The notes under the pieces were generated by a model. That model saw only the letters and a list, made by a program, of their open reading frames with translations, searched no databases and was not told the DNA's origin. The position numbers and the translations under genes were made by a program. Below are positions 1 to 56,520 of a stretch of 56,520 nt of DNA, one piece after another. The DNA is from a virus (lineage: Duplodnaviria; Caudoviricetes): the IMG/VR virus record IMGVR_UViG_3300034072_001152, positions 1-56,520 of that record. One strand, 5' to 3'. Positions within the stretch are counted from its first letter, which is position 1; every line of letters starts with the position of its first letter.

Positions 1-127
1 GCGCTTGAGGGCCTGACCGGAAGCATCAAGGGGCTTGAGGGCCTTTCCGAGACGTTCGGCGCTTTCCTGAACGGCTCGGCCATCGGTTCGCAGGTTTCCG
101 GCATCAGCAAGGCTCTCGGCATCGGCG
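1..127. repeat. Terminal duplication identical to 56394..56520 (circular assembly overlap)
   Basis: Exact 127-nt identity of both ends, in frame within the tape measure gene; the length matches a common assembler k-mer. Confidence 0.95.
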
Positions 128-1335
128 GTTCCAATACCGGAGCGCAGATCGGCGGGGCGCTGGGCACATTCCTGCCGATCCCGGGTGGGCAGATCATCGG
201 CGCCATTGCGGGCAACCTGCTCGGGGCTGCATTCAAGAGCACCCCCCGCGCCTCGGCCACCATCGGCGGCGTCGGCGGCAGTCTCGGGATCACCGGCGTC
301 CGCGGCAACAGGAGTGCGCTTCGCGACCAGTCCAGCGGCCTTGCGACCAATGTGCTCGACAGCATCCAGAACATTGCCGACCAGCTCGGTGCCAGCGTCG
401 ATGCCTCGCGCGGTTCTGTGTCGATCGGTGTCCGCAAGGGCAACTTCCGCGTCGATACCTCGGGACAGGGGCGCACCAAAACGAGCCGCGGCGCGCTTGA
501 TTTTGGCGAGGATGCCGAGGCGGCGGTTCGCGCCGCTGTGCTTGATCTCATCCAGGATGGCGTCATCAAGGGCCTGCGCGCTTCCGAGGAACGGCTGCTC
601 AAGGCCGCGAAGGATGTCGAGGCCGGTGTCCGTGATGCGCTGACCTTCCGTTCCGTCTTCGACCGGCTGAAGGCGTTCAAGGATCCGCTCGGCGCTGCGA
701 TCGACGAAATCAACCGCGAATTCGAGGGGATGATTGATCTCTTCAAGCGGGCCGGGGCCACCACCGAAGAGTTCGCCAGCCTTGAAGAGCTCTACAATCT
801 GGAACGCGCGCAGGCGATCAAGGATGCATCGGATCGCGTCGTCGGCTCGCTGAAGCAGTTGCTCAATGACCTCAAGATCGGCGACAGCGGGCTTTCACTT
901 CGCGACCGGCGTGCCAACGCTCTTGGCGAGTTCAACGCCTTGGCTTCGCGCGTGGCTGCGGGCGACACCAGCGCCTTCGACGACTTCGCCGACATCTCGC
1001 AGCAGCTTCTGGACATCGAGCGGCAACTCTTCGGTTCGACCCAGAGCTATTTCGACCGCTTGGCACAGGTGACGAGCCTCACCGAGCAGGCGATCGCGGG
1101 CCAGACCAACGTGACCAGCATCGGTGCCGCCCGGCCGAGCCCGTTCGATGATGCACCGCAGATTGATCGCAGCATCGACACCATGAACAGCAACCTCGGC
1201 GCCAAGCTCGACACGCTCAACTTCAACATCGTGACCGCGCTCGGAGCACTGGCCGGACCTCGGCCTGTCAGCGGCGGCGGCGGTGGCTTCCTGAGCGAAA
1301 TCTTCAACAACATCGGCAGGGTCGCGAACTACTGA
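1..1335 (+). CDS. Tail tape measure protein, C-terminal part (continues from 54018 across the origin)
   Basis: Frame 1 is continuous with the open frame 54018..56393; Gly/Ala-rich then helical; ends in ANY-stop before the tail tip genes. Confidence 0.85.
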   Translation, partial: ALEGLTGSIKGLEGLSETFGAFLNGSAIGSQVSGISKALGIGGSNTGAQIGGALGTFLPIPGGQIIGAIAGNLLGAAFKSTPRASATIGGVGGSLGITGVRGNRSALRDQSSGLATNVLDSIQNIADQLGASVDASRGSVSIGVRKGNFRVDTSGQGRTKTSRGALDFGEDAEAAVRAAVLDLIQDGVIKGLRASEERLLKAAKDVEAGVRDALTFRSVFDRLKAFKDPLGAAIDEINREFEGMIDLFKRAGATTEEFASLEELYNLERAQAIKDASDRVVGSLKQLLNDLKIGDSGLSLRDRRANALGEFNALASRVAAGDTSAFDDFADISQQLLDIERQLFGSTQSYFDRLAQVTSLTEQAIAGQTNVTSIGAARPSPFDDAPQIDRSIDTMNSNLGAKLDTLNFNIVTALGALAGPRPVSGGGGGFLSEIFNNIGRVANY

Positions 1336-1336
1336 C

Positions 1337-3544
1337 ATGACGGCCCTGATTACCTTGAACCCGATTGACCCGGGGACCGATACGCGCGTCACCGTCAGGC
1401 TGTGCGCGACACAGGATCCGGCTGACACCGGCGCGGACGGTCAGATCTGGTGGCCCGCGATCATTGCCCAGCCCGTTCTGCAAGCGCGACTGTTCGATGG
1501 TGATTTCACCTCGGGCGTCGATAACGGCTCGGCGAGCTTCACTGTGGCGCTCGGCGTGCTGATGCGCAGCGGGGCCTTCCCGCGTGTCGAGCGATACGAC
1601 TGGGCCGGCGCAGAGGTGACGATCCAGCGCCGCAACGGCGGGTCGCTTCAGACCCTTGCAACCATGAAGGTGGACACCTTCGCGTCCGAGGCCGGTGTGT
1701 TGTCGCTGCGTCTGGCGGCTGCAACCCAGTTCGGCGATACCGATGTGCTTGCGGCCACCTATGCGGGCACAGGCGGTGCTGAGGGCGGTGCTGACCTGAA
1801 GGGGCAGGTCAAGCCGTGGGTGTTCGGGCGCGCGCTCAATGTCGAGCCGGTGTTCATCGACCAGATCGACAACGTGTTTCAGGTCAGCGGCTACGGGCCG
1901 GTGCAGGCCATCACCGCGGTCTATGAGCGCGGGTCCAGCTTCGGCGCCAGCGTCGGGGACTTCGCCAGCTATGCCGCCTTGGTAGGGGCGACGATCCCGG
2001 CCGGGCGCTGGGGCACCTGTCTGGCACAAGGCATGATCCGGCTCGGCGCCCCGCCTGCCGGCGTCATCACGGTCGATGTGGATGGCGACAATACCGGTGG
2101 GTTCCTGCGCCGCACCGGTGCGATCATCGAGGAAATCGCCGACCGGCTCGGCCTGTCCGGCAACATCAATGCCGCCAGCCTTGCCGCGCTCGACACCGCT
2201 GTTGCTCGCAACGTCAACATCCTGATCGCCGGGCAGATCAGCTTCTTCGAGCTGGTGCAGCGCATGGTGGCGCCGTGCAATGCCGTCCCCGGCATCGCGC
2301 CGGATGGTAAGCTCATCGTATCGCGCGTCGTCTTCGGCACCGAGCAGTTCACCTTGGACGCGCAGGGCCGCGAGATGCCGCCTGTGCTTGGCATGGTGCG
2401 GCAGAACACCAGTGCGCCCTACAAGCGCATCCAGATGGGGGCCGCGCAGTCCTGGCGGGTGCATAGCTTCGACGAGATCGCGTTCTACTCCGAGATCATC
2501 GACAAGGGTGCCTATGACGCGGCGACGGTCTATCGCGAGGGGAACATCGTTTCCTCGGTGGACAAGACCCGGTGGATATATAGCAACCCGACGCCTGCCT
2601 CGGGCAATGCGCCGCCGACATGGCCGACGACGAGCAATGCTTACTGGTCAAGCCTTGAGGGTCCGGCGAGCGATGACCCGGCGATCGCCAACAGCAATGT
2701 CGTCTTGTCAGGCGATTTGGCCGATTTGCCTCCTGCCGGCGACTATGACGGCCAGACCTATGCCGCGGAGGACACACTCGAGCTCTATCGCTGGGATCAG
2801 AGCACTCTTGGGTGGGTGCCGGTTTCAGACATCACCGCCACCGCCCAGCGCAGCATTGAGGCACAGTTTCCGGTCATCGAAATCAAGGAAGGCGAGGCGG
2901 GGAATGTCGGCACCCGCACCGTCACTCACGTCGCCAAGCGCGGCACCGTGACGCTGACGGGCGGGACATGGAGCCTGCCTTCGACCAACGTGCCCGGCAG
3001 CACTATCACGATCAATTCGACGACCGGCACGGTTTCGCTCTCAGGGGTCGCGATCAGCGGTGCCTACACCGTTCGCTATACCCACACCGATGGCATCGTG
3101 ACCGAATTGCCGATCAATGTGACCTATATGCCCGAGGCTGCGGCACCTGTGACCGTGATCCGCAACGAGTCTGCAACCACGACTGCCGGGACGGCCAACA
3201 ACAACCTCTGGCAGACCATTCTCTCGCTGACCGTTACCGGCGCGCCTGCCGGCCTCACCAACCTTGGCAGCTTCGGCCGGAGTAGGCTGACCGTATCCTC
3301 GGGCACTGGCACTGCGGATTTCGAGGCCCGCCTGCTGCTCAATGGAGTCGAGGTGGCATCGGTTGCCAGCCAGAATGTCGTCACGGGCGGGGTCATCTCG
3401 CCGACTGATTTCACCGATCTTTTCGATGACTCCTACAGCACCTCAGCCGGAAACGTGACCTTCACCATTGAGCTTCGCCGCACCAGCGGCACTGGCACGA
3501 TCACGGCCACCAACACCCGCCTTGATGTGACCATCATCGCCTGA
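1337..3544 (+). CDS. Tail tip/hub protein with Thr/Ser/Gly-rich beta C-terminal extension
   Basis: 735 aa directly after the TMP; YAGTGGAEGG..KPWVFGRALNVEPVFID motif typical of alphaproteobacterial siphovirus tail tip proteins. Confidence 0.7.
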   Translation: MTALITLNPIDPGTDTRVTVRLCATQDPADTGADGQIWWPAIIAQPVLQARLFDGDFTSGVDNGSASFTVALGVLMRSGAFPRVERYDWAGAEVTIQRRNGGSLQTLATMKVDTFASEAGVLSLRLAAATQFGDTDVLAATYAGTGGAEGGADLKGQVKPWVFGRALNVEPVFIDQIDNVFQVSGYGPVQAITAVYERGSSFGASVGDFASYAALVGATIPAGRWGTCLAQGMIRLGAPPAGVITVDVDGDNTGGFLRRTGAIIEEIADRLGLSGNINAASLAALDTAVARNVNILIAGQISFFELVQRMVAPCNAVPGIAPDGKLIVSRVVFGTEQFTLDAQGREMPPVLGMVRQNTSAPYKRIQMGAAQSWRVHSFDEIAFYSEIIDKGAYDAATVYREGNIVSSVDKTRWIYSNPTPASGNAPPTWPTTSNAYWSSLEGPASDDPAIANSNVVLSGDLADLPPAGDYDGQTYAAEDTLELYRWDQSTLGWVPVSDITATAQRSIEAQFPVIEIKEGEAGNVGTRTVTHVAKRGTVTLTGGTWSLPSTNVPGSTITINSTTGTVSLSGVAISGAYTVRYTHTDGIVTELPINVTYMPEAAAPVTVIRNESATTTAGTANNNLWQTILSLTVTGAPAGLTNLGSFGRSRLTVSSGTGTADFEARLLLNGVEVASVASQNVVTGGVISPTDFTDLFDDSYSTSAGNVTFTIELRRTSGTGTITATNTRLDVTIIA

Positions 3545-3561
3545 CCCGAAAGGAACCTGAT

Positions 3562-3846
3562 ATGCCGAGAAACACCACCGTTCCCGTCGACACGACCTGG
3601 ACGCAGATCACTGACGCCAACATCACCGAGATCACGTTCCAGAACATCGGTGCCAGCGCGATCTATATTCAGGGCACGGTCGGAGCCGTCGCGCCCGGTG
3701 CGAACGATCTCGGCGTTCTCTACCGGCCCGGCGAGGGTGAGGCCAAGCGCGCTCTTTCCGACCTGTTCCCCGGCGTCAGCGGTGCGAACCGGGTCTATGC
3801 CAAGAGCGCATCGACTGCCGCGCAGGTGTTCGTCAGCCATGCGTAG
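3562..3846 (+). CDS. Small virion/tail-associated protein
   Basis: 94 aa, GAAAGGA RBS, within the tail operon. Confidence 0.6.
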   Translation: MPRNTTVPVDTTWTQITDANITEITFQNIGASAIYIQGTVGAVAPGANDLGVLYRPGEGEAKRALSDLFPGVSGANRVYAKSASTAAQVFVSHA

Positions 3847-5698
3847 TATCGTCTCGCCTTTGAGGGGCCTAGGGATTGGCTCGCTGGGGGGCGGTGGGGG
3901 TGCTTTTGTGCCCGACTTCTACGTGGACAGCGTGAACGGCTCGGACAGCAACGATGGCCTGACCGCACTGACCGCGTTCCAGACCTTAAGCAAGGCGCGA
4001 ACTGAAGTGCTCGCGCGAGGCAGCGGAACTAATCTTGCTTTGGTTAGCGGTTCGGATTGGCGCGAAGCCCTTAACTTCGGTGCAACAACCGGAATTACGG
4101 TAGGGGTTGTCGGCACAGGCTCTCCTCCGATCATTCGATGCACCGACATTGCGACGGGCTGGACGCAACCAGATGCCGTAAACTTCCCGAATGTCTGGTA
4201 TCTGCCGAACTGGATTAGCGAGTCTATCGCCAACAACTTCCTGTTGGCCGTTTATGAAGACAGTATTGAACTTGTTAATCTGACAAGCGACTTGGCCACG
4301 CTCAACGCGACTCCGGGGCGCACTCTGATCACAACGTCGCCTGATGGTAATGACATTCTTTACCTGCACACTAGCGATAGTGGTAACCCGAATACTAACG
4401 GGAAACTCTATGAGGCGTCGAAGCGACAGGCTGCTATTTACACCGCGACATCGACTAACGGCTACAATCTCTCTGTTTTGGGTCCGGTTCTGGGCTACAA
4501 TGCTTCAAGTAGCGCGGGGGCGTTCATCAGCACATCGGTGATCAATTACAATAGGATCGCTTCGGTTGACAGCAGGCGCGGCTGTTATTTGGCGCAAGGA
4601 ACCGTGACGGATTGCATTTTCCGCGGATCAACTCCGCGCAGAAATGCGGGCGACAGCAATCTGGCGGTTTTTTTCACGACCATACCGGGCACGTTCCCCG
4701 GTAGCGTAGTGCGCACTGGCTTTCTTGTGGGGGATAACCCGGACAAGACGGGCTACGAAGATGTAGCGGGCCTTTTCTCGCACAATGATCAACCCGGAGT
4801 GACGCACAGCTGCACGGCAACGCAATGCTGGTTTGTTGGTCTGGCGAGCGCGGGCGGCTTTAGAGGAACCGGAATTTCCTACACTGCGCCGTATATAAAG
4901 AACAGCGGCCCGTTCAACTTGACCACGGGCACCACCCCCGCTGACCCTCCCGTGACCTACGGTCTAATGAGCGGCGGTATAGCTAATGCGGGCTTGGCGT
5001 CTTGGGACGCCAAGCATTCCTTTTATCATTCTTGCTCCTATGACAACAAGCCGATTAGAATTGCGAACGGTTTTGAAATTCACAATTGCGTCTGGATCAG
5101 CACCAACGGCTCTACTGGCTGTATGCAGCCGATTTCGACAGGAATTAACAACCTTGATCTGAGAAATTCTATATTTCTCAGCATCAATGCTAACGCCTTA
5201 CCGCTGGTAGATCTCAACACAAACACGGGATACACGGGCGACTATAATATTTTCGGCACGTTCCGCGCGGATTTCCGCATCAGGTGCCGTTACAACGGTG
5301 TAACATACCAAACCCTTGCGGCATGGCAAACTGCTACGGGTCAGGATGCGAATAGCGCGTATATTCTGCCCGCCGATCAAACCATCGGCGGGGCTAATGC
5401 GTTGTTCCTTGCATGGGCCGAGGCATCTAGCGGCACACTGGCAGACCATGGCCCGGCGCAAGGCGACTTCCGCATTAATCCTGATGCTCGGGTCTATAGC
5501 AGTGCCGATGTGGCATACATCGGTGAGTTCCCTGACGGCACGCCTCTGGTTGCCAATGTGGGGCCGCAGTTCCATTGGGATTGGAACACGCGCGGTGTTG
5601 TGGCTGGCCCGCCGACCCGCTGGCCTGTTGTGCCGGAAAGCGAGGCCGATCAGGCGGCTTACATTGCTGACCCGGCTGCGTGGGACTTCTACCCATGA
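3839..5698 (+). CDS. Putative receptor-binding tailspike/depolymerase (pectin-lyase-like beta-helix)
   Basis: ATG 3839 overlaps the previous gene; FYVDSVNGSDSNDG..AFQT motif, Asn/Thr-rich repeats, TLAAWQTATGQDANS C-terminal motif; visibly lower GC. Confidence 0.65.
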   Translation: MRSIVSPLRGLGIGSLGGGGGAFVPDFYVDSVNGSDSNDGLTALTAFQTLSKARTEVLARGSGTNLALVSGSDWREALNFGATTGITVGVVGTGSPPIIRCTDIATGWTQPDAVNFPNVWYLPNWISESIANNFLLAVYEDSIELVNLTSDLATLNATPGRTLITTSPDGNDILYLHTSDSGNPNTNGKLYEASKRQAAIYTATSTNGYNLSVLGPVLGYNASSSAGAFISTSVINYNRIASVDSRRGCYLAQGTVTDCIFRGSTPRRNAGDSNLAVFFTTIPGTFPGSVVRTGFLVGDNPDKTGYEDVAGLFSHNDQPGVTHSCTATQCWFVGLASAGGFRGTGISYTAPYIKNSGPFNLTTGTTPADPPVTYGLMSGGIANAGLASWDAKHSFYHSCSYDNKPIRIANGFEIHNCVWISTNGSTGCMQPISTGINNLDLRNSIFLSINANALPLVDLNTNTGYTGDYNIFGTFRADFRIRCRYNGVTYQTLAAWQTATGQDANSAYILPADQTIGGANALFLAWAEASSGTLADHGPAQGDFRINPDARVYSSADVAYIGEFPDGTPLVANVGPQFHWDWNTRGVVAGPPTRWPVVPESEADQAAYIADPAAWDFYP

Positions 5699-5734
5699 CC
5701 CGCACCGAAGCCGAGCGACTGACCGAGGAAGGCC

Positions 5735-5836
5735 ATGACTGACCCATTTAACAGCTTGCCCGAAGGCACCAAGATAGCGGGGGACATTTTGTCTATAGCA
5801 ACACTGCTGGGTTCGCTGGCGCGGATCAGGAGATAA
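5735..5836 (+). pseudogene. Possible truncated holin-like remnant (33 aa)
   Basis: GAGGAAGG RBS; MTDPFNSLPEGTKIAGDILSIATLLGSLARIRR resembles the N-terminal half of small phage membrane proteins, without a second TM helix. Confidence 0.35.
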
Positions 5837-5839
5837 CCC

Positions 5840-6214
5840 ATGCCCGCAACACCATCCCGCATCGGGTTCATCACGCAAGCCTTCCGGGTCGTCACCGCCG
5901 GACCCGACACCGCGGTTGCCGCGCTCTATGGCAGCGCCGCGCGCGACACGGCGGAACCGCTTGAGTCCTTCTTCGACGATCCCGCCGATGCGCAGGCCAT
6001 GGTCGATGAGCGGCTGACCTTACTGTCGGAGCGCCGAACACTGGTCACGGCCTCGCTCAATGGCATCGAGCCCGCAGCAAGCCTTGATCGGTCGGCAAGC
6101 CTTCCAACCGTGCGTGTCATCGACGACGAGCAGGACCGCAATTCGCCGGCACTGATCGTCGGCGTCACTATCGACCTCAACACCGACCGCACCACTCTGG
6201 AAACCTGGGGGTAG
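5840..6214 (+). CDS. Tail protein (tail tip C-terminal-like module)
   Basis: 124 aa with AGGAG RBS, ending in TLETWG as tail hub C-termini often do. Confidence 0.6.
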   Translation: MPATPSRIGFITQAFRVVTAGPDTAVAALYGSAARDTAEPLESFFDDPADAQAMVDERLTLLSERRTLVTASLNGIEPAASLDRSASLPTVRVIDDEQDRNSPALIVGVTIDLNTDRTTLETWG

Positions 6215-6217
6215 GCT

Positions 6218-7012
6218 ATGCCACTCAAGCCTTTCGCTGTCCTACCGCTCGCGCTGTCTAACATCGCCACGGGCAATGAGAAGGCGAACAGGCCCGCCAC
6301 GCATCTCGCCCAGCCCCATCCCGGTATGCGCTGGGAAAGCACCGGCGACACGAACCTCTGGGTGCGCGGCCAGTTCAGCGCGACCCAAGCCGTCAACTTC
6401 GTCTCGCTAATGGCAGCAAATGCACTGCCCGGCACCACGATCCGCGTCCGGCTCGGCACGACCCAGGCCGAGGTCGACGGCACAGCACCCTATGACAGCG
6501 GCGCGCTTGCCCTGATCGCGCCGGCCCGAACCGAGATAGGGGGGCGCTATCACTCGCATCTGGAACTGCCCTCGGTCGTCAATGCGAGCTGGTGGCGCAT
6601 TGATATAAGCGGGCACACCGGGGACTTCTCGGCGGCCTATCTGGTGTTCGGGGAGAAGCGGGAGCCGTCCAATTTCTACAACCGGGATAGGGAGCTCGGG
6701 TTCGAAAACCTTGGCACGATCGAGATTGCCCGCAGCGGGGTGATTGCGGCCACGCCCGGGGTCAGGCTGCGGACGTTCCTGTTCCGGCTGCAATGGATGT
6801 CGGAGAGCGAATTCTTCGACAAGTGGGCGGGTCTAATTGAGCCTGATGCCACTGGTAGCCTGCCGATCCATTACTGGTGCATGGACCCCGAAGCGACGGT
6901 CTATCGTCAGCGCAAGAGCTACTTGGGATACATGGCGCGCGATCCCTTCATGCGGGGCAACGACCTCGGCACGTTCAATCAGGGGGACTTCCAGTTCAGA
7001 TCGGTGCTGTGA
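6218..7012 (+). CDS. Tail protein (distal tail-like)
   Basis: 264 aa, last rightward gene of the tail module; WWRIDI..AYLVFGE motif. Confidence 0.55.
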   Translation: MPLKPFAVLPLALSNIATGNEKANRPATHLAQPHPGMRWESTGDTNLWVRGQFSATQAVNFVSLMAANALPGTTIRVRLGTTQAEVDGTAPYDSGALALIAPARTEIGGRYHSHLELPSVVNASWWRIDISGHTGDFSAAYLVFGEKREPSNFYNRDRELGFENLGTIEIARSGVIAATPGVRLRTFLFRLQWMSESEFFDKWAGLIEPDATGSLPIHYWCMDPEATVYRQRKSYLGYMARDPFMRGNDLGTFNQGDFQFRSVL

Positions 7013-7156
7013 TGCACCAACGATCTCCGGGCGGGGATGGCCGGAGCCGGGGCCGAGACGCTTTCTCCTCTGGGCGGCTCGGCCCCGATGCTGACTACGC
7101 TGATAGGGTCACTGAATCGGGGTAGGATGCTCGAAATCGCTCTCCCCGACTGAGGC

Positions 7157-7786
7157 TCAGGGGTTAGAGTCGACTTGCGGTTCTTGCACAGTTGCCTGAG
7201 TTACTGTGCGGCGCTCCCCAGCTAATGCTTTGCCGTGATTTGGATGAAATCCGTGTTTTCGTTCAGCCAAATCTCTCGCCTTACACGCCGCATCGAAAGA
7301 CTTGAAAAACCCTAAGCTGAAGGTTTTCCCATCGACAGTGATGCGCGCCCACCATCGGGGATGTTTCTCATTCCAGCAGATTCCAACACGCCCCCATTTG
7401 TTGTCTCGGCGAACCGGAAAGTTCCGGCAATTGTCCTTGTGGGAGCCATCGCGAAGATTACACAAGCGGTTGTCTGAGGGCTGCCTGTTGATGTGGTCGA
7501 TGACATTCGGCCAGTATCCATACACTAGGCACCAGATCACGCGGTGGGCAGAGATATGAACCTCTAAGACCTTGCCATACATATGACCTGATGGATGCTG
7601 GTAGATCAGCGCTTGCTTGCCAGCGAATCTCCTGTTCCATGCCGCGCAGGAACCCTCTTGCGAACGCGTTTTCGTTGGCTGAAACATTTCGATCGGGCGC
7701 GGCAACCAATACAGCTTCCCCGTCTCCGGGTCATAGCGCAGCAGCTTGCGCAGAGTCTCAGGGTCGGGCAGTTGGCGCTTAGCCAT
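7157..7786 (-). CDS. HNH homing endonuclease with AP2-like domain (copy 1)
   Basis: LRYDPETG N-terminus; AHRVIW..IDHINRQPSDNRLCNLR; WWARI..LGFF AP2 domain; start MAKRQ after AAAGGA RBS. Confidence 0.9.
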   Translation of the reverse strand: MAKRQLPDPETLRKLLRYDPETGKLYWLPRPIEMFQPTKTRSQEGSCAAWNRRFAGKQALIYQHPSGHMYGKVLEVHISAHRVIWCLVYGYWPNVIDHINRQPSDNRLCNLRDGSHKDNCRNFPVRRDNKWGRVGICWNEKHPRWWARITVDGKTFSLGFFKSFDAACKARDLAERKHGFHPNHGKALAGERRTVTQATVQEPQVDSNP

Positions 7787-7848
7787 GGCGATGGTCCTTT
7801 CATCGGTGTGGTCAGGGCGGGCTCGGCGCTGGAACGCCTTGCCTGCCC
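7784..7848 (-). promoter_or_regulatory. Two-hairpin 5' leader, copy 1
   Basis: GGGCAGGCAAGGCG-TTCCAG-CGCCGAGCCCGCCC TGACC acac CGATG-aaaggac-CATCG cc ATGGCT. Confidence 0.7.
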
Positions 7849-7853
7849 GATCC

Positions 7854-8204
7854 TTATGGCACCACGCGCTCCATCCGCCACCCGAGCTGCTTCTTGACCA
7901 TCGACCGCGCGCGGTCATGGTATTGCAGGAAAGTCAGCACGGCATCGACCATGGCAAACGGCGGATGCCCCTTGCCCACGCCCTGCCACGGCTCGGTCGG
8001 CTCGACCACGATCGCATCGGTGTAGCCATCATCGCCATCGCCCTCGCGCACCGCGATCAGCGCGCCGCCTTGCGTCTCCCAGATTTCGAACCGCATCGTG
8101 TCGCCGCGATTGGTTTCCCATTCCGTTTCGGCGATCAGCTTGCCGTTGAAGCGCAGCGGGGCGCTCCGGTCGGGGGTGATTTTCACGGGGGTATAAACGG
8201 TCAT
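7854..8204 (-). CDS. Hypothetical protein
   Basis: 116 aa with GAAAGGA RBS. Confidence 0.7.
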   Translation of the reverse strand: MTVYTPVKITPDRSAPLRFNGKLIAETEWETNRGDTMRFEIWETQGGALIAVREGDGDDGYTDAIVVEPTEPWQGVGKGHPPFAMVDAVLTFLQYHDRARSMVKKQLGWRMERVVP

Positions 8205-8243
8205 TTCCAGTCCTTTCGATTGCGCTGGTGCGCGGGGTAGGGG

Positions 8244-8834
8244 TTAGGCGGCCCGGCCTCGATGAAGCGGCCTGTCGTGGTTGGGGTGGTATCCGAACCG
8301 ACGCTCGGCGGTTTTTCGAGCCCGGATTGCATCCTCTTTTCGCTTGAACAGCCCTAGATGATAGGCTTTCCCGTGAAGGTTGATTGTGGCCTGCCATTTG
8401 GAGAACTGGCTCGACCAGAACACCCCCATGCAACCACTGCTGTTTCTGCTGTCGCGCGCCCTGTTCCTTAGATTAGAAGATCGATCAACGGACCTTAGGT
8501 TGCACCATCTGTTGTCGGCTGTGTTCCCATTAATGTGGTCGACCTCAATCGGATCTTCGCCGGTCATCATTTTCCAGATAACCCGGTGCTTGAGAAACTT
8601 CTGGCCAAATATCTGGACCTGCCCATACCCGCGACAGCTTGCCGGACTGATGCTGGGTGACACCTCCTGCCCCTCATATTTCTTAGTCCAGTTAGACCAG
8701 TTGATGAGTTGTGTTCGGTTGCCGGGCTTGAACATTTCTACTGGTCGCGGGAGCCAATAGAGCCTCCCCGTCTCAGGGTCATAGCGCATGAGCTTGCGCA
8801 GCAGTTCGGCATCAGGCAGGGGCTTGGCAGCCAT
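8244..8834 (-). CDS. HNH homing endonuclease with AP2-like domain (copy 2)
   Basis: MRYDPETG; KHRVIW..VDHINGNTADNRWCNLR; KWQATI..HLGLF. Confidence 0.9.
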   Translation of the reverse strand: MAAKPLPDAELLRKLMRYDPETGRLYWLPRPVEMFKPGNRTQLINWSNWTKKYEGQEVSPSISPASCRGYGQVQIFGQKFLKHRVIWKMMTGEDPIEVDHINGNTADNRWCNLRSVDRSSNLRNRARDSRNSSGCMGVFWSSQFSKWQATINLHGKAYHLGLFKRKEDAIRARKTAERRFGYHPNHDRPLHRGRAA

Positions 8835-8898
8835 AGAGTCCTCCACATCAGGGTTCTTGGTCAGGGCAGGCCGGGCGTTGGTAGCGCCTCGCCTGCCC
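8832..8898 (-). promoter_or_regulatory. Two-hairpin 5' leader, copy 2
   Basis: GGGCAGGC..GGCG-CTACCAA-CGCC..GCCTGCCC TGACC ... GGAGG actct ATGGCT. Confidence 0.65.
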
Positions 8899-8955
8899 GC
8901 ATTTGGTAGCACGGGTAGCCCTCTGATCCTAGCGCCCGATGAGCGGGATAGGGGG

Positions 8956-9648
8956 TCACGCAGCGGCCCGCCAGCCAAGCCGGTCGCGCCAAGGTCGCCC
9001 CACTTTCAGCCACGAATTGCTGCGCGCTCGGACATAGGGGGCAAAGGCGTCTTTCACCACGCACCCTTCCAAGCCCGCCGCCCACATTTCACCGGCCATC
9101 TCGATCGCCTCATCAACGTGCCAGACTTCCCGGTGAGGCAGGACGCGGACGGCTTGGCGGCCTTCGTCACGGCCACGGCTGCCCGGCCGCCATGTCCACA
9201 TATGTTCGGCGTCTGTCTCCACTGCTAGGGCCAGTGCTTGCAGGCGTTGCTTGCGCTGCCACCACGGCTGAGACGATCCGCCCCGCATCCAATCCTCGAA
9301 GCTGAGGCAGTCGAAAGCGTAGAACGTGCCCGCCTCTCCCCCGAATTTCCATTCGCGCTCGCACCAGGCTTTCGTTGTGGCGAGGGTGTCCGGCCCGTCA
9401 CCGACGCAGAATTCGCCGTCGATCATCAGCGGCTCGCCTGCGATGCGCTCAAATGCCGCAAGCTCGTGAAGGATATGGCCCACACCTTCGATAGGGATAC
9501 CCCCTCGCGTCCATAGTCCGGGCCTGCCTTCCCAGTCGCGGATATACAGCGCGCGGAAACCATCGTGCTTGGTTTCGATCACGGCACCGTCTGGCAGGTT
9601 GCGGCCATCCCATGCACCGACGAGCTGGCAAAGTTCGGGCGGGGTCAT
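8956..9648 (-). CDS. ATP-dependent DNA ligase, nucleotidyltransferase domain only
   Basis: Motifs ETKHDGFR (KxDG), MIDGEF, FYAFD, EGCVVK, WLKV; the ORF stops just after motif V. Confidence 0.8.
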   Translation of the reverse strand: MTPPELCQLVGAWDGRNLPDGAVIETKHDGFRALYIRDWEGRPGLWTRGGIPIEGVGHILHELAAFERIAGEPLMIDGEFCVGDGPDTLATTKAWCEREWKFGGEAGTFYAFDCLSFEDWMRGGSSQPWWQRKQRLQALALAVETDAEHMWTWRPGSRGRDEGRQAVRVLPHREVWHVDEAIEMAGEMWAAGLEGCVVKDAFAPYVRARSNSWLKVGRPWRDRLGWRAAA

Positions 9649-10286
9649 GGCTGCACCCCGATTTTGCGCATCAGGTCGCGCCAATCCATGAAGCACCACG
9701 AACAGCCGTTTTCGTCATCTAGGGCCGGGAACGCCTCATCGGCGGAATACTCGGGCGCATCCTCGCATTCGCACCATTGGCTCTCGCACTCTTCGCAGTA
9801 GGGATGAGCGGGGCCACATTCCTCTTCGATTGCGCTGAGAATGTCGTCAATGTGCTCGCCGACCGTCTCGCCATCCGACCAGTTGCTTTCGGCCCATCCG
9901 CTATGAACGCGCACGACATGGAAGTTCGGGCGCTGGTTGATAGTGAAGATGCGCAAGAGCCGCAGCCCGTCGCCGAAAGAGCATTCGCAGACGTAGGGCG
10001 TGAGCATCCCGCTATCGCCATCCGTCCACAGCGTCCCGAGAAAGGGTTGCTCGATCACATCCTTCAGCATCTGCAAATTCAGCAGATCGCCAATCACCAT
10101 GTCACGCGCAGCTTTTGCGGGCACCACGTTTGCGCGCCAGTGCGGCTGCGGATTGTAAACGCGCCCATCCACTTCAAGCATGACGCTTTCCGGGTTCGGC
10201 CCATCGCCCACTACGGTCGCATAGTCGCGTCGGTCATCTCGCACCACGACAACGCGCTGTCCGATCTCAAGCTGTTCCATCGTCAT
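9645..10286 (-). CDS. Hypothetical acidic Cys-rich protein
   Basis: 213 aa, ATGA overlap with the ligase gene, CEECESQWCEC cluster. Confidence 0.65.
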   Translation of the reverse strand: MTMEQLEIGQRVVVVRDDRRDYATVVGDGPNPESVMLEVDGRVYNPQPHWRANVVPAKAARDMVIGDLLNLQMLKDVIEQPFLGTLWTDGDSGMLTPYVCECSFGDGLRLLRIFTINQRPNFHVVRVHSGWAESNWSDGETVGEHIDDILSAIEEECGPAHPYCEECESQWCECEDAPEYSADEAFPALDDENGCSWCFMDWRDLMRKIGVQP

Positions 10287-10438
10287 TCCCCTGCTAGGGT
10301 CTGAACGGGGATAGCCCCGCCGCCCTGTTCAACCTTGCGCGCCCAGAATTCGGCGCGCAGCTTCCCGGCATTGGCGCGGGCGTGCTCGGATAGCAGCCTG
10401 TCGCGCCTCTGCTCGATCGTTTCCAGCCCGCCGATCAT
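10283..10438 (-). CDS. Small hypothetical protein (51 aa)
   Basis: MIGGLETIEQRRDRLL..., coupled by ATGA overlaps at both ends. Confidence 0.45.
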   Translation of the reverse strand: MIGGLETIEQRRDRLLSEHARANAGKLRAEFWARKVEQGGGAIPVQTLAGE

Positions 10439-12849
10439 GCCGCGCCCGCCTCAGCCGCGATAGCCCCAACCGGGGTAGCGGGTGCCGTCAGCGCTTCGAT
10501 CTCGGCCCAAAGCTCGGCGTTTTCAGTCTCGGCCATCTCGGCGCGGCGCTCCAAGGCGGTGACAAGCCCGCGCATCTCGTCACGCATCGCCTTGGCCTCG
10601 GCGGCCTCTTGCTCGGCAAGGCGGGCGCGGTCCTGAACGGCGCGTTCCCGGTTCTCCACGCCCCGCACATAAGTCGCCGCGCTTGTCTCGATCGCCTCGG
10701 CATTGGCCTTTGCGGCATCGCGCTCGGCTTTCACGCGCTGATATTCGGCCTCGGTCGTTTCGGCCATGTCGCGGAAGGCGGCCGCGCCGGCGACGGCATA
10801 GCGCCGCGCCTTCCGTTCCGCCCAGGCGCGGCGGATCGCCCGTTCATGCGCTGGGGTCCGCTTGGGCCGTGCGGATGCGACGGGTAGGGCCGCAAGCAAG
10901 GCTTCGATCTCGGCGAGGCGCGCCCGGACGGCTGCGATAGGGTCCGGGTCGGCATCGCAAGGCGTCTCAGCCGCGACAGGGGCCGCAACGGGCGCGATTT
11001 CGGGCATCGGGGCGGCATGGGTAGCGGGCGCGGGCTCGCCATCGCAGGGAAGGGCCGTTTCCGGGGCGCTGGCGGTATTTCCGATTTCAGCGGAAATAGC
11101 TTCCACGGTAGGGGCCGCCGCTTCGATCGCCGGCGCCTCAGTCATGATAGCCTCGCCCGCCAGCGCCGCCGCGACTTGTTCCCGGCTGACATATTCCCGC
11201 GCCGCACCCGCCTTCGGGCATCGGCCATCCTTGCCGACACAGAGCAAGCGAGAGTCGCCTTGTTCATAGCACCAGGCCGACACGTAACGCGCCCGGCCAT
11301 CGGCGCCGGGGATCTCGATCACTTCCCACACCGAGTCCCCGATCAGCGCCGCCACTTGTTCCTTGCTCAAGTGAATCTGGGTAGCCCCGGAATTGACCGC
11401 GACGGGATAGCGGCGGTCGCCTTCCACGGTGACGGAATAGTCGGGCTCGATCGCCGGGCCGCCTGCCGGCATCAGGATTGAATAGCTGCCTTCCATGACT
11501 TCATCGAAGGCGGGGATAGTGATTTCCCGCTCGCAAAGCGCTTCCCAGTCTTGCACCGTTTCGGTTCGGGCCGGGTGCGTGACATAGCCGCCCACGGTAA
11601 GGCCCAGCACTCGCTCGCCTTCCGTCTGGATATGTCCCCAGGTTCGGGCAAGCGTGCTGCCGGGCGCATCATTGACCCGCTCAGCCTTCGCATTGTAGCT
11701 CGCCACGCTCGGCAAGCCTTGCCCCTCGGCTAGCGCCTTCAGATATTCCCGGGCATCATAGCGAGACATGCCATCGCTGTAGCGATAGCCCTTGCGCGGC
11801 TCGCTATCCTTCGCGAGCATCATGGCGCACCAGGCGAGTCCGGGATCGCTGGCAGCCGCGCCGAAATAGCGCTTCTCGCCCTCTTGCCACTCGACAGCCA
11901 CCGGCGCGGCCTTGGCGAAGGCTTCCATGGCGGCAAGCGGGCGGCCCGGCATCATGTCAGGGAAAAGCGGGGCCTCGCCTTGACTGGTAGGGGTCGCCAT
12001 GCCTTCAAAGGCGCGCGGCCAATCGGGAAAAGTCCCGTCGATCAGCTTCGACACGATCCGCACCGGGCCGAACCGCACCGCGACCTTTCCCGCGCTGTCA
12101 TTACCGAACCGGGATAGGGTGACAGCCTCGCCCGCGTCATAGATCTTCGCCGCTGCGAGGATCACGGCCCCGGTCTTGCGCGGCAAGATTGCATCCTGCC
12201 AGCCTGCCAGCCCTGCCGGCATCGGACGCGATGCGGCGGCCATGTTGCTGCCATCGGTCGCCACCATCACAAGACTATCGCGCCCGGCCATGTCGCGGGC
12301 CTGCATTGCATAGCCGTTCAGATAATAGCGCGTCTCTTCAGTCGACACGGCGGGCGCGAGCGCCTTCAGATCCGCAAGGAATTGCCCGGCCGGGATAGGG
12401 GCGGACATGTCAGGCGCGGGGACATATGCCAGCGCCGGGAACAATTCGGCGTCATGGCCGCGCAGGGCCCAGACACCGCGCCCGGCCTTCAGCGTCGCCC
12501 GGTTGCTGTCTGTCTGTGTCAGCCGCACCCGGTCGCTATCCTTGCGAGCCTTTGCCAGCGCATCGGAAAGCGGCCCCGCATCCAAGCACAGGCGGCCCGG
12601 CTCGATTGTCTCGCCAGCATCGGCTTGCAGCTCGATACGCGCCAAGATGTCCAAATCGGTCCCGGACAGGGTGACGCGGCCGCAAGGTTCCACTTCGATC
12701 AGCAGTGCCGACAAAACCGGGATAGAGTTGCGCCGCTCGATCACCTTGGACGCGAGCAGCTTTGCCGCGTTGGCGAATTCGGCGGCGTTGAGGGTGACGA
12801 TTGCCCGCGCATCGGTTGCGGTTTCCGGGCTCATGGTTTCGTGTTGCAT
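10435..12849 (-). CDS. Large protein with N-terminal DNA polymerase III beta-clamp-like region and C-terminal coiled coil
   Basis: DnaN motifs IERRNSIPVLS, GTDLDI, STEETRYYLNG, VATDG, ILPRK, SKLIDGTFPDW in the first ~280 aa; AAAGGA RBS before MQHET. Confidence 0.8.
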   Translation of the reverse strand: MQHETMSPETATDARAIVTLNAAEFANAAKLLASKVIERRNSIPVLSALLIEVEPCGRVTLSGTDLDILARIELQADAGETIEPGRLCLDAGPLSDALAKARKDSDRVRLTQTDSNRATLKAGRGVWALRGHDAELFPALAYVPAPDMSAPIPAGQFLADLKALAPAVSTEETRYYLNGYAMQARDMAGRDSLVMVATDGSNMAAASRPMPAGLAGWQDAILPRKTGAVILAAAKIYDAGEAVTLSRFGNDSAGKVAVRFGPVRIVSKLIDGTFPDWPRAFEGMATPTSQGEAPLFPDMMPGRPLAAMEAFAKAAPVAVEWQEGEKRYFGAAASDPGLAWCAMMLAKDSEPRKGYRYSDGMSRYDAREYLKALAEGQGLPSVASYNAKAERVNDAPGSTLARTWGHIQTEGERVLGLTVGGYVTHPARTETVQDWEALCEREITIPAFDEVMEGSYSILMPAGGPAIEPDYSVTVEGDRRYPVAVNSGATQIHLSKEQVAALIGDSVWEVIEIPGADGRARYVSAWCYEQGDSRLLCVGKDGRCPKAGAAREYVSREQVAAALAGEAIMTEAPAIEAAAPTVEAISAEIGNTASAPETALPCDGEPAPATHAAPMPEIAPVAAPVAAETPCDADPDPIAAVRARLAEIEALLAALPVASARPKRTPAHERAIRRAWAERKARRYAVAGAAAFRDMAETTEAEYQRVKAERDAAKANAEAIETSAATYVRGVENRERAVQDRARLAEQEAAEAKAMRDEMRGLVTALERRAEMAETENAELWAEIEALTAPATPVGAIAAEAGAA

Positions 12850-12961
12850 ATTCGTTTCCTTTGTCATGCCTTTGCTCATCAGCGGGCGGCCAAGGCGAGC
12901 CGGTCCCGGACGCGCGCTGGCCGGGATAGGGGCGCGCGTTTCGCTTGAATCGGGGTAGGTG

Positions 12962-13162
12962 TCAGTAATCGAAGCGCCGGAACGTGAGGCGGTGCGCGAA
13001 GTCGCGGCCCTCGTCATAAGCCTCGTCAAGCTCCGTATAATTGTCATCGTCATCGCGCGCCGGATCCGCCCATGTGAAGTCTGAGCGGAATTCCAGCATT
13101 CCAAGGATGAAAGCGCCCCAGCGTGTGCGCGGGTTGAAGCGGGCTATTGCAGAATGAAACAC
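12962..13162 (-). CDS. Small acidic hypothetical protein
   Basis: GTG start after GAAAGGAAAG; 66 aa. Confidence 0.6.
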   Translation of the reverse strand: MFHSAIARFNPRTRWGAFILGMLEFRSDFTWADPARDDDDNYTELDEAYDEGRDFAHRLTFRRFDY

Positions 13163-13193
13163 GGTCTTTCCTTTCGATAAATCAGGGTAGGGG

Positions 13194-13568
13194 TCAAATA
13201 TGCCCCTCGCACCATTCTGGAACGGTTGCCGCCACGGTCGCGCCCGCCTTGGCCTTATCCTCATCGCTCAGGCCTTCCGGCCATGTGGGCGAGCTGTGTG
13301 CATGGGCGCGCCCGGCCTTTGTGTGCTCGCCCAGGCGGCCGCCCTTGCGGATGGTGACGGGAAAGAGCGTGCGCCGCAGCCATTCGGAATCGCTGGTGAA
13401 TTGCAGGGGATAGGGGCGGCCATCATCGCGCGGCTTCTTGCTCCACAAGGGGCGATGATCGCCGGTAAAGCGGTGGAGATAGGACCGCAGCGCATCTTGT
13501 TGCAGCGCGGGCGGCAAGAGATCGCCGCGCACCATGGCCGGGCCGGTGTATCCGTTGAAATCGGGCAT
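13194..13568 (-). CDS. Hypothetical protein
   Basis: MPDFNG start after AAAAGGA; YLHRFTGDHRPLW motif seen in phage early proteins. Confidence 0.65.
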   Translation of the reverse strand: MPDFNGYTGPAMVRGDLLPPALQQDALRSYLHRFTGDHRPLWSKKPRDDGRPYPLQFTSDSEWLRRTLFPVTIRKGGRLGEHTKAGRAHAHSSPTWPEGLSDEDKAKAGATVAATVPEWCEGHI

Positions 13569-13698
13569 CGCAATTTCCTTTTCCATGCGGGCAAAGCGGC
13601 CCGCGCGCTTGGCTTTGTCGCCACGTTCCCCGCCGACTCGCGGTAGGGGACATGGCGGCCCGATCATGCGACCGGGCGCGCCTGAATTGGGGTAGGGC

Positions 13699-14280
13699 CT
13701 ATTCTTCCCCCTCTTCCACGAGATCGATCGTGCGGCCCTCCACGGCATGAAAGCAGGCGGCATGAATTCCGACTTCACACACGAAACGGCGCTCGGCGTG
13801 CGCCTCATCCTCAGCTTTGACGAGATAGCTGACGGTTTCGGTTATGCGGTAGGTTGCCAAGTCTCCGGGCCATGATTCATCTGGTTGCGCGACGGCGACC
13901 GGCGATTGATTGCCGGTAGGTTCGCCGGTTGCGGCGGCAATGGCCGATTGAATTGATAGCAGCGCATCGGCCTCTTCAGCATTGCGAGCGGGGCTAAGAG
14001 CATCCGCAGCTAACCGCAGTGCAGCCAACATCACAGGCGCGGCCTGTTGCGCCCGGTGAATTGCCACAGTGGAGTCAAGATCGCCGGGGCCATGGACAAG
14101 GCTCACTTCGCGCTCGATTTCGTCCCCGGTGACTTCATCCCAAAGGAACGCGCCCACTTCGCCATTGTCGAATTTGTCGCGGGCTTCCCGCGCGTTTGCC
14201 GCTTCGACTTGCCAGAATTCACGGATGGGGCTTTCCGCCGTGGTTTCGATGATAAACAGAGGCATTGCGTCAATCTCCAC
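13699..14280 (-). CDS. Hypothetical acidic protein
   Basis: 193 aa ORF in the leftward early cluster; start uncertain. Confidence 0.6.
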   Translation of the reverse strand: MEIDAMPLFIIETTAESPIREFWQVEAANAREARDKFDNGEVGAFLWDEVTGDEIEREVSLVHGPGDLDSTVAIHRAQQAAPVMLAALRLAADALSPARNAEEADALLSIQSAIAAATGEPTGNQSPVAVAQPDESWPGDLATYRITETVSYLVKAEDEAHAERRFVCEVGIHAACFHAVEGRTIDLVEEGEE

Positions 14281-14406
14281 ATCATGCCGCGAATGCGCGC
14301 GGCGCGCCTAGGCCGGGTGCCTAACCAGATTCACCGCATCGCAGTAAATCGAGATAGGGGCGAAGGCCGCGACCGTGGTAGGGCGCAAGCCTTCGCCGGT
14401 AGGGGG

Positions 14407-14895
14407 TTATTCCTCTTCCTCAGCCTCGGCTTGCGCCTCAATTGCATCCCACAATTGATTGCCGATCATTTCGATCTCGCGATAAATGCCAACGCCGATC
14501 ATCTCCATCACGCCGTCATCGGGCGCGATTCCATATTCCTCGGCGGCCTCGTCCACATAGGCAACGCGCGACACATGCGAGGCCAGCCAGGCGGCGCGCT
14601 CGGCATTGTAATCCGGCACAAGCGAGTCGGCGCCCTCGGCTATAATGTCGTATCGCTCGTGTTGCCCATATTGGAGCGATTGGAGCGACTTCGCTATGTG
14701 ATCCGCTATCCCGGCGGCAAAGCGATAGGTCCAATCATTCGGCAGCATTTCACCGTTATCGTGCGCCGCGTGCAAGGCGTCCTGCATCCATTCGGGCGCG
14801 CCATCTTTCAGGCAATAGAAGCCCTCGCCATTGTCGCGGGTCTTATGCTCAAATGCATCGGCAAGAGCGCGGGCGGTTTCGATAAGGTTTGCCAT
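14407..14895 (-). CDS. Ocr-like (T7 gp0.3-like) acidic DNA-mimic anti-restriction protein
   Basis: DIIAEGADSLVPDYNAE aligns by eye with Ocr DAIHMAADNAVPHYYAD; IGVGIY..LWDAIE..EEEE tail resembles Ocr; highly acidic. Confidence 0.6.
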   Translation of the reverse strand: MANLIETARALADAFEHKTRDNGEGFYCLKDGAPEWMQDALHAAHDNGEMLPNDWTYRFAAGIADHIAKSLQSLQYGQHERYDIIAEGADSLVPDYNAERAAWLASHVSRVAYVDEAAEEYGIAPDDGVMEMIGVGIYREIEMIGNQLWDAIEAQAEAEEEE

Positions 14896-15023
14896 CGTTT
14901 CAATTCCTATGCGGCCAGAACCGGGCCGCGCGGCTAGGCGGGTTGCCTATCGCAAGGCCCGCAATCGCAGGCCAAGGGATAGGCGGCGGGGTTGCCCCCG
15001 CGCGCCGTTAAGCGGGGATAGGG

Positions 15024-15239
15024 CTAGGCCATTGCCCCCGCCATGCTGGCATTGATGCGGGCGAGATAGTCCCCGATTGGTTCCGCGCGATACGCTCGCC
15101 CGTTCATCGAGCTGGCAAGGCGCTTGTCACTCTTGAAGAGCTCCATGGCGCACTCGCCCGAATCGCGGTGGACGATTGCCCATGAACCTTCCCATGGGCG
15201 CAAAGGGGGAAGTGCGAGCCCCTGATTCGCCGCGCCCAT
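15024..15239 (-). CDS. Hypothetical protein
   Basis: 71 aa, coupled to the upstream gene (TAATG). Confidence 0.6.
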   Translation of the reverse strand: MGAANQGLALPPLRPWEGSWAIVHRDSGECAMELFKSDKRLASSMNGRAYRAEPIGDYLARINASMAGAMA

Positions 15240-15580
15240 TATGCGGGCCCCACTTCAAGAGAGGGGGCCGCATCCATAACGCGCCAAAGCTTGTCCGGGC
15301 CGTGTCTGGCAACCAGCGATTCGACCAGCAAGCGCGCGCCAATCCAATTGAGCCCTTGCGCCTGGCCGTCAACGCGACCGCTAATCACGTTAGCCAGAAG
15401 GAAGGGCGCAATCCTGCCAAGCATAAGGCCCGAACGGGCACATGAGAGGCGCGGCCCTTCAAGCGCCGACTCCTCATGGATGAACAGACGGGCAAGGCGG
15501 TCACCAATCTTAATATCGAAAGCCTCGCCTGCGACCGCCACCGGGCCGTCTTCAGTGTGAATGTGGAATGTCTGGGTCAT
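15239..15580 (-). CDS. Hypothetical protein
   Basis: 113 aa, GAAAGG RBS. Confidence 0.6.
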   Translation of the reverse strand: MTQTFHIHTEDGPVAVAGEAFDIKIGDRLARLFIHEESALEGPRLSCARSGLMLGRIAPFLLANVISGRVDGQAQGLNWIGARLLVESLVARHGPDKLWRVMDAAPSLEVGPA

Positions 15581-15703
15581 GTCAGGGCCTTTCGTTCATC
15601 AGGGTGCGCCACGCCTTCAGGGCCGCGCGCAAGCTATGGGCGATGGATGCGAGCGCGATTGCGCCCGCGACATAGAATAGGGTGGAGATTGCGAGGGTGA
15701 GCA

Positions 15704-15955
15704 TTAGGCTTGCCACTGCGCGAAGATGGCACCCAACGGCTTGCCCGCCTTGCTGACAAGATCAGCGCGCAGCATGTCGCTTGCTACCTGCTCCCATGTC
15801 GAGCGCTGCAGGGCTTGCAGCACATGCTTAGGGACGGGGAGCTTTGCCAGCTCGCCAAAGTCAGGGATGCGCATCATGTTTTCGTGCCGATACGGCGGCA
15901 CATTGCGGGCAATCACATTGCCGATTGCGCTAACTTGATAGGTGAGTGTGAACAT
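15704..15955 (-). CDS. Hypothetical protein
   Basis: MFTLTYQ start after GAAAGGCAAGG. Confidence 0.55.
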   Translation of the reverse strand: MFTLTYQVSAIGNVIARNVPPYRHENMMRIPDFGELAKLPVPKHVLQALQRSTWEQVASDMLRADLVSKAGKPLGAIFAQWQA

Positions 15956-15994
15956 TGCCTTGCCTTTCAAATGCGCCATGCCGGGCGCGCGGGA

Positions 15995-16183
15995 TTAAGT
16001 GCGAATTGCCGCCATCGCGGCGAACAGGTTGTGGCGGCCATTGAGAAGCTGTTCGGGAACCGGGCGGCCCTCGCGCTCAAAACTTTCGATGCGCGCCGTT
16101 GCCCGATTGTAAGCTGCAGCTTCCGCCGCGCTGATCACTGCGCCCGTATAGAGCCTGTCACCTGCTTTAAGGGGGTTGGCCAT
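15995..16183 (-). CDS. Hypothetical protein (first gene of the leftward early cluster)
   Basis: 62 aa; EQLLNGRHNLF motif. Confidence 0.55.
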   Translation of the reverse strand: MANPLKAGDRLYTGAVISAAEAAAYNRATARIESFEREGRPVPEQLLNGRHNLFAAMAAIRT

Positions 16184-16314
16184 TGCTTGCCTTGCCGCGG
16201 TTTGGGGAGAGACTTAGCGCCTCTCCCCTTCCCGCCCTTTCCTTTCAAGTGCTGCCAAGCGGACAGCGCGCGTCTTTCGTTTCAAATGCTGATTAGGTCA
16301 GCGCCATGTGTCGC

Positions 16315-16342
16315 TAAATACGCTCGCCAGAATTGAACGCAA
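16315..16342 (-). promoter_or_regulatory. Candidate sigma70 promoter driving the leftward early cluster
   Basis: TTGCGT-16 nt-TATTTA preceded by a T-tract. Confidence 0.35.
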
Positions 16343-16419
16343 GTAAAAAATGCGCGCCCATAGCTCGAGCTGGCACAATAGGCGCGCCTGGTGGAGCGTA
16401 TCGGGCGCGGGTAAATTGC

Positions 16420-16464
16420 GGTTCCTACCTAGAGAGAGCAGATCATGATAGCGCTGTGGAACCT
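16420..16464 (+). other. Candidate cos (packaging end) site
   Basis: GGTTCCT (lambda cosQ is GGGTCCT) followed 26 nt later by GCTGTGGAACCT (lambda cohesive end GGGCGGCGACCT), in an intergenic region. Confidence 0.35.
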
Positions 16465-16518
16465 CAAAGTTTGGCTCTGACCTAGTTTTACTGAATTAAT
16501 TCTGTTTGAGGTTTAGGT

Positions 16519-17034
16519 TTATTGCCTGCCGGTAAATCCATACTTGCGTTCAGCGGACTTCCTAGCCTTCACTGCGTCCTCGAATTTGGAAAAGCCTCCC
16601 AAGGCTATCTGGACATCATTGACCTTGATGTAGGCGAGCCAGCATTGCCGCTTCGTGCCCCAGCAGACGCCAGTTCGCCCGCTCGTGTTCGAACGGTGCC
16701 GGCCTTGATTCCGCTGATTGACGACTTGAGGAACGTCTCTGAGATTGCGCAGCCGATTGTCGGCACGCTTCCCGTTCCGATGATCTAGCTGCTCAGGCCA
16801 ATATCCGTGAACCATCGCCCATATGACCCGGTGCGCTAGATACGTCTTGTCGAACAACTTCAGTGCTCGATACCCGTGAGCGTCGATCGTCCCGGCCATT
16901 TTCCCGGCGTGCAGGGTGTTCCAGCGCTTCGACCATTTGCCGGTGCGCGGCCGCCAAAACAGCAATCCTGTCTCGGGGTAATAATCCAGCAGTTGACGCA
17001 ACAGTTCTGGCGAGGGAAGTGGCTTCTTAGCCAT
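16519..17034 (-). CDS. HNH homing endonuclease with AP2-like domain (copy 3)
   Basis: LDYYPETG; AHRVIW..LDHRNGKRADNRLRNLR; WLAYI..LGGF. Confidence 0.9.
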   Translation of the reverse strand: MAKKPLPSPELLRQLLDYYPETGLLFWRPRTGKWSKRWNTLHAGKMAGTIDAHGYRALKLFDKTYLAHRVIWAMVHGYWPEQLDHRNGKRADNRLRNLRDVPQVVNQRNQGRHRSNTSGRTGVCWGTKRQCWLAYIKVNDVQIALGGFSKFEDAVKARKSAERKYGFTGRQ

Positions 17035-17125
17035 GCGATGCTCCAATCATCGTTGTGGTCAGGGGCGGGTGAGGTTGCAGCCTTATCCGCCTCGCCTTTG
17101 TGCCGGTTCTGTTCTCATTCGTCAA
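17032..17125 (-). promoter_or_regulatory. Promoter plus two-hairpin leader, copy 3, with a possible LexA box
   Basis: TTGACG-17-CACAAA; GTTC-N7-ATTC at 17106..17120; hairpin, TGACC, CGATG-attggag-CATCG, ATGGCT. Confidence 0.6.
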
Positions 17126-17243
17126 ACACGGCTCACCCGATCACCAGCTTTCCGAGCAGTGACCAGCGCGGTCGGCATCACCTCGCTGAAGCCGAGGCAT
17201 TCCGGCGAGATGCCGCTGTCGCACTGGATCGCTACTCGGGTGG

Positions 17244-18308
17244 TCATTTGACCACTGCCTTCCGATACTGGGCATCATACTCGCCCACCGCCGCCCTGAA
17301 GCCGGCCGGGAAGCTGGTGCTGTTGCAAGGGCCGCGCAGTTGAATCGCGCCCGCGACCGGAGACATCTCGATCGTCGCGATGCGCTTGCCGTCTTTCTGG
17401 CAACTGACGATTGAGGCCGAGCCCCGCATGACCCGCGGCGTGTAGCTGGCAACGCAGTGGTGCATCGCTGCGCCCTCAAGGTGGATGGCCTCGGGCGTCC
17501 GCAGCGCAATGAAGGTGAAGCCGCCGATCTCGACCTGATCGGACATGGGGTTTCGGCAGATCACTTGGTCGACCGGGACGCCGTGAACATTGGCTTTCTG
17601 GCGAGCAAGGGCTTCGTGCCAGCGTTCCCGGGCGGCTGCGGCTTGATCCCATGTCCAGTTGAGGTCGATCGTCACCCTGACCTCGCGGGTGAAGTTCGCC
17701 CGGGTGAAAAAGTCGATCATGTCGAAAAGCTCAGAGCCGTTGTGCGTCCCGAGTTCGCGAACCATCCAAGGCCAAAACCGCGTTTCGAACATCCGTGGCA
17801 TCGCGCCATTGAGCACGTTCAACCAAACCCGTTGCCGCTTCGGATGCGACCTCGGCATGGCCTGAGCGATCATCGACGGGTTCATGTCGCAGAGCAGGCG
17901 CAGCAGATCGGCGTGGCGCGGCAACGGAGCCTTAGGGTGGATATTGCGCATCGGCATCGGGATCGACCAGCGCCGCATGATGTCGCGCAGCCGTGGCCTG
18001 CCTTCGAACACATCAATGACCGTGCGCTGGATTAACTCGGCCTGCTTGGGCGTGATGCGATGCGGCTGGGTAACGCCGTGGCCCAGCCAGATCGGCAGTG
18101 CCGGGAACTGCTCGAAATAGTCGATCACCCACGGCCTGTAGCGGGTCATCGGCAGCGCAAGGGCGCACATCTGGGTCTGGGCGCCGTAGAGGGCCTTGCA
18201 GCGCGCTTCGACCGTATCGCCGACCAGATAGTTCTGCTCATCGGCCGGATTGGCGAATTCGAAGGGCAGCATCTCGCCCGGCCGAGGCTGTTCTGGAAAC
18301 CAGCTCAC
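17244..18308 (-). CDS. PcfJ-domain protein
   Basis: LRTPEAIHLEGAAMHHCVASY..ATIEM..QLRGPCN PcfJ signature. Confidence 0.8.
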   Translation of the reverse strand: MSWFPEQPRPGEMLPFEFANPADEQNYLVGDTVEARCKALYGAQTQMCALALPMTRYRPWVIDYFEQFPALPIWLGHGVTQPHRITPKQAELIQRTVIDVFEGRPRLRDIMRRWSIPMPMRNIHPKAPLPRHADLLRLLCDMNPSMIAQAMPRSHPKRQRVWLNVLNGAMPRMFETRFWPWMVRELGTHNGSELFDMIDFFTRANFTREVRVTIDLNWTWDQAAAARERWHEALARQKANVHGVPVDQVICRNPMSDQVEIGGFTFIALRTPEAIHLEGAAMHHCVASYTPRVMRGSASIVSCQKDGKRIATIEMSPVAGAIQLRGPCNSTSFPAGFRAAVGEYDAQYRKAVVK

Positions 18309-18601
18309 GCAACCTTCCCCCGCTTCCGCAGCCGGGCATTGACCATCTCAAGCCATATCCGCTCGCATCCGGTCGGCATCCGATCGCCTTTCCTGAGATT
18401 GCAGGACTGATGCATTACGACCTGGTTGCCATATTCGCGCTTCCCGCCCTTTGCGCGCGGAATCACCTCGTCGATCGTGAGTGCGCGCGGATGCTTCCGG
18501 CCGAGGTGCGGAAATGCGCGCTCGCCGCAGGAAGCGCATTTCAGGTCTTGCAGTTTCCAGAGCAGCATCCGGCGCTTTCCTTTGCCCTGCGCCTTGCTCA
18601 C
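18305..18601 (-). CDS. Small HNH endonuclease (Zn-binding type)
   Basis: CASCG..TIDEVIPRAKGG..NQVVMHQSCNLRKGD. Confidence 0.75.
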   Translation of the reverse strand: MSKAQGKGKRRMLLWKLQDLKCASCGERAFPHLGRKHPRALTIDEVIPRAKGGKREYGNQVVMHQSCNLRKGDRMPTGCERIWLEMVNARLRKRGKVA

Positions 18602-19095
18602 GCCCCCTCTCCCGCGGCGATGACGGCTTGGAGGCGTTCAATCTCGCCGAGGATGTCGGGGTGCGGACGGAACCACTCGCCATGAAGGCGATGCTCGGCA
18701 AAGCGAGCGTGATACGACCGTTCAAGAGAAACTGGGCCTTCGACGATGGCTGCCAGCGTCAATTCGCTCGGCCCAGCTAATTGCAAATCGCGCATACGTC
18801 GGTGGGGGTTCTTTGCATGGCCGATCTTGATGGGCCCAGCGCTGCTCGTGATGAAATACACGGTGGTCAGATCGCGAGAGACACCAGAAGCCCACTGGCC
18901 TTGGTTTTGCTGCGGCCGGGCGAGATAGGCTTGAACCATTGCAGCCCCTTCGGGGTGCCCATTAGCCCAGCACGACATAGCGTTGATCCACCCCCCAGGG
19001 TCAGCGCGCGTCTTTTCCTGATCCCAAGCGTGAATGGAGCCGGGCAGGCCGTATGGAAAGACGGGGCAATCAGTGGTAGGCGACATATCAGCCAT
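18598..19095 (-). CDS. GIY-YIG family protein (T5orf172/MUG113-like)
   Basis: VYFI..IKIGHAKNPHRRMRDLQ..ERSYHARFAEHRLHGEWF; start MADMS after leader copy 4. Confidence 0.8.
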   Translation of the reverse strand: MADMSPTTDCPVFPYGLPGSIHAWDQEKTRADPGGWINAMSCWANGHPEGAAMVQAYLARPQQNQGQWASGVSRDLTTVYFITSSAGPIKIGHAKNPHRRMRDLQLAGPSELTLAAIVEGPVSLERSYHARFAEHRLHGEWFRPHPDILGEIERLQAVIAAGEGA

Positions 19096-19155
19096 CGTGC
19101 GGTCCTTTCGCATGGAGGTCAGGCCCGGCATGGTGCTCGTAACACCTGTCGGGCC
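19093..19155 (-). promoter_or_regulatory. Two-hairpin 5' leader, copy 4
   Basis: GGCCCG..GGTG-ttacgag-CACC..CGGGCC TGACC tcca TGCG-aaaggac-CGCA cg ATGGCT. Confidence 0.7.
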
Positions 19156-19268
19156 AATGTGTACCGGCGTACACCTGATCGGCACATAAATCGAACAAAA
19201 GCGGCCCAAATTGGGGAAATCGGCCTGCAATTGGGCGAAAAAAGCGTGGATTGTCAGAGACACCCCAA

Positions 19269-19312
19269 GTTTACACCGAGAAGGCCGGGGGATCGTGACC
19301 CTCACCGCCCAC
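19269..19312 (+). other. attP core: 3' half of tRNA-Val(TAC)
   Basis: GTTTACACCGAGAAGGCC-GGGGG-ATCGTGA-CCCTC-ACCGCCCAC gives the anticodon loop, T-arm and acceptor strand; adjacent to the integrase 3' end; flanked by TGTGTACCGnnGTAC repeats at 19158 and 19355. Confidence 0.8.
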
Positions 19313-19370
19313 GGCGGAATTCCGCCATTTTTCACAGTCCCGCCGAATTGGGCGTGTGTACCGATGTACG

Positions 19371-20339
19371 CTAGAAGGCGGTCGCTGAGCTCGCATCGCG
19401 CATGAATGAGGGGCTGTACCTCGCGTACACCTGCTCGGTCATGCGCAGGCTGGTGTGACCGAGGTACTGCGAAATCATCTGCATCGGCACATTGTCCTGC
19501 GCCATCCAGACTGCGCAGGTGTGCCTCAAGACATGAGGTGAGAACGGAATGCCGGTGCGATCCGACAGCCGCTCGATCGCCTTTTTCACGCTGCCGACCT
19601 GCTTGCCGCCGTACTCGATAACGAAGTCCGTCAGCCGCGCCTCGTTCGCCGCCTGAAGCGCCGCATAGGTCTGCTCGTTCATGGGCACCACGGTACGGCG
19701 CTTGTTCGTCTGGATGCGACCAGAAGGTCGATAGTCGATGGTGCGCTGGTCGAAATTCACGCGATCCCATGTGAGATCGAGGATGGCGCCCGCTCTCGCG
19801 CCAGTCGTCAGCCCGAGGATCAGAAACAGCTTGATGTGAGGCGTTGTGGCTGCGTCGACGATCGCTCTGGCCTGCTCTTTGGTCAGCCAGGCATCCCGAG
19901 CTTTTGAAGCTGGCGGAATCCAGATCGCTGGCGCATCGGCGCGATAGTGGTGTCGGAGACAGGCGCGTAGCAATTCCAGATCTGTCTTGATGGTGCTGTT
20001 CGCGTACCCCAGCTTTCGGCGGGCATGGTAATATGCCCGGCAGTCGTCCTTGGTGATGCTGCTGCCGATGCGGTTGCCGAAGGTCGGCCCAAGCGCCGCC
20101 CAGTGTGCCTGAAACCTGTCCGCTCGGGCTCCGTCTGTGATCCGGTCGCGCGTGTACGCAGGCCATAGATCAGCTACCCGCTCACTTTTTGCGGCGTGGA
20201 GCCGGTTCCAGATAGCACGGGCGACAGCTTCGGCCTCGCCGCGGTGATCCGTGCCAGTCGTGATTCTGCGGCGACGTTCACCGTCTCGGAAGGTGAGCGC
20301 GTACTTTCCTCGGTGGATGGTGAGGGAATATTCTGACAC
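19371..20339 (-). CDS. int: Tyrosine integrase
   Basis: TGAR, NKRR, HVLRHT, LGHTS, VY catalytic motifs; probable GTG start at 20339. Confidence 0.93.
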   Translation of the reverse strand: MSEYSLTIHRGKYALTFRDGERRRRITTGTDHRGEAEAVARAIWNRLHAAKSERVADLWPAYTRDRITDGARADRFQAHWAALGPTFGNRIGSSITKDDCRAYYHARRKLGYANSTIKTDLELLRACLRHHYRADAPAIWIPPASKARDAWLTKEQARAIVDAATTPHIKLFLILGLTTGARAGAILDLTWDRVNFDQRTIDYRPSGRIQTNKRRTVVPMNEQTYAALQAANEARLTDFVIEYGGKQVGSVKKAIERLSDRTGIPFSPHVLRHTCAVWMAQDNVPMQMISQYLGHTSLRMTEQVYARYSPSFMRDASSATAF

Positions 20340-20491
20340 TCGTACCGCGCTACCTCGGCTGCTGGGATGCGGATGAGCTTGCCCAGCTCGAAGCCGGCTA
20401 GCTCGCCGTCGCGGTACATACGCCGAATTTTCTCGGCTGAACAACCCCAGCGTTCGGCCAAGGTTTTCGGGCAGTAGGGCTTTTCAGTCAT
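20174..20491 (-). CDS. xis: Excisionase (HTH_17-like) overlapping int
   Basis: PKTLAERWGCSAEKIRRMYRDGELAGFELGKLIRIP winged HTH just upstream of int. Confidence 0.8.
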   Translation of the reverse strand: MTEKPYCPKTLAERWGCSAEKIRRMYRDGELAGFELGKLIRIPAAEVARYECQNIPSPSTEESTRSPSETVNVAAESRLARITAARPKLSPVLSGTGSTPQKVSG

Positions 20492-20568
20492 GTCATCGTC
20501 CTTTCCACCGCGCCGCAAGCGTGGCGACGGTGAATGCCGGGTTCGGGTCACGGATTAGGTTCGCCCGA

Positions 20569-20826
20569 TCATGCCGCCACAACCAGAGGTTCGGCCTCGC
20601 GCGGCTTTTCGGGCGCGCAACGCGGGCAGTGCTTGTCGACGGCCTCGATCATGCCCTTGAGGGCCGTGCTTTCCTTGACCATGCGCTCGGCAAGTGCGCG
20701 GGCGCTGGCGTCGTTGATCGCATCGCCTTGCATCAGCCAGATCACCAGCTCGGCCTTGTGGGCATCGCAGGCGGATTGGTGAACTTTGCCGCTGCTGTCG
20801 CGGTAGCAGGTGATTTCAGTGACCAT
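20569..20826 (-). CDS. Hypothetical protein
   Basis: 85 aa in the leftward operon. Confidence 0.6.
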   Translation of the reverse strand: MVTEITCYRDSSGKVHQSACDAHKAELVIWLMQGDAINDASARALAERMVKESTALKGMIEAVDKHCPRCAPEKPREAEPLVVAA

Positions 20827-20827
20827 C

Positions 20828-21232
20828 TCAGTCTCTCCCGTGTTTCTTGAGTTCGGCAGTGAGGCGGCTCAGGGTGACAAGCCCTTGGAGGGCGTAGTGG
20901 TCTGCCCAAAGCAGGCGGCGCTGCACAATATCGACCAAATTACCCGGCTCAGCTTCGAAAGCGCCAAGTTGCTCGGTAAGCCCCTCCGCTCTTGCCGCCT
21001 CGAAGCACATAGAGACGCTCTCCAAAGCCTCCCTCGCCGCCTCTATCGCGTCCAGCAGCGGGGCGGTGGTGGATTGCGTCACCTCGGCTTCAAAGCGGGT
21101 TATAACTGCCGTGACAGCGTTAGTGTCGATCTCGTAATAACCACCATTGGTCACGATGTTGGCGGCACTGGTCACGTCCTCGGCGACCTCCTCCGCGCGC
21201 TGCGTCACCCGCGCCTCGCTCGGGACGGTCAT
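20828..21232 (-). CDS. Hypothetical protein
   Basis: 134 aa, overlap-coupled. Confidence 0.6.
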   Translation of the reverse strand: MTVPSEARVTQRAEEVAEDVTSAANIVTNGGYYEIDTNAVTAVITRFEAEVTQSTTAPLLDAIEAAREALESVSMCFEAARAEGLTEQLGAFEAEPGNLVDIVQRRLLWADHYALQGLVTLSRLTAELKKHGRD

Positions 21233-21786
21233 TGGTCGGCTCCCGTAAGATAGTGATCGTCGATTTCATCGAGCAGCCCTTCCCAAGTGAAGGCAGACGC
21301 GACCGGGGCATCAGGATCGGCACCGCCAAGATAAGCTTCCCAGCCATCGGTGCCCCAGCGCGCGTTCTCTTCGTGAAAGCCACACTCCCAGCCGCGATAC
21401 CAAACGGTCTTGCCCTCAGTCGGCTTTACAGGGCGAGAGCCGTGCAAAAGGGCGCGGGCTTTGTCCGCGAAGTGATCGCCGATAACGCCGTCAGGGGATG
21501 AGTATTTCAGCAGTCCAGCCATAAGTTCGCGGACTTCGTCGGACATGACAGCTTTTGTCGTGCTGTCCGTGCTATCGCTAGGCTTGGGCAACAGCCGCAT
21601 TTCTTCGCGGCTCGGTTCCTGATCGCTGCAAAACCCCGCGTCGATGAATGCCTTTAGGGTCGTATGTGGTGTGCGGCAAAAGCCAAGGCACCACGCTTCA
21701 AGCTCGGCCTTGGTCCATTGGGGCGACGACACACGAAACGCATCACGGTCGGCAGTAATGCCGGAGGGGGTGCGGGGCGCGCTCAT
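21229..21786 (-). CDS. Hypothetical protein
   Basis: 185 aa, ATGA overlaps; C-terminal YRGWEC..LLDEIDD module. Confidence 0.6.
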   Translation of the reverse strand: MSAPRTPSGITADRDAFRVSSPQWTKAELEAWCLGFCRTPHTTLKAFIDAGFCSDQEPSREEMRLLPKPSDSTDSTTKAVMSDEVRELMAGLLKYSSPDGVIGDHFADKARALLHGSRPVKPTEGKTVWYRGWECGFHEENARWGTDGWEAYLGGADPDAPVASAFTWEGLLDEIDDHYLTGADQ

Positions 21787-22052
21787 GATGCACCGCCTTG
21801 AGCGCGAGCTATGACAGAGTTGACGCGCGCCAGAGTTGCTGCGCGGGTGTCACCCATGTCGTCGCCATTGTGCTCAAGTAGTTCCTCAAGCGCCCCTGCA
21901 CCGATAAGGGCGCACTCCAGCAACTCTCGGTGGCTTTCCAACAGCGTCCGCACGTCCTCACGGCTCGGCAGCACGCGGCTGTCCCACGTAGCGCGGTCAA
22001 GGCGGTCCAGCGCGACGGCAAACGCCTCACGGTCGATACGGGGCGCGCTCAT
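21783..22052 (-). CDS. Hypothetical protein
   Basis: 89 aa, ATGA overlaps. Confidence 0.6.
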   Translation of the reverse strand: MSAPRIDREAFAVALDRLDRATWDSRVLPSREDVRTLLESHRELLECALIGAGALEELLEHNGDDMGDTRAATLARVNSVIARAQGGAS

Positions 22053-22354
22053 TCCGCCGCCTCCCGCTCCATGCGGTCAATCTCCCAACAGGTGCCATCC
22101 ACCGCCGCCGCCCACTCGTTCACCGTGTAGCGAAGCGAAGTGCAGGTGACGTTGCACACGGCAACATAAGCATCGTGCTCGCGGCAATGCTGGATAGCCA
22201 CTTCAAGGCGGGCGATGATCTTTGCAGCGCGGGCCGTATCGCCAACGCCGTGGTCAATCACCTCCTGCAAGCGGGCGATCTGCTTGCGGGCGCGCACCAC
22301 ATCAGGCGCGGCGGCAAACTCGGCTTCGGTGCAGAACTTGAGGGGGGCGCTCAT
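22049..22354 (-). CDS. Hypothetical protein
   Basis: 101 aa, ATGA overlaps. Confidence 0.6.
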   Translation of the reverse strand: MSAPLKFCTEAEFAAAPDVVRARKQIARLQEVIDHGVGDTARAAKIIARLEVAIQHCREHDAYVAVCNVTCTSLRYTVNEWAAAVDGTCWEIDRMEREAAE

Positions 22355-23013
22355 GCCTCACCACCTTCCGGCTTGCCCGTCATGTGGGCGCGCTCCATCC
22401 GCTTCGCAGGCTCGACATGGACCTGCCCCTTGGCACCGTCAGCGATGCACTCAATCACCAAGCCCTCGGGCGTGAAGCTGCTGCTGTAATAGCCGACAAC
22501 CTTGCCCTGCCACTCAGGGCCGGACTTCTTGCGGACTTCGCAGCCGAGCGGGAAGGCTTCAGCCCCCGGCCACGGTGCCACAGGGACGCGGGAGAGGGTG
22601 GCGCGGATCATTGCAATCTTGGACTTCGCTTCGTGCTGGACGAATTGCCCAGCGGTGCCGCCGTTGTCGGCAATGACTTCGGACAGGTCGAGTTCACACC
22701 AGTTGGCAACCCAGCGCTCTAGATGCTTGAGCGCCTCGACCCCTGCCTCGCCCAGCGCAGGGACGCGCCCTAGTTCCATGCCACGGCGAAGGGCGGCGTG
22801 GAGGCGGTCAACCACCGCTTCAATATTGCCCCGATAGTTATGAGTTTCGCTACATGCAAAGTCCCCAAATTCGATCGGTGTGTCGGTAAGTTCGAGCGCA
22901 TCCCGCAGTGCATCTCGCACCGCATCCCGCGACAGCGGGTCAACCTCTCGCGCCTCCAACGCAGCACGTTCCGCAGCGTGGCGGGCTTCCATCTGTTCGC
23001 GGGTCTCGGTCAT
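22351..23013 (-). CDS. Protein with C-terminal DfrB/R67 (type II DHFR)-like SH3 domain
   Basis: FPLGCEVRKKSGPEWQGKVVGYYSSSFTPEGLVIE vs R67 [35 protein letters not shown]. Confidence 0.8.
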   Translation of the reverse strand: MTETREQMEARHAAERAALEAREVDPLSRDAVRDALRDALELTDTPIEFGDFACSETHNYRGNIEAVVDRLHAALRRGMELGRVPALGEAGVEALKHLERWVANWCELDLSEVIADNGGTAGQFVQHEAKSKIAMIRATLSRVPVAPWPGAEAFPLGCEVRKKSGPEWQGKVVGYYSSSFTPEGLVIECIADGAKGQVHVEPAKRMERAHMTGKPEGGEA

Positions 23014-23282
23014 GCGGGGGTGTCCTCTGTGTCGTTTCGGCTTTCATCGACTGCACGAATGGCAGCGTGCGCAAAACGGATACATTTGGCCCTGTCGTCT
23101 TCCCATTCGCACCACTTCTCGCAAATCAACTCTAACGGGTCGTCTTCGTGGAAATGGGCGCGGAAAATAGCAAAGGCGACCGCGAACAGTTCGGGGGCAC
23201 CGCGCTTACAAGGTCGGCCAAGCTTGGCTCTTACCTTGGCGGTGAATTGCTTAAGGGTCGTTTCAGCCATCACACTCTCCAT
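23010..23282 (-). CDS. Hypothetical protein
   Basis: About 90 aa, overlap-coupled. Confidence 0.5.
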   Translation of the reverse strand: MESVMAETTLKQFTAKVRAKLGRPCKRGAPELFAVAFAIFRAHFHEDDPLELICEKWCEWEDDRAKCIRFAHAAIRAVDESRNDTEDTPA

Positions 23283-23313
23283 TCACCGGCCCGCAGGCCA
23301 TAGGGTTGCACGG

Positions 23314-24405
23314 TCATGCCTGAGCCTTCGCCTTGAGAGCTTCCTTCAGCGCATTGGCCTGGCGGGCGAGACTGTCGCGCACCTCCTGCGGCATGACCTC
23401 GAGATCGGCCTTGAACTTCGTCGGCACGGCTTGCAGGTCGATCACCGTCTCGGCCTTGTCCATGGCGGCCTTGATCTCGGCGACCTTGGCGGCCCATGGC
23501 GCGTCCGGCGAGAACGGGTCGATCGCTTCGTCTTCCGGCTCGCCCTGCTCAAGCGGCCCGTCGATTTCGTCGAGCGTCTGCTGTGCGGCTTCGGAGAGCG
23601 TGCCGGGCATCTCGTCGTCTTGGATGTCAGCGGCAAGTCGCTCACGGCGGGCCTCATCGGCTTCAAACTGGCCGTCATTGATGTCCTCGACCTCGGCGTC
23701 TTGCACCTGCTCGGCGGCGACTGTTTCCATTTCCGACACAGTTGTCGTCTGCTCGACCGTCACACCGGCCTGCTGGGCGAGCATGTCGCTGCTGAGACGT
23801 TGGGGACGGTCGGCCTGCCCTTCCATGAGATCCGGCCGGTCGCGCACTTCCTCGGCGATATGCAGGCCCTTGAGGACATCGGCAAAACCGTCGCGCATTG
23901 CCCACGACCGGGCGCGCATCTGGCGCATCCGCTGCGGATATTGCGTCCAAGGCCCCGATTTTCCGGCCAAGCCCGCCTTCTTCGCATCCTCCATGCTGAA
24001 GCTGCGCACGATCGGTGTCGACCGGCCTTTGCGCACCAGCTTGCAGGTCGCGGTCTGACCGTCATCGGTTTCCTCGATGTCGTCCAGCAGACCGGACGCC
24101 TGCACCAGCGCCAGCGCCCCGTCGCCCCAGATCGCCGGGTTATTGCCGATCACCGCGATGGATTGGAGGGCTTGAAACGGGGCGAGGCCGAGCTCGGCAC
24201 CGGCCATGATGCCGACGAAGCACTTGTTGACATCGTTCCCGTAGGCTTTTGGCGTCATGCCGGACATCGCAAGGGCATTGGCGAGCCGGAACGCCTGCTC
24301 GATGTCTGTCGGCACGAAAGCCGAGACGGCGGTGCCAGACTGGATGGCAGGCGGGCGCGGCCGCGGGGTCTGCTGTTCGGCGATGGCTGTGGTGGTGTCG
24401 GTCAT
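23314..24405 (-). CDS. RecT-like single-strand annealing protein
   Basis: IMAGAELGLAPFQALQSIAVI..PAIWGD, WTQYPQRMRQMRARSWAMRDGFADVLKGL; acidic tail; next to a RecE-like gene. Confidence 0.8.
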   Translation of the reverse strand: MTDTTTAIAEQQTPRPRPPAIQSGTAVSAFVPTDIEQAFRLANALAMSGMTPKAYGNDVNKCFVGIMAGAELGLAPFQALQSIAVIGNNPAIWGDGALALVQASGLLDDIEETDDGQTATCKLVRKGRSTPIVRSFSMEDAKKAGLAGKSGPWTQYPQRMRQMRARSWAMRDGFADVLKGLHIAEEVRDRPDLMEGQADRPQRLSSDMLAQQAGVTVEQTTTVSEMETVAAEQVQDAEVEDINDGQFEADEARRERLAADIQDDEMPGTLSEAAQQTLDEIDGPLEQGEPEDEAIDPFSPDAPWAAKVAEIKAAMDKAETVIDLQAVPTKFKADLEVMPQEVRDSLARQANALKEALKAKAQA

Positions 24406-24995
24406 GCTGCAACCTTTCGTGCTTCGATGGCGTGGTAAACTCGCTTGCAGGCCCGGACATCGACCAGCGCGTCGTGAGCGCCTTCCAGCGTCTCGCCGAA
24501 GAAGAACTGGACGCATTCGCCAAGGTTCGGCGCCTTGAATTTGGTGAAGCCCGCCGCGAGCATCTTCTGCGTCGGCGGCAGCTTGATGATGGGGGCTGCG
24601 CTACGCATCGTGCAGACGTAAGGCGCGGGACAATCCCACTTGAACCCGCGAGCCTTGGCGGCGTGAATGCGCATCATCCGGAGGTCGAAGGTGACATTGT
24701 GCCCGATGACGCGCTCGGCCCGGAACACCATGTCGAAGAAGCGATCAGCGACCTCGCCGCCATCCATGCCTTCTTCGGTGGCCTTGCGGGTGGTGATGCC
24801 GTGCGCCTTGAAGGCTTCCTCGCCGATGATGCAGCCCGGATACGGCTTGACCAGCGTGCTGAAGGTTTCGACCTCGGTGCCGTCTTCTTCGGCAAGGATG
24901 CAGGCCAATTGCAGCAGGTGCGGCTGGCTGGGATCATCCGAAGGCAAACGCCATTCGGGCAGGTTCGAAGTTTCGGTATCGAAAAACAGGTTCAT
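24402..24995 (-). CDS. DEDDh 3'-5' exonuclease (DnaQ-like)
   Basis: FFDTETS, GHNVTFD, GAHDALVD motifs. Confidence 0.9.
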   Translation of the reverse strand: MNLFFDTETSNLPEWRLPSDDPSQPHLLQLACILAEEDGTEVETFSTLVKPYPGCIIGEEAFKAHGITTRKATEEGMDGGEVADRFFDMVFRAERVIGHNVTFDLRMMRIHAAKARGFKWDCPAPYVCTMRSAAPIIKLPPTQKMLAAGFTKFKAPNLGECVQFFFGETLEGAHDALVDVRACKRVYHAIEARKVAA

Positions 24996-25948
24996 GCGTA
25001 TTCCCCTTCAGGCTCGCCCCAGATGGCTTTGGTGAGGTCGGTTTCGGTGGATTCGTCGACGCGCATACGGGCGTAGATCGGCAGCCCGACTTCCATCGGG
25101 CGATCCGCGTATCCAGGCCATTGGTTGCGCTTGACGCACTCGGCGAAGACGTTGATCGCCTGCCGCATCATCAGTCGGCCGCGCTCGATGTCCTCTGGCG
25201 GCGGGTAGTAGAGCGAGACGGTGTGCGGCTCGTCCTTCTCGACAACCACGAACACGAAGCCGGTCGGATACTTGCCGTAGATCTGCTTGATGCCTTCGCT
25301 GTAGTGTGCGGCGGCAAGATAGAATCCGAAGTCGTCCATCGCTTTCGCGAACTTGCGCGGCGAGCAATGCGTGCCCGCAAGGAACTTGAGATCCGTCACG
25401 ATGCGGATGTCCTCGCCGTCGATGCACGATTGCGGCAGGAAGTCAGGCCTTGCGCGCAACCAAACGCCTGTCAGTTCATCCTGCCACGCCAAGGTCATTT
25501 CAGGCACGCCGCGCATGAGGGCATGGCGAGCGGCTTCGTTGCCCCCGATCCTGTCAGCGATGCGCTCGACCAGCGCCATGTCCTCATGCCGGATGACCGT
25601 CTTGCCCTTGCTGACGGCGTAGTCGGCGGCGGCGATGTGCTCGGCCATGGCGACCGTCTTGGTGCGACTGAAGCCTTCGGGCAGGACGTGGAACTGCTTC
25701 GCCCAATCGTCACCCAAGAGGATCAATGCGTGAGCAGCGCGACCGATGGCGAAGTGCGGCGCATCGTTCGAAACCCGGTTCGGGTTCATCGCGGACTGAT
25801 GGTAAAAATGGGCGGGCGACTTTTCCAGCAGCACCTTCGCGCCGGATGCCGAAAGCGATGGGCCGGGCAATAGCAGCGGGTTCGAATGATAATCCTGCTC
25901 GCTGATGCCCTCGTAGGCGCCGCGCTCTGTGATGATCGGCCCGCTCAC
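24992..25948 (-). CDS. RecE/exonuclease VIII-like PD-(D/E)XK nuclease (DUF3799-like)
   Basis: YH..LSASGAK..SPAHF, GRAAHALIL, LRARPDF..TDLK, FVVVEKDEPH. Confidence 0.85.
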   Translation of the reverse strand: MSGPIITERGAYEGISEQDYHSNPLLLPGPSLSASGAKVLLEKSPAHFYHQSAMNPNRVSNDAPHFAIGRAAHALILLGDDWAKQFHVLPEGFSRTKTVAMAEHIAAADYAVSKGKTVIRHEDMALVERIADRIGGNEAARHALMRGVPEMTLAWQDELTGVWLRARPDFLPQSCIDGEDIRIVTDLKFLAGTHCSPRKFAKAMDDFGFYLAAAHYSEGIKQIYGKYPTGFVFVVVEKDEPHTVSLYYPPPEDIERGRLMMRQAINVFAECVKRNQWPGYADRPMEVGLPIYARMRVDESTETDLTKAIWGEPEGEYA

Positions 25949-26172
25949 TTGCCGCGCTCCCGCAGCATCGCGTCGGCCTGCTGGTATGCCCAGTAAGCTC
26001 GCTCATCCCTCGCCCGGTCATGGTTTAGGTTGGAGAAGCCCGCAGGCATCCATGTGCCCATTCCAGCGAGCGCAGCAGCGGCAAACAGGTCACGCAAGGT
26101 CATGCCGCCAAACGGGGCGTCGGGGTGAACGCTTTGCGGGAAAACAGGCGGGTTTTCGGGTTGGTCAGTCAT
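25945..26172 (-). CDS. Conserved small phage protein
   Basis: GMTLRDLFAAAALAG..AYQQADAMLRER motif common in phages. Confidence 0.75.
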   Translation of the reverse strand: MTDQPENPPVFPQSVHPDAPFGGMTLRDLFAAAALAGMGTWMPAGFSNLNHDRARDERAYWAYQQADAMLRERGK

Positions 26173-26374
26173 GTGCGGGGGGCTCCCTGCGGGCGGTTTC
26201 AGGTTCGGCGCCGAGGCCGATAAGCTCGAAATCGATCATCTTCCGCACCATGCGGAGGCGCGGGCCGGTCAGGTGCCCAGCCTGCGCCCAGAGCGAGCGC
26301 AGACACCGGATTTTCCAATTGCGCTCACGGGCTTTGGTCTGCGCAGGCGTCGGGCGGCGGAATTCGCGGGTCAC
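26165..26374 (-). CDS. Hypothetical protein
   Basis: 69 aa, overlap-coupled. Confidence 0.55.
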   Translation of the reverse strand: MTREFRRPTPAQTKARERNWKIRCLRSLWAQAGHLTGPRLRMVRKMIDFELIGLGAEPETARREPPAHD

Positions 26375-26634
26375 AGAACACCACCCGCATCAGCCATAAA
26401 TTCCTCAGCCTTGGCGATAAACGCCCGCGCCATGGCAATCTGATCCTGCCATCCATCTGCGTTGCTGATGTGGCTAACCACGAAATGCTTGCCACGTTCG
26501 ATCTTGGACTGCTCGGAGATCATCAGCGTAAAGGTGACGCGCTTGCCGCCGATCACCGGGTTGAACGCGGTGTCGAGTTGCTGGCGAAGGCGCTCCATGG
26601 CTGCATCGGAAGCTGCTTGGACTTCGGGGGTCAT
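26371..26634 (-). CDS. Hypothetical protein
   Basis: 87 aa, overlap-coupled. Confidence 0.55.
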   Translation of the reverse strand: MTPEVQAASDAAMERLRQQLDTAFNPVIGGKRVTFTLMISEQSKIERGKHFVVSHISNADGWQDQIAMARAFIAKAEEFMADAGGVL

Positions 26635-27743
26635 CAGAACCGCACCTCGACATTCGGGACATTGCCGCTCGCGATCTCATTGATGATCGCCCGCGCCATC
26701 TTCTGCGTGACGAGCGGGATGGCGGTGAGCGCTTCGGCGGCAGTCTCGATGATTTGCTGCCTATGCGCGATGTCGGCTTCGCGGCGGCGCTGTTCGGCTT
26801 CGGCTGCCTCGCGCTCGCGCGCTTCCTTTTCGCGCTCAGCTGCGATGCGCTGGCGCTCCATGTCGGCAAGGCGCTCAGCCTCAGCAGCACGCGCATTGGC
26901 GGCGTCAATCTCAGCCTGGGCGGCGCGGTCGCGTTCTTCCTGCTCGCGCCGGGCCTGTTCCTCGGCGGCACGCTTGGCCTGCTCGGCAGCTTCGACCTTG
27001 GCGCGTTCGATGCGCTCGGCCTCGGCCTTGGCGGCGGCTTCGGCACGTTCCTTGGCGATGCGCTCCTGCTCGGCCTGTTGGGCGGCGATGCGCTGGCGTT
27101 CCTGCTCGGCGCGCAACTCGGCCAGCTCAGCATCGCGCGCCTCATTGGTCTTCAGGTCGGCAACCGCCTTGGTGAGCGCAGCAACGGCATCATCGCGCAA
27201 GTCGGTCGCCATCTCGATGCGGACGCCAAGCACCTCAGCGTTCAGATTCATGCCCCGGATGCGGTCGAGCCGTTCCTGCACCTGCTCGGAAGTCATGCCG
27301 AACGTCACGGTCGGTGCTGCGGTCAGGTCAGCGATGATCCGGTCAGCCTCGGCTTGGCGGGCCTTGTCGGCTTCTTCCCATGCCGTGACAGGCGCGCGCA
27401 CTTCCTTGGCGAGTTCGTCCATGCGCTCGGCAATGGCCTTGCCGGTGGCGTTCACCTTGGCGGTTTGCGTGCGCCAATGCTCGGTCAGCCCCAGCTTGGT
27501 CTTCTCGAATGCCGCCTTCCGGCTGCGGACGCTGGCAGCCTTGGCAACGATGCGGTCCCGGCCAGCCTTGGTGCTCAGGTCGAGTTCGGACGGCTCGACA
27601 AGCGGACGCAGGCTGGTGAGGTAGGCGTCCAGATCGACCTTGCCGAGCAGCAAGAGCTTCGGATCGGCGTCGACCTGATCGACAATGCAGACCTGTTCGG
27701 CTTCGTCGGTGGCGGGTTCAATCTGTGTGGGGATGGCATTCAT
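26634..27743 (-). CDS. Coiled-coil protein of the phage recombination region
   Basis: DLSTKAGRDRI..A..V N-terminus, long EAKR-rich coil, IASGNVPNVEVRF C-terminus. Confidence 0.75.
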   Translation of the reverse strand: MNAIPTQIEPATDEAEQVCIVDQVDADPKLLLLGKVDLDAYLTSLRPLVEPSELDLSTKAGRDRIVAKAASVRSRKAAFEKTKLGLTEHWRTQTAKVNATGKAIAERMDELAKEVRAPVTAWEEADKARQAEADRIIADLTAAPTVTFGMTSEQVQERLDRIRGMNLNAEVLGVRIEMATDLRDDAVAALTKAVADLKTNEARDAELAELRAEQERQRIAAQQAEQERIAKERAEAAAKAEAERIERAKVEAAEQAKRAAEEQARREQEERDRAAQAEIDAANARAAEAERLADMERQRIAAEREKEAREREAAEAEQRRREADIAHRQQIIETAAEALTAIPLVTQKMARAIINEIASGNVPNVEVRF

Positions 27744-27746
27744 CAG

Positions 27747-27952
27747 TCAGTTTCCTTTGCTGGCGATGGTGGTGGCGAGGTCGGCGAAGGCCATTTCCAG
27801 TGTCTCGCCCTGGCCCATGTGATTGTGGTCGACGCTGATGCTCCAAAGCTCGCCGGTTAGGTGATCCTCGTAAGGTTGGAGGCTGATCTGGGCGACCGGG
27901 CCAAGCCTGCGGATGGTTTCAGCGAGTGTGGGATAGGATGGAGGGGGCATGG
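27747..27952 (-). CDS. Hypothetical protein
   Basis: About 68 aa after GAGGA RBS; exact start uncertain. Confidence 0.45.
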
Positions 27953-28067
27953 GGATGATCCTCTTGCAAAAATGTGGGCACGGTGCGGCGAGCATGATGG
28001 CCGCTCCACCACTGCGAGCGCTGCTCGGCGACTGCGGTGTTGATGAGGCGGTATTGGGCGCTGTGTT

Positions 28068-28217
28068 TCACGAAGCACCGCCCTTCACGGCTTCGACGAT
28101 CGACAGTATCGCGAACAGCACCGCGCTGATGATGGCAAAGACCCGCCAGAACAGGCGATCATTGCGCAGCGCGTAGTCAGCCGTCAGCACGGCCAGCCAG
28201 AAATAGACGAAGTTCAT
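28068..28217 (-). CDS. Small membrane protein (49 aa)
   Basis: MNFVYFWLAVLTADYALRNDRLFWRVFAIISAVLFAILSIVEAVKGGAS; ATGA overlap. Confidence 0.5.
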   Translation of the reverse strand: MNFVYFWLAVLTADYALRNDRLFWRVFAIISAVLFAILSIVEAVKGGAS

Positions 28218-28507
28218 GACGCACCGCCTTGCGCAGCGGCCAGAAGCCGCTTGCAGTAAACGCCCATGAAATTATCGAACGTGGGGAGCGGGCCGATCTC
28301 GGCATACATCCGCTTCACCGCCCAATACGGCCATGCCGCGTTGACAGCGATCTCAGCCGCCCGAGCCATGCACGCATCGGCCTGGCCCCACTCCTTGCCG
28401 CTATCGTCAGCGAAGTGGTGGCTCGCTTGGTTGAGCGCCTTGGAGAATTCGGGGTAATCCTTTTCCGGGCAGATGGTGCCGGAAGGCCACGGCTGCACCG
28501 CGCTCAC
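28214..28507 (-). CDS. Hypothetical protein
   Basis: 97 aa, overlap-coupled. Confidence 0.6.
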   Translation of the reverse strand: MSAVQPWPSGTICPEKDYPEFSKALNQASHHFADDSGKEWGQADACMARAAEIAVNAAWPYWAVKRMYAEIGPLPTFDNFMGVYCKRLLAAAQGGAS

Positions 28508-28890
28508 AACACCACCTCAGCGCTCAGCTTGCCCTGTCGCGCCAAGCGCCGCGCGATACGCCGCTCGAACCGCCCATTCTTCAGCAGCATCACGACGAAT
28601 TCGAAGCGGCGCTGGCGCGTCGACGAAAAGCCAACCGCATCCGCATCAGCGAACAGCGCGACCACATTGCTGAAGGATTCCGGCATCTCGACCGGACGGA
28701 TCAGGGCATTGGCAAGCCGCGATGCCTCGGAGCGCACGAACGCCCGCAGCGCCGTCGCCTCGCAATTGGGGAACATCGCGCGCGCCGACTCAAAGGTCGG
28801 ATGCGGGACATTGAGTTCGGCCGTCAGGCGCGGGCGGAAGCGATTGGCGTGGTGATACAAGGCTGCTCTCCGACTGGGTGTCGGGAACAT
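28504..28890 (-). CDS. Hypothetical protein, first gene of the PL operon
   Basis: 128 aa; the start lies just downstream of the leftward promoter. Confidence 0.5.
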   Translation of the reverse strand: MFPTPSRRAALYHHANRFRPRLTAELNVPHPTFESARAMFPNCEATALRAFVRSEASRLANALIRPVEMPESFSNVVALFADADAVGFSSTRQRRFEFVVMLLKNGRFERRIARRLARQGKLSAEVVL

Positions 28891-28899
28891 AGGTGACGT

Positions 28900-28930
28900 G
28901 TAGAATGCTACTCGTCAAGTAGAATATTAC
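28900..28930 (-). promoter_or_regulatory. PL with two operators
   Basis: Imperfect palindromes GTAGAATGCTAC (28900) and GTAGAATATTAC (28919) flank a minus-strand TTGACG. Confidence 0.75.
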
Positions 28931-28938
28931 ATTGCGAT

Positions 28939-29256
28939 CTAGCCGTCTGTTCCGGTGCGGGCAAAGACCTGAAGAAACTCCATTGCCTGCTTGCGCCGTT
29001 CCTCGCTCATGGTTTCGAGCAGCTTCCCTACGTCAGCATATCGGTCTGGATCGCCTTCACCAAAGGCCAGCCAGCGGGCATCGACATCGAGCGCTTCGGC
29101 CAGCTTCTCAATGGTTTCCAGAGTGGGGGAGCGGACATCCCCCTTGAGCAGTTTGTTCAAGGCGCTGTCCGACAGGCCCGCCTTGAGGGAGACGTTGCGA
29201 ACACTGAGCTCGTCGTCTGCGTCGATGATGGCGTTGATGCGGTCACGGAAGTCCAT
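28939..29256 (-). CDS. CI-like repressor (XRE HTH, no peptidase domain)
   Basis: LSVRNVSLKAGLSDSALNKLLKG..SPTLETIEKLAEALDVDARWLAFGEG; divergent from cro. Confidence 0.85.
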   Translation of the reverse strand: MDFRDRINAIIDADDELSVRNVSLKAGLSDSALNKLLKGDVRSPTLETIEKLAEALDVDARWLAFGEGDPDRYADVGKLLETMSEERRKQAMEFLQVFARTGTDG

Positions 29257-29294
29257 GAACGCATTATGCGGCCAGATTGCCACCGATGGCGCGT

Positions 29295-29335
29295 GTAACA
29301 TCCTACTTGACCCGGCGTGTAGCATACTACATACC
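29295..29335 (+). promoter_or_regulatory. PR with two operators
   Basis: GTAACATCCTAC (29295), TTGACC (29307), GTAGCATACTAC (29319). Confidence 0.75.
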
Positions 29336-29342
29336 TCGCGCC

Positions 29343-29546
29343 ATGACCCACACTGAAACGCTCATTTCACGCATCAAGGCCGCCGCTGAAAAGCAGGGGG
29401 TCGCGCCAGCTACGGTCGCCGCGAGGCTGCTTGGAAGCGGTTCGTCTTTCGCCAACCTTGAGGCTGGCAAGACGATCACGCTCGCCAAGTATGAGCGCGC
29501 CTGCGCCATGCTGGACAAGATGGAAGCCGAGGCTGCTTCCGCATGA
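29343..29546 (+). CDS. Cro-like regulator
   Basis: 67 aa HTH-like protein divergent from the repressor. Confidence 0.7.
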   Translation: MTHTETLISRIKAAAEKQGVAPATVAARLLGSGSSFANLEAGKTITLAKYERACAMLDKMEAEAASA

Positions 29547-29939
29547 ACACCAATTCCCATGGCGTGAGGCACAGCCCCCCCGCTGCCGTCATGGGCGGGG
29601 CGCGCATTTCCCTGCGACCCGAAAGCGCGCCCCAATCCTGTTGCCGTGCGATCCTCTCTCTCGATCCCAGCACGGCAGAGCGGCGCGTGATGTCCAACCC
29701 ATCGCGCGCCGCTCACTTCTTTCAGATCGTCGCTGCTCTGACTCACCATCCGGCAGTGGCGCGGGGCACGGGCGAAGTAGTGCGCGTCCGTGCCTCGACC
29801 ATTTCTGATGACCTGCGGTTTCATGCTGCTGACGTAGCGGAAATCACAGGTTTTCCCACAGGTCCGAATGCTGCTGTTCCGCATCGGGGCAAGACAGCGG
29901 CAATTCTTAACGTCCCCTGCCCCGGCGAGGACCATCCCC

Positions 29940-30314
29940 ATGATTGAACTGCTGATCTTTGCAGCCGGAGCGGCCACCGGCGCCGTTGCGATGATGCTGC
30001 CCTATAATCGCGCCGTGACTGAGCGCGATATGCTGCAAGTCACGAAGGACACGCTGGCGTTCGATGTCGAAAAATTGACCGGCCGAGTGACGACCCTGCG
30101 CGGCGACAATCTGGCGCTGGAAAAGAGCGTCGACAACCTGCGCATCGGCCATGACCGGCTTGTCGACGAGCGCGATCAGGCTGTCCGCGAGCTGGGCCGC
30201 CTGAAGGCTGAGGCCGTTGCCGCCAAGCCGAAGCGCGGTGCGAACGGCAAGTTCGTCTCGAAGAACGCCGGTGCCGTGCCGAAGTCCATGCCCAAGCCCG
30301 TCGCTTGCGGCTGA
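29940..30314 (+). CDS. Membrane-anchored coiled-coil protein
   Basis: N-terminal hydrophobic segment, coiled coil, PKRGANGKF motif. Confidence 0.6.
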   Translation: MIELLIFAAGAATGAVAMMLPYNRAVTERDMLQVTKDTLAFDVEKLTGRVTTLRGDNLALEKSVDNLRIGHDRLVDERDQAVRELGRLKAEAVAAKPKRGANGKFVSKNAGAVPKSMPKPVACG

Positions 30315-30352
30315 CCATCCCCACCATCCCCGAAGCCTGAAAGGAAACCGAA

Positions 30353-30787
30353 ATGGGCCGACCCAAGAAGACTGCCGAACCTGATACCGAGCATGGCGCC
30401 GGTGACATCGAGGGCGAATACAAGCGCCCGAATGCAGCGCGCGCCGTGGAAATCTTCGACGATCATATCTCGCCGAAGCTAACCCACATCAACACGATCA
30501 AGGGCGACCTGAAAGAGCCTTGGCAGATGCTCAAGGACGAGGCGAACATGCCTCGGAAGGAGTTCAACTACGTCCAGTCGCTCGTCGACGAGGATGATGA
30601 AAGTAAGCTGGAACACAGACTCCGCGCCTTGCGTGAATTGCTCGTCCACTACGGTCTCACGATTCAGCCCGATCTGGTCGATGCGGCGCAGGGCCACAAC
30701 AGCGCAAACGTGGTGCAGTTTGGCGCGGCCAGCGCTCCTTTCGTGCCCGGCGTCACCGATGATGACGATGACTTCGGCGAGGACTGA
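30353..30787 (+). CDS. Hypothetical protein, possibly distantly GapR/DUF2312-like
   Basis: GAAAGGA RBS; INTIKGDLKEPWQMLK..MPRKEF helical pattern, acidic tail; family assignment weak. Confidence 0.5.
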   Translation: MGRPKKTAEPDTEHGAGDIEGEYKRPNAARAVEIFDDHISPKLTHINTIKGDLKEPWQMLKDEANMPRKEFNYVQSLVDEDDESKLEHRLRALRELLVHYGLTIQPDLVDAAQGHNSANVVQFGAASAPFVPGVTDDDDDFGED

Positions 30788-30850
30788 GTTCCCCGAGGGT
30801 CGCGCTTTGCGGCGCGGCCCGACGATGAATTCAGACCTTCCGAGGGCCGC

Positions 30851-31417
30851 ATGACACCGAGAAACACACTTCCAATCGACGTTCTGCGTGAGCTAATCTC
30901 CTATGATCCCGAGACTGGCGCACTGACTTGGCTGCCGCGCAAGCCCAAGCACTTCACCGGCGAACACCGGATGTCTCCGCAGGGCCGCGCTGCCCAGTGG
31001 AACGGTCAGTTCGCAGGCAAGCTGGCGATTACCACGAAGTCAGCGACCGGCTATCTGAAGGGCACCATCTTCTGCCAACACTTCCTTGCGCATCGCATAG
31101 CCTTTGCCCTTCATCACGGTTTTTGGCCTCAAGAAATCGACCACATCAACGGCGACAAGGCTGACAATCGCGCTTGCAATCTTCGCCAAGCGACTCCGTC
31201 GCAGAACAACCGGAACCGCGCGCTGCCTTCCACGAACAAAAGCGGGCGCATCGGGGTTCACTATTATCACCTCGGAAATTGCTGGCGAGCACATGCTAAG
31301 GTCGGTGGTCGCCAGATACACCTCGGCAGTTTCCGAACGCGCCAAGCAGCAGTCGCAGCCCGAGAAAAATTTGAGCGAGAAAACGGCTTTCACCCAAACC
31401 ACGGGAGGGCCGCATGA
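30851..31417 (+). CDS. HNH homing endonuclease with AP2-like domain (copy 4)
   Basis: ISYDPETG; AHRIAF..IDHINGDKADNRACNLR; WRAH..HLGSF. Confidence 0.9.
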   Translation: MTPRNTLPIDVLRELISYDPETGALTWLPRKPKHFTGEHRMSPQGRAAQWNGQFAGKLAITTKSATGYLKGTIFCQHFLAHRIAFALHHGFWPQEIDHINGDKADNRACNLRQATPSQNNRNRALPSTNKSGRIGVHYYHLGNCWRAHAKVGGRQIHLGSFRTRQAAVAAREKFERENGFHPNHGRAA

Positions 31418-32025
31418 GAATCTGCACCCTCGACCTTTCCAAATCCTGCACTGGCTGGTGCGTCTGGCATGATGACTGGGCCAAGCCTCGCATCGGCAGC
31501 AAGAAGCTCGGCGGCGAATACTCGACCAATGGGGACGTGTTCATCGCGCTCCACAAGCTGTTGCACGAACTGCGCATGACGTTTGGCTTCGACATGCTGT
31601 TTTGGGAACAGAAGCTGGCCGTCCAGAAGATCATGACCGGCACCACATCGCAGGCCACGCTCGACATTCAGGGCGGGCTTGACGCCTACGCTGAGGGGTA
31701 TCGGGCTGCGTATCGCCTTCGCGGCGGCCCGGTAAAGGTCGACCTATGGCGCGGCGAGTTTATCGGAAAAGACGTTGACGGCACCATCAAGGCCGCAACC
31801 CGCCGCCACAACAAGATCGCCAAGGAAACGGGCGGCCGGAAGATCACCAGCACCGACCGGCTGAAGGCAGCGACAATGGAGCGCGCGCGCCAGCTCGGCT
31901 TCGATCCAGCTAACTTCGACGAGTCCGACGCTATCGGCATCATGGATCACAAGATCGCCAGTTACGGCATCACCCCGCCGTGGCGTGCCAACGAGGTGCT
32001 TCGCGCGCCGCTGGGGGTGCGATGA
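31414..32025 (+). CDS. RuvC-like Holliday junction resolvase
   Basis: ICTLDLSKSCTGW, LFWEQ, NFDESDAIGI acidic RNase H-fold motifs. Confidence 0.7.
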   Translation: MRICTLDLSKSCTGWCVWHDDWAKPRIGSKKLGGEYSTNGDVFIALHKLLHELRMTFGFDMLFWEQKLAVQKIMTGTTSQATLDIQGGLDAYAEGYRAAYRLRGGPVKVDLWRGEFIGKDVDGTIKAATRRHNKIAKETGGRKITSTDRLKAATMERARQLGFDPANFDESDAIGIMDHKIASYGITPPWRANEVLRAPLGVR

Positions 32026-32789
32026 GCAGCCCCGTCATCATCGGCAATGCGGAGCTATGGCTAGGTGACTGCCTTGAGGTTCTGCCCACCCTTGGCAATG
32101 TCGATCATATCATCATGGACCCGCCCTACGAGGCGATCATGCACGCGAGTAAGGCGGGCATCAAAGGCTTGGTGCGGCCTGATGGCACTCATCACTGGAA
32201 GCCTCTCGACTTTGAGCCGATTGACAACATCCGCTCCCAGATTGTCGATATGTCATCAGCCGCTTGCGAGGGCTGGTTCATAGCCTTTTGCACCAGTGAG
32301 GGCGTTGGCCGCTGGGCGGATGAAATCAACGCGAGCCCGATGAAATACAAGCGGGCCTGCGTCTGGATAAAGCCTGACTCGACGCCTCAGATGAATGGGC
32401 AGGGCCCGGCTCAGGGTGCTGAGCACTTTGTCTGCGCATGGGCCGGTCAGGGCTATGCAAAATGGAACGCTGGCGGCAAGCGCGGTGTTTACACTCACTG
32501 CGTCAATGGACCTTCCCGAGAAGGGACCCACCCTACCGAGAAGCCTCGCTCTCTAATGGCCGAGATTGTTGGTGATTTCACCAGCATTGGTCAGGTCATC
32601 CTCGACCCCTTCATGGGCAGCGGCACGACCGGCGTGGCGGCGGTCCAGATGGGCCGCAAGTTCATCGGCATTGAGCGTGAACCAAAGTATTTTGAGGTCG
32701 CCTGCCGCCGCATTGAGGAAGCGCAGAAGCAAACAGACCTGTTCATCGCACCCCCTGCCGCTCGCGCAGTCCAAGAGCCTCTGCTGTGA
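32022..32789 (+). CDS. DNA N6-adenine/N4-cytosine methyltransferase (beta class)
   Basis: GDCLEVL, DPPY, HPTEKP, ILDPFMGSGTTG. Confidence 0.92.
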   Translation: MSSPVIIGNAELWLGDCLEVLPTLGNVDHIIMDPPYEAIMHASKAGIKGLVRPDGTHHWKPLDFEPIDNIRSQIVDMSSAACEGWFIAFCTSEGVGRWADEINASPMKYKRACVWIKPDSTPQMNGQGPAQGAEHFVCAWAGQGYAKWNAGGKRGVYTHCVNGPSREGTHPTEKPRSLMAEIVGDFTSIGQVILDPFMGSGTTGVAAVQMGRKFIGIEREPKYFEVACRRIEEAQKQTDLFIAPPAARAVQEPLL

Positions 32790-33076
32790 GCCGCCGCGCG
32801 CCCTCAGCCGCCACCGCCGATGATGTCCTGCGCTACGTCGCCGGATACCTTGAGGCGCATGACGGCATCAGCCCGTCCTACCAGAACATCTGCGATGCGC
32901 TCGGCATCCACAGCAAGAGCAACATCGACCGCAAGATGGATGAGCTTGGTGCTCGCGGCCTGATCGCGCGTCGATGGCACCGCGCCCGTTGCCTTGAATT
33001 GCTGGCCCCTGTCGACATCCCGCGCGGGCCAGCGGGCGAACCGCTCTACTTCGTGAGGTCGGCGTCATGGGCATGA
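32786..33076 (+). CDS. LexA N-terminal-like winged-helix DNA-binding protein
   Basis: GISPSYQNICDALGIHSKSNI..L..RGLI..AR pattern. Confidence 0.75.
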   Translation: MSRRAPSAATADDVLRYVAGYLEAHDGISPSYQNICDALGIHSKSNIDRKMDELGARGLIARRWHRARCLELLAPVDIPRGPAGEPLYFVRSASWA

Positions 33077-33405
33077 AACCACCTGCACGCCGGCCTTGGG
33101 CCGACTGGGAGCGCGCCGAGCTTCGAAGGCTTGCCGCTCGCCCGAATGCCAGCTTCGAATCCATCGCCAAGCGCCTCGGTCGCACACAGGCTGCGATTGA
33201 GAACCAGATGACCAACATGGGCATCCGGCTTTCCAGCAGCAGCCGCCCCAAGATGGATCCGGTCGAGAACTTTTTCCTCAACGGCGAGCCTCTGGTGTTC
33301 GCGCAGACCGGGACACCCTGCGCCCGGTGTGGTGTCCGCGAGGATGTCCACCGCATCCACGGGTGCGGCCAGTTCGCAGGCGAGATCAGGGTGAGGCTGA
33401 AATGA
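33067..33405 (+). CDS. HTH protein (GcrA/Myb-like N-terminus) with Cys motif
   Basis: WADWERAELRRL..SFESIAKRLGRTQAAI; CARCGVR..HGC. Confidence 0.55.
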   Translation: MGMKPPARRPWADWERAELRRLAARPNASFESIAKRLGRTQAAIENQMTNMGIRLSSSSRPKMDPVENFFLNGEPLVFAQTGTPCARCGVREDVHRIHGCGQFAGEIRVRLK

Positions 33406-33578
33406 ACGCTCAGATCGACCTCGCCCGCCAGGTGATTCAGGCATGGGAAGCCTACCAGGCTCTCTGCCTCCAAGCCGCAGCCGATGCGAAGCTGATGCTC
33501 AATCCCTTCCACGAGGCGCTGCGCGACATCGCCTACCAGCGCTTCCTGCGCATCTTTGAGCAGTGGGTGCGCCAGTGA
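33402..33578 (+). CDS. Small hypothetical protein
   Basis: 58 aa, overlap-coupled to the helicase gene. Confidence 0.5.
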   Translation: MNAQIDLARQVIQAWEAYQALCLQAAADAKLMLNPFHEALRDIAYQRFLRIFEQWVRQ

Positions 33579-34930
33579 ACGATCTTCCGAAGAACCTCGA
33601 ACTCGAAGCTCAGGTGCTCGGCATGATGCTGGCGCACAATGAGACGATCGACACGGTTGCCGACATCCTGAAGGCCGAGGATTTTGCCGAACCGCTGCAT
33701 CAGCGAATTTACGCCTCGGCCCTCTCGCAGCACTCCACAGCAGGCGTAACTAATCCAGCAACCTTGCACTCGCTGTTCAGGGATGATCCGGCGATCAAGG
33801 AACTTGGCGGGCCAGCCTACCTGATGCAGCTTACCGCTACGCCGGTCGGTATGCTTGATCCGCGCGGCTTTGCGACACAGCTCGCCGACACCGGCCGCCG
33901 TCGCCGGATCGTGGAAGGTCTGAGGGGAGCTATCGCTGCCGCGTCCGACGCGCACTCCCCGATCAGCGATGCGATCGGCCTTGCGGACGACGCCATCGGC
34001 GAGCGCGTCGTCCAAGCGGTCAAGGATCACAGCGCCGAGGATTGCTTCGACCAGATGCTCGCCGGCTACGGGCGTGAAACCCGCGGCGTCACCTGTGGGC
34101 GCATCAAGTGCTTGGACGAAGCCATGGGGGCCCTCGCGCCAGGCAGCATGAACGTCATCGCGGCGCGCCCCGGTATGGGCAAGACAGCCGTGGCGCTGTC
34201 CTACGCTATCGGAGCCGCTGAGCAGGGCTACGGCGTCCTGCTGGTGAGCCTTGAGATGCCCGGCGAGCAGTTGGCGCAGCGCATGGCCGCTGACATGCTC
34301 TATGACACGCTCAGGGTTCCCTACGAGCGCATCCGCGATGGCAAGCTCGACGATCACGAATTCAAGGCCATCCAGCGAGCCAAGCACAGGGTCGGCGAGC
34401 TTCCCCTGCGCATCGCCACGGGCAGCTCACTGGCAGTCGGTCGGCTCGCCTCTCTGATCCGTCGCACCAAGCGCCGCTTCAAAGCGCACGGCGGCTCGCT
34501 CGACCTTGTGATGATCGACTACCTTCAACTCCTGAAAACCGATGTCAGGCTGAAGTCGGAATACGAGTCGATCAGCGAAATCTCGACCGCGCTCAAATCA
34601 ATGGCGATGGACAACGAGGTCGCCTTGATCGCGCTGGCCCAGCTCAGCCGCGAAGTTGAAAAGCGCGACAACAAGCGGCCAGTGCTCAGCGATCTCAGGT
34701 CCAGCGGCCAGATCGAGCAGGACGCCGATGTGGTGCTCTTTCTGCTCCGCGAGGAATACTATCTGCTCAAGGATGAACCCCCGCGCGGTCAGGACAAGTG
34801 GGCCGAATGGCAGATGGCCTTGGCCGAGGTCCGCGACAAGATCCGCTTCATCTGCGCCAAGCGCCGCAACGGTGTCGAGGGCACCCAGACCGGGCAGTTC
34901 TACGGCGAGTTTCAGGCGGTGCGCGGATGA
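33575..34930 (+). CDS. dnaB: Replicative DNA helicase
   Basis: AARPGMGKT, SLEM, IDYLQL, LAQLSREVEKR, DLRSSGQIEQDAD. Confidence 0.95.
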   Translation: MNDLPKNLELEAQVLGMMLAHNETIDTVADILKAEDFAEPLHQRIYASALSQHSTAGVTNPATLHSLFRDDPAIKELGGPAYLMQLTATPVGMLDPRGFATQLADTGRRRRIVEGLRGAIAAASDAHSPISDAIGLADDAIGERVVQAVKDHSAEDCFDQMLAGYGRETRGVTCGRIKCLDEAMGALAPGSMNVIAARPGMGKTAVALSYAIGAAEQGYGVLLVSLEMPGEQLAQRMAADMLYDTLRVPYERIRDGKLDDHEFKAIQRAKHRVGELPLRIATGSSLAVGRLASLIRRTKRRFKAHGGSLDLVMIDYLQLLKTDVRLKSEYESISEISTALKSMAMDNEVALIALAQLSREVEKRDNKRPVLSDLRSSGQIEQDADVVLFLLREEYYLLKDEPPRGQDKWAEWQMALAEVRDKIRFICAKRRNGVEGTQTGQFYGEFQAVRG

Positions 34931-35682
34931 GCCAGAAACCCGCCGCCATACCCCTGTTCGCCGACGCATATCTCGCGGACACGACGCACCTCACCACAGA
35001 GGAACATGGGGCTTACCTTTTGCTGCTGATGGCGGCGTGGAGGCAGGACGATTGTGGGCTGCCGGATGATGACCGCAAGCTGGCCCGCATCACTGGCCTG
35101 ACCCCTCGAAAGTGGGCGTCGATGAAGCCCACCATTATGGAGTTCTGGCAGGTCGAAGGCGGGCGAATTTACCAGTCGCGCCTTCGCAAAGAACACGACT
35201 TCGTGTGCAAAAAAAGTGAGGCAAATCGAAAGGCGGCCGCTTCTCGTTGGGAAAAGCAAAATACTGAAAAGGTTGAAGATGGGGGTATGCGTTTGCATAG
35301 CGACCGCAATGCCCCTCCACCTCCACCTATAGAAGATACTAACGTATCTTCTCCCCCTAAGCCCCCTAGGGGGCAGGGGAAGACTGGCCTACCGGCAGAC
35401 TGGACCGCACCTGCCGTCGCCGACCTGCCCCCGCAAGCCAAGCAATGCGCCGGGCAATGGCCTGAAGGTGCCTATGCTCGCCATGCCGAAGCGTTTCACA
35501 GTTACTGGCGCTCGAACGGCAAGAAGATGACCGACTGGCGCCTGACATGGGCGAACCGGGTCATCGCGATCCACGATGATGTGATGCGCCGTCATCAAAT
35601 GGCGACCCGCTTCGGTTCGCCCGAGATCACCTCATCAAGCCCTATGGTCGAACGAATTCTCAGAGAAAGGCAGCACCAATGA
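34927..35682 (+). CDS. Replication initiation protein (DUF1376/YdaU-like)
   Basis: PLFADAYLADTTHLTTEEHGAYLLLL; C-terminal F..YW..DW..TW.N. Confidence 0.85.
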   Translation: MSQKPAAIPLFADAYLADTTHLTTEEHGAYLLLLMAAWRQDDCGLPDDDRKLARITGLTPRKWASMKPTIMEFWQVEGGRIYQSRLRKEHDFVCKKSEANRKAAASRWEKQNTEKVEDGGMRLHSDRNAPPPPPIEDTNVSSPPKPPRGQGKTGLPADWTAPAVADLPPQAKQCAGQWPEGAYARHAEAFHSYWRSNGKKMTDWRLTWANRVIAIHDDVMRRHQMATRFGSPEITSSSPMVERILRERQHQ

Positions 35683-35885
35683 ACTTCATCGCACGAATGC
35701 TCGCCAGCCGCGAAATTGCCGAAGCTGAGCGCCGGGCGGCCGAGGCCCGCGCCCGCCTTGCTGCCACGCTGAAGCCCTGCCCCGAGATCCGCGAGCGCCG
35801 TCTGCGCCAGATGGGGCCGGAACGCCGCGCCCGAGCCGAGCGCAATGCCCGCGAGATCGCTGACCTGATCGGGGGTGCGCTGTGA
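35679..35885 (+). CDS. Hypothetical protein
   Basis: 68 aa, ATGA overlap. Confidence 0.55.
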   Translation: MNFIARMLASREIAEAERRAAEARARLAATLKPCPEIRERRLRQMGPERRARAERNAREIADLIGGAL

Positions 35886-36057
35886 GCGATAAGACCTGCA
35901 TCTACTGCGGCGGCAAGGGTTGGCGCTGGGGCCGTGCGGCCTCTTCGGTTGGCGAGAAGGGTTACGCAGTGAAGCGGGCCTGCGGATACTGCCCGGCTGG
36001 AAAAGTGATGAAGGCTAAGTCGGCAGGGGCGAAAATGCGCACTGGGAGCGGCAAAGC

Positions 36058-36273
36058 ATGAGCCGCAGCAGCCTCACCCGCTACGCGCCCCTGATGCGCG
36101 ACCCCGACCCGAACGGCGCGCATCGCTTGGCGAAGCGGCAGTTCCACGAAACCGGCGCGATCACCTTCCTGCCCGACCAGCTGGCGCGGATGCCGTGGCA
36201 GGACCGAGAGATCGTCAACCGCCTCGCCAGCAAAGAATACGGCCCCCGACAGGAGACGAAGCGCAATGGCTGA
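36058..36273 (+). CDS. Hypothetical protein
   Basis: 71 aa. Confidence 0.55.
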   Translation: MSRSSLTRYAPLMRDPDPNGAHRLAKRQFHETGAITFLPDQLARMPWQDREIVNRLASKEYGPRQETKRNG

Positions 36274-36937
36274 CACCCCCACGATCCGCCCCTACGTCAG
36301 CAGCGCCGAGGCCAAGCGCCGCGAACAAGCCCGGGTGAAGGCCATGATCGAGCGCGACCGTGCCGACCAAATGCGCGAGATCGAGCGCGCCGCGGCTGAG
36401 ATTGAACTGGCATCGGGCAAGACAGCCTTTGTCAAGGAAACGGTGGTCGAGCCGACGCCGGAATGGTTTCAGCACGGCGATGCGCAGGAAATCTCGGTCG
36501 ACACGCCGGACAGAACCGCGATCGCCATGAAGACCGTGCGGCGGGTGCAGACACCGATCGTCAAGCGAATGTGGGCGGCCGGCAAGCTGGACATCGACCA
36601 GTATCGCGCCTGCACTTGGTATGCGGAATGCTACGAGGCATCCGGGCTGCACGGCAACATCCCCAGCGTCCAGATGGGCAAGGAAGTGTTCGGCGGCGGG
36701 CCTGACAGGGTTCTGTTCACCGAGGCCCAGCAAGAGGCGCAGCGCACCCTTCGGATGCTCAAGGCCGTGCTGACACCCCACCGGGTCCGGTTTTTCGAAG
36801 CTGTGGTTATCGACAATGTGCCGGTTGCGCGCGCTTCACGATTTATCCGAACTACGCGCAGCAACCAACTGAAATTGTTTAAGATTGAAGCGCAGAAAGT
36901 GACCGCTGAAGCTATCCGCTTGGGAATTCTTGCATGA
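36266..36937 (+). CDS. Putative late transcription regulator
   Basis: Last early gene before the terminase; G.LDIDQYRA.. motif and C-terminal HTH-like region. Confidence 0.5.
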   Translation: MADTPTIRPYVSSAEAKRREQARVKAMIERDRADQMREIERAAAEIELASGKTAFVKETVVEPTPEWFQHGDAQEISVDTPDRTAIAMKTVRRVQTPIVKRMWAAGKLDIDQYRACTWYAECYEASGLHGNIPSVQMGKEVFGGGPDRVLFTEAQQEAQRTLRMLKAVLTPHRVRFFEAVVIDNVPVARASRFIRTTRSNQLKLFKIEAQKVTAEAIRLGILA

Positions 36938-37044
36938 AACGGGAAATTTTCGTAAAGGAACGTGCATCTGGATTTCTGCGCCTACCGGATTTTTCCGGCA
37001 TCGACCGCAGATTTTCGCCCCCTCACATCACGGAAACCTGACGC

Positions 37045-37779
37045 ATGGCCCGACCCGGTGCCAGCGAAGAGACACGCATCCGCAAGCTGAAGGATGCGCT
37101 TCAGCGGGCGAGAACTACCCTCACGCCCGGCGAGATGATCGGGCAGCGCGCGATGTGCGACCTGCTCGGCGTCTCATCCATGACACTGCGCGAATGGCTG
37201 GATGACCCCGAGGTCGAAGGGTCTGGGGCCTTCAAGCGCGGCGGCATGGGCAACAAATACGAGTTCGACCCGGTGCTGACGATCTGGGTGCTGCTCTGGT
37301 ATTTTGAGCGCAAGCGTTCGGATGCCGTGCTGGTCAATGCGCGGATGCGCGAGATGGTCGTCGGCGACCGTCTCGGCGATGCCCCGCCTGAAATGACCAT
37401 GCGGGATGTGAAGGAAGCGATGCAGGTCAACCTGCAACTGCTCACCGCCGAGAAGGAAGCGGGCAAGCTGGTCGACGCGACCGAAGCTGCTTCGACCTAT
37501 CGCAATCTGCTGCTGTCGATCCGCGACACCCTGCTCGGCTCGCCGCAGCGGCTGGACCCGACGAATGCCTGGCCGACCGAGTTCCGGGAGACGTTCGACA
37601 ATGCCTTGTCGGATGTGCTCGTCGAATTGCGGAACGCCGCTGAGAAAGCCCTGATCGACCTCGATGCAACTCTCCCCGCACGTCCTGATGCACCGGCTGA
37701 CCGATCTGGCGGCCGGAAAGCGGCTGGCCGACGCGCGGGCACTGGCGCGAAACGAGCTCGAGCTACTTCAGCCGCCTGA
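37045..37779 (+). CDS. Terminase small subunit (Nu1-like)
   Basis: N-terminal HTH (MCDLLGVSSMTLREW..GNKYEFD), GKLVD motif, overlaps the large subunit gene. Confidence 0.75.
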   Translation: MARPGASEETRIRKLKDALQRARTTLTPGEMIGQRAMCDLLGVSSMTLREWLDDPEVEGSGAFKRGGMGNKYEFDPVLTIWVLLWYFERKRSDAVLVNARMREMVVGDRLGDAPPEMTMRDVKEAMQVNLQLLTAEKEAGKLVDATEAASTYRNLLLSIRDTLLGSPQRLDPTNAWPTEFRETFDNALSDVLVELRNAAEKALIDLDATLPARPDAPADRSGGRKAAGRRAGTGAKRARATSAA

Positions 37780-40700
37780 GAAGATCAGCACGGTCGACAA
37801 CGCCGAGAAGTATCGGTTCCTGCCCGGCACGGAAAACGGGGCTATCGTCCGCTACGACCGGATGCGGACGCCTTACAATGTCGGGCCGATGAATTCGCTC
37901 GACGATCCGAAGTGCCAGCTTCTCGTCATGGTGAAGCCTTCGCGATCGGGCGGCACCGCGGTCGCCGAGAACTACCTGTTCAAGCTCGCCAAGTTCGGGC
38001 CGATGACCGGCATTGCTTGGGTGCTCAACAGCGACGAAGCTGTCACTGCCTATGTCCGTAAGGTCGCGAAACCGCTGTTTGATCTGAACCTGGCCGACCG
38101 GGTAAGCAAGGAGCGCGGCGAGGACACTGACTACTACAAGGTCGTCTCGGGTTATCCGATCGAATATCTGGCGAACAAGGATTCGACATGGCGTGACCGC
38201 GAGCCCGGCTACATCCATGTCGACGAGCCGGATGCGGCAGCAAAGCGCTGGGCGGCATCGCCCCGGGTCCAGATCGACGGTCGGCAGAAGCAGCTCGGCA
38301 ACCGGCGCAAGGCGTCGATCATGTCGCACCCGGACTTGGGTTACAGCAGCGGTGTGGCGGCGGCGTTCGAAGATACGAGCCGCGGCATCTACGTGATGAC
38401 CTGCCCGGAATGCGGCGGCCACGCGGCGGCCTATGCGACGAAATACTGGGATGACGTGCCCCAGTTCAAGCTGAGCTGGACGCGGAACGAAGAACTGCCG
38501 ACCGATGAGCGGGTGAAGCTGGCCGAGGCGACCGCCGCCGTGGCCTGCCCGCATTGTGGTGCCGCGCTTGACGATCAGCAGCGCCGCGACATGGTGGATG
38601 CCGCGCTGACCCGCAACGATGCGAGCCGCGACGGCTGGATGCACCGCGGACAGACACTGGATCCCGAGCGCGGGGTGATCGGCGAGCCCGATCCGCACAC
38701 CGCGCACGGCTACTGGGTGCATGGCATCATGCTCAAGACGCAGGACATCGCGAAGCTGGCCCGCGATTACGAGCAGGCGCTCATCAAATTCGAACGCACC
38801 AAGGATGCGGCACAGCTCAAGGAATTCCTGAGCAAGCAGCTTGGGGAGATATTCGAAGGGGCCGCCACCACGGGCGGGGTCAGTGCGCGGATCCTGAAGG
38901 AACGGGTTGCTGAGGCGGCCTATGATCGCGGCTTCTGCCCGCGCGAGGTCGAGTTCATCACGGCGGCGATCGACCCGGGCCGCCGCAAGTTCGATGCCGC
39001 CTTCTGGGGCTGGGACTTGCAGGGCCGGTCATGGCTGATCGACCGGATCACCGAGCGGCAACGGCTGCATGACGGCGGCCAATGGCGCGACATCGACCTC
39101 TACGGCCGGATCGAGGACTGGGACATCATGTGGAGCAAGGTGCTGAACCGCACCTTCCCGATCGTCGGCAGGCCGGACATGGCGATGCCGGTGGCTGTGG
39201 CGCTGCTGGACTCCTCGGACGGTAACGTGACGTGGAAGGCTCGCGAGTTCGCGCGCCGCGCCATGCTTGCTGGCTATGCCTGGGGTGGCTGGCAGAGACT
39301 GAAGCTCATCAAGGGGCAAGCCGGCAAGCGGCCCGCCCTGCCCGAAGCGCCGACGCGGATCGACAAGGATGAGCGCGGGCAACAGGTCGAGCCGGTGCTG
39401 ATGGAATACCGCCTCGGGGTCGATGCCTTGAAGGCGCAAACGCTTGAACGTCTGGCAACACCGGAAGGTGAGCCGGGAGCCTGCCGCTTCCCGCGCGAGA
39501 TCGAACCGCACTACCTTGAGGAATACTTCGGGGAGACGCTGATCGACGGCAAATGGGTCCGCAACGGCCCGAACGAGACTTTGGATTGCTTTGATATGGA
39601 AACGGAAATCCTCACTGAAAACGGCTGGGTTCCGTTCCCTGAGCTTGATCGGGCTTGCCGTGTCGCAACGGTCAATCTGAAGAGTCGTGAAATCGAATAT
39701 CAATGGCCGACAGAATACATCGCCCGTCGCCATAGCGGCGACATGGTGAAGCTGGCCGGTCGCCGCATCGACATTCTGGTGACGCCCAATCACCGCATGG
39801 TGACGATGAAGCCCGAATGGGATCAGTCAAAGCAGGGCTGGAACTTTGATGTCGAGCCCCAGATCACCTTGGCGAAAGATTTGACCATCAGGCATTCGCT
39901 GCTGATGTCGGCGAAGTGGCGCGGATCGCAAGTTGAACAGATCACTGTGCCTAAGTTTATCAGCGCACAGGGGCGCGCCGTCTCTAAGAGTGTCGATGTC
40001 GACGCGAAAGCGCTTGCCGCTCTGACAGGATGGTTTGTCGCTGAGGGTTGTCTGGCGCAGTATCGCAGCAAAACGCAGGGTAATATGCGCCGCCGTGTTC
40101 TGATCTACCAGAACGAGGGCCCAAAGGCCGATATGATCCGCGCGGTCTTGGCGGCACTGCCTTGGCATTTTGTTGAGTCTCGCCGCGGCGAAGGCGTGCT
40201 TTTCACTGCGTCGTCTGCGCAACTGCACGACTTCTTGCAGGACTGCGGCGCCGGTGCTGCGTTCAAGAGGGTGCCGCAATGGATCAAATCGGCCGAGCCG
40301 GAAATCATTTCCGCGTTCATTGATGCCGCAATCGCTGGCGATGGCTGGAGTCAGACCAAGGCGGGCCAAAGGGTGCATCGCACTTACGCCACCGTGAGCA
40401 GGCAACTGGCTGACGATATGCAGGAGCTTTTCATCAAGATTGGCTGCGCTGCAAACATCAAGGTGCGTCGTGGCGGGAAGCCGTGCAAGATCGGCAGGGC
40501 TGACGGTGAGTGCCTAGACCAGTATCATGTCTCCGAATGCAAATCCGCTACCGCCGCTCTTGATACGAGCGTGGGCGGCAAGCGACGGTTTCTGGGCGAG
40601 ACGGTCCAGTATCACGGCATGGTCTATTGCGTGACGGTGCCAAACGGGACGCTGATCTGTCGCCGCAATGGCAAGAGCTTCATCGCTGGCAACTGCCACG

Positions 40701-40870
40701 CTTACGCCGAGGCGGGGCGCCAACTGCTCGCGCCCGACCGGGCCGACATAGACTGGAAGAACAGCCGCCCGGCTTGGGCGACACCGATTTCACTGAGCAA
40801 GCAGGCCGAAGAAAGCGCGCCTGCCGAGGGCCCGAATATCTTCGACGCCTTCGCAGCTCTCAATGACTGA
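37664..40870 (+). CDS. Terminase large subunit (lambda gpA family) containing an intein
   Basis: RTPY, KPSRSGGT Walker A, VDEPD Walker B, CPECG/CPHCG, TAAID, NETLD-C nuclease motif; start uncertain. Confidence 0.92.
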   Translation: MQLSPHVLMHRLTDLAAGKRLADARALARNELELLQPPEKISTVDNAEKYRFLPGTENGAIVRYDRMRTPYNVGPMNSLDDPKCQLLVMVKPSRSGGTAVAENYLFKLAKFGPMTGIAWVLNSDEAVTAYVRKVAKPLFDLNLADRVSKERGEDTDYYKVVSGYPIEYLANKDSTWRDREPGYIHVDEPDAAAKRWAASPRVQIDGRQKQLGNRRKASIMSHPDLGYSSGVAAAFEDTSRGIYVMTCPECGGHAAAYATKYWDDVPQFKLSWTRNEELPTDERVKLAEATAAVACPHCGAALDDQQRRDMVDAALTRNDASRDGWMHRGQTLDPERGVIGEPDPHTAHGYWVHGIMLKTQDIAKLARDYEQALIKFERTKDAAQLKEFLSKQLGEIFEGAATTGGVSARILKERVAEAAYDRGFCPREVEFITAAIDPGRRKFDAAFWGWDLQGRSWLIDRITERQRLHDGGQWRDIDLYGRIEDWDIMWSKVLNRTFPIVGRPDMAMPVAVALLDSSDGNVTWKAREFARRAMLAGYAWGGWQRLKLIKGQAGKRPALPEAPTRIDKDERGQQVEPVLMEYRLGVDALKAQTLERLATPEGEPGACRFPREIEPHYLEEYFGETLIDGKWVRNGPNETLDCFDMETEILTENGWVPFPELDRACRVATVNLKSREIEYQWPTEYIARRHSGDMVKLAGRRIDILVTPNHRMVTMKPEWDQSKQGWNFDVEPQITLAKDLTIRHSLLMSAKWRGSQVEQITVPKFISAQGRAVSKSVDVDAKALAALTGWFVAEGCLAQYRSKTQGNMRRRVLIYQNEGPKADMIRAVLAALPWHFVESRRGEGVLFTASSAQLHDFLQDCGAGAAFKRVPQWIKSAEPEIISAFIDAAIAGDGWSQTKAGQRVHRTYATVSRQLADDMQELFIKIGCAANIKVRRGGKPCKIGRADGECLDQYHVSECKSATAALDTSVGGKRRFLGETVQYHGMVYCVTVPNGTLICRRNGKSFIAGNCHAYAEAGRQLLAPDRADIDWKNSRPAWATPISLSKQAEESAPAEGPNIFDAFAALND
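39587..40693 (+). mobile_element. Intein (369 aa) with LAGLIDADG homing endonuclease
   Basis: Starts CFDMETEILTENGW, block B VTPNHRM, LTGWFVAEG and FIDAAIAGDG motifs, ends VYCVTVPNG..IAGN followed by Cys+1. Confidence 0.93.
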
Positions 40871-40917
40871 CAGAACTGGAACCCGAAAATGTCGCAAACC
40901 GGACGGAACTTCGAAGC

Positions 40918-41220
40918 ATGAGCAATCCCCCGGTGTTCTTCACGCGCCAAGACGGCAAGCTGGCTCTTTGCCTGTCGCGCGCGGCGCAGTGGTTCGCAGG
41001 TGTATTCGCCACGCTGGTTGGCGCTGGGACGATCTGGTTTTTCAGCCTGACCTATACCGCCGCAGAAAACAGCAGGCAGGCACTGCTCGAGATCAAGCAT
41101 CTCTCCGAGAAACTGGATCTCTACAAGGCTGACACGAATGAGCGGCTGAAGGACTTGAAGGCTCAAGTCGACAAGAACGACGAGCGCGACTTCAAGGTTC
41201 ATGGAAGGGAAGAGGGATGA
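40918..41220 (+). CDS. Single-TM membrane protein (holin/antiholin candidate)
   Basis: One TM helix plus coiled coil, immediately before the endolysin. Confidence 0.55.
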   Translation: MSNPPVFFTRQDGKLALCLSRAAQWFAGVFATLVGAGTIWFFSLTYTAAENSRQALLEIKHLSEKLDLYKADTNERLKDLKAQVDKNDERDFKVHGREEG

Positions 41221-41951
41221 GCCAGAGCAATCGCATCGCGCTTCAGCAGTTCCTCAACAGCAAGGGTGCGCGGCTGGCCGTGGATGGTGCCGTGGGGCCA
41301 GCAACCCGTGACGCGCTCTACACCCTGTTCGCCAACCGGCAGGCCCTGCCGATCATGCCTTCGGAAGTTGCCGGCATCGCCCGGGTGCTTGGCGTTTCGA
41401 CCGCACAGGTGCGCTCCGTGGCGGCCGTGGAATCTGCTGGCGGTGGCTTTCTCCCGACCGGCCATCCGAAGCTGCTCTGGGAGCGGCACTGGTTTTTTCG
41501 CCGCATCGGCGTGAAACTGACCTCTGCGCTACCCGGTCAATGGGTCGCCTTCCCTGACCCGGGCGGCTACACGCTCGACGCCGACAAGGATGGTGTCAAC
41601 GATAGCTGGGAGAAGCTGCTCGAGGGCTGCACCCGCGATCCTGTGGCCGCCTTCGAAAGCTGCTCATGGGGTATGTTTCAGATCATGGGCGCGCACTGGA
41701 AGTCGCTTGGCTACCCCAGCGTGTTCGAATTCGCCTGGTCGATGCGTGAAAGCGAGGCCGGGCACTACCGCGCGCTGGCGGCGTTTATCCGCGTCAACCG
41801 GCTGATCCCTGCGATGAAGTTGCTCTCGACCAACGCCGCAGCCAACCGCGCTTTCGCACGCGGCTACAACGGCCCTGCGTTCGCCAAGAACCGCTATGAC
41901 GAGAAACTGGCCGACGCGATGGTGCGGTTCTCTCGCGAGATCGGCGCATGA
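41217..41951 (+). CDS. Endolysin: N-acetylmuramidase (DUF3380 family) with PG-binding N-terminus
   Basis: VDGAVGPAT; AVESAG..PKLLWERHWF; SWGMFQIMG; YNGP..NRYDEKL. Confidence 0.9.
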   Translation: MSQSNRIALQQFLNSKGARLAVDGAVGPATRDALYTLFANRQALPIMPSEVAGIARVLGVSTAQVRSVAAVESAGGGFLPTGHPKLLWERHWFFRRIGVKLTSALPGQWVAFPDPGGYTLDADKDGVNDSWEKLLEGCTRDPVAAFESCSWGMFQIMGAHWKSLGYPSVFEFAWSMRESEAGHYRALAAFIRVNRLIPAMKLLSTNAAANRAFARGYNGPAFAKNRYDEKLADAMVRFSREIGA

Positions 41952-42337
41952 GCCGCGCGGACGTTGCATCAAAGGTGCTGCATCTGCTCGGTCTGCCGTT
42001 CCGGCTGCTGTGGAATGCGCTGACCTCGATCGCCAATCTCACCCGGCCGCAAATCCGCAGTCTGGTGACGGTCGCGTTCCTCGCCGGGATGATAAGCCTT
42101 TCGGGTGAGAACTGGGCGATCACCTTCGCCGCAGATCACGCTTCACACCGCTTCGCCGAAGATGGTGAAGGCGCTGCGGCGCTGCTCGGCTTTCTGACCG
42201 AGCGGATGCGCTACATCAGCGGGTTGCAGGCGTGGCTGGCGCTGATCCTCGGCGCGGTGATCCTCAACGCGGATTACGTGCGCCTCAAGCTCGGGGACAA
42301 TGAGGCCAGCCTTGGCAGTAAGGGGACTGGCGAATGA
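41948..42337 (+). CDS. Membrane protein, holin candidate
   Basis: Two to three hydrophobic segments, between endolysin and spanin. Confidence 0.55.
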   Translation: MSRADVASKVLHLLGLPFRLLWNALTSIANLTRPQIRSLVTVAFLAGMISLSGENWAITFAADHASHRFAEDGEGAAALLGFLTERMRYISGLQAWLALILGAVILNADYVRLKLGDNEASLGSKGTGE

Positions 42338-42891
42338 TCGCTCGCGTCAAGGACTTCATCATCGCCAACGCGCTGATCGTGGTGGCGGTGCTGCTGGGGC
42401 TGCTGACCTTTCAGACCATCCGCATCGACGGATTGCGCATCGACCTGCCCCTGATCGGCATGATTGGCCCCAAGGGCCTGATCGCCGAGAACGATGATCT
42501 GGCGACCGCGAACAAGAAACTGCTTGCACAGCGCGATGCCGCCCGCGCCGAAAGCCAGCGTATCGCCAAGGCGAACACCGCTGCAACTGAGAAGGCTGAC
42601 GCTGATGAGACTGCCGAACTTGCTGCTGAAATGCCTGCTTCCGAGCGCTTCATTGCTGCTGGCGGCGTGCGCAGATGTCCCGCCCCCAGAACCGACGCCC
42701 CCGCCTCCGGTCAAGGCTCCGGGGTCGATGAAGGAGGAAGTGCGCTGCCCGTCATGGATGACCTGCCCGAAGTCGTGACCGTGCTGCCCGAGGATGTGCG
42801 GATCTGCACCGAAAACACGGTGAAGGCGCGCGCTTGGCAGCAGTGGGGGCTGTCGATTGAGGCGAACAGCGGAGTGAAGAGCGATGAGTGA
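42334..42891 (+). CDS. Inner-membrane spanin (Rz-like)
   Basis: N-terminal TM, coiled coil, embedded lipoprotein gene. Confidence 0.7.
   Translation: MIARVKDFIIANALIVVAVLLGLLTFQTIRIDGLRIDLPLIGMIGPKGLIAENDDLATANKKLLAQRDAARAESQRIAKANTAATEKADADETAELAAEMPASERFIAAGGVRRCPAPRTDAPASGQGSGVDEGGSALPVMDDLPEVVTVLPEDVRICTENTVKARAWQQWGLSIEANSGVKSDE
42605..42778 (+). CDS. Outer-membrane spanin (Rz1-like), embedded in the +1 frame
   Basis: MRLPNLLLKCLLPSASLLLAAC lipobox followed by a Pro-rich segment. Confidence 0.7.
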   Translation: MRLPNLLLKCLLPSASLLLAACADVPPPEPTPPPPVKAPGSMKEEVRCPSWMTCPKS

Positions 42892-43147
42892 AACCCCCGC
42901 TGAAGCCGTCGCCCGCATCGAAACCGAGCTTGGCCAGGCCCGCGCCGCGCGCGCCCTCGCCGCTTCGGGTAAGCAGGTCGAGGATGTCTGGCGCGATGGT
43001 CGCCGCGTCCGGTATTCGGCGTTCTCGCTGAGTGAGTTCACAACGCACATCCGGCAGCTCGAGAGCGAACTCTACGCCGCGCAGGTTGCTGCCGGCATGT
43101 GTGTCGAACCGCGCCGAAGCGCAATCTCGCTGAGGTGGAGCGACTGA
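42884..43147 (+). CDS. Head-tail joining protein (gpW-like)
   Basis: SGKQVEDV..DGRRVRYS..HIRQLE..RR pattern, just before the portal. Confidence 0.75.
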   Translation: MSETPAEAVARIETELGQARAARALAASGKQVEDVWRDGRRVRYSAFSLSEFTTHIRQLESELYAAQVAAGMCVEPRRSAISLRWSD

Positions 43148-44856
43148 TGGGTAAGCCTCGCATCAGGGTTCTCAGCGACGGCACTGTTCCGGCGCAGAGC
43201 GGACTCGCAGAACTCGGGTTGAAGCCGATGGCGTCCAGCTTTCTCGGATACAGCAAGCGCGATGCTGCGCGCCACGACCTATCCGAGATGTCGGGTTGGC
43301 GCCCGCAAATCGACTTCGCCGGATCGTCCTACCGAAACGACTGGGAAACCGTCACCGGCCGGGCGCGCAGCCTTGATGAAAACAACGGCTGGGTGAATGG
43401 CGGGCTTGATCGGCGCGTCGAGTCCGTCATCGGCGAGAACATCCGGCTCAGCGCCCAGCCCTCCCATGTGCTGCTCAATCGGGACTATGAGTGGCGCATG
43501 GGCTGGACCGCCGATGTGCAGGAGCGGTTCAAGGTCTGGGCAAACGACATCCACCACCGCAACGATGTTCGCAAGAAGCTGACCTTCGGCGCGCAGGCCC
43601 GCTTGGCCTATCTGACCTATGTGCGCGACGGCAGCGCGGCGGTGGAAATCCGCGATCTCGACCGCGGCATCCGCAACCCGACAGCGGTGCTGCTCGTCGA
43701 GCCGGAACGCATCGAAACGCCACCTGAGATGAAGGCGGCTGAATCGCCACGCCTGCGCGACGGCATCGCCTTTGATGCCAACGGTGCGCCGATCGGTTAC
43801 TGGGTTCGCAACGGACACCCCAACGACCCGCTTCAGAACTTCGAGGGCACGCGCTACACCTTCGTTCCTGCGGAGGGCCGGACCGGACGCGCGCGCTTCG
43901 TCCATGTGTTCTCGCCGCGTCGGATCGAGCAGAATATCGGCATCAGCAAGCTCGCCGAGGTCATGCTGCCAGCCAAGATGCTTGATCGCGTCGACCGCGC
44001 CGAGGTCAATGCCGCGCTGAAATCCGCGATCTTCTCGCTCTTCATCAAGGCGCCGGGCACGTCCGAGGACATCGCGGCCTCGCTGGCGCCCTCAGGTGGC
44101 GTGAAGCAGGTCGATCCGTGGATTTCAGCCTACGTCGATCAGCGCAAGAAGAACCCGATCGTAGTCGATGGGGCGCAGGTCAATCACCTCTATCCCGACG
44201 AGGATGTGGTGACGCCGGATGCCTCGCATCCGAACAGCAACTATCCCGACTTTGCCCGCTTTATCTTGCAGAAGGTCGCCAGCTCGCTCGGCATCAGCTA
44301 CCCGCAGATTTCGCAGGACTATGCCGGCATCAATTACAGCAGCGCCCGCACGCTGCTCAATGAAATCTGGCGCGGGCTCAAGCAGGATCGCGTCTTCTTC
44401 TGCCAACACCTCCTGACCCCGATTTACTCCGCATGGCTGGAATGGGAGGTCGCCAACGGCGATGTGAAGGTGCCGGGCGGCCCCGCCAACTTCTACCGGA
44501 ACAAGACTGCGATCTGCATGGCGGAATGGATTGGTCCCGGACGGGGCTCGGTGGATCCCAAAAAGGAAGCCGACGCCAACAATCTTGATGAAGCCGCTGG
44601 CAGAAAGTCAGTCGTCGAGTCGATCCTTGAGAATGGGCGAGATCCGAGCGACGTATTGGCCGAGGAGGCTTGGTATATCCAAGAGCGCGAGCGCCGCGGC
44701 CTCGCGCCGGTCAACCGCAACGTCAAGGCTGCCGCTGCTGGCGCTGATGGCGAAAGCGAGGGCGGTGGCACGGCTGATGACCGCGACGGCGATGGACAGC
44801 CGAATGAGAGTGAGCGCCGCCGCCGCGGTGCCCAACCGGAAGGGGCTGAGGGATGA
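43147..44856 (+). CDS. Portal protein, lambda family
   Basis: RARSLDENNG, ISQDYAGINYSSAR, WIGPGRGSVDPKKE. Confidence 0.93.
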   Translation: MGKPRIRVLSDGTVPAQSGLAELGLKPMASSFLGYSKRDAARHDLSEMSGWRPQIDFAGSSYRNDWETVTGRARSLDENNGWVNGGLDRRVESVIGENIRLSAQPSHVLLNRDYEWRMGWTADVQERFKVWANDIHHRNDVRKKLTFGAQARLAYLTYVRDGSAAVEIRDLDRGIRNPTAVLLVEPERIETPPEMKAAESPRLRDGIAFDANGAPIGYWVRNGHPNDPLQNFEGTRYTFVPAEGRTGRARFVHVFSPRRIEQNIGISKLAEVMLPAKMLDRVDRAEVNAALKSAIFSLFIKAPGTSEDIAASLAPSGGVKQVDPWISAYVDQRKKNPIVVDGAQVNHLYPDEDVVTPDASHPNSNYPDFARFILQKVASSLGISYPQISQDYAGINYSSARTLLNEIWRGLKQDRVFFCQHLLTPIYSAWLEWEVANGDVKVPGGPANFYRNKTAICMAEWIGPGRGSVDPKKEADANNLDEAAGRKSVVESILENGRDPSDVLAEEAWYIQERERRGLAPVNRNVKAAAAGADGESEGGGTADDRDGDGQPNESERRRRGAQPEGAEG

Positions 44857-45749
44857 GCAGGTTTGCGCATGTAAGCTCTAGGCTGTTCAACGCCCCACTC
44901 ATGCTGCGCCCCGAGAAGGCCGAGATGCTGTGCGCAGCGCTGGTCGACCGGCTCGGCATCGCCAAGCTGGATACGATTGATGGTCGTTCGCTCGGTGCGG
45001 CGCAGATGCGCCAGATGGCGATGGATGATGACTACTACTGGTCAAAACCCAAGACGGCCCGCGATATGTATGAGGTCCGCCGAGGGGTAGCGACCATCAA
45101 CATCAACGGATCGCTCGTCCACAAGCTCGGCGGCGTCGAGCCCTACTGCGGCCTCGTGGGTTACGACTGCATTGAGCGCATTGTCGCTGATGCCCAAGAC
45201 AACGAGGATGTCGGCGCGATCCTGCTCGACATCGACAGCCCCGGTGGCGAGGTTGCTGGCTGTTTCGATTTTGCCCGCAAGCTGCGCACCATGGGAGCGC
45301 GGAGCGGCGGTAAGCCGATCGTCGCCTTTGCCAACGAAATGGCCTGCTCTGCGGCCTATGCCATCGCCTGCGCCTGTGATGCCGTGATGACCACCGAAAC
45401 CGGGATCGTCGGCTCCATCGGCGTCTGGACCATGCAGGTCGACATGACCAAGGGCCTGTCGAAGAACGGCATTGAGGTCACGATGATCCGCGCCGGTGAG
45501 CGCAAGGCCCGCGGCGGACCCTATGAGGTCGCCGATGATGAGACGTTCTCCAAGCTGCAAGGCTGGGTCGATCAGACCTGGGACATCTTCTGCGCCCATG
45601 TTGCCGAATGCCGCGGCGAGGATGCCGCTGATGTGAAGGCGCTTGAGGGTGACTGGTTTACCGGCCGGGATGCCCTTTCCATGAACCTTGTCGATGGCGT
45701 CGACACGCCTGACGCCATCTTCGAAGCCGTCGCCGCGATGGCGCGATAA
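44853..45749 (+). CDS. S49 family prohead protease (gpC-like)
   Basis: LDIDSPGGEV, ACSAAYAIA, VGSIGV. Confidence 0.92.
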   Translation: MSRFAHVSSRLFNAPLMLRPEKAEMLCAALVDRLGIAKLDTIDGRSLGAAQMRQMAMDDDYYWSKPKTARDMYEVRRGVATININGSLVHKLGGVEPYCGLVGYDCIERIVADAQDNEDVGAILLDIDSPGGEVAGCFDFARKLRTMGARSGGKPIVAFANEMACSAAYAIACACDAVMTTETGIVGSIGVWTMQVDMTKGLSKNGIEVTMIRAGERKARGGPYEVADDETFSKLQGWVDQTWDIFCAHVAECRGEDAADVKALEGDWFTGRDALSMNLVDGVDTPDAIFEAVAAMAR

Positions 45750-45791
45750 CCGGACGCACCTGCGCCCACCCACAACCCGAAAGGAACGACT

Positions 45792-46397
45792 ATGACCGAA
45801 GCCTCGAAGGGGCTGCGGAAGGCGATCGTGCGTAATGCCGGCGTCTCCAAGCTGACCACCGATGAACTGCTCGCCGAGATGACCGACGATCAGAAGGCCG
45901 CGATCGCCGCCTCGCTGGCACCGGCCGCGAACGCCGCCGCGCCCGCCGCCAATGCCGGTAATACCCCCAAGCCCGACGCGGAAGCCGAGGACGACGAGGA
46001 TGACGCCGAGATGATGGACAAGAAGAAGAAGTCCAAGAAGGACGGCGAAGAAGAATACATGGACGACGACAAGGCCAAGGCCGCGACCGATCGTGCCATT
46101 GCCGTCATGTCGAGCGAGCACTTTGCCGGCCGCGAGGCGCAGGCCAAGACCCTTCTCGCCAACGACAAGCTCAGCGCCGACGAGATCATCACGATCCTCG
46201 CCGACCTGAAGCCTGCTGCCCCGGCCGACCCGGAAGCGGGCGCCCGCGCCGAAATGCAGGCGGCGCTGAAGGACAACGCCCCCTCGGGCATCGAAGCCAA
46301 CACCACCACCCCCAACAGCAATCCGGCCAGCAAGGCCGAAGATGTGTGGGCCTTCGCCACGGCGAAGGTCTTCGGACCCAACAACAAGGCCGTCTGA
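45792..46397 (+). CDS. Scaffolding protein (Nu3-like)
   Basis: Ala/acidic, GREAQAKTL motif, between protease and decoration genes. Confidence 0.65.
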   Translation: MTEASKGLRKAIVRNAGVSKLTTDELLAEMTDDQKAAIAASLAPAANAAAPAANAGNTPKPDAEAEDDEDDAEMMDKKKKSKKDGEEEYMDDDKAKAATDRAIAVMSSEHFAGREAQAKTLLANDKLSADEIITILADLKPAAPADPEAGARAEMQAALKDNAPSGIEANTTTPNSNPASKAEDVWAFATAKVFGPNNKAV

Positions 46398-46427
46398 TCG
46401 CGGCTTCAAGCACGAAAGGAATAAGCA

Positions 46428-46802
46428 ATGCCGACTCTTACCGAAGGCAAGCATGAGGGCGAATTCATCGGCGAACTCGCCATGAGCCCCGGCTACCACA
46501 TCGACGCCATCACCGTTCTTTCCGGCCAGAACCTCTCTGCCTGCACCGTGCTCGGCAAGATCACCGCGTCGGGCAAGTTTGTCGCCTACGACAATGCCGG
46601 GACCGATGATGGCCGCCGCACCGTCGCGGGCATCCTGGTGCCCGCCGCCGATGCCACCACTGGCGATCTGACCTCGCGAGCGCTGCTGCGCGGCCCGGCC
46701 ACCGTGAACAAGAACGACCTCGTTTGGGCTGCCGGGATCGACGCGACCGAACAGGCCGCCGCGATCGCGCAGCTTCTCACCCTCGGGATCAAGGCCGTCT
46801 GA
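46428..46802 (+). CDS. Head decoration protein (gpD-like)
   Basis: GQNL..TVLGKITASGKF..YD..DG..AGIL. Confidence 0.85.
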   Translation: MPTLTEGKHEGEFIGELAMSPGYHIDAITVLSGQNLSACTVLGKITASGKFVAYDNAGTDDGRRTVAGILVPAADATTGDLTSRALLRGPATVNKNDLVWAAGIDATEQAAAIAQLLTLGIKAV

Positions 46803-46831
46803 TCGGCGGCTGACAGCAAAGGAATCCTGCC

Positions 46832-47857
46832 ATGCACATGAATATCTTCGATGATGACGCCTTCAGCCTTCAGTCGATGACGGCTGCGGTCGAGAAGATG
46901 CCGACCGTTCCGAGCTTCCTCGGCTCGCTGGGCATCTTCGGCAACGGCGAAGGTGTTGCCACCGACACCGTGACGATCGAGCGCAAGGATCACATCCTGA
47001 CCCCGATCAAGACCTCGCAGCGCGGCACCGAACCGCCGATGGGCACCACCGAGAAGGCAAAGCTGCGCAGCTTCGTCATCCCGCGTGTCGCCAAGTCGGA
47101 TCAGGTCTTCGCCCGCGAGATCGCCAACATCCGCGCGTTCGGCACCGAGTCTGAGCTTCAGACCGCCGCCCAGATCATCGCCCAGAAGCAGGCGAAGCTG
47201 CTGATGGAGCATGAGACGACCATGGAGATGCACCGTCTCGGTGCGATCCGCGGTATCCTGCTCGATACCGATGGCTCGACGCTCTACAACTACTTCACCG
47301 AGTTCGGCATCTCGCAGCCGGCCGCCATCGACTTCAACCTTGATGCGACCAACCCGACCGAAGGCGTGCTGCGTTCGCTGATCTCCAACAGCGTCACCCG
47401 CGTTATCGCGCGCGCTTTGGGTGCATCGTTCACCCCCGGCGTCCGCATCATGGCGCTGTGCGGCGACACCTTCTACGACCAGTTCGTCAACCACCCCGAT
47501 GTGCGTGTGACCTACAAGAACTGGGAAGCCGCCGCCGCCCTGCGCGAGAACACCGCGTTCGAAACCTTCCGCTTCGCCGGGATCGAATGGGTGAACTACA
47601 AGGGCACCGACGACAACAGCACTGTGGCGGTCCAGACCGGCGAAGTGCAGTTCATCGTGCTCGGCGTGCCCGGCCTCTACCGCCGTATCAACGGCCCGGG
47701 CGAGACGTTCGACACCGTGAACACCATCGGTCGTCCGATCTATTCGTGGCTGGTGCGCGACGAGAAGCGCAATATGTGGGTGCAGCCGGAGATCTACTCC
47801 TACCCGCTCCACATGGTCACGCGCCCCGAGGTGCTGCTGCGCGGCACCAACACCTGA
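46832..47857 (+). CDS. Major capsid protein (gpE family)
   Basis: FSLQSMTAAV..P..LG.LG.F, EMHRLGAIRG.LLD.DG, SYPL..TRPEVL. Confidence 0.92.
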   Translation: MHMNIFDDDAFSLQSMTAAVEKMPTVPSFLGSLGIFGNGEGVATDTVTIERKDHILTPIKTSQRGTEPPMGTTEKAKLRSFVIPRVAKSDQVFAREIANIRAFGTESELQTAAQIIAQKQAKLLMEHETTMEMHRLGAIRGILLDTDGSTLYNYFTEFGISQPAAIDFNLDATNPTEGVLRSLISNSVTRVIARALGASFTPGVRIMALCGDTFYDQFVNHPDVRVTYKNWEAAAALRENTAFETFRFAGIEWVNYKGTDDNSTVAVQTGEVQFIVLGVPGLYRRINGPGETFDTVNTIGRPIYSWLVRDEKRNMWVQPEIYSYPLHMVTRPEVLLRGTNT

Positions 47858-47863
47858 TGAGTT

Positions 47864-47900
47864 AGGCCCGGTCGGCTTTGTGTCGGCCGGGCCTTTCTCT
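47864..47900 (+). terminator. Intrinsic terminator after the capsid gene
   Basis: AGGCCCGGTCGGC-tttgt-GTCGGCCGGGCCT followed by a pyrimidine tract. Confidence 0.65.
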
Positions 47901-47919
47901 GTTCGAAAGGACTGTCCCC

Positions 47920-48246
47920 ATGAAGTTCCAGGCACTTTCCACGTTCGTCATCTTCAACGGCCAGATGAACGTGTTCAATACCGGCGACGAGGGCGAACTG
48001 CCCGCCGAGCTGGTTCAGCCCTACATTGACGGTGGCAAGGCCGTCGCAATTGCCGAAGTCGCCGATGACAGCGAACTCGCCGACGATGCCGCAGCGCTCG
48101 CCGAGATGACGGGCGCGCCGGTCGGCGATGGTCAGGATGATCCTGCCGCCGACGAGCCCGATGCGCCCGACGAGCCGGCTGACGATGCGCCGCCCGCCGA
48201 GCCCGAGGCACCGCCGCCCGCGGCCCCGGCCAAGAAGGGCAAGTGA
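47920..48246 (+). CDS. Small acidic head-associated protein
   Basis: 108 aa directly after the capsid gene; D/E/P/A-rich tail. Confidence 0.6.
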   Translation: MKFQALSTFVIFNGQMNVFNTGDEGELPAELVQPYIDGGKAVAIAEVADDSELADDAAALAEMTGAPVGDGQDDPAADEPDAPDEPADDAPPAEPEAPPPAAPAKKGK

Positions 48247-48297
48247 GCAGCAGGGGCGCGGGGAGCAATCCTCGCGCCCCTCTGACAAGGAAACCCG

Positions 48298-48627
48298 ATG
48301 ACCGAGCTTGAAGCCCTCTCGCCCGAACTCTTCGCCAAGTGCGACGACACGCTCGGCGAGACGATCACCTATGTCACCGCCACTGGTGCGATCCTGAGCA
48401 TCAATGCCATGGTCAACTATGCTGATGGTGCGCGCGATATTGGTGCGGGCCAGATGGTCGATCAGGAGATGATGGTCGAGATCCGCAAGTCCCTGCTCCC
48501 CGCCGCGCCTGGCAGCACGGTGCGGATGCAACTGCCAAAGCGCCCGGGCCTGACCTATCGCCCCGGCACCGTGAAGACCGACGAAACCGGCCATTACTGG
48601 CTGATCGTGCCGAAGCTGGTCGTCTGA
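48298..48627 (+). CDS. Head-tail adaptor/closure protein
   Basis: 109 aa; LGETITY motif; position in the operon. Confidence 0.65.
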   Translation: MTELEALSPELFAKCDDTLGETITYVTATGAILSINAMVNYADGARDIGAGQMVDQEMMVEIRKSLLPAAPGSTVRMQLPKRPGLTYRPGTVKTDETGHYWLIVPKLVV

Positions 48628-48628
48628 C

Positions 48629-49054
48629 ATGAGCGCCCGTCTTGAGGTCCGCGCCTTGCTCGCGGCCAAGATCACATCGCTGGGCTACACCGCGCTGGAA
48701 TATCGCGACGAGGATGATGCAGCTCTGCCCGGTGACATACCGTTCGTGCTGATCCAGCAAGCCGGGTCCGTTGAGATCACGCGCGCCGAATACATGGCGG
48801 GTGGCACCGAGACGCATGAGGCGTCGTTCTTCTTCAGCTTCGCTGCCGAAAGTCGCGACGATGCCGAGGCGATGATGGTCGCCGCCGTCGCCGCTTTCGC
48901 TGCCGACCCGACGCTGGGCGGCCAGATCCAAGACATTCGCCCTGTCGGCTACGGCGACGAGGAAACCGAGGCGCGTGATTACGCCGCCATCGTGCTCGAG
49001 AACCGTGTGCAGTTCTGCACCGCACCGGGCGACTGGTCCGCTCTGCTCTACTGA
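48629..49054 (+). CDS. Tail terminator-like protein
   Basis: ADPTLGG motif; precedes the tail tube gene. Confidence 0.7.
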   Translation: MSARLEVRALLAAKITSLGYTALEYRDEDDAALPGDIPFVLIQQAGSVEITRAEYMAGGTETHEASFFFSFAAESRDDAEAMMVAAVAAFAADPTLGGQIQDIRPVGYGDEETEARDYAAIVLENRVQFCTAPGDWSALLY

Positions 49055-49078
49055 ACCCCAAACACGAAAGGACTGCCC

Positions 49079-49228
49079 ATGGCCCGCGTCGAGAAGAACG
49101 CGGCGGGTGAAGACGTGCGCGTCGACACCCCCGAATACGGCTGCATCGTCATCGAAGAGACGAAGCCCGCCCCTGCGAAAAACAAGGCCGCCGAGAAGGC
49201 TGAGCCCGATGAAGAAGGAGCCAACTGA
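49079..49228 (+). CDS. Small hypothetical protein (49 aa)
   Basis: GAAAGGA RBS; TGATG overlap with the tail tube gene. Confidence 0.55.
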   Translation: MARVEKNAAGEDVRVDTPEYGCIVIEETKPAPAKNKAAEKAEPDEEGAN

Positions 49229-50439
49229 TGTCGGATTTTCTGACCACCAAAACCAGTGTCGCCATCGCGGTGCAGGCCGATTCCGTCACCCGCGCAACGA
49301 TCTCGACCCCGGGCGACTTGCTGCCGGTGGCAAACGTCGCCAATGCCGGTGAGGTATTCACCACGGCCAACCCTGAATACACAGGCACGATCCATGCAGT
49401 CGGCGACGGTGTATTCGGCCGCGCGCCTGGCCTTACGTTCGACATGATGATGCGCGGGCCGGGCGGCTCGGCCCCGCCCTCGGCTGGTGTCTATGGCATG
49501 GGGCGGCTGCTGCGCGCTGCCGGCTTCGACGAGATCGTGTTCGCGGGCAAGGTTTCGGCAGCCTTGGCTGTGGGCGGCGTCAATACCGGTGCGACAACTA
49601 CTGTCGTGCTGGACGCCACCGCATCCGCTGTCGACGGCTTTTATGTCGGCATGGTTATCCAGTTCGCTGGCGTCAACGGCGGTTCCGGCTTCAAGTCGTG
49701 TTCGACTATCGTGGCCTATAACGGCACCACCAAGACCGCCACACTCGGCGAGAAGCTGGCTTTGGTGCCCACCGGCAACTTTACCATCCCGCCGCAGCTC
49801 GTCTATCGCCTCAACGGTCTGGCGAACCCGCTGTGGCTGACGTTCGACCGCTGGCATGATCGCAAGCGCTACCAGTCGCAGAACGGCATCCTGTCCACGC
49901 TGTCGATGAACTTCCCGACCGCCAACCGCGGCGATGTCAGCTTCCCCACGATGTCGGCAGGCATCGTCGGCGATGACGCCACGGTTCGCGAGGTCGATGA
50001 AAGCGCGCCACTCACTCCCGCTGCCGGGGCCATTCCTCCGGTGCGCGACGGCAAGCTGGCACTCAACGGGGTCTATGTGCCCGGTTCCAGCCTGAGCTAC
50101 GATCACGGCATCCAGGTCGCCTTCCCGCCGAACCCGAACAAGGCCGGTGGCAACGACCCGGGGCAGATCGTGCGGACGCAGCGCAGCGTCTCGATGAACC
50201 TTCAGACCGTGACGCTGACCACGCAGGATCGCACCGCGCTTGCTGCGGCGCAGGGCTATGTGCCGATCATGCTGCACTACGGCAATGTCGCCGGCCGGTC
50301 GGTGTCGTTCTGTGTCCCGCAGGCTCGCCTGAACTTCAGCAACCCCGATCTGGGCGGCGAGTTCGTCACCGAGCAGGTGGACGCCTTCATCGACGGCTCG
50401 ACCGGCGCGGTGGCGATCAGCTTCCCGTTCTACACCTGA
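49228..50439 (+). CDS. Major tail tube protein
   Basis: 403 aa; GRLLRAAGF motif, beta-rich, before the chaperone gene. Confidence 0.8.
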   Translation: MSDFLTTKTSVAIAVQADSVTRATISTPGDLLPVANVANAGEVFTTANPEYTGTIHAVGDGVFGRAPGLTFDMMMRGPGGSAPPSAGVYGMGRLLRAAGFDEIVFAGKVSAALAVGGVNTGATTTVVLDATASAVDGFYVGMVIQFAGVNGGSGFKSCSTIVAYNGTTKTATLGEKLALVPTGNFTIPPQLVYRLNGLANPLWLTFDRWHDRKRYQSQNGILSTLSMNFPTANRGDVSFPTMSAGIVGDDATVREVDESAPLTPAAGAIPPVRDGKLALNGVYVPGSSLSYDHGIQVAFPPNPNKAGGNDPGQIVRTQRSVSMNLQTVTLTTQDRTALAAAQGYVPIMLHYGNVAGRSVSFCVPQARLNFSNPDLGGEFVTEQVDAFIDGSTGAVAISFPFYT

Positions 50440-50465
50440 CCCTCTGACCCAAAGGACCATCCCCC

Positions 50466-51326
50466 ATGTCCATCCCCGTAACCGCGTCCACCGAGACGTT
50501 CACGCCGGCGTGCATGGCGGAAATTGAAGGCGCTCCGACCTTCACGTTCCGTCATGCCACCGTGCTCGACAAACATCGCTATCCCAACCTCGTTATTGAG
50601 GCGGGCCTGCGCCACCACCCCAAGGAAGCTGTTCGCGAGGCGATCATTGAACAGCTCCGCGCCGAGTTCGATTCCGAGGGCCTAGAGCAGAACATCACCA
50701 AGCTCACCGCCTACTGGGCGGCTGTCGACGAGTATCAGTCGGCGATGCAGAAGCATGAGGCGATCGTAGCCGAGATCGTCAGCGCGCATGAAGGCGACGA
50801 CGAGCCTGAGCTTCCGCCGAAGCCCAAACTGGACTTCCCCGAAGCCGATGCGGCCGCGCTTGATGCCATGGTCGATCAGGTCTGCGAAGAAAGCGCCGCC
50901 GTGCGCAAGATGCTGGCCCAGAACCACTGGCATTCGGTGATGATGCCCCGCCTGCTGATGCGGATGTTCCTGACCGCCACCAGCCTGCCGGTGAAGCTGA
51001 AGAAGGCCGGGCCCGTGCTCACCGAGGAATCGGTTGAAGCCGTCTATGAGGCGCTGGGTGCTTTTGCAGCCGAGCACGGTGTGCCCGTCGATGTGGCTGT
51101 TGCCGAGGTCGAGGTGCAGGCTTTCATGGCCTTCCGCATCACCGGGGATGAGGAAAAAAACTCATCGTCGCCGCGCTCCGGGTCTTCTGCCCCGAAGTCG
51201 TCGGCGAGCAAGCAATCTTCTGGCCGCCAAACGACCCCAGCCCGGTCTGCATCGAGCGCCCCTGCGACCTCGGAAGCGGAGAATGGCTCGAGCTCGTCAG
51301 CATCCGACAGTCCTGTGTCAGCATGA
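50466..51326 (+). CDS. Tail assembly chaperone (gpG-like)
   Basis: Follows the tail tube gene; contains EEKN slippery site. Confidence 0.75.
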   Translation: MSIPVTASTETFTPACMAEIEGAPTFTFRHATVLDKHRYPNLVIEAGLRHHPKEAVREAIIEQLRAEFDSEGLEQNITKLTAYWAAVDEYQSAMQKHEAIVAEIVSAHEGDDEPELPPKPKLDFPEADAAALDAMVDQVCEESAAVRKMLAQNHWHSVMMPRLLMRMFLTATSLPVKLKKAGPVLTEESVEAVYEALGAFAAEHGVPVDVAVAEVEVQAFMAFRITGDEEKNSSSPRSGSSAPKSSASKQSSGRQTTPARSASSAPATSEAENGSSSSASDSPVSA

Positions 51327-51445
51327 TGGGCACGATCTGGCCTGACGGGAAGCCGCTGCTGGAACAGCCCTACAAGCTGAAGCAGGCATTCGCGATCATC
51401 AGCCAGGTCGAACACAAGGCGAGGAAGCAGCCCGGTGCCGCTTGA
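51155..51445 (+). CDS. -1 frameshift extension (gpGT-like)
   Basis: A AAA AAC heptamer at 51155..51161; the -1 frame is open to TGA 51445 and encodes WPDGKPLLEQPYKLKQAFAII. Confidence 0.75.
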   Translation, partial: KKLIVAALRVFCPEVVGEQAIFWPPNDPSPVCIERPCDLGSGEWLELVSIRQSCVSMMGTIWPDGKPLLEQPYKLKQAFAIISQVEHKARKQPGAA

Positions 51446-52142
51446 TTATCGGATCGAGATTCCACCGGGCGGCTTCGTCACGCTGGGCGGCGAGTTGAAG
51501 AAGCTCGCCGACCGGCTCATTCTTGATGTCAGCGACCGGGCCGCGACCAAGCTGAAATCGCAGGTCCGGCAAGATATGGCTGGTGCCGGTCTGGGCCGGC
51601 TCGGTCAGGCGATCACCAGCACATCGGATAAGGCGCGCGGCGGCACGATCTATCGCCGCGGCGGTGTCAGCCGGGCATCGGGCATCGTCTATATCCGCAC
51701 CAAGGCGCCGCGCACTGTCGGTGCGATCATCTCCTACACCGAGGGCGCGGAAATTACCCCGAAGAAGGGGCGCTGGCTCTACTTCCCGACTGATCAAGCG
51801 CAGCGTCTGGTCGGCAAGGGCAAGGGCCGCCGCCGTCTGGTTCCGGCCGATTGGAAGTCGAGCGGCATGGAGGCCAAGCTAGGCCCGCTGTTCCGGATCC
51901 GTGGCAGCAGCGGCAACCCGTTGCTGGTCGTCCGCAATGTCGGCGTCAGCGAGGTCGGTGCGCGCGGTGGCAGGCCGCGATCGCTCACGAAGTCGGGCCG
52001 CCCGCGCAAGGGTGACAGGACTGCCGAACTGGTCGTCGTGTTCGTTGGCATCCCGCGCACCAGTCGCAAGGTCCGCGTCAATGTCCGACAGCGCGCGTTT
52101 CAGGCGGCGCAGCAGGCGACGGCCGAATTGCGAGGGGTCTAG
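51435..52142 (+). CDS. Basic neck/tail completion-like protein
   Basis: 235 aa, very basic; GAEITPKKGRWLYFPT motif. Confidence 0.65.
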   Translation: MPLDYRIEIPPGGFVTLGGELKKLADRLILDVSDRAATKLKSQVRQDMAGAGLGRLGQAITSTSDKARGGTIYRRGGVSRASGIVYIRTKAPRTVGAIISYTEGAEITPKKGRWLYFPTDQAQRLVGKGKGRRRLVPADWKSSGMEAKLGPLFRIRGSSGNPLLVVRNVGVSEVGARGGRPRSLTKSGRPRKGDRTAELVVVFVGIPRTSRKVRVNVRQRAFQAAQQATAELRGV

Positions 52143-52175
52143 GCCGTCAGGGGCCTCTGTGGTATGGCGGCGGCC

Positions 52176-52415
52176 ATGAAAAGGGTCATTCTTGTCGCCG
52201 CCATATTGCTCGCTGGTTGCGGGCAGAGTGCAGGTGAAAAAGCTGAGGCTGAGTATCGCATCGCTCGCGAGAGCGGGGTGACAAGCGATCAAGCCTGCGA
52301 ATTCGAGACGCGGATCAGAGACGCATACCTGTCTGATGAGAACCGCGAAAAATACCAGCGTTGGCGGATAGCTGCGGCCACGAGCTGCAATGAGGCGGCG
52401 CTTGAACGGCTTTAG
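52176..52415 (+). CDS. Small lipoprotein (moron; superinfection exclusion candidate)
   Basis: MKRVILVAAILLAGC lipobox. Confidence 0.7.
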   Translation: MKRVILVAAILLAGCGQSAGEKAEAEYRIARESGVTSDQACEFETRIRDAYLSDENREKYQRWRIAAATSCNEAALERL

Positions 52416-52591
52416 TCGAACGCCTTGCTGACTATCCTGCGGATTGCCTCAGGTCGATTTGGACTGTCGGGTTGAGCGCCCCGCCAAGCATCAATGCTGG
52501 CAAGTAAGGCGCTGTCGACGCGCACGGTGATCGGGGTATTAACCCCAGTTGCAGGCCGACCACGCTTTTTTGTGACACCAGTAATTGACAT
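52412..52591 (-). CDS. Ribbon-helix-helix (CopG/Arc-like) regulator, 59 aa, absent from the ORF track
   Basis: MSITGVTKKRGRPATGVNTPITVRVDSALLASIDAWRGAQPDSPNRPEAIRRIVSKAFD. Confidence 0.8.
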   Translation of the reverse strand: MSITGVTKKRGRPATGVNTPITVRVDSALLASIDAWRGAQPDSPNRPEAIRRIVSKAFD

Positions 52592-52613
52592 GATGAAATT
52601 GTGATGCCATAAA
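52570..52613 (+). promoter_or_regulatory. Sigma70 promoter with direct-repeat operator
   Basis: TTGACA (52585)-17-CATAAA (52608); repeats TTGTGACACCA (52570) and TTGTGATGCCA (52599). Confidence 0.75.
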
Positions 52614-52617
52614 AGGC

Positions 52618-52686
52618 GGGCCGGATCAAGAGGTGGTGCTCTTGTCCGGCCCTAACCAATCCGATCAACAGGAGATCGTTATGGCT
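52618..52686 (+). promoter_or_regulatory. Two-hairpin 5' leader, copy 5
   Basis: GGGCCGGA-t-CAAGAG-gtggtg-CTCTTG-TCCGGCCC TAACC aatc CGATC-aacagga-GATCG tt ATGGCT. Confidence 0.75.
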
Positions 52687-52734
52687 GACGTGACCAATAC
52701 CGCGCTTTGCGCGCTCCGCAAGGGAGGCGCATGA
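52681..52734 (+). CDS. Leader peptide (17 aa) coupled to the RAMP gene
   Basis: MADVTNTALCALRKGGA; its stop overlaps the ATG at 52731 (ATGA). Confidence 0.5.
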   Translation: MADVTNTALCALRKGGA

Positions 52735-53309
52735 TGGCGGCCTCCAAGACCATTGAGCTTCCCGCTCTGAAGATTCAGACGCTTTCGCTCATGCTGGTGG
52801 GCGATAGCCCGCTGATCGTCCACGCTTGGTCCGAGAAGGCCAAGCGCCAGATGCTCGACAAGCAGATGAAGAAGGCGACCAAGGCCAAGGAGGCGAAAGA
52901 CCCTGAGGCCGATTACGAGGCTTGCTTCTATCGCACGGAAACGGGGGGCTACGGCTTCCCGGCCATTGGGGTGAAGGCGGCGATGGTGTCGGCCTGCCGG
53001 TTCGTGGACATGAAAATGACCGAGGCTCGCGGGGCCTTTCACATCGACTGCGAGATGTTGTCGGTAATCGGCGACCCTCGCCCTCGCGAGGACATGGTGC
53101 GGGTCGGTATGGGCACCGCTGACATTCGCTATCGTCCGGAGTTCCCGCAGTGGAAAATTCCGGTCGACATCAAGTTCAACGCTGGCGTCATCAGTGCCGA
53201 GCAGATCGCAAACCTGCTTAACACGGCGGGCTTCGCCATCGGCATTGGCGAGTGGCGACCGGAGCGCAACGGTTCCTATGGCCGCTTTCATGTCGGGGGT
53301 GGCGAGTGA
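52731..53309 (+). CDS. Stand-alone Cas7/RAMP-like RNA-binding protein
   Basis: First strand LVGDSPLIVH, FPAIGVKAAMVSAC helix, RYRPEF..W..V.I.F, C-terminal Gly-rich loop AGFAIGIGEWRPERNGSYGRFHV; no other cas genes. Confidence 0.75.
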   Translation: MMAASKTIELPALKIQTLSLMLVGDSPLIVHAWSEKAKRQMLDKQMKKATKAKEAKDPEADYEACFYRTETGGYGFPAIGVKAAMVSACRFVDMKMTEARGAFHIDCEMLSVIGDPRPREDMVRVGMGTADIRYRPEFPQWKIPVDIKFNAGVISAEQIANLLNTAGFAIGIGEWRPERNGSYGRFHVGGGE

Positions 53310-53776
53310 TGATCTACAAGTGGAAAGAAGGCGCGCGGGTCAGCATTGACCCGCAAGCCGCTGGCGAAGAAATCGAGCGGGTCCGAGTTGCTCAGAATGG
53401 ACGGCTGCTCGCCCCTGATCTTGTCGAGAGTGCTCGCGACCCGTCATCGCCTCTGCATCCGGCTTTCGAGTGGGATGACGCAACGGCTGCCGAAAACTGG
53501 CGGGTCGAGCAGGCAAGCTACTTGATCCGGTCGATTGAGGTCATCGTCGAGCGGCAGGAAGAAGAAAGGCCGATCCGGGCGTTCGTCTCGGTGAAGCGCG
53601 ATGAGGACCGCTCCTATACGAGCGTTTCGCACGCGATGGCTGACCCCGATCTTCGTCAACAGGTGCTCGCTGGGGCGCTGAAGGAATTGGAAGCGTGGCG
53701 GGTTCGCTACGCAGAGCTTGTCGAACTGGCGAAGGTTTTCGCCGCGATCGACGAGGCTCGGGCCGCCAATGAATAG
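53309..53776 (+). CDS. Partner protein of the RAMP/pentamer-array cassette
   Basis: 155 aa, TGATG overlap; VESARDPSSPLHPAFEWDD..AA..WR..QA..LIRSI motif. Confidence 0.8.
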   Translation: MIYKWKEGARVSIDPQAAGEEIERVRVAQNGRLLAPDLVESARDPSSPLHPAFEWDDATAAENWRVEQASYLIRSIEVIVERQEEERPIRAFVSVKRDEDRSYTSVSHAMADPDLRQQVLAGALKELEAWRVRYAELVELAKVFAAIDEARAANE

Positions 53777-53785
53777 GGCTCGAAA

Positions 53786-53945
53786 CATGGCAGGCGTGGC
53801 AGGGCTAGGCTCGGCAGGGCTCGGCCGGGCGTGGCGCGGCTGGGTGAGGCATGGCAGGCGAGGTTAGGCTCGGCGCGTCCTAGTAGGGCAAGGCATGGCG
53901 GGGCAAGGCATGGCGAGTTGAGGCTCGGCAGGCTTGCCTAGGCAG
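53786..53945 (+). ncRNA. GGY-NN pentamer array, two guide-like units
   Basis: 12 pentamers (53793..53852) and 14 pentamers (53857..53926) delimited by GGCA tetramers at 53789, 53853 and 53927; 23 of 26 begin with GGY. Confidence 0.8.
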
Positions 53946-53964
53946 TCAGCCACTAAGCAACCCG

Positions 53965-53997
53965 GAGGGGGTCACGAAAGTGGCCCCCTCTTTATTT
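53965..53997 (+). terminator. Intrinsic terminator closing the cassette
   Basis: GAGGGGGTCAC-gaaa-GTGGCCCCCTC-TTTATTT. Confidence 0.85.
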
Positions 53998-54017
53998 GGA
54001 GAAACGGAAAGAAGAGA

Positions 54018-56520
54018 ATGTCACAATCATCTGTTTTTCCGATTTTTTTGCGAGCCGAATACCGCGATAGCACCGCGCTTCAACGCTTTCAGAGCGATGC
54101 GCAGCGGGCTGCGCAGGCCGCCAAGCGCGAGTTTCAGGGGGTGAAGGCGGCGCTCGACGCGGCTCTGACACGACCTCGCACCAGTGGCGGCAGCCTAGAC
54201 CTAGGGGTTGATGAGCTTCGCCGGGCAGCGCAGGCTCAGCAGGAGGTCGCTGCAGCGGCGAGACAGGTTGCCGAGGCGACCCGGCGAGCAGCACAGGCCA
54301 GCGGGAGCTTTGACGCCTCGCTCTCCCGGTCGACCCGTGCGGCCTTCGAGTATGCGAACGCGCAGGAACGCTCGTCGCGCGAGATGCTTGAGCAGCTCTC
54401 TCTTCTCGACCGCGTGCAGGCTGAGCTAAATCAGGTCGCCAGCGCGTCGGATGCGGTCACGGCAGCGAACCGACGCGGCACCTCGGTATCGGGGCAACAG
54501 CGGCAGGGATTGCAACAGCTCTCGTTTCAGCTGAATGACGTGGCGACGCAATTCGCCCTTGGAGCGAGCGCCACCCAGATTTTCGCGGCGCAGTCGGGTC
54601 AGGTTATCCAGGCGTTGCAGACGATGACGGGAGGCACCAGCCGCCTAGCTGCCTTCCTCGGTGGGCCTTGGGGGTTGGCACTCACCTCGGCCGCGATCGT
54701 CGTTTCACCCTTCATCGGCAGGCTGTTCGAGGCGGGTGAGGCCAGCGACAAGATGAGCAAGGCGCTCGATCAGGCCCGGTTCGCGAGTGACGGCATGGCC
54801 TCGGCTCAGAGCATCCTCGGCGATGTCATCGATCTGACGACCGGCAGGATGAAGGACCAGACCAATCAGGCGGTCATACTCGCGCGGGCTCAGCTGCAGC
54901 TGGCCGAGGTCCGGGCCCGGGTTGCAGCGAATGAAGCGCGCACCACGTTGCAGGGTGCTGCACGGCGGACCACCCAAGTCGATATTGCATCGGCTGGCAC
55001 TGGAAGTTTCGGCGGCACCGTGTTCCGCAGTGTCCGGCGCCCGACTATCTCAGCAGCCGCGGCGCGACAGGCCCTTGCAGGTGATACGCAGGGGGCCCTC
55101 GATGCGCTGAAGGAAGCGGTCGACACGGGCAAGACGACTGCGGCGATCTACGCCGAGACGGCAACGGCGATCGCAAACCTCGGTGCCGAGACTGAAAACA
55201 TGAAGCGGTTCGGCGACGCGCTGCGGGCCTTGGAAGGCGACCAGAGTGCTCTGCGCCAGTTCATCCGTCCTGACAGATCTCGCACGCCGCGCGGTGGCGA
55301 TGAAGCCAAGCGCCAGGCACGGGAGGCGGAACGGCTGGCCACGTTCGGCGAGCAGGCGGCGGAGAGTATCGCCCGGTTGAACGAGCGGTTCGACGAGCAG
55401 CCCCGTTTGATCGATCAGGCATCGCAGGCAACGCGGCAGCTCGATGCGCTGATTTCCGACCTCAGCGAGCGCAAGCCCGCCAACTTCGAGGCTCTGATCG
55501 CCGATGCGGAGAAGGCCAAGGCGACCGTGCAAGCGGCGCTGACCCGTCCCTTCGACGACTTGCGGCGCGAGAGCGAGGAACGCCTTGAGATTGAGCAGCT
55601 GCTCGCGCAAGGCCGGGAAGATGAGGCCGTCGCCTTGCAAGAGGTCTTGCGCCTGAAGCGGCAGATCGGCGGCGTTACCGAAGAGCAGCGCGCCGAGGTC
55701 GAGGCGATCGTTCGGGCCGAAGCGGCCAAGACCCGTGAGCTTCGGGTGCAGCAACAGCTGTTCGCCGCACAACTCGAAGTGATCGACACGGTGCAGCGCT
55801 CGCTCACCGATTTGCTGAGCGGTCGCTCGACCGATTTCTTCGGGGATTTCCGGCAAGCCCTTCGCGACCTGCAAGGGCAACGGCTCTTCGAAAACATCTT
55901 CGGAGAGGCCTTCAGGGGCATCCGGGATGAGCTTCAGGCCAACACGCCGCTTGGCAGGGCGAACAAGGCGCTGGCGGACGAGACGAACAAGGCGGCGCAG
56001 ACCGTCAGTGTTGCGAAAGATGCGCTCGCTGATTTGGCCGACGCTTTTGCTCAGGGTGCAGCCCGCATTCGCAATGGTGGGGCCGCAAACGACAACGGCT
56101 TTGCAGCGGCGTTCGGCAACGGTGCTTCGGTAGGAGCCGGTGCGCTAGGGCTGGGCGGTGCGGCGCAGCGCTTCTTGAACAGCGCCCGAGGTAACGAAAT
56201 CCTTGTCGAAGCCAAGATCGCCCGCAACTCAGTGACCGATCTTGCCAAGCTCATCAGCACGGGCATCGGTGACAGCATCGGAGAGCAGCTCGAGGATGTG
56301 CTGGGCACACGCTTTGCGCAGGTCCTTGGCGACACCATCGGCGGCTTTATCGCCGGCAAGACGCTTGGCGGCACCACGGGCGGCATCTTGGGCGCGCTTG
56401 AGGGCCTGACCGGAAGCATCAAGGGGCTTGAGGGCCTTTCCGAGACGTTCGGCGCTTTCCTGAACGGCTCGGCCATCGGTTCGCAGGTTTCCGGCATCAG
56501 CAAGGCTCTCGGCATCGGCG
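54018..56520 (+). CDS. Tail tape measure protein, N-terminal part (about 1236 aa in total across the origin)
   Basis: Open from ATG 54018 to the contig end; LSFQLNDVATQFALG..QIFAAQSGQV lambda-type TMP motif; Ala-rich helical. Confidence 0.88.
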   Translation, partial: MSQSSVFPIFLRAEYRDSTALQRFQSDAQRAAQAAKREFQGVKAALDAALTRPRTSGGSLDLGVDELRRAAQAQQEVAAAARQVAEATRRAAQASGSFDASLSRSTRAAFEYANAQERSSREMLEQLSLLDRVQAELNQVASASDAVTAANRRGTSVSGQQRQGLQQLSFQLNDVATQFALGASATQIFAAQSGQVIQALQTMTGGTSRLAAFLGGPWGLALTSAAIVVSPFIGRLFEAGEASDKMSKALDQARFASDGMASAQSILGDVIDLTTGRMKDQTNQAVILARAQLQLAEVRARVAANEARTTLQGAARRTTQVDIASAGTGSFGGTVFRSVRRPTISAAAARQALAGDTQGALDALKEAVDTGKTTAAIYAETATAIANLGAETENMKRFGDALRALEGDQSALRQFIRPDRSRTPRGGDEAKRQAREAERLATFGEQAAESIARLNERFDEQPRLIDQASQATRQLDALISDLSERKPANFEALIADAEKAKATVQAALTRPFDDLRRESEERLEIEQLLAQGREDEAVALQEVLRLKRQIGGVTEEQRAEVEAIVRAEAAKTRELRVQQQLFAAQLEVIDTVQRSLTDLLSGRSTDFFGDFRQALRDLQGQRLFENIFGEAFRGIRDELQANTPLGRANKALADETNKAAQTVSVAKDALADLADAFAQGAARIRNGGAANDNGFAAAFGNGASVGAGALGLGGAAQRFLNSARGNEILVEAKIARNSVTDLAKLISTGIGDSIGEQLEDVLGTRFAQVLGDTIGGFIAGKTLGGTTGGILGALEGLTGSIKGLEGLSETFGAFLNGSAIGSQVSGISKALGIG
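56394..56520. repeat. Terminal duplication identical to 1..127
   Basis: Exact identity. Confidence 0.95.

Follow-up and report, generated by a model that had tools for sequence, protein, structure and literature searches.

VIPR (Viral Interference Programmable Repeat) systems, in which guide RNAs made of pentamer repeats direct a small Cas7-like protein to silence the DNA of rival phages, have been described in three bioRxiv preprints of 2026 (10.64898/2026.04.26.720920; 10.64898/2026.04.26.720927; 10.64898/2026.10.15.759431). In VIPR type II, reported from SUSP1 and P. fulva, each guide is followed by an invariant 3' pseudoknot tail and the partner protein is Vap1 (10.64898/2026.04.26.720920). 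The window analysed here is a stretch of 56,520 nucleotides from a virus of the Caudoviricetes, and its positions 52412-53997 hold a compact cassette made of a divergent RHH gene, a promoter, a leader hairpin, a gene of 191 or 192 codons, a coupled gene for a 155-aa protein, an array and a terminator. This cassette is a member of the VIPR systems, a kind already published, and is not VIPR type II.

The window shares with SUSP1 a homologous Vipr of about 190 aa in which the GGY-contacting residues are kept, a two-gene operon with same-strand GGY-NN guides of 9-16 units, and a phage-borne setting that lacks cas genes and a CRISPR array. The wobble-aligned code with its 1-nt skip also holds in the window's clade. 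The two differ in several respects: the Vipr proteins are only 24% identical (BLASTP against SUSP1 agp039, E 1e-12), the window partner is unrelated to Vap1, the fixed triplet is mostly GGC and not GGT, and a divergent RHH gene is present in the window. The window guides have neither individual promoters nor a 3' pseudoknot tail; a single hairpin leader stands 5' of them, and they are joined head to tail by a GGCA step of 4 nt. In this they resemble the 'staggered' vrRNA arrays of a supplementary figure legend (fig. S18; 10.64898/2026.04.26.720920), since neighbouring guides abut and the register shifts by one base per boundary.

Two other groups invite comparison. The vipr-targeting vrRNAs described in another of the preprints (10.64898/2026.10.15.759431) are paralleled in the window's relatives, whose guides hit conserved vipr codons in the wobble register with a lower match to their own copy. 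The phages reported there are those of Enterobacteriaceae, with mostly solo guides on vipr-less phages, whereas the predicted target gene of the window phage is tape-measure-like. CRISPR type III Csm3/Csm5 and Cmr4/Cmr6 and type VII Cas7 resemble the window protein in predicted fold (TM about 0.5), but the window guides have a period of 5 nt and a gapped code, in place of 6 nt and contiguous pairing. The locus also departs from class 1 CRISPR-Cas in having no CRISPR repeat-spacer array, no Cas1/Cas2 and no Pfam RAMP match. Searches for Cas1 and Cas2 gave no match, and a search for CRISPR-like repeats found none, the pentamer array being the only direct-repeat family. An earlier note on this DNA, which had reported the absence of cas1, cas2 and CRISPR repeats, was right in this, and its comparison with the VIPR architecture is borne out by the SUSP1 Vipr homologue, the Cas7-like (RAMP) predicted fold and the GGY-NN arrays at homologous loci. 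Its fallback, that the cassette was otherwise undescribed, fails because VIPR is already in preprints.

The cassette and its proteins

The carrier is a complete temperate phage (integrase phrog_1, E 5.7e-52). The cassette is moron-like and lies in the tail-gene region (Table 1), and in three kin phages (L084, L088, L091) the two genes that flank it adjoin directly, with no cassette between. Carriers of the clade are vipr-positive phages of Sphingomonadaceae-type hosts, high-GC and alphaproteobacterial. A tRNA search found none, Rfam gave no family at gathering score over the whole window (two sub-threshold rows fall in 52400-54100), and a search of sequencing runs for the sequence found no RNA run containing it.

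Table 1. Features of the cassette, the tape-measure-like gene and the guide-matched sites, by position in the window.
Feature	Position	Strand	Basis or remark
RHH repressor gene, 59 aa	52412..52591	-	Pfam RHH_1, phrog_4738
Putative promoter	52585..52613	+	TTGACA (52585-52590), 17-nt spacer, CATAAA (52608-52613), by eye
Leader hairpin/palindrome	52618..52652	+	8-nt perfect arms GGGCCGGA/TCCGGCCC
17-codon upstream ORF	52681..52734	+	coupled to vipr, ATGATG overlap
vipr, Cas7-like RAMP protein, 192 aa (191 from second ATG)	52731/52734..53309	+	phrog_4652, PDB 36pp_D, model
Second site in vipr, codes DYEACFYRT	52911..52937	+	L059 guide 0, 17/18
Site in vipr, codes EDMVRVGMGTA	53088..53120	+	matched by other phages' guides
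vap-like partner gene, 155 aa	53309..53776	+	phrog_15946, E 1.3e-23; TGATG overlap with vipr
Array leader: 7-bp hairpin spanning vap stop codon, then GAAACAT	53758..53788	+	covariation, fold
vrRNA guide A: GGCA step and 12 GGY-NN units	53789..53852	+	5-nt phase
vrRNA guide B: GGCA step and 14 units	53853..53926	+	5-nt phase
Closing GGCAGGC boundary, short non-repeat tail, intrinsic terminator	53927..53997	+	stem 53964-53991
Tape-measure-like gene	54018..56520	+	runs on through the 127-nt terminal repeat as far as 1335 of the window; 1236 aa overall
Best own-genome match of guide B, 22/28 NN	54023..54064	-	codons 3-16 of tape-measure-like gene
Best match of guide A in all DNA compared, 18/24	55418..55453	-	same gene, antisense, wobble register

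The larger gene encodes, by sequence comparison, a Vipr homologue with a predicted RAMP-type fold. It matches phrog_4652 (E 5.6e-33) and PDB 36pp_D, 'SUSP1 Vipr protein', both as a single sequence (E 9.2e-7) and in a profile search that covers nearly its full length (E 1.3e-13, profile positions 21-193), and it is matched on the SUSP1 genome (E 4.6e-16). No Pfam, NCBIfam or PADLOC family was found for it, and no Pfam RAMP match at E <= 1. Its model (pLDDT 91.5, pTM 0.83) gave 78 Foldseek matches at E <= 0.001, the best with E 2.7e-6, TM 0.56 and probability 1.00. Comparison of its predicted structure with Cas7, Csm3 and Cmr4, which the earlier note had proposed, came out in favour of that family: among the matches listed, all are subunits of CRISPR type III/VII effectors or Cas7-11. 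The Gly-rich loop that the note had read as RAMP-type at the end of this ORF (GIGEWRP...GRF) aligns with the SUSP1 G-loop. In the alignment H30, K46, R134, E173, W174 and R175 correspond to SUSP1 H17, K33, R138, D177, W178 and R179, E173 standing in for an Asp; these SUSP1 residues are reported to hold G1, G2, Y3 and the target backbone (10.64898/2026.04.26.720927). R134 and R175 are invariant across 52 Vipr homologues, and the steric residues E71/M72 of SUSP1 are replaced by I78/G79.

Beside vipr stands an accessory vap-like gene, as in VIPR systems, translationally coupled to it through TGATG. This partner adjoins vipr in 10/10 genome loci and 56 of the 67 viral loci, and a homologue does so in mycobacteriophages. 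It has no Pfam, NCBIfam or PADLOC family; its profile found nothing below E 0.058 among PDB sequences, and its atlas neighbours are unnamed viral clusters. Identity with Vap1 was ruled out (hhalign probability 0.07% against SUSP1 Vap1). The model of the partner (pLDDT 88.4) gave a best Foldseek E of 0.1 and a best VIA-align Z of 5.6, the weak rows being winged-helix domains and single long helices, so that the protein is possibly a winged helix with a coiled coil, which serves as a lead only.

Upstream, the RHH ORF matches Pfam RHH_1 at an E (0.0085) below the cut-off and phrog_4738 'transcriptional repressor' at E 2.2e-6. The start codon of this ORF and the -35 hexamer of the promoter for vipr overlap, and homologues of the ORF are found upstream, on the other strand, at 4/10 genome loci and 18/67 viral loci. 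Three relatives (L015, L018, L026) have TTGACATG unchanged and retain the -10 region; a consensus promoter scan found none at 52585-52613, because its rule demands T at the last -10 position. The arms of the leader hairpin are 100% complementary and appear in both the MFE and the centroid fold (leader z -4.35), and L018 and L026 preserve the stem in a different sequence. A 5' structure of the RNA and an operator for the RHH protein are both possible functions of it.

From the letters of the DNA, the earlier note had described this stretch as a compact, self-contained cassette with the TTGACA-17-CATAAA promoter, a structured leader and a strong terminator, and every part it described is present, down to the 12-bp stem and T run of the terminator. 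Two of its readings change in part. The short ORF read as a leader peptide exists, but it is probably what is left of a variable cargo gene, because the same start (AGGAG-ATGGCT) leads into full ORFs in two relatives, of about 160 aa in L018 and about 110 aa in L026. The non-coding tract of about 150 nt is periodic at 5 nt as stated; it is, however, not a single tract but two guides (about 138 nt) and a boundary motif.

Guides and the skip code in relatives

A covarying hairpin stands 5' of guides A and B, which follow one another head to tail with a GGCA phase step of 4 nt between them. GGY stands in 5-nt phase in 10/10 units at 53793-53808, against a maximum of 4-7 in 50 whole-window shuffles and of 5 on the minus strand, and the self-match of the array is 0.45 at lag 5 vs 0.22-0.34 at lags 1-4. 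The NN series of guide A is gt ag ta tc ag tc cg gt gc tg ga at, and that of guide B is ga ta tc gc ct ag aa at gg aa at ga ga tc. Guide B includes three degenerate fixed triplets (GTC, AGT, GTT); degenerate GTC/GTT units are common in relatives, also inside guides with perfect targets. The array-leader hairpin is found in the predicted fold, and across 20 sequences 90.7% of its cells are paired, vs 78.3% in shuffles, a level that 0/500 shuffles reach. Thirteen cells are changed on both sides (0/500 shuffles), and compensatory changes occur in 4/7 pairs.

The earlier note had asked whether homologous loci also carry GGY-NN arrays, and they do: arrays lie beside vipr homologues in 10/10 genome loci and in 55/67 viral loci, always on the vipr strand, while the GGY detector found no array at seven viral loci with room downstream, where Vipr is 43-47% identical. 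The fixed triplet in relatives is GGC in 54% and GGT in 25%. GGY is conserved among relatives and NN is unrelated, and even the closest relative, with a Vipr 95% identical, has no guide in common with the window.

The published 1-nt-skip code beats every control in the clade. With 2.17 Mb of DNA compared, 14 of 290 guides reach at least 90% NN match under a 1-nt skip, against 0 with skip 0, 2 with skip 2, 1 with skip 3 and 0 with reversed guides; the 14 are not 14 independent cases, because the set includes duplicate prophage records (e.g. L001/L016, L004/L020, L033/L035), and the same duplicates are in the controls. Perfect NN matches number 4 under the 1-nt skip and 0, 0, 1 and 0 in the respective controls. 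Some of the guides of other phages match vipr of the window itself. Guide 1 of L018 fits the site at 53088-53120 at 22/22 and guide 0 of L001/L016 at 16/16, while the equivalent sites in the carriers' own vipr score 16/22 and 13/16; guide 0 of L059, which matches the second site, reaches 14/18 on its own vipr.

Targets and competing explanations

The best matches of both guides fall in the gene that follows the cassette, which matches Pfam TMP_2 at an E (5.5e-4) below the cut-off. Guide B matches its site in antisense, the skipped base falling on the wobble position, and its 22/28 is reached by 0/1000 guides with permuted unit order. The homologous site is also the best match in L015 (23/28), L018/L083 (21), L093 (20) and L092 (18). 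For guide A the 18/24 is marginal alone, being reached by 30/1000 permuted guides; the homologous site is the best match in L092 (17) and in L083, L085, L086 and L093 (16). Homologues of the tape-measure-like gene at 9 viral and 4 genome loci hold only weaker versions of both sites, outside the 23/28 of L015, and these near matches are all that the samples searched contain, with no target at 90% or more for either guide. The exact patterns of guides A and B had 0 matches in viral contigs, the core of guide B (units 2-13) had 0 in genome contigs and 0 in metagenome contigs, and the core of guide A (units 2-11) had 0 in metagenome contigs. With at most 3 mismatches, guide A was found in 0/401 and 0/3 genomes and guide B in 0/121 and 0/3 genomes. 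The one match of guide A units 1-9 among the viral contigs (L082) was judged to be chance, with 19/24 overall, 1/6 of the further bases and the skip base off wobble.

A parallel is provided by L022, whose guide 2 scores 25/28 on the opening codons of the gene behind the cassette of L002 and 21/28 on its own copy, the own copy carrying two Leu CTG-to-TTG switches. Changes of codon family at Leu and Arg seem to let carriers escape, a synonymous route; the published 'wobble-proof' argument makes no mention of codon-family escape. For the window phage the chances are about even that both guides aim at two sites in the tape-measure-like gene of a kin phage or satellite, a gene closely related to its own. 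A satellite is a plausible target here, since SUSP1 satellites carry a tape-measure gene like that of their helper.

Overall, the best explanation, and a quite probable one, is a VIPR cassette expressed as an operon whose guides silence dsDNA. Transcription would start at the conserved promoter (52585-52613), cover vipr, the vap-like gene and the array, and stop at the terminator, and the divergent RHH repressor probably controls it. As in the family, the array RNA would give two guides, one of 12 and one of 14 pentamer units, along each of which Vipr protomers would polymerise, one per unit, with GGY held and NN presented; the earlier note had suggested such a division of each unit, and the VIPR preprints report the same for their systems (10.64898/2026.04.26.720920; 10.64898/2026.04.26.720927). 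By the same analogy the filament would bind dsDNA that fits the NN pairs when one base is passed over between each pair and the next, and would block transcription. If the guides do aim at kin, the phage's own tape-measure-like copy would escape through amino-acid changes and Leu/Arg codon-family switches, and the cassette would exclude or disarm close competitors.

The guides might instead regulate the phage itself, acting on its own tape-measure-like gene, for instance to silence late tail genes in the lysogen or to set their timing, with the mismatches tolerated or tuned. That the best matches of both guides among all DNA compared are in the phage's own gene, that one site begins 26 nt past the end of the terminator, and that L022 has the same layout would all fit such a role. 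Each site, however, has six mismatched NN bases, and perturbing NN pairing is reported to abolish silencing in a preprint that also reports no guide at 80% or more on its own contig (10.64898/2026.04.26.720920). Relatives' guides moreover match foreign vipr perfectly while their own copy scores lower, and the L022 guide likewise prefers the foreign copy, so that self-regulation is unlikely. A role in protecting the lysogenic host differs from the preferred explanation in timing only: the cassette would act as a moron for superinfection exclusion, which the prophage expresses to keep out incoming relatives, and would not serve the phage's own competition. The temperate life of the phage, the cassette's own promoter, repressor and terminator inside a late operon, and the programmable defence against lambda reported for VIPR (10.64898/2026.04.26.720920) are consistent with it, but the use of the system by SUSP1 reported in the preprints is during lytic infection (10.64898/2026.10.15.759431), and we regard this reading as improbable.

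Least of all does the array look like something other than guide RNA, such as an element that acts as DNA (a repeat bound by protein, or a G-rich structure) or a relic in decay, next to a protein that works without it. The three degenerate triplets of guide B could be taken as decay, but such triplets also occur inside guides with perfect targets. The constant location of the array on the vipr strand, the retention of GGY while NN is unrelated between close relatives, and the matches of relatives' guides to foreign genes under a 1-nt skip, far above controls, make a non-guide array highly improbable.

Significance for VIPR systems

The picture of what VIPR is stays unchanged by this locus. It is possible, and we put it forward tentatively, that the clade represents a VIPR architecture with details absent from the main texts of the preprints, namely GGCA concatenation, one covarying 5' hairpin where other guides each have a 3' tail, the partner family shared with mycobacteriophages, an RHH switch at the promoter, tape-measure targets in kin and codon escape. 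VIPR is months old, and well-anatomised members outside Enterobacteriaceae help to map its range; the published gapped code extends to high-GC alphaproteobacterial phages, as does the logic of aiming guides at the VIPR of rivals. With its compact operon, two guides and clear boundaries, the locus suits tests of how tail-less guides are cut and capped. It further draws attention to structural genes, those of close kin or of satellites, as targets, and it suggests that six-fold degenerate codons may give a synonymous way of evading a guide that skips the wobble base.

Identity and setting of the cassette

The cassette at 52412–53997 is a further member of VIPR, a system type already described in three bioRxiv preprints (10.64898/2026.04.26.720920; 10.64898/2026.04.26.720927; 10.64898/2026.10.15.759431). 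The earlier note had named VIPR as a match, correctly in view of the SUSP1 Vipr homology, the aligned guide- and backbone-holding residues and the arrays of relatives; its fallback, that the unit was otherwise undescribed, is overtaken by these preprints. All the parts that it had listed (ribbon-helix-helix gene, promoter, hairpin, both ORFs, array, and terminator) are present (see table).

Features of the VIPR cassette, in window coordinates
Feature	Position	Strand	Remarks
Ribbon-helix-helix (RHH) gene, 59 aa	52412–52591	-	RHH_1 E 0.0085 (below cut-off); phrog_4738 E 2.2e-6
Promoter TTGACA-17-CATAAA	52585–52613	+	putative, from sequence
Strong leader hairpin	52618–52652	+	folding
17-codon ORF	52681–52734	+	between leader and vipr
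ORF A, 191/192 aa	52731/52734–53309	+	vipr
ORF B, 155 aa	53309–53776	+	partner; overlaps ORF A by TGATG
Pentamer array, then 12-bp terminator	within 52412–53997, 3' of ORF B	+	terminator from scan
Guide A	53789–53852		12 GGY-NN units
Guide B	53853–53926		14 GGY-NN units

ORF A falls into phrog_4652 and into no Pfam, NCBIfam or PADLOC family. Its own family is large: of 7948 candidate clusters, 7902 lie at E <= 0.001, and 50% identity gives 4314 representatives. Vipr homologues occur in 159 records of isolated phages. The single sequence matches 36pp_D, "SUSP1 Vipr protein", at E 9.2e-7, a 52-sequence profile matches it over nearly the full length at E 1.3e-13, and identity to the annotated SUSP1 protein is 24% (E 1e-12). 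According to the structural preprint, H17, R138, D177, W178, R179, and K33 of SUSP1 Vipr hold both guanines and the pyrimidine, as well as the backbone of the target (10.64898/2026.04.26.720927); H30, R134, E173, W174, R175, and K46 of ORF A align to them. The AlphaFold model of ORF A is confident (pLDDT 91.5), and all Foldseek matches listed for it are type III or type VII CRISPR effector subunits or Cas7-11 (best E 2.7e-6, TM 0.56), with no Vipr entry among them in a library that runs to 8 April 2026. The proposed Cas7/RAMP identity is supported by homology and by predicted fold.

The partner gene was found at 10/10 bacterial-genome loci and 56/67 viral loci, and the divergent RHH gene at 4/10 and 18/67, respectively. 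Among isolated phages the partner occurs in 31 records, adjoining the Vipr homologue in mycobacteriophages. It is unrelated to SUSP1 Vap1, and fold searches with its confident model (pLDDT 88.4) gave weak winged-helix and long-helix likenesses only.

A consensus promoter scan lists no promoter at the putative site because the -10 element ends in A. Promoter, hairpin (with different stem letters), and ribosome site are kept in three relatives. Between the conserved leader and vipr, the relatives L018 (9516–10001, ~160 aa) and L026 (9666–9998, ~110 aa) have unrelated ORFs, and the window and its relative L015 have the 17-codon ORF only; across these loci, the interval is by its sequence a variable cargo slot.

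The phage record is complete: the window has a 127-nt direct terminal repeat (1–127 and 56394–56520), is classed in IMG/VR under direct terminal repeats, and is estimated by CheckV at 100%. It encodes integrase, replication genes, terminase, portal, protease, and major head protein. Judged by gene order, the cassette is an inserted element, because its flanking genes adjoin each other in kin phages L084, L088, and L091, and in L026 it sits one gene upstream relative to the window position. Elsewhere in the phage, the terminase large-subunit ORF (37664–40870, +) has 1068 aa and contains internal stretches (residues 639–733 and 975–1012) that match PHROGs annotated as thymidylate synthase and ribonucleotide reductase, a pattern that could reflect an inserted intein-like element. 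In the early region, two HNH endonuclease genes, both assigned to phrog_99, lie at 8244–8978 (-) and 16519–17046 (-).

Guide arrays

In the window array, GGY recurs in 5-nt phase in 10/10 consecutive units (53793–53808); maxima in 50 window shuffles were 4–7 and the minus strand reaches 5, so the repeat is beyond chance. A weaker run (7/10) at 51563–51612 (+), inside coding ORF 51435–52142, may be chance, since 1 of 50 shuffles reached 7.

Homologous loci, which the earlier note had proposed to inspect, do carry GGY-NN arrays. All 10 bacterial-genome loci (including Sphingomonas, Novosphingobium, Sphingopyxis, and MAGs labelled Acidobacteriaceae, Rhodospirillaceae, and Actinomycetes) have one on the gene's strand and 0 on the opposite strand, as do 55/67 viral loci with respect to presence. 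Five of the 12 array-less viral loci end <=520 nt from the gene, and the remaining seven are the most distant (43–47% identity).

Guide length has its mode at 9–11 units (66 loci, 312 guides). Gaps between consecutive guides are exactly 4 nt in 164/246 cases, 120 of these 164 being GGCA, and the register therefore moves back one base per boundary. Close-clade arrays follow a 7-bp hairpin that spans the partner stop codon and is itself followed by GAAACAT; in 20 sequences, 90.7% of its cells pair vs. 78.3% in shuffles (0/500 reach this), with 13 doubly changed cells (0/500 shuffles). SUSP1 guides carry per-guide tails, whereas arrays of the window clade lack them, and Rfam gave no ribozyme at the array. 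The clade layout fits the "staggered arrays" of a figure legend, by its text, in the first preprint (10.64898/2026.04.26.720920).

Very long arrays were seen at L032 (5317–7859) and L044 (2248–2987), two related loci; the 33 guides detected in L032 far exceed the 1–4 described for SUSP1. In L012 (Mycobacterium phage Pippy), a GGY-NN array at 2140–2336 lies upstream of vipr and overlaps "hypothetical protein" gene 47 plus the end of gene 46; both annotations probably stand for guide RNA genes.

Targets among relatives and of the window guides

When 290 guides of 8–16 units were scored on 2.17 Mb of comparison DNA with arrays masked, the 1-nt skip gave 14/290 guides at >= 90%, four of them perfect, vs. 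0, 2, and 1 for skips of 0, 2, and 3 and 0 for reversed guides; these counts are not independent, because several records duplicate one prophage, and the controls contain identical duplicates.

In the wobble register, guides of L001/L016, L018, and L059 match conserved codons in the vipr genes of other phages. In the window vipr, site 53088–53120 is matched by guides of L018 (22/22) and L001/L016 (16/16), and site 52911–52937 by one of L059 (17/18). The carriers' own vipr copies score 13/16 (L001/L016), 16/22 (L018), and 14/18 (L059), being recoded with Arg AGG instead of CGN and with amino-acid changes as well. Three L022 guides converge on L002 (15/16, 19/20, 25/28), L020 and L058 guides match each other's genomes (23/24, 19/20), and L015 guides match a tape-measure-like gene of L026 and L018. 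Rival vipr targeting with self-avoidance was already reported for Enterobacteriaceae phages, in the third preprint (10.64898/2026.10.15.759431).

Guides A and B have no perfect target in any collection searched. The best guide B matches in the 2.17 Mb are one homologous site at the first codons of the gene right after the cassette, scoring 23/28 in L015, 22/28 in the window (54023–54064), and 21/28 in L018. The top guide A score in that DNA is 18/24, at 55418–55453 of the same tape-measure-like gene. Both sites lie antisense, the skipped base falling on the third codon position, and they again give the best matches in further homologues of the gene; with permuted unit order the guide B score was reached in 0/1000 and the guide A score in 30/1000. 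This gene, with a weak TMP_2 match, encodes 1236 aa and reads through the record ends (54018–56520 plus 128–1335), the ORF listed as 352–1335 being its C-terminal part.

Compared with an ideal target, the window B site has Leu TTG for CTN, Arg CGA for AGR, and three amino-acid changes. In a parallel case, an L022 guide scores 25/28 on the opening codons of the gene that follows the L002 cassette and 21/28 on its own copy, which carries two Leu CTG-to-TTG switches. SUSP1 satellites carry a tape-measure gene, as stated in the third preprint (10.64898/2026.10.15.759431). With the phage's own copy imperfect in this way, and given the L022 parallel, there is about an even chance that the window guides are directed at an allele closely related to that copy and carried by a kin phage or satellite.

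What the first reader, a model, noticed from the sequence alone, without database searches (positions are those of the whole stretch)
53786..53945. Pentamer array is segmented into two guide-like units with hypervariable dinucleotides
Seen: unit 1 NN = GT AG TA TC AG TC CG GT GC TG GA AT. Unit 2 NN = GA TA TC GC CT AG AA AT GG AA AT GA GA TC. Units are separated by a one-base phase slip (GGCA) inside CATGGCAGGCG, identical at 53786 and 53850, with the variant CTCGGCAGGCT at 53924. Three trimers deviate from GGY (GTC, AGT, GTT). A fixed scaffold with freely varying NN is unlike a slippage microsatellite. Inference: GGCA boundaries are processing or capping sites that release guides of about 64 and 74 nt.
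Basis: partly seen in the sequence, partly recalled or inferred. Interest (0 to 1): 0.9.

Follow-up and report, generated by a model that had tools for sequence, protein, structure and literature searches.

The report
Phage VIPR guide-RNA array, two guides

Summary
Window 53793-53930 (+) holds two blocks of GGY-NN pentamers, with 12 and 14 NN. Each block ends in a four-base GGCA step.

The array closes a three-part operon:
- a 192-aa Cas7-like RAMP gene (52731-53309);
- a partner gene (53309-53776);
- the array and a strong terminator.

The same three parts, in varying order, occur in Mycobacterium and Gordonia phages and in most of 67 IMG/VR loci.

The protein is a distant homologue of the Vipr protein of Escherichia phage SUSP1. 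It keeps the residues reported to hold the GG of each repeat. The locus therefore belongs to the VIPR family of three 2026 bioRxiv preprints, and its layout fits their "staggered" vrRNA arrays.

Under the published one-base-skip rule, a guide of a related phage matches this window's own vipr gene 22/22. This window's guide 2 matches tape-measure genes 22/28 (its own) and 23/28 (a relative). No exact target of the window's guides was found. No RNA data exist, so cutting at GGCA is inferred, not shown.

Verdict: a new member of a known kind. The scan has met VIPR before on other DNA.

The parts
52412..52591 (-). Small ribbon-helix-helix gene transcribed divergently upstream of vipr. Possible regulator of the cassette; this role is inferred.
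   Evidence: phrog_4738 'transcriptional repressor', E 2.2e-06. Weak Pfam RHH_1 below cut-off. A homologue lies on the minus strand upstream of vipr in 19 fetched locus ids, L075 and L007 being one contig.
52731..53309 (+). vipr: 192-aa minimal RAMP (Cas7-like) protein, predicted to coat the vrRNA with one protomer per pentamer.
   Evidence: phrog_4652, E 6.7e-33. AF2 pLDDT 87.5. Foldseek top hits are all Cas7-type subunits, 69 hits at E<=1e-3. BLASTP to SUSP1 Vipr E 1e-12, 24% identity. SUSP1 H17/R138/D177/W178/R179 align to H31/R135/E174/W175/R176.
53088..53119 (+). [quoted passage not shown]
   Evidence: No hit with skip 0 or 2, or with shuffled NN order (3 runs) at the same threshold.
53309..53776 (+). 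vap-like accessory gene (155 aa). Its ATG overlaps the vipr stop codon (ATGA). Function unknown.
   Evidence: phrog_15946, E 1.9e-23. tblastn hit near vipr in 56 of 67 IMG/VR loci, and in BobaPhett and Pipp. AF2 pLDDT 89.6 but no fold match.
53758..53783 (+). Conserved leader hairpin spanning the vap stop codon. It is followed by AAAC-AT-GGCA, the first boundary.
   Evidence: RNAalifold on 16 loci: 8 pairs, 3 of them with compensatory changes.
53793..53856 (+). vrRNA unit 1: 12 GGY-NN pentamers + GGCA (64 nt).
53857..53930 (+). vrRNA unit 2: 14 pentamers + GGCA (74 nt). Three degenerate triplets (GTC, AGT, GTT).
53931..53963 (+). Trailer after the last GGCA boundary. Conserved in the two relatives that also sit before a tape-measure gene.
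   Evidence: 84% and 80% identical to L003 and L007 over trailer plus terminator. Sequences.
53964..53997 (+). Intrinsic terminator closing the vipr-vap-array transcription unit.
   Evidence: 12-pair stem (8 G-C), loop of 4, then a T-rich tail. It also forms in the MFE fold.
54024..54064 (-). Best match of unit 2 under the 1-nt skip rule: codons 3-16 of the phage's own tape-measure gene, 22/28, with skipped bases at wobble positions.
   Evidence: 0 of 1000 NN-order shuffles reach 22. The homologous site in L003 scores 23/28.

Best explanation
The tract is a two-guide vrRNA array of a VIPR (Viral Interference Programmable Repeat) system carried by a temperate siphophage of Sphingomonadales-type hosts. 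vipr, its partner gene and the array are most likely one transcript ending at the terminator at 53964-53997. By homology with the SUSP1 system, Vipr protomers coat the RNA one per pentamer. They bury each GGY and expose each NN, and the filament then binds double-stranded DNA that reads NN-x-NN-x, silencing transcription. The four-base GGCA step breaks the five-base register and marks where one guide ends and the next begins, giving guides with 12 and 14 NN. The likely prey are competing related phages. Guide 2 is aimed at the first codons of a tape-measure gene allele close to, but not identical with, the phage's own. Relatives in turn carry guides aimed at this phage's vipr gene. Shown here: the anatomy, the homology, the fold, the conservation pattern, and the skip-1 matches. 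Inferred: transcription, cutting at GGCA, filament formation, DNA silencing, and the true targets.
For: Anatomy.
Conserved three-part module across phyla: array, phrog_4652 gene and phrog_15946 gene are found in Mycobacterium phage BobaPhett and Gordonia phage Pipp, in different orders. A + strand chain of 8 or more GGY occurs in 57 of 67 IMG/VR loci, and a vap hit in 56 of 67.
RAMP fold: pLDDT 87.5; best Foldseek hits are Csm3, type VII Cas7, Cmr4 and Cas7-11 at E about 1e-5.
Homology to the characterised Vipr: tblastn E 8e-7 to SUSP2; BLASTP 1e-12 to SUSP1 and SUSP2. GG-contact residues are conserved; R135 and R176 are invariant in 55 family members.
SUSP2 has GGT-NN arrays on both sides of its gene.
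Scaffold fixed, NN free.
Unit lengths 5n+4: 32 of 34 segments in close relatives and 193 of 260 overall. Sizes of 8-17 NN overlap the published 9-16.
Skip-1 rule: 66 strict hits from 2 guides, against 0 for skip 0, skip 2 and three shuffles. The carriers' own vipr genes escape with 6 and 3 mismatches, including Arg CGN to AGG.
Guide 2 against the tape-measure gene: 22/28 on its own gene, 23/28 on L003, 0 of 1000 shuffles as good, skips at wobble positions.
Literature.
Against: No RNA evidence: no RNA run holds the locus, so expression and cutting at GGCA are untested.
No full target for either guide:
- 0 exact matches in IMG/VR;
- 0 exact matches in JGI metagenome contigs, where guide 2 was searched without its two end NN;
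- 0 matches of guide 2 with up to 3 mismatches in 4 + 401 genomes.
Guide 1's best match (18/24, own tape-measure gene) is reached by 26 of 1000 shuffles, so it is weak.
Guide 2 has three degenerate triplets, one of them (AGT) lacking the first G, which is G in 96% of pentamers. It may be partly eroded.
The partner protein shows no similarity to SUSP2 gp039 and has no fold match, so its equivalence to a published vap class is open.
No repeated 3' 'tail' of the type II kind follows each unit.
The VIPR type (I-VII) could not be assigned because the supplements are closed.
Confidence: 0.88

Rival explanations
1. A protein-binding RNA sponge or attenuator of the TRAP type: a multimeric protein binds the GGY triplets spaced five bases apart, but the NN carry no information and nothing is guided.
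For: Triplets with 2-nt spacers and blocks of 12-14 units recall the TRAP binding site (recalled, not tested). The array sits in a 3' untranslated position before a terminator.
Against: A related guide matches a target 22/22 at NN positions only, and only with a one-base skip; shuffled NN orders give nothing. The same NN series is kept in L004 and L007 while the Y of the scaffold differs. The neighbouring protein has a Cas7-like fold, not a TRAP fold.
Confidence: 0.04
2. A decayed or orphaned VIPR array: the family assignment is right, but these two guides no longer have living targets or no longer load. They would be relics carried with the cassette.
For: No exact target in two large collections and none within 3 mismatches in 405 genomes. 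Three degenerate triplets in unit 2. The best matches are 75-82%.
Against: vipr and the partner gene are intact and the ruler (5n+4) is kept in both units. GTY triplets are common in the family (170 of 1613 pentamers are GTT or GTC).
Confidence: 0.07
3. A slippage microsatellite, a glycine-rich coding tract, or a DNA-level element (G-quadruplex, packaging or origin repeats) with no RNA role.
For: It is G-rich and strand-asymmetric. GenBank annotates a 'hypothetical protein' over the array in several mycobacteriophages. A 49-aa ORF overlaps it here.
Against: A period of 5 with -1 slips cannot keep a reading frame. NN vary freely between close relatives while the scaffold is fixed. The array is always co-oriented with vipr, and no GGCA|GGY-delimited unit occurs on the minus strand. 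It lies between a stop codon and a terminator.
Confidence: 0.01

Closest known systems
VIPR systems with 'staggered' vrRNA arrays (bioRxiv 10.64898/2026.04.26.720920; main text and legend of fig. S18 read, figure and supplementary data not seen)
   Same: A Vipr RAMP gene plus an accessory gene plus head-to-tail vrRNAs made of GGY/NN pentamers with no spacer structure between them. The end of one unit is the start of the next. It is phage-borne.
   Different: I could not see the figure, so I cannot say whether the published junction is the GGCA|GGY step found here. The type number (I-VII) is unassigned. The partner gene (phrog_15946) could not be equated with any of vap1-6.
Type II VIPR of Escherichia phage SUSP1 and the Pseudomonas fulva prophage (same preprint; cryo-EM preprint 10.64898/2026.04.26.720927, section 5 read)
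   Same: Homologous Vipr (BLASTP 1e-12, 24% identity) with the GG-contact residues kept. 9-16 YNNGG repeats per guide. The one-base skip falls on codon wobble positions. A hairpin precedes the repeats.
   Different: In SUSP2, the close relative read here, the guides are separate genes, each with its own upstream hairpin and a longer non-repeat 3' stretch, and GGT dominates. The preprint describes an invariable structured 3' tail for SUSP1. Here two guides abut directly, GGC dominates, and only the last unit is followed by a trailer. The accessory proteins are unrelated in sequence.
vipr-targeting vrRNAs in SUSP1-family phages (bioRxiv 10.64898/2026.10.15.759431, abstract and section 8 read)
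   Same: Guides of relatives hit the vipr gene of rival phages, while the carrier's own copy scores lower.
   Different: Here the carriers (L007, L004, L046) keep their own vipr genes, the hosts are Sphingomonadales-type rather than enterobacteria, and the hit site is codons 120-130.
Class 1 CRISPR backbone (Cas7/Csm3/Cmr4 filament on crRNA)
   Same: Same fold by Foldseek. A periodic filament on RNA with a thumb that interrupts pairing at fixed intervals.
   Different: No CRISPR repeats, no cas1/cas2 and no other cas genes were seen around the locus. The period is 5 with 2 read bases, not 6 with 5. The targeting information is interleaved with the scaffold.

Membership tests
VIPR system | Vipr protein: a small stand-alone RAMP (RRM core, glycine-rich loop, thumb) outside any CRISPR-cas locus | tested here: met
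   192 aa. AF2 pLDDT 87.5. The listed Foldseek PDB hits are Cas7-type RAMP subunits (Csm, Cmr, type VII Cas7, Cas7-11), the best at E 1.5e-5; 69 hits at E<=1e-3. C-terminal G-rich loop, with G167, G171 and G184 invariant in 55 sequences. No cas genes or CRISPR repeats among the neighbours.
VIPR system | Sequence homology to an experimentally characterised Vipr | tested here: met
   BLASTP to SUSP1 Vipr (L085) E 1e-12, 24% identity over 174 residues. tblastn E 8e-7 to SUSP2 within 159 phage records.
VIPR system | Residues that hold G1 and G2 of the repeat (SUSP1 H17, D177, R138, W178; R179 for Y3) | tested here: met
   They align to H31, E174 (conservative), R135, W175 and R176. R135 and R176 are invariant in alignment A1. 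The Y3 pocket residues E71/M72 are not conserved (I79/G80).
VIPR system | vrRNA of 9-16 YNNGG repeats with conserved GGY and hypervariable NN next to vipr | tested here: met
   Units of 12 and 14 repeats. Family statistics. The array diverges to scaffold level between close relatives.
VIPR system | Accessory vap gene beside vipr | tested here: inconclusive
   A conserved partner gene is present (phrog_15946; 56 of 67 loci). It is unrelated to SUSP2 gp039 and has no fold match. The published vap classes are defined in supplements I could not open.
VIPR system | Targets read by the one-nucleotide-skip rule | tested here: met
   For the clade: 22/22 and 16/16 matches of related guides to this window's vipr, only with skip 1. 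For this window's own guides the result is partial: 22/28 and 23/28 for guide 2 (0 of 1000 shuffles), and 18/24 for guide 1 (26 of 1000 shuffles).
VIPR system | vrRNAs are expressed, processed to unit length and bound by Vipr | not testable with these tools
   No RNA run holds the locus.
VIPR type II (SUSP1-like) | Each vrRNA followed by an invariable structured 3' tail | tested here: not met
   Unit 1 runs straight into unit 2 through GGCA|GGC. Only the last unit is followed by a 33-nt trailer and the terminator.
CRISPR-Cas | Repeat-spacer array with adaptation genes | tested here: not met
   No direct repeats of CRISPR size. No cas1/cas2 among the ORFs scanned near the locus.

The most novel reading that the evidence does not exclude
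In this clade the four-base C-A-G-G step (a YNGG unit one base short) may itself be the ruler and the cut mark. Breaking the Vipr filament register would define guide ends without a hairpin, ribozyme or Cas6-like enzyme. The system would then serve exclusion between near-identical sibling phages. Both guides of this phage point at tape-measure gene alleles that differ from its own by first-position synonymous recoding (Arg CGN/AGR, Leu TTR/CTN) and a few residue changes. Relatives aim at its vipr gene and protect their own copy in the same way. That would make an arms race played in codon positions 1-2 directly readable from sequence.
Probability: 0.3. Interest if true: 0.6.

Novelty: new member of a known kind. 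Interest (0 to 1): 0.4.

Why it matters
VIPR is a very recent class of RNA-guided DNA binder, known from three 2026 preprints and characterised in enterobacterial and Pseudomonas phages.

This locus shows the canonical GGY code and the staggered layout in a high-GC alphaproteobacterial phage. The same Vipr and partner-gene subtype, with the same CATGGCA|GGC punctuation, is also in Mycobacterium and Gordonia phages, where GenBank annotates some of the arrays as protein genes.

It also gives clean sequence-only support for the one-base-skip rule outside the published clades: a 22/22 match falling exactly between two boundaries. It gives a concrete pair of rivals for bench tests. It adds no new principle.

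Tried and rejected
- Rfam: no family at gathering score in the whole window; only chance-level rows around the array.
- Promoter scan of 52000-55000: none found.
- Programmed-frameshift 'T' extension of a tail chaperone: considered because the array lies before the tape-measure gene. Dropped because the overlapping frame is only 49 aa and the NN vary freely.
- TRAP-like sponge, G-quadruplex and iteron readings: see the rival explanations.
- Exact-pattern target scans: guide 1 and guide 2 in IMG/VR; guide 2 core and guide 1 in JGI metagenome contigs. All gave 0 matches.
- Guide 2 with up to 3 mismatches: 0 of 4 and 0 of 401 genomes of the order of the closest host genome. These genomes are a sample only.
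- RNA evidence: no RNA holder listed for 52600-54100. The one strong DNA holder is a subsurface metagenome run that may be the source sample.
- Partner protein: Foldseek PDB gave no hit at E<=1e-3; the weak winged-helix rows have probability below 0.1. VIA-align wide gave no Z>=5, mostly coiled-coil rows for residues 86-155.
- VIPR type assignment: the terms vap2-vap6 do not occur in the main text and the supplements are closed.
- Other short GGY chains in the window (10594-10654, 51563-51612, 52106-52176 and two on the minus strand): the two printed (51563-51612, 52106-52176) read as ordinary GC-rich sequence, not arrays; the others were not examined.

Full report
**What is in the sequence**

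The tract lies in the 241-bp gap between the stop codon of ORF 53309-53776 and the ATG of a tape-measure gene at 54018. GGY triplets recur every five bases in three registers. Each register change is a four-base GGCA step, inside CATGGCAGGCG at 53786 and 53850 and inside CTCGGCAGGCT at 53924.

Cutting at GGCA|GGC gives two units:
- unit 1, 53793-53856: 12 pentamers + GGCA;
- unit 2, 53857-53930: 14 pentamers + GGCA.

The pattern of four GGC at five-base steps occurs 10 times in the window, all of them here, against 0.11 expected. After the last boundary come a 33-nt trailer and a 12-pair terminator hairpin with a T-rich tail. Rfam has nothing for the region.

**The neighbours and the conserved module**

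The window is a phage record with tail genes around the locus. Directly upstream are a 192-aa gene (52731-53309, phrog_4652) and a 155-aa gene (53309-53776, phrog_15946). The second gene's ATG overlaps the first gene's stop codon. Neither has a Pfam family.

A blastn search with the region hit 28 phage records (27 Mycobacterium, 1 Gordonia), and only over the array. In Mycobacterium phage BobaPhett and Gordonia phage Pipp the hit is the same kind of GGC-NN array, including the CATGGCA|GGC motif. Both phages also carry homologues of both proteins (39-41% identity for the first). The order of the three parts differs:
- BobaPhett: array, gene, gene;
- Pipp: gene, array, gene;
- this window: gene, gene, array.

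Three parts that stay together while their order changes across phyla mark a functional module.

In 67 IMG/VR loci found with the first protein:
- 57 have a + strand chain of at least 8 GGY triplets; several of the 10 without are cut off just after the gene;
- 56 have a hit to the partner protein.

The family is large: 4312 clusters at 50% identity at E<=1e-3.

**Identity of the system**

A literature search found bioRxiv 10.64898/2026.04.26.720920. I read its Results, Discussion, the first part of its Methods and passages of its supplementary legends. It describes VIPR systems:
- a small stand-alone RAMP protein (Vipr) and an accessory gene (vap);
- vrRNAs of 9-16 YNNGG repeats with conserved GGY and hypervariable NN;
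[quoted passage not shown] Two further preprints exist. A cryo-EM study (section 5 read) reports one protomer per repeat and names the residues holding G1, G2 and Y3. A study of phage-satellite competition (abstract and section 8 read) reports guides aimed at rivals' vipr genes.

I tested membership as follows.
- **Fold.** The AF2 model of the 192-aa protein (pLDDT 87.5) finds Cas7-type subunits: Csm3, type VII Cas7, Cmr4 and Cas7-11. The best E-value is 1.5e-5 and TM-scores are about 0.5.
- **Homology.** tblastn finds 159 phage records, including the SUSP-type Felixounaviruses. BLASTP to the SUSP1 protein, fetched, gives E 1e-12.
- **Contact residues.** SUSP1 H17, R138, D177, W178 and R179 align with H31, R135, E174, W175 and R176.
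- **Arrays in the reference clade.** SUSP2 has GGT-NN arrays on both sides of its gene.

The partner protein could not be equated with a published vap. It shows no similarity to SUSP2 gp039 and has no fold match.

Compared with L003 and L007, DNA identities are:

| Part | Identity to L003 / L007 |
|---|---|
| vipr | 84% / 81% |
| leader | 89% / 85% |
| trailer | 84% / 80% |
| array | 58% / 62% |

The array value is about what the shared GGY alone gives, and the number of units differs (2 here, 3 in each relative). Over 1613 pentamers from 160 units (49 loci), G1 is 96%, G2 is 87% (T 11%) and Y3 is 94%, while N4 and N5 carry 1.94 and 1.99 bits.

Segments between successive GGCA|GGY motifs have length 5n+4 in 32 of 34 cases among the close relatives and in 193 of 260 cases overall. 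None occurs on the minus strand. Unit sizes run from 8 to 17 NN, most often 9-11.

A hairpin spanning the partner gene's stop codon precedes the first boundary and shows compensatory changes in 3 of 8 pairs.

**Targets**

I scored all 160 units against the window and all loci under skips of 0-3 bases.

At a strict threshold only two skips gave hits:
- skip 1 gave 66 hits from 2 guides;
- skip 3 gave 51 hits, which are matches between arrays;
- skip 0, skip 2 and three NN-order shuffles gave none.

The two skip-1 guides (L007 4117-4175 and L004 4066-4109) share their first eight NN. They hit codons 120-130 of vipr in many loci, including this window at 53088-53119 with 22/22 and 16/16. The skips fall on wobble positions, and the match runs from the first NN of the unit to the last. 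The carriers' own vipr genes differ there at 6 and 3 read positions, including Arg CGN to AGG. A third guide (L046) matches 52911-52936 with 17/18.

For the window's own guides:
- **Guide 2.** Its best match is codons 3-16 of its own tape-measure gene (22/28). The homologous site in L003 scores 23/28, and no shuffle out of 1000 reaches 22.
- **Guide 1.** Its best match is 18/24, also in the tape-measure gene and in frame, but 26 of 1000 shuffles do as well.

Exact-match scans of IMG/VR and of JGI metagenome contigs found nothing. A search for guide 2 with up to 3 mismatches in 405 genomes also found nothing. The true targets are therefore unknown. The tape-measure gene of a sibling phage is the best lead.

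**Context**

Relatives of the tape-measure gene come from Erythrobacter, Erythrobacteraceae, Novosphingobium and Croceicoccus assemblies.

Of the 13 loci fetched with the tape-measure protein:
- 10 have no vipr, no partner gene and no array within 3.5 kb upstream of the tape-measure gene;
- 2 are the contigs of L007 and L015;
- 1 (L082) has a distant vipr.

In the VIPR-less viral locus L083 the phrog_6367 gene ends about 80 bases before the tape-measure gene; in L082, which has only the distant vipr further upstream, about 70 bases before. The stretch 52164-54000 therefore looks like an inserted accessory cassette. It includes a divergent ribbon-helix-helix gene that recurs upstream of vipr in 19 loci.

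**What remains inferred**

Transcription, cutting at GGCA, filament formation and silencing are carried over from the SUSP1 work. No RNA run holds this DNA. The VIPR type could not be assigned because the classification sits in figures and supplements that I could not see.

**Verdict**

This is a correct and well-read observation of a VIPR vrRNA array: a new member of a kind described in 2026 preprints. The scan has already met the kind on other DNA.

Noticed in passing
L001 2483-2647 (Mycobacterium phage BobaPhett gene 51); also the rows: GenBank annotates a 'hypothetical protein' CDS over the GGC-NN array in several cluster-F-like mycobacteriophages (e.g. BobaPhett 51, Gorge 53, DRBy19 51). 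The tract is the vrRNA array of a vipr (gene 52) and partner (gene 53) module, so these CDS calls are probably wrong.
   Followed up: partly
window 52412-52591 (-) and 52592-52730: A divergent ribbon-helix-helix gene sits upstream of vipr and recurs on the minus strand upstream of vipr in 19 related loci. It may control the cassette. An earlier scan note on another genome (e1-5351431) proposed an Arc/Mnt-type switch before a VIPR operon in a tail cluster, and part of that note later fell.
   Followed up: partly
window 52164-54000 versus L083 and L082: In L083 (no VIPR) and L082 (only a distant vipr further upstream) the phrog_6367 gene is followed directly by the tape-measure gene. Here an 83-aa ORF, the RHH gene, vipr, the partner gene and the array lie between them, so the cassette looks like a moron-type insertion.
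   Followed up: partly
L022 3589-4324 and 4885-6140; L019; L032 2244-2987: Some relatives carry very long arrays (0.7-1.3 kb). L022 uses a different punctuation: a GGC-N-GTC four-base step instead of GGCA|GGY.
   Followed up: no
window 53945-53963 and the trailers shown; L001 about 2690-2710: A C/A-rich 'CAACC'-like motif recurs between the last boundary and the terminator in many loci, including BobaPhett. It could be a short 3' tail element. It was seen by eye only.
   Followed up: no
L004 4066-4109 and L007 4117-4175: Two phages share the same first eight NN (the anti-vipr guide). They differ in scaffold bases (GGC/GGT, GGC/GTC) and in guide length (8 versus 11 NN). This is direct evidence that selection acts on NN and not on the Y position.
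   Followed up: yes
L055-L058, L063, L065, L066: Seven loci with a vipr homologue of 43-47% identity show no GGY chain by my criteria. They may use one of the alternative repeat consensuses mentioned in the preprint's methods.
   Followed up: no

What the first reader, a model, noticed from the sequence alone, without database searches (positions are those of the whole stretch)
54024..54065. Array unit 2 decodes (pair 2, skip 1) to the start of the tape measure gene
Seen: the reverse complement of unit 2 NNs with one skipped base gives GAn TCn TCn ATn TTn CCn ATn TTn CTn AGn GCn GAn TAn TCn. TMP codons 3-16 are CAA TCA TCT GTT TTT CCG ATT TTT TTG CGA GCC GAA TAC CGC. That is 22/28 nt and 9 of 14 dinucleotides perfect (21/24 nt without the two terminal ones). 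The skipped base is always the wobble position. Two mismatches can be synonymous (CTn vs TTG Leu; AGR vs CGA Arg), one is conservative (Ile vs Val), and two would be G-U/G-T wobbles. A rough binomial estimate at p=0.25 is of order 1e-9 to 1e-8 per site, and the site is about 100 nt from the array. Inference: the guide targets the TMP gene of a related competitor while this phage's allele, unusually AT-rich in codon choice here, partly escapes. A code that ignores wobble bases would resist synonymous escape.
Basis: partly seen in the sequence, partly recalled or inferred. Interest (0 to 1): 0.95.

Follow-up and report, generated by a model that had tools for sequence, protein, structure and literature searches.

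The report
VIPR guide aimed at tape-measure gene
The repeat array is a phage VIPR guide-RNA array (a kind first reported in 2026), and its second guide, read two bases on and one off, matches the first codons of the neighbouring tape-measure gene, probably to silence that gene in rival related phages.

Summary
The reverse complement of the 14 NN dinucleotides of unit 2 (53857-53926) matches the + strand at 54024-54064 with one skipped base, 22/28. The next best score in the window, over gaps 0-4 and both strands, is 18. No control reached 22: 0 of 20,000 shuffled guides and 0 of 300 Markov surrogates.

The locus is a VIPR system, described in three 2026 bioRxiv preprints. It has a Vipr RAMP protein (52707-53309; profile E=3.1e-10 to PDB 36pp 'SUSP1 Vipr protein'), an accessory gene (53309-53776), two GGYNN guide units, a tail and a terminator.

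It holds in this clade: a guide of a related phage matches the vipr gene of this window 22/22, and its own vipr only 16/22.

Self scores 78.6%, just under the published 80% threshold. One relative's tape-measure allele scores 23/28. No better target turned up in the collections searched. A relative's last guide hits the same site.

Targeting of relatives with self-escape is the likeliest reading but is unproven. This is a new member of a known kind.

The parts
52707..53309 (+). The vipr gene, a RAMP-like guide-binding protein of about 200 aa. The start is TTG at 52707 or ATG at 52731.
   Evidence: It matches phrog_4652 at E=6.7e-33. phmmer against PDB 36pp_D 'SUSP1 Vipr protein' gives E=1.1e-6, aligning a G-loop GxGxWRP and a thumb YRP. 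A profile of 10 homologues gives E=3.1e-10. It is 41% identical to Gordonia phage Pipp gp42.
53309..53776 (+). A vap-like accessory gene of 155 aa with no known function.
   Evidence: It matches phrog_15946 at E=1.3e-23. I found no hit in Pfam, PADLOC, NCBIfam or PDB. In all 12 loci examined it lies next to a vipr homologue. A GGCNN array is present in 13 of the 14 loci found through it.
53789..53792 (+). The first 4-nt step (GGCA), which shifts the 5-nt register and bounds the first unit.
   Evidence: Register print and step positions.
53793..53852 (+). The repeat tract of vrRNA1, made of 12 GGY-NN units.
53853..53856 (+). The second 4-nt step (GGCA), lying between the two units.
53857..53926 (+). 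It has 14 pentamers, of which 11 carry GGY and 3 carry degenerate triplets (GTC, AGT, GTT).
   Evidence: Degenerate triplets (GTC, CGC) also occur in the relative's guide that has three perfect targets.
53927..53963 (+). The third GGCA step and the conserved 3' tail with a small hairpin.
   Evidence: RNAalifold on the window and two relatives predicts a hairpin whose sequence is conserved.
53964..54001 (+). An intrinsic-terminator-like hairpin (12 pairs) followed by a T-run.
   Evidence: Two pairs change on both sides and stay paired across three relatives.
54018..56520 (+). A tape-measure-like gene. The ORF runs over the record's 127-bp terminal repeat and is 1236 aa in all.
   Evidence: It matches phrog_8892 'tail length tape measure protein' at E=6.3e-5 and Pfam TMP_2 at E=5.5e-4, which is below Pfam's cut-off.
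54024..54064 (+). The near-target of vrRNA2 at codons 3-16. It scores 22/28, or 24/28 if rG:dT and rU:dG count as pairs, and every skipped base is a wobble position.
55419..55453 (+). The near-target of vrRNA1 at tape-measure codons 468-479, in codon phase, scoring 18/24.
   Evidence: (28 of 1000 shuffles reach the score). The best hits in L033 and in the tape-measure gene of G002 fall at the homologous site.
53088..53119 (-). A site inside this phage's own vipr gene that matches the second guide of a related phage (G002) perfectly, 22/22. Every skipped base is a wobble position.
   Evidence: 0 of 1000 shuffles reach the score.
51735..51763 (-). A site in gene 51435-52142 that matches the first guide of G002 at 17/20, in codon phase.
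   Evidence: (1 of 1000 shuffles reach the score). The homologous site in G001 scores 16/20.

Best explanation
The array at 53789-53963 is the guide array of a VIPR (Viral Interference Programmable Repeat) system. By the published mechanism, the array is transcribed on the + strand and one Vipr protomer binds each GGYNN repeat. Vipr hides the GGY bases and presents the two NN bases, which pair with two consecutive bases of one DNA strand while every third target base is flipped out. The bound filament blocks transcription.

vrRNA2 (unit 2) is a real guide of this kind. Its cognate sequence is the first codons of the tape-measure gene family, and vrRNA1 is aimed at a second conserved motif of the same gene. 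I infer that the intended targets are tape-measure alleles of related phages or satellites that meet this phage in the same host. This phage's own allele stays just below the effective match: 6 mismatches of 28, including a synonymous Leu switch and a synonymous Arg switch at first codon positions.

Shown here:
- The locus is a VIPR locus by homology and layout.
- The gapped match is real and in codon phase.
- The rule holds in this clade.
- An orthologous guide in a relative hits the same site.

Inferred:
- The array is expressed.
- The ribonucleoprotein forms.
- The targets are silenced.
- The system discriminates self from non-self.
For: 1. The locus belongs to the VIPR family.
- The Vipr homologue matches PDB 36pp 'SUSP1 Vipr protein' at E=1.1e-6 as a single sequence and E=3.1e-10 as a profile.
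- The aligned G-loop (E-W-R for SUSP1 D177-W178-R179) and the thumb Arg (SUSP1 R138) are the residues that the structure paper names as guide contacts (10.64898/2026.04.26.720927, Results).
- The units have 12 and 14 GGYNN repeats, inside the published range of 9-16.

2. The vipr, vap and array module recurs in very distant phages.
- It is present in Gordonia phage Pipp and Mycobacterium phage Saal.
- It is present in IMG/VR loci L009-L022.

3. The skip rule holds in this clade. The second guide of G002 matches vipr of the window, G001 and G003 at 22/22 each. Their wobble bases differ, and its own vipr scores 16/22. In each of the three cases, 0 of 1000 shuffles reach the score.

4. The vrRNA2 match is significant. 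Self scores 22/28, a score reached by 0 of 20,000 shuffles and by 0 of 300 surrogates. Against G001 it scores 23/28 (0 of 1000 shuffles) and against G002 21/28 (1 of 1000).

5. Three of the five mismatched self codons carry the guide's reading in natural alleles. Ile is found in L030 and L038. CTN Leu is found in G001, G002, L030, L033 and L038. AGR Arg is found in G001 and L034.

6. The last guide of G002 shares five consecutive NN with vrRNA2. Its best hit in G002 and in the window is the tape-measure start. Its 3' NNs follow its own lineage's N-terminus. The two phages' Leu codons are reciprocal: each phage carries the class that its own guide does not read.

7. The best hits of vrRNA1 in the window, in the L033 locus and within the tape-measure gene of G002 fall at one homologous tape-measure motif, in phase.

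8. The papers report lower self-match than non-self match, and no self hit at 80% or above.
Against: No cognate target was found.
- The perfect 12-NN core is absent from viral contigs, metagenome contigs and genome contigs.
- The full pattern with 3 or fewer mismatches was found in 0 of 401 genomes of the order of G004.
- Only 1 of 7 non-self alleles (G001, 23/28) beats self at 22/28, and only by one base. One ties (L030), and five are lower.
- If rG:dT and rU:dG count as pairs, self and G001 tie at 24/28.

Other gaps remain.
- The mismatch tolerance of VIPR is not given in the text I could read: the structure paper has 0 occurrences of 'mismatch'. I therefore cannot say that 6 mismatches abolish binding.
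- Three of the 14 units lack GGY.
- By score alone, the hit of the G002 last guide on its own gene is weak (14/18; 94 of 1000 shuffles reach it).
- No expression data exist for this locus.
Confidence: 0.6

Rival explanations
1. The match is autoregulation. vrRNA2, and perhaps vrRNA1, bind this phage's own tape-measure gene with a deliberately imperfect match. This would delay or damp late tail-gene transcription, or stop read-through from the VIPR operon.
For: In two relatives, the guide and its site sit about 100 nt apart on the same strand. Both guides of the window have their best genomic hit in the phage's own tape-measure gene. With G:U-type pairs counted, self reaches 24/28, or 86%. The guide is complementary to the coding strand, so it could also meet the mRNA, and the structure paper reports guide-RNA duplexes with ssRNA.
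Against: A regulator of self would be expected to match self best. G001's allele matches better than self, and self mismatches fall at Leu and Arg codons where a synonymous match was available. An intrinsic terminator already separates the array from the gene. The papers found no self hit at 80% or above and describe lower self-match as a way to avoid autoimmunity. G001 has the same gene layout but no tape-measure-directed guide.
Confidence: 0.15
2. The guide is obsolete. vrRNA2 once matched a tape-measure allele, its own ancestor's or a rival's, and has since drifted. The likeness is historical and has no present effect.
For: Three of its 14 units have lost GGY. No target at 25/28 or better was found in any of the collections searched. 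The match is under the published 80% threshold.
Against: Degenerate triplets are described as frequent in vrRNAs (10.64898/2026.04.26.720920, Methods section 20). They also occur in the G002 guide that has three perfect targets. The five-NN core is kept in two lineages, while the flanks track each lineage's N-terminus. Sampling is thin: only two close relatives were found in IMG/VR.
Confidence: 0.15
3. The match is chance: an AT-rich NN string happens to resemble an AT-rich gene start.
For: A 21/28 hit at gap 4 arose elsewhere in the window when all sub-windows and gaps were allowed. Both the guide and the site are AT-rich in a genome of 62% G+C.
Against: No control reached 22: 0 of 20,000 shuffled guides and 0 of 300 surrogates. 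Among the AT-rich windows the next best score is 16. The match is in codon phase and uses the published gap. It recurs at the homologous site of G001, G002 and L030, and with an orthologous guide.
Confidence: 0.02

Closest known systems
VIPR systems. Type II, from Escherichia phage SUSP1 and a Pseudomonas fulva prophage, is the studied case. Sources are bioRxiv 10.64898/2026.04.26.720920, 10.64898/2026.04.26.720927 and 10.64898/2026.10.15.759431.
   Same: The locus has a small Vipr RAMP protein and one accessory gene. Its guides are 9-16 GGY/NN pentamers followed by a 3' tail. The NN bases read the target with one skipped base, and the skip falls at the wobble position of codons. Targets lie in rival mobile elements, including other VIPR loci. 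The self match is lower than the non-self match.
   Different: The Vipr protein is distant from SUSP1 Vipr: only the C-terminal third aligns by sequence. Units here are separated only by a 4-nt GGCA step, not by a tail per guide. I take this to be the 'staggered array' of the paper's fig. S18, but I read only the legend. The tail is a small hairpin plus a terminator, and I did not test for the SUSP1-type pseudoknot. The accessory protein (phrog_15946) has no assigned fold, and I cannot say which of vap1-6 or which of the seven types this is, because the supplements are closed. The host is probably a sphingomonad, judging by a tape-measure relative in an Erythrobacter MAG. Both guides aim at the phage's own kind of tape-measure gene.
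Class 1 CRISPR Cas7-crRNA backbones (Cascade, Csm/Cmr)
   Same: Both use a RAMP fold with a G-loop and a thumb. One protomer binds per RNA repeat step, and the guide-target duplex is broken periodically. These points are as stated in the papers.
   Different: CRISPR guides are contiguous, with every sixth base flipped. The window contains no spacer-repeat array, no other cas genes, and no Cas1-Cas2 adaptation genes, so no adaptation module. In VIPR, 3 of every 5 guide bases are hidden and 1 of every 3 target bases is skipped.
TRAP-type ring proteins that bind triplet repeats separated by 2-nt spacers. This comparison is recalled from memory and comes from no call.
   Same: The RNA has a conserved triplet alternating with two free bases.
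   Different: TRAP reads the triplets only and does not use the spacers as a guide. I considered this early and dropped it once the Vipr homology appeared.

Membership tests
VIPR system | A Vipr protein: a small RAMP homologue with a G-loop and a thumb | tested here: met
   Sequence match to PDB 36pp 'SUSP1 Vipr protein' at E=1.1e-6 for the single sequence and E=3.1e-10 for the profile. The G-loop GxGEWRP and the thumb Y-R-P align to SUSP1 D177-W178-R179 and R138.
VIPR system | Tandem GGY/NN (YNNGG) pentamer repeats, 9-16 per guide, next to vipr | tested here: met
   There are two units of 12 and 14 pentamers at 53793-53926, of which 23 of 26 carry GGY. The five-unit GGCNN pattern gives 11 matches in the window, against 0.11 expected, all of them in this array. 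It is the only such array in the record.
VIPR system | A conserved, structured 3' tail after the repeat tract | tested here: inconclusive
   A hairpin plus terminator is conserved in 3 relatives, with 2 compensatory pairs in the terminator stem. With only 3 sequences the small hairpin shows no covariation. The pseudoknot described for the SUSP1 clade was not examined.
VIPR system | An adjacent accessory (vap) gene | tested here: inconclusive
   A 155-aa gene follows vipr. It co-occurs with vipr in all 12 loci examined, and in Pipp and Saal. Identity with any published vap1-6 could not be checked because the supplements are closed. It has no Pfam, PDB, PADLOC or NCBIfam hit.
VIPR system | Targets follow the 1-nt skip rule, mostly in coding sequence, with the skip at the wobble position | tested here: met
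   The second guide of G002 matches three vipr alleles at 22/22 with the skip at the wobble position. For vrRNA2, gap 1 is uniquely best and in phase.
VIPR system | A natural target with at least 80% NN match, and no self target at or above 80% (the papers' working threshold) | tested here: met
   vrRNA2 scores 78.6% on self (below the threshold) and 82.1% on G001's allele (above it). The margin is one base, so this is weak.
VIPR system | vrRNAs are expressed, bound by Vipr, and silence the target | not testable with these tools
   No RNA run was listed that holds the stretch.

The most novel reading that the evidence does not exclude
In this clade, self is told from rival by codon choice. A wobble-blind code leaves only Leu, Arg and Ser codons (CTN/TTR, CGN/AGR, TCN/AGY) open to silent escape. 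Each phage keeps guides against its own family's conserved tape-measure motifs and protects its own copy by holding the codon class that its guide does not read.

The window's guide reads CT and AG where its own gene has TTG and CGA. The relative's guide reads TT and AG where its own gene has CTG and TCC. The two Leu choices are reciprocal.

If this is general, guide sets and six-fold codon usage at target motifs would co-evolve, and immunity groups among related phages could be read from sequence alone.
Probability: 0.3. Interest if true: 0.6.

Novelty: new member of a known kind. Interest (0 to 1): 0.45.

Why it matters
The finding is therefore real but not new.

What this locus adds is a natural case outside the enterobacterial and Pseudomonas clades that were tested.
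- The array is compact and separated only by short steps.
- A small set of related phages aim guides at each other's vipr, at a neighbouring gene, and at the tape-measure gene.
- One guide has a near-self match one base below the published threshold.

This makes the locus a convenient system for measuring how many mismatches, and which ones, separate self from target. That includes G:U-type pairs and silent first-position changes in Leu, Arg and Ser codons.

It also shows that such arrays are annotated as protein genes in public phage records, for example Gordonia phage Pipp gene 43.

Tried and rejected
Ideas considered and dropped
- Protein-coding repeat. Several frames on both strands are open across long arrays in L013 and L022, and the window's own array has stops. 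This is the behaviour of a stop-poor periodic sequence, not of a gene.
- Known RNA family. Rfam gave nothing at or near a gathering score in 53500-54300.
- A TRAP-like or filament-binding site, or a dsDNA protein-binding array. I dropped this once the Vipr homology was found.

Searches that found nothing
- The exact 12-NN target of vrRNA2 gave 0 hits in viral contigs, metagenome contigs and genome contigs.
- The exact 12-NN target of vrRNA1 gave 0 hits in viral contigs.
- The full 14-NN pattern with 3 or fewer mismatches matched 0 of 3 genomes and 0 of 401 genomes of the order of G004. The 401 are a sample, so this is 'not found in those searched'.
- The tail-motif scan gave 8 loci. Only L036 and L037 are relatives, and the other 6 are chance hits without arrays.
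- In 10 other array-bearing loci of about 4-6 kb, no gap-1 hit stood above the other gaps. Those loci are too short to hold most targets.
- A tape-measure N-terminal search in viral contigs with 200 aa found only distant matches to residues 137-200.

Sequencing runs
- No RNA holder was listed.
- Laying contigs of 4 DNA runs gave no cover with variant letters over 54032-54079. It showed only many other GGCNN-type arrays at under 90% likeness.

Tools and literature
- The protein atlas returned only unnamed viral clusters for the accessory protein.
- The literature search for 'pentanucleotide repeat' plus 'mycobacteriophage' listed one unrelated microsatellite paper, PMC6426759, which I saw only in the listing.
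- Supplementary files of the three VIPR preprints were not seen. They may hold this clade's type, its vap class and mismatch data.
Full report
**What is in the sequence**

The window is a complete 56,520-bp virus record with a 127-bp terminal repeat. After the stop of a 155-aa gene at 53776 comes a G-rich tract with a 5-nt period.
- In the window, a five-unit GGCNN pattern gives 11 matches against 0.11 expected, all within 53793-53914.
- It is the only such array in the record.
- Three 4-nt steps (GGCA at 53789, 53853 and 53927) break the register. They bound two units, of 12 pentamers (53793-53852) and 14 pentamers (53857-53926).
- After the units come a conserved tail, a 12-pair terminator hairpin with a T-run (53964-54001), and the ATG at 54018 of a 1236-aa tape-measure-like ORF that runs over the record's ends.

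**The observation**

The reverse complement of its 28 NN bases, laid on the + strand from 54024 with one base skipped per step, matches 22/28.
- Nine dinucleotides are perfect, and the score is 21/24 without the two end dinucleotides.
- Every skipped base is a wobble position.
- Gap 1 is uniquely best, with other gaps and strands peaking at 16-18.

No control reaches 22.
- 0 of 20,000 shuffled guides do so, and 35 reach 21.
- 0 of 800 shuffles over gaps 0-4 do so.
- Among 300 Markov surrogates, none scores above 20.
- Among all 112,960 real positions, the runner-up scores 18. Among the 859 AT-rich windows, the runner-up scores 16.

One caution applies. With every sub-window and every gap allowed, a 21/28 hit turns up elsewhere at gap 4.

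**What it is**

A BLAST search of the region against phage records hit only the array, in 27 Mycobacterium phage records and 1 Gordonia phage record. Saal and Pipp carry the same kind of array, with a similar beginning and end.

The array always travels with two genes, phrog_4652 and phrog_15946, although their order varies.
- The window has the order 4652, 15946, array.
- Pipp has 4652, array, 15946.
- Saal has array, 4652, 15946.
- Most IMG/VR loci have 4652, array, 15946.

The phrog_4652 protein of the window matches one solved structure, PDB 36pp 'SUSP1 Vipr protein', at E=1.1e-6. A profile of 10 homologues gives E=3.1e-10.

That name led to three bioRxiv preprints.
- For 10.64898/2026.04.26.720920 I read the abstract, Results, Discussion, Methods sections 18, 20, 26 and 27, and found passages.
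- For 10.64898/2026.04.26.720927 I read the abstract and Results.
- For 10.64898/2026.10.15.759431 I read the abstract, sections 8 and 17, and found passages.
- I saw no figures and no supplements for any of them.

The preprints describe VIPR systems as follows.
- A system has a roughly 20-kDa RAMP protein (Vipr), an accessory gene (vap), and vrRNAs of 9-16 GGY/NN pentamers with a 3' tail.
- One Vipr protomer binds each repeat and hides the GGY bases.
- The NN bases pair with two target bases, and every third target base is skipped.
- The skipped base usually falls on the wobble position.
- The complex silences transcription.
- Natural targets are rival phages, satellites and other VIPR loci.

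The residues named as guide contacts in SUSP1 Vipr are the thumb Arg and the G-loop Asp-Trp-Arg. In the window's protein they align to Arg and Glu-Trp-Arg.

**Does the rule hold in this clade?**

A degenerate codon pattern for the tape-measure N-terminal motif found three IMG/VR loci. Two of them (L036 in G001 and L037 in G002) have the same layout as the window: vap, array, tail, terminator, tape-measure gene. With G003 (the contig of L009), I fetched the whole contigs and split each array at its GGCA steps. All 12 units are multiples of 5 nt, with 9-14 pentamers each.

In the guide-by-genome matrix, the second guide of G002 matches the vipr gene of the window (53088-53119, minus strand), of G001 and of G003 at 22/22 each.
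- The three sites differ at skipped bases, and the skip is the wobble position.
- G002's own vipr scores 16/22 and encodes a changed peptide there.
- In each of the three cases, 0 of 1000 shuffles reach the score.

This is an independent natural confirmation of the code. It also shows that these phages target each other.

**The finding itself**

The tape-measure N-terminal motif is an old protein motif. It is kept in array-less relatives L029, L030, L033, L034 and L038.

vrRNA2 spells a sensible variant of that motif. Against the homologous site, the scores out of 28 are as follows:

| Allele | vrRNA2 score |
|---|---|
| Self (window) | 22 |
| G001 | 23 |
| L030 | 22 |
| G002 | 21 |
| L038 | 21 |
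| L034 | 20 |
| L033 | 18 |
| L029 | 17 |

The five self codons that mismatch are these:
- A Gln codon read as Asp or Glu.
- A Val codon read as Ile, which is an rU:dG pair.
- Leu TTG read as CTN, which is synonymous and an rG:dT pair.
- Arg CGA read as AGR, which is synonymous.
- The last codon, with both bases mismatched.

For three of these codons, natural alleles carry the guide's reading.

The last guide of G002 shares five consecutive NN with vrRNA2.
- Its best hit is the tape-measure start in both G002 (14/18) and the window (13/18).
- Its 3' NNs follow its own lineage's N-terminus.
- It mismatches its own gene at a synonymous Ser switch, at the same Val/Ile position, and at Leu in the opposite sense to the window.

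By score alone that hit is weak, since 94 of 1000 shuffles reach it. The weight lies in where the hit falls and in the shared core.

vrRNA1 has its best hit in the window at tape-measure codons 468-479, in phase, at 18/24. Of 1000 shuffles, 28 reach that score. Its best hits in the L033 locus (17/24) and within the tape-measure gene of G002 (16/24) fall at the homologous site, and each carries one residue that the guide reads better than self does.

**Reading**

Both guides of this phage are aimed at conserved motifs of the tape-measure gene family, and both stay at 75-79% against the phage's own copy. The papers use 80% as the working threshold. They found no self hit at or above it, and they describe lower self-match as a way to avoid autoimmunity.

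The likeliest reading is therefore that the targets are tape-measure genes of related phages, or of satellites that carry such a gene. The second preprint notes that SUSP1 satellites encode a tape-measure protein. On this reading the phage's own allele escapes.

This part is inferred.
- The margin over self is one base.
- No close target was found in the collections searched.
- The text I could read gives no mismatch tolerance.

Self-regulation and a drifted guide remain open. Chance does not.

**Verdict**

This locus is a new member of the VIPR kind, with a useful near-self case.

Noticed in passing
window 53088-53119 (- strand): This phage's own vipr gene (codons 128-138, just before the thumb Arg) is a perfect 22/22 target of the second guide of a related IMG/VR phage (G002). 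That phage's own vipr differs there at the protein level and scores 16/22.
   Followed up: yes
window 55419-55453 (+): The first guide (vrRNA1) has its best hit in the window inside the same tape-measure gene, in codon phase, at 18/24. The homologous motif is also its best hit in the L033 locus and within the tape-measure gene of G002.
   Followed up: yes
window 51735-51763 (-): The first guide of G002 scores 17/20, a score reached by 1 of 1000 shuffles. The site is in gene 51435-52142 (phrog_6367) and in phase. The homologous site in G001 scores 16/20.
   Followed up: partly
L024 2003-2272 (Gordonia phage Pipp gene 43) and L023 2440-2700 (Mycobacterium phage Saal, between genes 50 and 51): The same vipr, vap and array module occurs in actinobacteriophages. 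In Pipp the array is annotated as a hypothetical protein, and in some Cheoctovirus records a hypothetical protein is drawn over it. The BLAST search of the array hit 27 Mycobacterium phage records and 1 Gordonia phage record.
   Followed up: partly
L022 1676-2958, L013 2255-2953 and L011 2404-2962: These are very long arrays (up to about 1.28 kb) with higher-order periods of 49, 44 and 39 nt, each a multiple of 5 minus 1. That means many short units separated by 4-nt steps or short delimiters. I did not search for their targets beyond the 6-kb loci.
   Followed up: partly
L029 about 1210-1243, L030 about 1965-2002 and L033 about 1960-2002: The tape-measure alleles without a VIPR array are preceded by long non-coding stretches. 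These share a short TGCTATGCTT motif about 20-45 nt before the start codon, which may be a promoter. I did not check whether these are prophages or satellites.
   Followed up: no
window 1-127 and 56394-56520: The record has a 127-bp direct terminal repeat. The tape-measure-like ORF crosses the record's ends, so the assembly is cut inside this gene.
   Followed up: yes
window 53786-53917, runs X2, X4 and X5: Contigs from subsurface and drinking-water metagenome runs align to the array at under 90% likeness and then run on into unlike GGCNN-type sequence. Many other arrays of this kind are therefore present in those runs.
   Followed up: no

Follow-up and report, generated by a model that had tools for sequence, protein, structure and literature searches.

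Organization of the cassette

The window considered here, i.e., the whole 56,520-nt stretch of DNA that was analysed, corresponds to a virus record with direct terminal repeats (positions 1-127 are repeated at 56394-56520) and a completeness estimate of 100%; the circular genome spans 56,393 bp. The cassette described below is carried by a phage or provirus: a lambda-family portal and a capsid protein E are encoded in the same record, as is a tape-measure gene (TMP). The cassette has the tail genes on one side and the tape-measure gene on the other, and the region contains the following elements:

52731..53309, + strand: vipr, encoding a 192-aa RAMP (Cas7-like) protein, the guide-binding subunit by homology (profile, fold and tblastn evidence; it also matches phrog_4652)
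53309..53776, + strand: candidate vap (accessory gene), 155 aa, phrog_15946, assigned by its position downstream of vipr
53781..53792, + strand: conserved leader CGAAACATGGCA ahead of the first unit (CGAAACAYGGCA / CGAAACGAGGCA after the vap stop in close relatives)
53793-53926, + strand: whole array
53793..53852, + strand: vrRNA unit 1, 12 GGY/NN pentamers
53853..53856, + strand: GGCA junction, a 4-nt unit
53857..53926, + strand: vrRNA unit 2, 14 in-phase pentamers, two of them degenerate (GTCCT and AGTAG, at 53877-53886)
53927..53963, + strand: 3' junction and putative tail (GGCAGGCTTGCC...AACCC); relatives have GGCAG.C...AACC before the hairpin
53964..54000, + strand: intrinsic terminator-like hairpin (12-pair stem, 8 G-C pairs) and T run (TTATTT); similar hairpins follow the arrays of relatives
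54018..56393, continuing at 1-1335 over the circular junction, + strand: TMP, 1236 aa in total when the translation is read across the junction, with a likely ATG at 54018

A system with these parts has recently been described under the name of VIPR, for Viral Interference Programmable Repeat (bioRxiv 10.64898/2026.04.26.720920, June 2026). According to the text of this preprint, which presents seven types, VIPR consists of a small RAMP protein (Vipr), an accessory gene and GGY/NN guide RNAs; double-stranded DNA is bound on either strand with a 1-nt skip at the wobble base, and rival phages are repressed. The homology of the window protein to Vipr is supported by several lines of evidence. A profile built from 39 homologues matched the PDB entry 36pp_D ('SUSP1 Vipr protein') with E=3e-10 over positions 19-193 of 197, and tblastn identified Escherichia phage phiSUSP1 at E=8e-7 with a coverage of 95%, the identity to SUSP1 Vipr being about 25%. 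The AF2 model (pLDDT 88.7) led Foldseek to Csm3/Cas7-family chains (E 2e-5, probability 1.00), with 57 chains at E<=0.001. Pfam returned nothing for the scanned ORFs around vipr.

The accessory gene of VIPR is predicted in the preprint to act on DNA, and the candidate vap shares its adjacency, since it is found downstream of vipr and on the same strand in 127/135 loci, these loci having been fetched through vap. In addition, vap is flanked by same-strand GGCNN units in 70/96 loci. The protein model combines an alpha/beta part at the N-terminus with a long helix at the C-terminus, and the protein gave no Pfam match, no PDB-sequence match and no clear fold relative: Foldseek produced weak winged-helix-like rows (E>1) and VIA-align only coiled-coil matches (Z<5). 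Its named cellular relatives belong to the Sphingomonadales and, within the phage collection, similarity was restricted to Mycobacterium and Gordonia phages and one cyanophage. A contig scan with a single-protein query recovered only two distant loci.

Unit 1 of the array reads GGCGT GGCAG GGCTA GGCTC GGCAG GGCTC GGCCG GGCGT GGCGC GGCTG GGTGA GGCAT, and its NN dinucleotides, when reverse-complemented as a series, give AT TC CA GC AC CG GA CT GA TA CT AC. The GGCA that follows shifts the pentamer phase by -1 and recurs, as an NGCA-GGC junction, between units of related loci; it fits the 'staggered arrays' with a 1-nt overlap mentioned in the legend to fig. S18 of the preprint (bioRxiv 10.64898/2026.04.26.720920). 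A unit homologous to unit 2, with identical degenerate pentamers, is present in the related locus L098. Across 96 loci, 301 GGCNN units lie on the gene strand versus 10 on the opposite one, with a modal length of 10. Of the array, Tandem Repeats Finder detected just two fragments, 15 and 10 nt long, and Rfam, run at a permissive threshold over 53000-54500, found no family at the array and seven weak matches elsewhere, all far below the gathering scores. A search of sequencing runs listed no RNA run with the window sequence, whereas one DNA run contained 95% of the words sampled and probably represents the source sample.

Sites of the two units in the tape-measure gene

The assignment of the tape-measure gene is accompanied by weak family matches (TMP_2, E 5.5e-4, below the cut-off, and phrog_8892). 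A search of IMG/VR found no close relatives, and the TMP homologues compared were 35-45% identical to that of the window, except for 73% over a 44-residue stretch in L098. The best gapped matches of both units are found within this gene:

54024..54065, + strand: near-cognate site of unit 2 (QSSVFPIFLRAEYR), 22/28 (79%), TMP codons 3-16
55419..55454, + (sense) strand: near-cognate site of unit 1 (ASQATRQLDALI), 18/24 (75%), TMP codons 468-479

An earlier note on this DNA had proposed that unit 1 decodes to the second of these sites at 18/24, with full agreement in 8 of the 10 internal dinucleotides, and recomputation gave the same values. The site reads, in the TMP frame, GCA TCG CAG GCA ACG CGG CAG CTC GAT GCG CTG ATT, and five of its six differences from unit 1 fall within four amino-acid-changing codons. 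An exhaustive gapped scan of both strands of the circular genome yielded one site with a score of 18, none with 17 and one with 16 (at 28898), the maximum on the minus strand being 15. The note had named several equal or better unrelated matches in the genome as evidence against its reading; with a single 18/24 match and a next best of 16, such matches are therefore absent, and 55419 is the only site scoring at least 17.

Taken alone, the match of unit 1 is borderline at the genome-wide level, as had been anticipated: the probability of a maximum of at least 18 was 0.0255 in 2000 permutations of the dinucleotide order and 0.039 in 2000 nucleotide shuffles. With fourteen alternative decodings (other orders and gaps 0-4, excepting the self-match of the array at gap 3), the highest scores on either strand were 14-17. 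In 105/3000 permutations the best match fell in TMP, on the + strand and in phase 0, and in 3/3000 it also scored at least 18; when the test was restricted to TMP phase 0, P was 0.0025. As for unit 2, its genome-wide best was the 22/28 site at 54024, followed by a score of 18, and 1/3000 permutations reached 22/28. Both units lead to the sense strand of the same gene in phase 0, with the skipped base at codon position 3, a coincidence that the note had emphasized.

The criterion for a natural target in the preprint is an NN match of at least 80% (bioRxiv 10.64898/2026.04.26.720920), and the 55419 site, at 75%, lies under it, as does the 54024 site, at 79%. Exact searches of IMG/VR provided no match to the 24-base pattern or the 20-base core of unit 1 and six matches to its 16-base core, all of them outside TMP homologues and scoring 17-18/24 when the whole unit is considered. 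Because at least 13 unrelated sites score 17/24 in a 1.8-Mb pool of related loci, 18/24 is just one step over the noise in that pool. The unit scores 15/24 at the homologous TMP site of L098, and 16/24 at its best site anywhere in L178, a rival whose relevance is explained below, at a non-homologous position. A search of related TMPs, as suggested in the note, brought to light no allele better than the own gene in IMG/VR, the pooled loci, L098 or L178. These facts, together with a genome-wide P of just 0.026-0.039 for one decoding, leave some room for the notion that the array is VIPR and that its match at 55419 is coincidental, the target of unit 1 lying outside the collections searched. We nevertheless regard this as improbable: the site shares gene, strand and codon phase with that of unit 2, a combination reached with a score of at least 18 in only 3/3000 permutations, and one in five units from sister loci displays a significant match to its own TMP.

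The behaviour of unit 2 and of its L098 homologue is informative about possible targets. The 18-base core common to window unit 2 and the L098 guide has a sole exact match in IMG/VR, at the start of the TMP homologue of L178 (44-60% identical to the window TMP), and no vipr, vap or array was seen in L178 within the 14.4 kb examined. The L098 guide scores 20/22 at this TMP start versus 17/22 on L098's own TMP, and the Val GTT and Leu TTG of the window and L098 are replaced in L178 by Ile ATC and Leu CTG. The full window unit 2 scores 21/28 on L178 (19/20 in the core) versus 22/28 on its own TMP, so in this case the rival is no better. The window and L098 have in common an imperfect guide and site at the TMP start, a conserved pair whose mismatches are identical in the two. 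The short form of unit 2, searched as a 16-base pattern, had 39 matches. No TMP start was among them: contigs with a GC content of 23-56% accounted for 36, and the other three, in contigs of 59% GC, were on the strand opposite to a gene start.

The gapped code across related phages

The note had based its decoding on a gapped code, in which one base is skipped per NN dinucleotide at the wobble position. This code is real, as attested by matches throughout the family and by the rule published for VIPR. In 1.82 Mb of pooled loci, 3 of 264 units had perfect matches in other phages, exclusively when the true order was combined with a one-base gap, while controls with reversed order or with gaps of 0 and 2 gave none. 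The L113 guide matched five distinct vipr sequences at 20/20, that of L026 matched 26 distinct vipr sequences at 16/16, including the vipr of the window, and that of L122 reached 18/18 on the opposite strand; all of these perfect matches are in phase 0 and both strand types are represented. Two sites in the window vipr are hit by guides of other loci:

53088..53111, + strand: vipr site EDMVRVGM, matched 16/16 by the L026 guide
52911..52937, + strand: vipr site DYEACFYRT, matched 17/18 by the L111 guide

The L026 guide scores only 13/16 on the vipr of its own locus, where Arg CGN is replaced by AGG, V by I and M by L, and for the L111 guide the scores are 14/18 on the vipr of its own locus and 17/18 on 14 others. 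Considering competing elements, a match of at least 80% was found for the L098 guide on L178 (20/22) and for those of L026, L113 and L122 (100%), the maximum for unit 1 of the window being 75%.

These results bear on whether the repeat is a guide at all. In Bacillus, the RNA site of TRAP is made of repeated triplets with two-base spacers, about 11 per site, and the spacers are uninformative. The units of the window similarly consist of repeated triplets with 2-nt spacers, and units of 9-12 triplets recall such a site; the array might then be a passive track for a ring protein, its NN spacers carrying no information. Alternatively, it might encode a repeated pentapeptide, for instance by read-through of the 155-aa gene, whose frame stays open for 54 codons beyond its TAG; a (GGCNN)n sequence, too, has no stop in any of the three + frames so long as NN is not TA. 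Both readings are extremely unlikely and were rejected because the NN series proved to be informative: perfect gapped matches of 16-20 bases appear only with the true order and gap 1. Moreover, stop codons occur in all three + frames of the window array, and the L111 guide read as NNG codons would contain two TAG stops despite its 17/18 nucleotide match to the target. Contrary to the TRAP site, all the information in the window units resides in the NN spacers, and there is no relation to TRAP in sequence or fold.

The tape-measure gene is also a recurrent partner of guides in sister loci. Among 21 loci ordered vap, array and long ORF, 7 of the 35 non-window units had a phase 0 match to the ORF downstream in the same locus with P<=0.01, and 8/35 with P<=0.05, whereas four control decodings gave 0/35 at P<=0.01. 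These own-ORF matches score from 15/18 to 19/22 (Fisher 4.5e-5), and six relatives have matches of 80-90% to their own TMP, that is, at or above the 80% criterion of the preprint. The window is the sole locus of the 21 with antisense-type matches to its own TMP, those of its relatives being of the sense type. For 262 unique units examined within +/-10 kb of their own locus, the orientation used in the note beat the order-preserving control by 80 to 74, and the own-locus signal is confined to a minority of units.

Such self-matches could be taken to mean that the complex binds its own TMP at 54024 and 55419 and thereby damps or times the transcription of tail genes, e.g., keeping them silent in the lysogen. 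It would agree with this that both window guides have their genome-wide best in one own gene, unit 2 at codons 3-16 and hence at the promoter-proximal end, that the imperfect pair at the TMP start has been kept in the window and L098, mismatches included, and that six relatives reach 80-90%, a level of self-match that was not found in the clades of the preprint (bioRxiv 10.64898/2026.04.26.720920). Self-regulation is nonetheless unlikely in our opinion, even if it deserves consideration. None of the 37 units tested matches its own TMP perfectly, yet perfect matches to other phages exist, and the switches of codon family for an unchanged amino acid (Leu TTG versus CTN, Arg AGG versus CGN) look like avoidance, judging from the sequences. 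Furthermore, the text of the preprint states that silencing is lost when NN pairing is disturbed (bioRxiv 10.64898/2026.04.26.720920).

The array as a VIPR guide array

The observations described above can be integrated by assuming that the array is a VIPR guide array, that unit 1 is aimed at the TMP allele of a rival and that 55419 is the own copy, which is spared. We consider this reading probable. By analogy with the published system, + strand transcription of the array would accompany or immediately follow that of vipr and the accessory gene and end at the 53964 hairpin, whose position directly behind the array lends indirect support to such expression, and the transcript would then be processed. 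Copies of Vipr would bind the pentamers through their GGY and display the two variable bases, which would pair with double-stranded DNA, one target base being skipped per dinucleotide, and the bound complex would presumably block transcription. The actual target of unit 1 would most likely be the tape-measure allele of a competing related phage, and 55419-55454 would represent the homologous own stretch, held by its six differences at 75%, under working complementarity. The interference between kin phages invoked in the note is thus backed by the published function of VIPR and by the L098 guide (20/22 on the rival versus 17/22 on its own TMP), but no better match of unit 1 in a rival was found in the collections searched. 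Of the two types of target contemplated there, namely the non-template DNA strand or the mRNA, DNA is in keeping with the published system, whereas mRNA is not, the target reported in the preprint being double-stranded DNA on either strand.

VIPR has already been described, and the window represents an additional member belonging to a distinct clade. It shares with the published systems a small RAMP homologue (Vipr is about 20 kDa in VIPR) with an adjacent accessory gene, tracts of YNNGG (GGY/NN) repeats, of which 9-16 flank vipr in the preprint and 12 and 14 form the window units, the one-base wobble skip, targets on either strand, and phage-borne guides directed against other phages and other VIPR loci. 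It differs in its GC-rich, siphovirus-like genome, its approximately 25% identity to SUSP1 Vipr, an accessory protein without detectable similarity to phiSUSP1 proteins in the phage collection, and a cassette that separates the tape-measure gene from the tail genes. In addition, TMP is a recurrent match in the clade of the window, and own-genome matches of 80-90% are not seen in the clades tested in the preprint.

The relationship with class 1 CRISPR-Cas (Cas7/Csm3/Cmr4 plus crRNA) involves the RAMP fold and a guide RNA held by repeated subunits. Pairing in class 1 systems is interrupted every sixth position (bioRxiv 10.64898/2026.04.26.720920), while the window array is informative in 2/5 of the guide bases and reads 2/3 of the target bases, and has no adaptation module. 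A class 1 CRISPR-Cas identity was discarded: no CRISPR-type repeats or spacers were found in the window, there is no cas1, cas2 or other cas gene in the cassette, and vipr is the only RAMP found.

That the own TMP is the true partner of the own guides, with conserved self sites of 75-90% reflecting either autoregulation of tail-gene transcription or a trace of the origin of the guides, is a proposal we make with considerable reserve and deem doubtful. If the version concerning origin were true, guides would be copied from own genes and then turned on relatives, the own copy escaping through amino-acid or six-fold codon-family changes, and this would be a primitive route of guide acquisition, missing from the published description of VIPR as given in the preprint text.

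Overall, VIPR is extended to a new clade of GC-rich tailed phages, although the supplement of the preprint may already contain this clade or its TMP targets. Relative to the main text of the preprint, three aspects are new: TMP as a recurrent match in the clade of the window; guides against the vipr of rivals that coexist with an own vipr bearing escape changes at those codons; and escape by switching of the Leu, Arg and Ser codon families, the sole synonymous changes to which a reader that skips the wobble base is not blind. The guides against rival vipr genes, with the escape of the own copy, and the codon-family switches make the arms race and the tolerance to mismatches directly testable, and the existence of relatives in cultured Mycobacterium and Gordonia phages, with this type of cassette present in a Cheoctovirus such as Pippy, whose laboratory host is M. 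smegmatis mc2 155, should make bench work easy.

The array and the tape-measure gene beside it

The window was found to be a complete phage genome (unit of 56,393 bp, 62% G+C) in the record class of viruses with direct terminal repeats, encoding a lambda-family portal and capsid protein E. Its exact terminal repeat is of 127 bases (window 1-127 = 56394-56520), and, because the end of the window repeats these first bases exactly, the tape-measure-like gene (TMP) is split across the record ends. The array of guide units, made of GGY triplets and variable NN dinucleotides, lies just upstream of this gene and follows a gene of 155 aa:

52731-53309, + strand: upstream gene, Vipr homologue (192 aa)
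53309-53776, + strand: candidate vap gene (155 aa)
Between the stop of the 155-aa gene and the first pentamer: conserved leader
53793-53852, + strand: unit 1, twelve GGCNN pentamers
Four bases after unit 1 (GGCA): junction separating units 1 and 2
53857-53926, + strand: unit 2, fourteen in-phase pentamers, then a second junction
53964-53991: strong terminator-like hairpin, closing the array region
54018 across the junction to 1335, + strand: TMP gene (1236 aa)
55419-55454, + strand: near-cognate site of unit 1, in the TMP frame (codons 468-479)

Beyond the TAG of the 155-aa gene, 54 further codons in its frame are free of stops, through the whole array (window 53774-53941); this is not evidence of read-through, since GGCNN repeats give a stop only if NN is TA. 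Two degenerate pentamers within unit 2 (GTCCT AGTAG, window 53877-53886) are kept in L098, the closest relative (GTCCG ATCAG, L098:8022-8031); their dinucleotides belong to those that do not match the TMP site of the window itself, and the pentamer variants GTC and GTT recur across many related arrays.

An earlier note had proposed that the NN dinucleotides, reverse-complemented and with one target base skipped after each, spell out stretches of the TMP gene. Its decoded series corresponds to the twelve dinucleotides of unit 1, and the stretch at 55419-55454 has exactly the sequence that it reported, in frame. An exhaustive gapped scan of both strands of the circular genome, the refuting test named in that note, gave 18/24 (matched bases over NN bases) at 55419 only, with no second site of at least 18: the second-best scored 16, and minus-strand scores never exceeded 15. 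Fourteen alternative decodings of unit 1 scored 14-17. Scores of 18 or more anywhere in the genome arose in 2.6% of 2000 dinucleotide-order permutations and in 3.9% of trials with shuffled nucleotides, so the match taken alone is borderline, as had been stated. The match of unit 2 at 54024 in the TMP gene also held; the eight-pentamer length ascribed to it did not, fourteen pentamers being in phase. Unit 2 scored 14/16 in its eight-pentamer form (P 0.01-0.02), and as fourteen pentamers it reached 22/28 at TMP codons 3-16 (next best 18), a score attained by 1 of 3000 permutations. Taking as the hypothesis for unit 1 the gene, strand and codon phase observed for unit 2, the best site fell there in 105 of 3000 permutations, and with at least 18 matches in 3 of 3000. 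The unit 1 match does not stand alone, unit 2 matching the TMP gene too.

Membership of the VIPR family

[quoted passage not shown] According to the main text of the preprint (bioRxiv 10.64898/2026.04.26.720920), VIPR systems combine a ~20-kDa RAMP protein (Vipr) with an accessory gene (vap), and their vrRNAs carry 9-16 YNNGG repeats. The NN bases of each repeat pair with double-stranded DNA, and by the one-base skip rule a single target base, in most cases that at the wobble position, is left out each time. The same text describes 'staggered' arrays with a one-base overlap between units, targeting of either strand with transcriptional repression as the outcome, and natural targets in competing phages and other VIPR loci, counted as such from an NN match of at least 80%, a level reached by no self-hit in the clades checked. 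The features published there agree with those derived independently from the sequences of the window and its relatives.

A profile of 39 relatives of the 192-aa protein matched the 'SUSP1 Vipr protein' (PDB 36pp_D) over nearly its full length (E=3e-10), phiSUSP1 was found by tblastn with the window Vipr homologue (E=8e-7), and the confident model of the 192-aa protein (pLDDT 88.7) matches chains of the Cas7 family, Csm3 among them. Judged by profile, tblastn and predicted fold, the gene at 52731-53309 is a Vipr homologue. The 155-aa protein is a candidate vap product, and no relative was found for its predicted fold. The clade and genomic position of the window system are absent from the main text of the preprint.

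In the cultured Mycobacterium phage Pippy (L176, KY965064.1), a GGY/NN array at locus positions 2034-2266 (record about 34477-34709) lies upstream of genes 48 and 49, homologues of vipr and vap. Gene 47, annotated as 'hypothetical protein', overlaps this array and probably does not encode a protein. In cyanophage Cy-LDV1 (L177), similar tracts flank the vap homologue (annotated g33) on both sides.

The gapped code in related loci

Loci with homologues of the 155-aa protein were fetched (14 + 80 viral, 2 genomic and 39 metagenomic), and in 127/135 the same strand carries a 190-240-aa gene upstream. The first 96 loci scanned contained 301 pentamer units on the gene strand, in 70 loci, and 10 on the other, ten pentamers being the commonest length. 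When 262 unique units were scanned against their own +/-10 kb, the decoding gave no overall excess over an order-preserving control (80 wins, 74 losses), although the distribution tails were heavier. A narrower test covered 21 loci that share the gene order of the window and considered only codon phase 0 of the long ORF downstream; here 7/35 non-window units matched their own ORF at P≤0.01 (8/35 at P≤0.05), with scores from 15/18 to 19/22, versus 0/35 at P≤0.01 for four control decodings. These matches fall on different peptides and at different positions, and the relatives' guides are identical to the sense strand, whereas those of the window are complementary to it.

Across a pooled 1.82 Mb, 3 of 264 units had perfect matches, and these arose only when the true order was combined with a one-base gap; gaps of zero or two and reversed order gave none. 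The guide of locus L113 matched at 20/20 in five distinct sequences of other phages, that of L026 at 16/16 in 26 distinct sequences, the window among them, and that of L122 at 18/18, on the other strand. The sites of these three guides fall in codon phase 0 of the upstream gene (vipr) in other phages. This confinement of perfect cross-phage matches to one order and one gap supports the gapped code.

In the phages that carry such guides, vipr itself differs from the guide at precisely the targeted codons. The L026 guide (unit at 10485) scores 13/16 on its own vipr (L026:9771-9794), with Arg CGN changed to AGG, V to I and M to L, and the L111 guide (unit at 10478) scores 14/18 on its own (L111:9603), with AC changed to QS. 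An AGG-matching version of the L026-type guide occurs in a second phage, L113. The anti-vipr guides and changed own copies look like an arms race on six-fold-degenerate codons. Two sites lie in the window's own vipr:

53088-53111: 16/16 site for the L026 guide
52911-52937: 17/18 site for the L111 guide

Rival arrays thus target the VIPR of the window phage too.

Rival and own tape-measure genes as possible targets

By homology, the array would be transcribed from the + strand and its RNA cut or ended at the junctions; Vipr subunits would coat each unit, with GGY hidden and NN exposed, and the complex would bind matching double-stranded DNA and block transcription. The collection searched lists no RNA sequencing run that contains the window DNA. 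The window's self sites, at 75% (unit 1) and 79% (unit 2), are just under the 80% level of the preprint's main text, and are probably spared own versions of targets in rivals' TMP genes.

Such interference between kin phages, as the earlier note had suggested, gained support for the neighbouring guide, unit 2, from L098, whose homologous last unit scores 17/22 on its own TMP start (P about 0.002). The 18-base core common to this guide and window unit 2 has a single exact IMG/VR match, at the TMP start of L178 (IMGVR_UViG_3300031951_014064), a phage contig of 63% G+C whose TMP homologue (reverse strand, about 10144-13983) is 44-60% identical to that of the window. There, on the first codons, the L098 guide scores 20/22 (91%), versus 17/22 at home. 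L178 has Ile ATC and Leu CTG, versus Val GTT and Leu TTG in the window and L098; the owners thus differ from the L178 target by one conservative substitution and one Leu codon-family switch. No vipr, vap or array was found in the 14.4 kb of L178 examined, and L178 is a candidate natural victim.

For unit 1 no rival allele was found, and the proposed search of related TMP genes returned nothing better than its own 18/24. Exact IMG/VR searches gave no matches to its 24-base and 20-base patterns and six to its 16-base core, all of them outside TMP homologues and scoring at most 18/24. Unit 1 scores 15/24 at the homologous TMP position of L098 and at best 16/24 in L178, at a non-homologous position; 17/24 sites are common at unrelated places in the 1.8-Mb pool. 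The whole of window unit 2 scores 21/28 on L178, not better than 22/28 on its own gene, a result of three pentamers at the 3' end that match Gln-Ser-Ser codons in the window.

Alternatively, the guides could act on the phage's own TMP gene as self-regulators. Six relatives (L020, L026, L035, L036, L037 and L133) match their own downstream TMP-like ORF at 80-90% of NN bases, whereas the preprint's main text reports no self-hit of at least 80% in the clades checked; such matches are not predicted if self sites are avoided, and the window and L098 share a conserved pair of guide and site at the TMP start. These two observations speak for self-regulation, which we hold to be unlikely, yet well short of negligible. 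Interference between rival phages is the preferred reading. Two features may be new to the VIPR family, relative to the main text of the preprint: the recurrence of TMP matches, near-cognate self sites among them, and the pattern of escape changes in the genes of the guide owners themselves.
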